This document shows, piece after piece, positions 1 to 64,000 of a stretch of DNA of 64,000 nucleotides. The stretch comes from Eledone cirrhosa (Eukaryota): positions 20,894,001-20,958,000 of the forward strand of contig OZ024766.1 of the NCBI GenBank assembly GCA_964016885.1, given 5' to 3'. A program made the position numbers and the translations under genes. The first letter of the stretch is position 1. Every line of letters starts with the position of its first letter. Under the pieces are notes generated by a model that had not been told where the DNA came from, did no database searches, and was given only the letters and a program-made list of their open reading frames with translations.

Positions 1-27799: not shown

Positions 27800-30700
27800 C
27801 TATATATCATCTACCTGTCACCCACCTTGTGGCTTGTCTCTCTGTTGACCACTGGTCACTGGTCTGTCCTCTGAGACATTATATATCATCTGCCTGTCAC
27901 CCACCTTGTGGATTGTCTCTCTGTTGACCACTGGTCACTGGTCTCTGTCCTCTGAGACATTATATATCATCTACCTGTCACCCACCTTGTGGATTGTCTC
28001 TCTGTTGACCACTGACCGCTGGTCTCTGTCTTCTGAGACATTATATATCATCTGTCTGTCACCCACCTTGTAGATTGTCTCTCTGTTGACCACTGGTCAC
28101 TGTCTTCTGAGACATTATATATCATCTACCTGTCACCCACCTTGTAGATTGTCTCTCTGTTGACCACTGGCTGCTGGTCTCTGTCCTCTGAGACATTATA
28201 TATCATCTACCTGTCACCCACCTTGTGGATTGTCTCTCTGTTGACCACTGACCGCTGGTCTCTGTCTTCTGAGACATTATATATCATCTACCTGTCACCC
28301 ACCTTGTAGATTGTCTCTCTGTTGACCACTGGTCACTGGTCTCTGTCCCCTGAGACATTATATATCATCTACCTGTCACCCACCTTGTGTATTGTCTCTC
28401 TGTTGACCACTGGTCACTGGTCTCTGTCCTCTGAGACATTATATATCATCTACCTGTCACCCACCTTGTGTATTGTCTCTCTGTTGACCACTGGTCACTG
28501 GTCTCTGTCCTCTCAGACATTATATATCATCTACCTGTCACCCACCTTGTGGATTGTCTCTCTGTTGACCACTGGTCTCTGGTCTCTGTCCTCTGAGACA
28601 TTATATATCATCTGCCTGTCACCCATCTTGTGGCTTGTCTCTCTGTTGACCACTGGTCACTGGTCTCTGTCCTCTGAGACATTATATATCATCTACCTGT
28701 CACCCACCTTGTGGATTGTCTCTCTGTTGACCACTGGTCACTGGTCTCTGTCCTCTGAGACATTATATATCATCTGCCTGTCACCCACCTTGTGGCTTGT
28801 CTCTCTGTTGACCACTGGTCACTGGTCTCTGTCCTCTGAGACATTATATATCATCTGCCTGTCACCCACCTTGTGGATTGTCTCTCTGTTGACCACTGGT
28901 CACTGGTCTCTGTCCTCTGAGACATTATATATCATCTACCTGTCACCCACCTTGTGGATTGTCTCTCTGTTGACCACTGGTCACTGGTCTCTGTCCTCTG
29001 AGACATTATATATCATCTACCTGTCACCCACCTTGTAGATTGTCTCTCTGTTGACCACTGGTCACTGGTCTCTGTCCTCTGAGACATTATATATCATCTA
29101 CCTGTCACCCATCTTGTGGATTGTCTCTCTGTTGACCACTGGTCACTGGTCTCTGTCCTCTGAGACATTATATATCATCTACCTGTCACCCACCTTGTAG
29201 ATTGTCTCTCTGTTGACCACTGGTCACTGGTCTCTGTCCTCTGAGACATTATATATCATCTACCTGTCACCCATCTTGTGGATTGTCTCTCTGTTGACCA
29301 CTGGTCACTGGTCTCTGTCCTCTGAGACATTATATATCATCTACCTGTCACCCACCTTGTAGATTGTCTCTCTGTTGACCACTGGTCACTGGTCTCTGTC
29401 CTCTGAGACATTATATATCATCTACCTGTCACCCACCTTGTAGATTGTCTCTCTGTTGACCACTGGTCACTGGTCTCTGTCCTCTGAGACATTATATATC
29501 ATCTACCTGTCACCCACCTTGTGGATTGTCCCTCTGTTGACCACTGGTCACTGGTCTCTGTCCTCTGAGACATTATATATCATCTACCTGTCACCCACCT
29601 TGTGGATTGTCTCTCTGTTGACCACTGGTCACTGGTCTCTGTCCTCTGAGACATTATATATCATCTACCTGTCACCCATCTTGTGGATTGTCTCTCTGTT
29701 GACCACTGGTCACTGGTCTCTGTCCTCTGAGACATTATATATCATCTGCCTGTCACCCACCTTGTGGATTGTCTCTCTGTTGACCACTGGTCACTGGTCT
29801 GTCCTCTGATACATTATATATCATCTACCTGTCACCCACCTTGTGGATTGTCTCTCTGTTGACCACTGGTCACTGGTCTCTGTCCTCTGAGACATTATAT
29901 ATCATCTACCTGTCACCCACCTTGTGGATTGTCTCTCTGTTGACCACTGGTCACTGGTCTCTGAGACATTACATATCATCTACCTGTCACCCACCTTGTA
30001 GATTGTCTCTCTGTTGACCACTGGTCTGTCCTCTGAGACATTATATATCATCTGCCTGTCACCCACCTTGTGGCTTGTCTCTCTGTTGACCACTGACCAC
30101 TGGTCACTGTCTTCTGAGACATTATATATCATCTACCTGTCACCCACCTTGTGGATTGTCTCTCTGTTGACCACTGGTCACTGCTCTCTGTCCTCTGACA
30201 CATTATATATCATCTGCCTGTCACCCACCTTGTGGATTGTCTCTCTGTTGACCACTGGTCACTGTCCTCTCAGACATTATATATCATCTGCCTGTCACCT
30301 ACCTTGTGGATTGTCTCTCTGTTGACCACTGGCCGCTGGTCTCTGTCCTCTGAGACATTATATATCATCTGTCTGTCACCCACCTTGTGGTTTGTCTCTC
30401 TGTTGACCACTGGCCACTGGTCTCTGTCCTCTGAGACATTATATATCATCTACCTGTCACCCACCTTGTGGATTGTCTCTCTGTTGACCACTGGTCACTG
30501 CTCTCTGTCCTCTGACACATTATATATCATCTGCCTGTCACCCACCTTGTGGATTGTCTCTCTGTTGACCACTGGTCACTGTCCTCTCAGACATTATATA
30601 TCATCTGCCTGTCACCTACCTTGTGGATTGTCTCTCTGTTGACCACTGGTCACTGGTCTCTGTCCTCTGAGACATTATATATCATCTACCTGTCACCCAC

Positions 30701-33700
30701 CTTGTGGATTGTCTCTCTGTTGACCACTGGTCACTGCTCTCTGTCCTCTGAGACATTATATATCATCTACCTGTCACCCACCTTGTGGATTGTCTCTCTG
30801 TTGACCACTGGTCACTGCTCTCTGTCCTCTGAGACATTATATATCATCTACCTGTCACCCACCTTGTGGATTGTCTCTCTGTTGACCACTGGTCACTGGT
30901 CTCTGTCCTCTGAGACATTATATATCATCTGTCTGTCACCCACCTTGTAGATTGTCTCTCTGTTGACCACTGGTCACTGGTCTCTGTCCTCTGAGACATT
31001 ATATATCATCTGCCTGTCACCCACCTTGTGGATTGTCTCTCTGTTGACCACTGGTCACTGGTCTCTGTCCTCTGAGACATTATATATCATCTGTCTGTCA
31101 CCCACCTTGTAGATTGTCTCTCTGTTGACCACTGGTCACTGGTCTCTGTCTTCTGAGACATTATATATCATCTACCTGTCACCCACCTTGTGGATTGTCT
31201 CTCTGTTGACCACTGGTCACTGGTCTGTCCTCTGAGACATTATATATCATCTACCTGTCACCCACCTTGTGGATTGTCTCTCTGTTGACCACTGGTCACT
31301 GGTCTCTGTCCTCTGAGACATTATATATCATCTGCCTGTCACCCACCTTGTGGCTTGTCTCTCTGTTGACCACTGGTCACTGGTCTCTGTCCTCTGAGAC
31401 ATTATATATCATCTGCCTGTCACCCACCTTGTGGATTGTCTCTCTGTTGACCACTGGTCACTGGTCTCTGTCCTCTGAGACATTATATATCATCTACCTG
31501 TCACCCACCTTGTGGATTGTCTCTCTGTTGACCACTGGTCACTGGTCTCTGTCCTCTGAGACATTATATATCATCTACCTGTCACCCACCTTGTAGATTG
31601 TCTCTCTGTTGACCACTGGTCACTGGTCTCTGTCCTCTGAGACATTATATATCATCTACCTGTCACCCATCTTGTGGATTGTCTCTCTGTTGACCACTGG
31701 TCACTGGTCTCTGTCCTCTGAGACATTATATATCATCTACCTGTCACCCACCTTGTAGATTGTCTCTCTGTTGACCACTGGTCACTGGTCTCTGTCCTCT
31801 GAGACATTATATATCATCTACCTGTCACCCATCTTGTGGATTGTCTCTCTGTTGACCACTGGTCACTGGTCTCTGTCCTCTGAGACATTATATATCATCT
31901 ACCTGTCACCCACCTTGTAGATTGTCTCTCTGTTGACCACTGGTCACTGGTCTCTGTCCTCTGAGACATTATATATCATCTACCTGTCACCCACCTTGTA
32001 GATTGTCTCTCTGTTGACCACTGGTCACTGGTCTCTGTCCTCTGAGACATTATATATCATCTACCTGTCACCCACCTTGTGGATTGTCCCTCTGTTGACC
32101 ACTGGTCACTGGTCTCTGTCCTCTGAGACATTATATATCATCTACCTGTCACCCACCTTGTGGATTGTCTCTCTGTTGACCACTGGTCACTGGTCTCTGT
32201 CCTCTGAGACATTATATATCATCTACCTGTCACCCATCTTGTGGATTGTCTCTCTGTTGACCACTGGTCACTGGTCTCTGTCCTCTGAGACATTATATAT
32301 CATCTGCCTGTCACCCACCTTGTGGATTGTCTCTCTGTTGACCACTGGTCACTGGTCTGTCCTCTGATACATTATATATCATCTACCTGTCACCCACCTT
32401 GTGGATTGTCTCTCTGTTGACCACTGGTCACTGGTCTCTGTCCTCTGAGACATTATATATCATCTACCTGTCACCCACCTTGTGGATTGTCTCTCTGTTG
32501 ACCACTGGTCACTGGTCTCTGAGACATTACATATCATCTACCTGTCACCCACCTTGTAGATTGTCTCTCTGTTGACCACTGGTCTGTCCTCTGAGACATT
32601 ATATATCATCTGCCTGTCACCCACCTTGTGGCTTGTCTCTCTGTTGACCACTGACCACTGGTCACTGTCTTCTGAGACATTATATATCATCTACCTGTCA
32701 CCCACCTTGTGGATTGTCTCTCTGTTGACCACTGGTCACTGCTCTCTGTCCTCTGACACATTATATATCATCTGCCTGTCACCCACCTTGTGGATTGTCT
32801 CTCTGTTGACCACTGGTCACTGTCCTCTCAGACATTATATATCATCTGCCTGTCACCTACCTTGTGGATTGTCTCTCTGTTGACCACTGGCCGCTGGTCT
32901 CTGTCCTCTGAGACATTATATATCATCTGTCTGTCACCCACCTTGTGGTTTGTCTCTCTGTTGACCACTGGCCACTGGTCTCTGTCCTCTGAGACATTAT
33001 ATATCATCTACCTGTCACCCACCTTGTGGATTGTCTCTCTGTTGACCACTGGTCACTGCTCTCTGTCCTCTGACACATTATATATCATCTGCCTGTCACC
33101 CACCTTGTGGATTGTCTCTCTGTTGACCACTGGTCACTGTCCTCTCAGACATTATATATCATCTGCCTGTCACCTACCTTGTGGATTGTCTCTCTGTTGA
33201 CCACTGGTCACTGGTCTCTGTCCTCTGAGACATTATATATCATCTACCTGTCACCCACCTTGTGGATTGTCTCTCTGTTGACCACTGGTCACTGCTCTCT
33301 GTCCTCTGAGACATTATATATCATCTACCTGTCACCCACCTTGTGGATTGTCTCTCTGTTGACCACTGGTCACTGCTCTCTGTCCTCTGAGACATTATAT
33401 ATCATCTACCTGTCACCCACCTTGTGGATTGTCTCTCTGTTGACCACTGGTCACTGGTCTCTGTCCTCTGAGACATTATATATCATCTGTCTGTCACCCA
33501 CCTTGTAGATTGTCTCTCTGTTGACCACTGGTCACTGGTCTCTGTCCTCTGAGACATTATATATCATCTGCCTGTCACCCACCTTGTGGATTGTCTCTCT
33601 GTTGACCACTGGTCACTGGTCTCTGTCCTCTGAGACATTATATATCATCTGTCTGTCACCCACCTTGTAGATTGTCTCTCTGTTGACCACTGGTCACTGG

Positions 33701-34758
33701 TCTCTGTCTTCTGAGACATTATATATCATCTACCTGTCACCCACCTTGTGGATTGTCTCTCTGTTGACCACTGGTCACTGGTCTGTCCTCTGAGACATTA
33801 TATATCATCTGTCTGTCACCCACCTTGTGGATTGTCTCTCTGTTGACCACTGGTCACTGGTCTCTGTCCTCTGAGACATTATATATCATCTACCTGTCAC
33901 CCACCTTGTGGATTGTCTCTCTGTTGACCACTGGTCACTGTCCTCTGAGACATTATATATCATCTACCTGTCACCCACCTTGTGGATTGTCTCTCTGTTG
34001 ACCACTGGTCACTGTCCTCTGAGACATTATATATCATCTACCTGTCACCCACCTTGTGGATTGTCTCTCTGTTGACCACTGACCACTGGTCTCTGTCTTC
34101 TGAGACATTATATATCATCTGTCTGTCACCCACCTTGTGTATTGTCTCTCTGTTGACCACTGGTCGCTGGTCACTGTCCTCTGAGACATTATATATCATC
34201 TACCTGTCACCCACCTTGTGGATTGTCTCTCTGTTGACCACTGGTCACTGTCCTCTGAGACATTATATATCATCTGTCTGTCACCCACCTTGTAGATTGT
34301 CTCTCTGTTGACCACTGGTCACTGGTCTCTGTCCTCTGAGACATTATATATCATCTACCTGTCACCCACCTTGTGGATTGTCTCTCTGTTGACCACTGGT
34401 CACTGGTCTCTGTCCTCTGAGACATTATATATCATCTGCCTGTCACCCACCTTGTGGATTGTCTCTCTGTTGACCACTGGTCACTGCTCTCTGTCCTCTG
34501 AGACATTATATATCATCTACCTGTCACCCACCTTGTGGACTGTCTCTCTGTTGACCACTGGTCACTGGTCTGTCCTCTGAGACATTATATATCATCTACC
34601 TGTCACCCACCTTGTGGATTGTCTCTCTGTTGACCACTGGTCACTGGTCTCTGTCCTCTGAGACATTATATATCATCTACCTGTCACCCACCTTGTGGAT
34701 TGTCTCTCTGTTGACCACTGGTCACTGGTCTCTGTCCTCTGAGACATTATATATCATC
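27800..34758. repeat. 81-bp satellite (about 86 copies) with a 2558-bp higher-order duplication
   Basis: 27-aa period in the ORF track; identical ORFs offset by 2558 (29456/32014, 30014/32572, 30232/32790, 30549/33107). Confidence 0.95.
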
Positions 34759-35850
34759 ACCGTTCTACGTCCGTTCTTCCACGCTAGCATGGGTTAGACG
34801 GATTGTCCTGTTGTGGGCAGTGTCCGGTCGGCTGACCATGCCTTGCTCGTACGGGAACTGATTCTGGCTTGATTTCTACAGCTGGATGCCTTTCCTAACA
34901 CCAACCTCATTTACAGTGAGTGCTGGGTGCTTTTTTTCCGTGGCACCTCCACGACCACTTTACAGTGTGGACTGGGTGCTTTTTGTCGTGACACCTACAT
35001 GACCACTTTACAGTGTGGACTGGGTGCTTTTTGTCGTGACACCTACATGACCACTTTACAGTGTGGACTGGGTGCTTTTTGTCGTGACACCTACATGACC
35101 ACTTTACAGTGTGGACTGGGTGCTTTTTGTCGTGACACTTACATGACCACTTTACAGTGTGGACTGGGTGCTTTTTGTTGTGACACCTACATGACCACTT
35201 TACAGTGGACTGGGTGTTTTTTGTTGTGACACCTACATGACCACTTTACAGTGTGGACTGGGTACTTTTTGTTGACACCTACATGACCACTTTACAGTGT
35301 GGACTGGGTACTGTTTGTTGTGACACCTACATGACCACTTTACAGTGTGGACTGGGTACTGTTTGTTGTGACACCTACATGACCACTTTACAGTGTGGAC
35401 TGGGTGCTTTTTGTTGTGACACCTACATGACCACTTTACAGTGTGGACTGGGTGCTATTTGTTGTGACACCTACATGACCACTTTACAGTGTGGACTGGG
35501 TACTTTTTGTTGTGACACCTACATGACCACTTTACAGTGTGGACTGGGTACTGTTTGTTGTGACACCTACATGACCACTTTACAGTGTGGACTGGGTACT
35601 GTTTGTTGTGACACCTACATGACCACTTTACAGTGTGGACTGGGTACTGTTTGTTGTGACACCTACATGACCACTTTACAGTGTGGACTGGGTGCTTTTT
35701 GTTGTGACACCTACATGACCACTTTACAGTGTGGACTGGGTGCTATTTGTTGTGACACCTACATGACCACTTTACAGTGTGGACTGGGTGCTTTTTGTTG
35801 TGACACCTACATGACCACTTTACAGTGTGGACTGGATGCTTTTTATCATG
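34758..35850 (+). repeat. Dispersed repeat head plus 48-bp tandem array (gaccactttacagtgtggactgggtgc...)
   Basis: 16-aa period MTTLQCGLGAFCRDTY; head ctacagctggatgcc...cctaacaccaacctcatttacagtg shared with the loci at 37370, 55860, 60300(-) and 61550. Confidence 0.88.
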
Positions 35851-36022
35851 TGACTAACATTACTAACCTCAGTATATAACTGGTATGGTAAGTTATCGGC
35901 CCCTTCTACTCTCAGTTGAACACAGAATAAGATTAAACAAAATAATTTCATGATAAAAATATTTTATTTATTAAATAGAAACATAATTATAAAAATATAA
36001 ATATATAAACACACACATATAA

Positions 36023-36064
<42 letters not shown>

Positions 36065-36169
36065 ACGCATGCTCATACACACACATACATATATAAATAC
36101 ACAAACTCAAACATATATAAATAAATATAAGTATATTAACATATATAAATATAAAGAAATATAAAGAAG

Positions 36170-36372
36170 TGCCAAGAAATGCCAGTAGAAGGAAGACGTG
36201 GTAGAGGAAGACCACGAAAAACATGGGCGGAGGTGGTGAGAGCAGACCTCAGATCGCTGAAGCTCACGGAGGAGATGACGAAGGACCGTGACAAGTGGAG
36301 AAGAGATGCTGTGCTGAATAGGACCCATCCCACCCTTGCAAGCAGGGAAAAGGGGACGTAAAATTATGATGA
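36170..36372 (+). mobile_element. RTE-clade LINE 3' fragment
   Basis: VEGRRGRGRPRKTWAEVVRADL...DRDKWR is typical of RTE ORF C-termini; (GAT)n tail. Confidence 0.75.
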
Positions 36373-36374
36373 TT

Positions 36375-36562
36375 TGGATTGACAGTATCAGTAGAGAGTC
36401 GGACGTCATGCTTTGACGCATAGAGTTACGTCCCTTTACGATCTGAGTTCAAATCCCGCCGAGGTTGACTTTGCCTTTCATCCTTACGGGGTCGATAAAA
36501 TAAAGTACCAGTAATGCACTGGGTAATTGCTGGCCTTGTGCCTAAAGTAGAAACAATTATTT
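36375..36562 (+). mobile_element. tRNA-derived SINE
   Basis: Near-identical to 3240-3432. Confidence 0.82.
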
Positions 36563-36568
36563 ATATAT

Positions 36569-37037
36569 AGTCTTAGGTGAGCCATTCAGAAAGATTTGCA
36601 GGCCACACGTTGCCCACGCCCGCTATAAACCTTTACTTCAGTGGTGGTGTCGTGCATCAGCACCTGATGATGTAGCTGCAGCGACGCAGCTGTTTTTTAT
36701 GTGGCAATGTTTCTGGCATATTTTAGTCTTAGGTGAGCCATTCAGAAAGATTTGCAGGCCACACGTTGCCCATGCCCGCTATAAACCTTTACTTCAGTGG
36801 TGGTGTCGTGCATCAGCACCTGATGATGTAGCTGCAGCGACGCAGCTGTTTGTTATGTGGCAATGTTTCTGGCATATTTTAGTCTTAGGTGAGCCATTCA
36901 GAAAGATTTGCAGGCCACACGTTGCCCATGCCCGCTATAAACCTTTACTTCAGTGGTGGTGTCGTGCACCAGCACCTGATGATGTAGCTGCAGCGACGCA
37001 GCTGTTTGTTATGTGGCAATGTTTCTTGCATATTTTA
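36569..37037. repeat. 156-bp unit x3 covering the ZP-A C-terminal codons, stop codon and proximal 3'UTR
   Basis: tcttaggtgag at 36571, 36727 and 36883. Confidence 0.92.
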
Positions 37038-37273
37038 AACGTGCAGAAAATTTGGCCGATGTAATTGTTCCCCTTTGGTTTGTGGATTAAGAAATAGGGG
37101 CTGACAATCGTGTCGCCATTGTTCAGAAATCCTGCTCCCTTCGCGAACGGTGACCCCGTGCCACATCCGTTCTTCAGCAGGAGCATGCGCTTGTGGCCCG
37201 CCTTAGCGTAGCAGCTCTTTATGACGATGTTGTGGATTTTGTTGGAGTCATTCATTTCGGCAATGAGACGAAC
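36950..37273 (-). CDS. ZP-A exon 4: VEZP/VERL-type ZP-C domain
   Basis: caccaccag|GTT; VRLIAEM...KSCYA...LLKNGCGTGSPFAKGAGF...IVSPYF...FCTFKICKKHCHITNSC...RHHH-TGA; the GCG-G...GF...SPYF...C-F--C motif is recognised from abalone VEZP/VERL ZP-C. Confidence 0.88.
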   Translation of the reverse strand, partial: VRLIAEMNDSNKIHNIVIKSCYAKAGHKRMLLLKNGCGTGSPFAKGAGFLNNGDTIVSPYFLIHKPKGNNYIGQIFCTFKICKKHCHITNSCVAAATSSGAGARHHH

Positions 37274-37374
37274 CTGGTGGTGATGGAGAAAGAGAAAATA
37301 GAAGGCAAAAATAAATGAATCCTGTTGAATTCAGAAGCATTGAGAAGGTATTTAAATATGTAAATCTATATATG

Positions 37375-38160
37375 GCTTGATCTCTACAGCTGGATGCCCT
37401 TCCTAACACCAACCTCATTTACAGTGTGTATGTATATATATATATATATCTCATCATCATCATCATTTTACGTCCACTTTTCCCTGCTTGCAAGGATGGG
37501 ACGGGAACTGATTCTGGCTTGATTTCTACAGCTGGATGCCCTTCCTAACACCAACCTCATTTACAGTGAGTGCTGGGTGCTTTTTTTGCCGTGGCACCTC
37601 CACGACCACTTTACAGTGAGTGCTGGGTGCTTTTTTTGCCGTGGCACCTCCACGTCCACTTTACAGTGAGTGCTGGGTGCTTTTTTGCCGTGGCACCTCC
37701 ACGACCACTTTACAGTGAGTGCTGGGTGCTTTTTTGCCGTGGCACCTCCACGACCACTTTACAGTGAGTGCTGGGTGCTTTTTTGCCGTGGCACCTCCAC
37801 GACCACTTTACAGTGAGTGCTGGGTGCTTTTTTGCCGTGGCACCTCCACGACCACTTTACAGTGAGTGCTGGGTGCTTTTTTTGCCGTGGCACCTCCACG
37901 ACCACTTTACAGTGAGTGCTGGGTGCTTTTTTGCCGTGGCACCTCCACGACCACTTTACAGTGAGTGCTGGGTGCTTTTTGTGCCGTGGCACCTCCACGA
38001 CCACTTTACAGTGAGTGCTGGGTGCTTTTTTGCCGTGGCACCTCCACGACCACTTTACAGTGAGTGCTGGGTGCTTTTTTGCCGTGGCACCTCCACGACC
38101 ACTTTACAGTGAGTGCTGGGTGCTTTTTTGCCGTGGCACCTCCACGACCACTTTGCAGTG
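37375..38160 (+). repeat. Dispersed repeat head plus 49/50-bp tandem array (agtgagtgctgggtgcttttttgccgtggcacctccacgaccactttac)
   Basis: About 12 copies; same family as 34758, different variant. Confidence 0.88.
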
Positions 38161-38184
38161 GAATGATAGGGACCCCAGTCCCTA

Positions 38185-38332
38185 TCATCTCATTTCTACA
38201 GCTGAGTAAACTGGAGCAATGTGAAATAAAGTGTCTTGCTCAAGGAAACAACACATCACCCGGTCTGAGAATTGAACTCACAACCTTTCGATTGCAAGCC
38301 CAATGCTCTAACCACTAAGCCATGTACCTCCA
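38185..38332 (-). mobile_element. tRNA-headed CORE-like SINE 5' part
   Basis: Minus strand A-box TGGCTTAGTGG, B-box GAGTTCAATTC, then CCTTGAGCAAGACACTT core. Confidence 0.7.
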
Positions 38333-38507
38333 CACACACACGCACACACACACACAGAACAGTACTGGTGTTGATACAATTGACTAAATCACTAAATCAA
38401 GGCAGTGCCCCAGCATGGCCACAGTCGAACGACTGAAACCAGTAAAAGTGAAATAATAAAAACAAGAAAACAATGAATCTGGACATGGATGAAGTCCTTC
38501 AACTCAC

Positions 38508-39280
38508 CTTCTTTGTTGCCGTTACCCTGGTAACCGTTTGTCCTTTCACATCCTTCAGTCGCATAAGAATGTTGTGTCTCTTTTTGACGCTGATCCTTGC
38601 TGTGGTCTTCGCGGGACCCTTTGACCCCGATATTCCGGGCTTGGCCCCGTTTGGGTGTCTTGTTAAACCTGTGTGAGGCGCGGCCCCTGAATGAATCCCG
38701 TGGATGGGGCTGGCGTGTGAGTGACCCAGCCCAGAATGACCCCCGGGAAAAGAGCCGGCCCCAGAATGACCTCTGTGAAAAGGGCCGGCCCCAGAATGAC
38801 CTCCGTATAAAGGGCCGGCGGCCCCAGAATGACCTCCATGAAAAGGGCCACCGGCCCCAGAATGAGCACCGTGAAAAGGGCCGGCCCCAGAATGACCTCT
38901 GTGAAAAGGGCCGGCCCCAGAATGACCTCCGTGAAAAGGGCCACCGCCGGCCCCAGAATGACCCGCGGGAAAAGGGCCTACCCCGAAATGAGGCGCCGCG
39001 CCACCCACCGCCGCCACACGGGCGTGGTGGTCCTCTGCCCCAGCAGCCGCCGGCGCGAGGGCGACCGAGGTGTTGGCGCCGGCGCCGGCGCCGGCCCCCG
39101 TCCGTCCGTGCCTCTCGAACGAGCACACGATGTCGTACTTCTTGAGCAGGAGCTTCGAGGCAGTGGTGCCGACCAGCAGCTGGATGGAGAAGATGTCCAG
39201 GTGCCCCTGACGCCCCATTCGGCAGGTGTGTGTGTCACAGGTGTGCTGGTGGCAGATGGGAATCACTAATTGGAACTCAC
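38508..39280 (-). CDS. ZP-A exon 3: rest of ZP-N, Gly/His-rich GHSGAGPFH repeat linker, start of ZP-C
   Basis: ctatttccag|GT GAG...AAG AAG|gtgagt; 773 bp, phase 1 to 0, stop-free; GC-rich. Confidence 0.88.
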
Positions 39281-39299
39281 CTGGAAATAGAGAAGGACA

Positions 39300-39415
39300 T
39301 GTTTATATATATGTGTGTGTGTGTGTGTGTGTTTGTGGGGGTTTATGTGTGTGTGTGTGTGTTTATGTGTGTGTTTGTGTGTGTGTGTGTGTATCTATAT
39401 ATGTGTGTGTGTGTG

Positions 39416-39448
<33 letters not shown>

Positions 39449-39449
39449 A

Positions 39450-39482
<33 letters not shown>

Positions 39483-39525
39483 TTATGTGTGTGTGTGTAT
39501 ATATGTGTGTGTGTATATATATGTG

Positions 39526-39556
<31 letters not shown>

Positions 39557-39611
39557 ATGTGTGTGTGTATATGTGTGTATATGTGTGTATATGTGTGTAT
39601 ATATGTGTGTA

Positions 39612-39665
<54 letters not shown>

Positions 39666-39703
39666 TGTGTATATATATATATATATGTGTGTGTATGTGT
39701 GTG

Positions 39704-39738
<35 letters not shown>

Positions 39739-39759
39739 GTGTGCGTGTGTATATATATA

Positions 39760-39790
<31 letters not shown>

Positions 39791-39839
39791 GTGTGCGTGT
39801 GTGTGTGTATATATATATGTGTGTGTGTATATATATATA

Positions 39840-39872
<33 letters not shown>

Positions 39873-39890
39873 GTGTGTATATTATATAAA
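39300..39890. repeat. (TG)n/(TA)n microsatellite (ZP-A intron 2)
   Basis: Direct reading. Confidence 0.92.
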
Positions 39891-39905
39891 GGTGTGTATA
39901 CTCAC

Positions 39906-40073
39906 CTGGTTCCCTAGAAAAGACGTGGTCCCCATCTTTACACTTAGCCCAAACGTAGAGGTCAAGCAGAGAGGTCAGCAGGATCCTGTCGTTGCACACT
40001 ACGTCTACATGGATAGGGGCGGTCGTGGTTGGAGTGGCGATTGGTAACAGACAGAGCAGTGAGAGGAGGGTGA
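39906..40073 (-). CDS. ZP-A exon 2: signal-peptide core and first half of ZP-N
   Basis: ctccacag|TC ACC...CCA G|gtgagt; 168 bp, phase 1 to 1; [56 protein letters not shown]. Confidence 0.88.
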
Positions 40074-40144
40074 CTGTGGAGAGAGAGAGAGAGAGAGAGG
40101 GAGAGAGGGAGAGAGGCAGAGAAAGATATGGTGTTATATTGAGT

Positions 40145-64000: not shown

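Follow-up and report, generated by a model that had tools for sequence, protein, structure and literature searches.

The 64,000-nucleotide stretch of Eledone cirrhosa DNA analysed here (the window) carries two tandem paralogues, ZP-A and ZP-B, on its minus strand (Table 1). ZP-A, as modelled from the sequence, is a clean four-exon gene running from 42516 to 36950; its three introns have GT-AG ends, and the spliced frame stays open for 426 codons, giving a protein of 426 residues. The Gly/His-rich interval that had drawn attention to this gene is covered by one stop-free minus-strand frame. The most hydrophobic segment of the protein lies at its N-terminus (residues 8–18, Kyte-Doolittle 2.65), and ZP-A is predicted to be secreted. 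The open frame of ZP-B extends over 2095 codons; its first exon was searched for in the window and not found. The 5.7-kb last exon of ZP-B encodes ZP-C followed by a 1792-residue tail that is rich in Asp, Gly and Ser and built from several repeat types.

Table 1 Features of ZP-A and ZP-B in the window.
Feature	Position	Strand	Description
ZP-A exon 1	42501–42516	–	ATG and first five codons of the predicted signal peptide, followed by a GTAAGA donor whose phase suits exon 2; inferred
ZP-A exon 2	39906–40073	–	Remainder of the predicted signal peptide and first ZP-N strands (C32, C50); AG/GT ends
ZP-A exon 3	38508–39280	–	Remainder of ZP-N (C71, C76, C81, C114), entire linker with insert, first ZP-C strand (IHP equivalent)
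ZP-A exon 4	36950–37273	–	ZP-C with six cysteines, stop codon; Pfam VERL_C, E 1.4e-20
ZP-A linker insert	38616–39056	–	About 146–147 extra residues (137–283); ends uncertain within 125–289
Gly/His tandem repeat	38673–38978	–	Nine HSG-anchored units; unit lengths 30–45 nt, all multiples of 3
ZP-B, tandem paralogue	8966–18300	–	Exons 18300–18118, 15804–15416 and 14683–8966; introns at places matching those of ZP-A

The window is saturated with tandem repeats, so that expansions arise freely here: repeat-free stretches of at least 60 bases make up only 16,336 of its 64,000 bases. The 3′ end of ZP-A, comprising the last three cysteines and the stop codon, is triplicated in a 156-bp array of 98% identity (36568–37037). 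Head to head with ZP-A lie two plus-strand exons of an FAD-dependent amine oxidoreductase (46301–46453 and 53447–53593; Pfam NAD_binding_8, E 1.9e-07, and Amino_oxidase, E 0.0096), which belong to a presumably renalase-like gene and provide a useful synteny marker beside ZP-A. Two fragments at 45274–45798 and 47413–48515, in which we see a resemblance to the last part of a LINE-type reverse transcriptase, gave no convincing match in a Pfam scan, and some of this sequence has multiplied into a tandem array with a 96-bp unit. An assembly gap, filled with 200 N, lies at 55995–56194.

The family assignment of ZP-A rests mainly on its last exon, which matches Pfam VERL_C (PF25272) with 74.6 bits against a cut-off of 27.2; the last exon of ZP-B matches the same entry (E 8.2e-07), and a Pfam scan of the other four exons tested from the two genes gave no match. 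An exhaustive protein search with exon 4 returned 24 proteins, eight of which were scanned with Pfam, yielding VERL_C in seven and a chance PAN-domain match in one (P0024). Against a profile of 21 homologues, the spliced ZP-A scores E 8.3e-54. Word-index protein searches with exons 3 and 4 returned nothing, but the method is insensitive, the exon 4 run having missed a protein 60% identical to it (P0002). A protein search with P0002 as query recovered only itself among 75 candidates, and a PDB sequence search with exon 4 gave one chance match (E 1.2).

The closest relative found is P0002, named ‘vitelline envelope sperm lysin receptor [Octopus bimaculoides]’ at NCBI. With the insert left out, 124 of 242 aligned residues are identical (51%), the alignment covering ZP-A residues 26–124 (45%) and 290–414 (60%). 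Exon 2 aligns both to P0002 and to the matching exon of ZP-B (pairwise E 1e-06), and exon 3 has no significant BLAST match to its ZP-B counterpart. P0002 is the sister of ZP-A in two trees, both built without P0005, P0022 and P0024, with support of 92/89 and, when the long branches ZP-B, P0015 and P0021 are left out, 100/99; it may be either an orthologue or a paralogue. This kinship points to an octopod origin of the window. ZP-A keeps all ten family cysteines, four in ZP-N (C32, C50, C81 and C114) and six in ZP-C (C340, C356, C396, C401, C405 and C411), which align with invariant or near-invariant columns, and has an extra pair, C71/C76, in common with P0002.

An AlphaFold2 model of P0002 built from 21 sequences has a pLDDT of 80. 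In Foldseek, all 11 matches with E of at most 0.001 are uromodulin, egg-coat filaments or ZP3, with best E values of 3e-07 to 5e-04 against ZP filaments (6zya, 6tql, 28yj, 8rki and 3nk3). The top eight VIA entries are likewise all ZP-module proteins, VERL among them (28yj, Z 10.6, rmsd 40 over 192 residues; VERL repeat 5mr2, Z 9.7, rmsd 2.4 over 90), and the Atlas neighbours agree with this assignment. A complex prediction with the two halves of P0002 cut mid-linker, run without an alignment, scored 0.01 and speaks neither for nor against their association. There is good support for placing ZP-A among the ZP proteins of the VERL/VEZP family and for its linker insert being large, coded and lineage-restricted. 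ZP-A is likely a building block of an octopod egg envelope or of another extracellular coat. An egg-coat role is less certain because ‘vitelline envelope’ is a database label and mollusc ZP proteins also occur in shell matrix; according to PMC9290575, VEZP proteins occur throughout the molluscs and other ZP proteins of this phylum are components of the shell. Identity with abalone VERL was considered and rejected, as ZP-A has no N-terminal ZP-N array and its single ZP-N directly follows the signal peptide; a six-frame scan of the window revealed no ZP-N segment besides those of ZP-A and ZP-B.

ZP-A ends 15 residues after its last cysteine, and neither a basic cleavage site nor an EHP or a membrane anchor is present in this tail (highest 19-residue hydropathy, 0.5). 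Six of the 21 homologues (P0002, P0004, P0007, P0013, P0023 and P0025) also end within 22 residues of the last cysteine, with no basic site and no His repeat, although some may be truncated models; they possibly form a tail-less secreted class. That these tail-less members lack a His repeat suggests that the family does not need a His switch for assembly. Mature ZP-A is basic by calculation (pI 9.9, about +23 at pH 8.1), whereas ZP-B is acidic (pI 4.05, about –360 at pH 8.1), and the two might, purely as a hypothesis, co-assemble. P0002 is extremely basic, with a pI of 10.7. The ZP-B tail closes with a polybasic stretch and a short hydrophobic segment, which could represent a displaced cleavage site and EHP.

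What sets ZP-A apart is the length of its linker. From the last ZP-N cysteine to the leucine of the first ZP-C strand (IHP strand), 40–43 residues are found in 21 of 21 homologues (the 24 matches minus the chance match P0024 and the partial sequences P0005 and P0022). The same span measures 43 residues in P0002, 48 in ZP-B, where the short Asp/Gly linker reported in the earlier note is present with its run of four Asp followed by Gly, and 189 in ZP-A. The ZP-A linker is more than four times longer than the usually fixed length, and the canonical short linker of conserved length is not what this protein has (189 versus 40–43). When aligned to ZP-A, the 21-homologue profile matches residues 5–123 and 279–417 and skips about 155 residues against 8 profile positions, confirming that the repeat sits between ZP-N and ZP-C. 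Nineteen P0002 residues (102–120) correspond to 165 in ZP-A, and the sole low-confidence stretch of the P0002 model (107–122) falls mostly within them. Residues flanking the insert still align with P0002 on both sides, weakly on the N-terminal one.

The HSG tripeptide occurs in none of the 24 matches of the exhaustive search, all of which lack the repeat; the most His-rich 50-residue segment of each contains 1–6 His, compared with 10 in ZP-A. The earlier note had tied its reading to the repeat being kept in orthologues. Its absence from the closest relative and from every match weighs against that reading only in part, since the relative may be a paralogue.

Linkers of about 22–26 residues are reported for polymerising ZP proteins in PMC7737619. 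The uromodulin linker is described there as a belt, about 24 residues long, that inserts its first half into the ZP-C of the previous subunit and pairs its second half with the ZP-N of the next. In fish egg coats, the linker has an exposed middle, and a cut at this point disrupts the filament (10.1101/2023.06.21.544075). Given this two-half arrangement with an exposed middle, a mid-linker insert could loop out and leave both ends working; by the same analogy, it would also add slack to a load-bearing strap. The start of the ZP-A linker (residues 118–131; 39113–39072, minus strand) carries an R-x-x-R site (118–121) and an N-glycosylation sequon (N131). In fish ZP3, a glycan is described within the first linker strand (10.1101/2023.06.21.544075).

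Most of the insert is a Gly/His tandem repeat of nine HSG-anchored units with a ten-residue consensus, occupying residues 163–264 within exon 3. Seven units are full (10–12 residues), the eighth is degenerate with 15 residues and the ninth is partial, in agreement with the initial estimate of about nine copies of a 10–12-residue unit. The interval originally assigned to the repeat (38640–39110) holds as the extent of the whole low-complexity insert including its Gly/Ala lead-in, but the repeat proper is confined to the narrower span in Table 1. GHSGAGPFH occurs three times exactly and HSGA eight times. The tandem repeats finder (TRF) reports an array of period 30 with 6.9 copies, 85% matches and a score of 302, and none of 5000 residue shuffles of exon 3 reaches eight copies of any 4-mer (maximum 5), which together argue that the repeat is not a product of chance.

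The 102-residue repeat contains 33% Gly, 18% His (18 residues), 13% Ala, 7% Phe and 1% Tyr (a single residue); the insert as a whole contains 43 Gly, 24 Ala, 22 His, 15 Pro, 14 Ser, 8 Phe and 1 Tyr. The repeat has no acidic residue, aromatics recur every 9–12 residues (8% in total), and six HxxH pairs form at the head-to-tail junctions between units. Its calculated charge falls from +15.5 at pH 5.5 to +1.3 at pH 8.1. The insert is predicted to be disordered, 71% of the repeat being disorder-promoting residues. Single-sequence AlphaFold2 of exon 3 returned a pLDDT of 36 throughout, even in the folded part, and is therefore uninformative on disorder or a regular repeat fold; an ESM Atlas search with the repeat region gave no usable match.

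We also considered whether a cryptic intron might take the repeat out. The frame contains 44 GT-AG pairs, but the acceptor pyrimidine fraction is at most 0.59 among the best 10 of the 44, compared with 0.71–0.94 in the six real acceptors, and we rejected this candidate because the acceptors on offer are poor. Splicing out of the repeat, the other outcome that the earlier note named as counting against its reading, thus looks unlikely.

The explanation we lean towards, tentatively, is that the insert is a looped-out, disordered His-rich tether modulating matrix cohesion through pH and metal. Slippage in frame, probably recent, would have lengthened the linker by about 146 residues, and the insert would likely loop out from a flexible mid-linker with both linker ends keeping their strap role. 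His residues would become uncharged on passing from an acidic secretory compartment to sea water, and HxxH pairs together with Phe stickers may then form weak, reversible cross-links between filaments. The six HxxH pairs and the calculated fall in charge make metal and pH effects plausible, the pairs being suggestive of Zn or Cu coordination, although affinity for metal in vitro is common among His-rich peptides. The repeat would thereby tune the material, would not be needed to start ZP assembly and would not act as a beak-type coacervation module. We infer the secretion, polymerisation, loop-out and metal binding of ZP-A that this scheme entails. The tight conservation of linker length, both in the family and in polymerising ZP proteins, means that the insert may instead impair canonical assembly.

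A possible but less likely explanation is a minisatellite that expanded in a near-neutral manner, its position in an exposed loop making the insert tolerable, with selection acting on the reading frame alone. The seven core units share a mean DNA identity of 91%, two of them being identical, and their first five codons do not vary even at silent sites. Purifying selection is not detectable from the nine distinct changes among the core units, three of them synonymous, a number that gives low power (pN/pS 0.73–0.85, not different from 1; P 0.45). The high identity and the lack of detectable purifying selection make the repeat look young, and it probably is. All eight measured unit lengths are multiples of three, as are 20 of 20 coding TRF rows with a period of at least 20, compared with 20 of 68 non-coding rows, although these rows overlap, come mostly from ZP-B and are not independent. 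GC-rich triplet slippage would give in-frame indels without selection on the peptide and could by itself keep the repeat in frame. The sister sequence P0002 lacks the repeat, and the repeat-saturated surroundings, in which even the 3′ end of ZP-A is triplicated, fit a neutral origin. Yet His is abundant beyond the repeat as well, both in those parts of the insert that flank it (the whole insert has 22 His in 147 residues) and in a C-terminal HHH, and where 21 of 21 homologues hold the linker at 40–43 residues, a gain of 146 would be unlikely to go unnoticed.

The original proposal was a squid-beak mechanism. In its strongest form, a beak-protein-like pH switch would drive coacervation, gate ZP assembly and replace the missing cleavage-site/EHP control, which we consider improbable. 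The bare tail of ZP-A, with no basic site, EHP or anchor past the last cysteine, and the calculated loss of repeat charge towards pH 8.1 speak for it. However, the 102-residue repeat has no GHGxY, no GxG[FY]A (GAGFA-type) motif, a single Tyr and few aromatics, whereas beak peptides need at least two GHGLY motifs for phase separation and lose it on Tyr-to-Ala or His-to-Lys replacement, those with one GHGLY or with Tyr removed staying soluble (PMC6884462). PMC11931252 gives the same motifs, GHGxY and GAGFA, for beak proteins (HBPs), in which the GAGFA/GFA type is optional. The beak mechanism is thus not borne out, and homology to beak proteins was rejected, the resemblance being compositional only. 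Because Phe strengthens beak-peptide coacervates (PMC10766971), a weaker version of the reading stays open. Mature ZP-A would moreover remain strongly positive at pH 8.1, and the tail-less homologues manage without any His repeat. Of the original reading, the ZP identity, the position within the linker and a His-rich segment with six HxxH pairs and a calculated pH-dependent charge are supported.

A bolder extension of the tether, and an improbable one, is a stretchable ZP filament in which the 146 residues would store some 50 nm of extra length for each subunit inside the load-bearing linker, shut by sacrificial His–metal bonds, with ZP-A and ZP-B co-assembling and a pH shift, in place of furin/EHP release, as the start. 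If true, it would make the octopod egg coat a self-healing, byssus-like material derived from an egg-coat module.

Also improbable is an uncoupling of ZP-N and ZP-C by the long linker, as proposed for LET-653, which would leave them as tethered or cleaved separate modules and ZP-A as no canonical filament subunit. R-x-x-R is the minimal furin motif, and the one in ZP-A lies directly after ZP-N; this site is weak, however, and not kept in P0002, and ZP-N, 45% identical to that of P0002, has lost none of its cysteines. Precedent comes from the long linker of LET-653, which acts through ZP-C alone (PMC7665627), and from the disruption of fish egg-coat filaments by a mid-linker cut (10.1101/2023.06.21.544075). 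It is very improbable that the repeat is missing from the protein through a cryptic intron, assembly-error inflation or a silent gene: other frames across it are also open and ZP-A is not among the matches of a representative protein library, but the four-exon frame is intact with strong splice sites and poor cryptic acceptors, and the units are not identical, as copies produced by an assembly error would be.

In solved ZP filaments, subunits are locked together by the linker, which acts as a strap and whose length is considered to be under constraint. Comparing ZP-A with the repeat-less P0002 offers a natural way to learn whether a long insert in this strap is compatible with a ZP module, and also bears on how assembly is controlled in ZP proteins lacking a cleavage-site/EHP tail. 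If the His repeat works, an egg-coat scaffold has received a materials-type module; should it be neutral, the insert still marks a site that accepts insertions. Little work on the egg-envelope proteins of cephalopods appears in the open-access literature searched, in which we found no match for a His-rich ZP protein or for cephalopod VERL-like proteins, an absence that carries little weight; the accessible parts of PMC7456536 and PMC13361971 contain nothing on His-rich linkers.

Among known systems, ZP-A is most like P0002 and the VERL family, with which it shares ZP-N and ZP-C, the ten family cysteines, a basic ZP-C and an end soon after the last cysteine; P0002 differs in its linker span (43 versus 189) and in lacking the Gly/His repeat. 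Uromodulin and vertebrate egg-coat filaments have far shorter linkers, of about 22–26 residues, and their assembly is released by cleavage and loss of the EHP, in a tail that ZP-A lacks. Histidines in a Gly-rich context that bind Zn or Cu reversibly occur in Nereis Nvjp-1, the His-rich ends of mussel preCol and the prion octarepeat, and His–metal cross-links are found in annelid jaws and mussel byssus. None of these is a ZP protein, and the likeness to ZP-A is one of description only. The beak proteins DgHBP-1/2 resemble the insert in having modular Gly/His-rich repeats with aromatics, ionisable near neutral pH, but they are themselves small, disordered proteins, composed of GHGxY and GAGFA motifs and dependent on Tyr; ZP-A uses Phe and embeds its repeat in a folded ZP module. 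LET-653 of Caenorhabditis elegans is also a ZP protein with an unusually long linker between ZP-N and ZP-C, so that long ZP linkers have precedent. Its linker, of unclear impact in a protein that works through ZP-C, is predicted to be heavily O-glycosylated, and LET-653 differs further from ZP-A in having PAN domains, a furin-type site and a C-terminal patch (PMC7665627).
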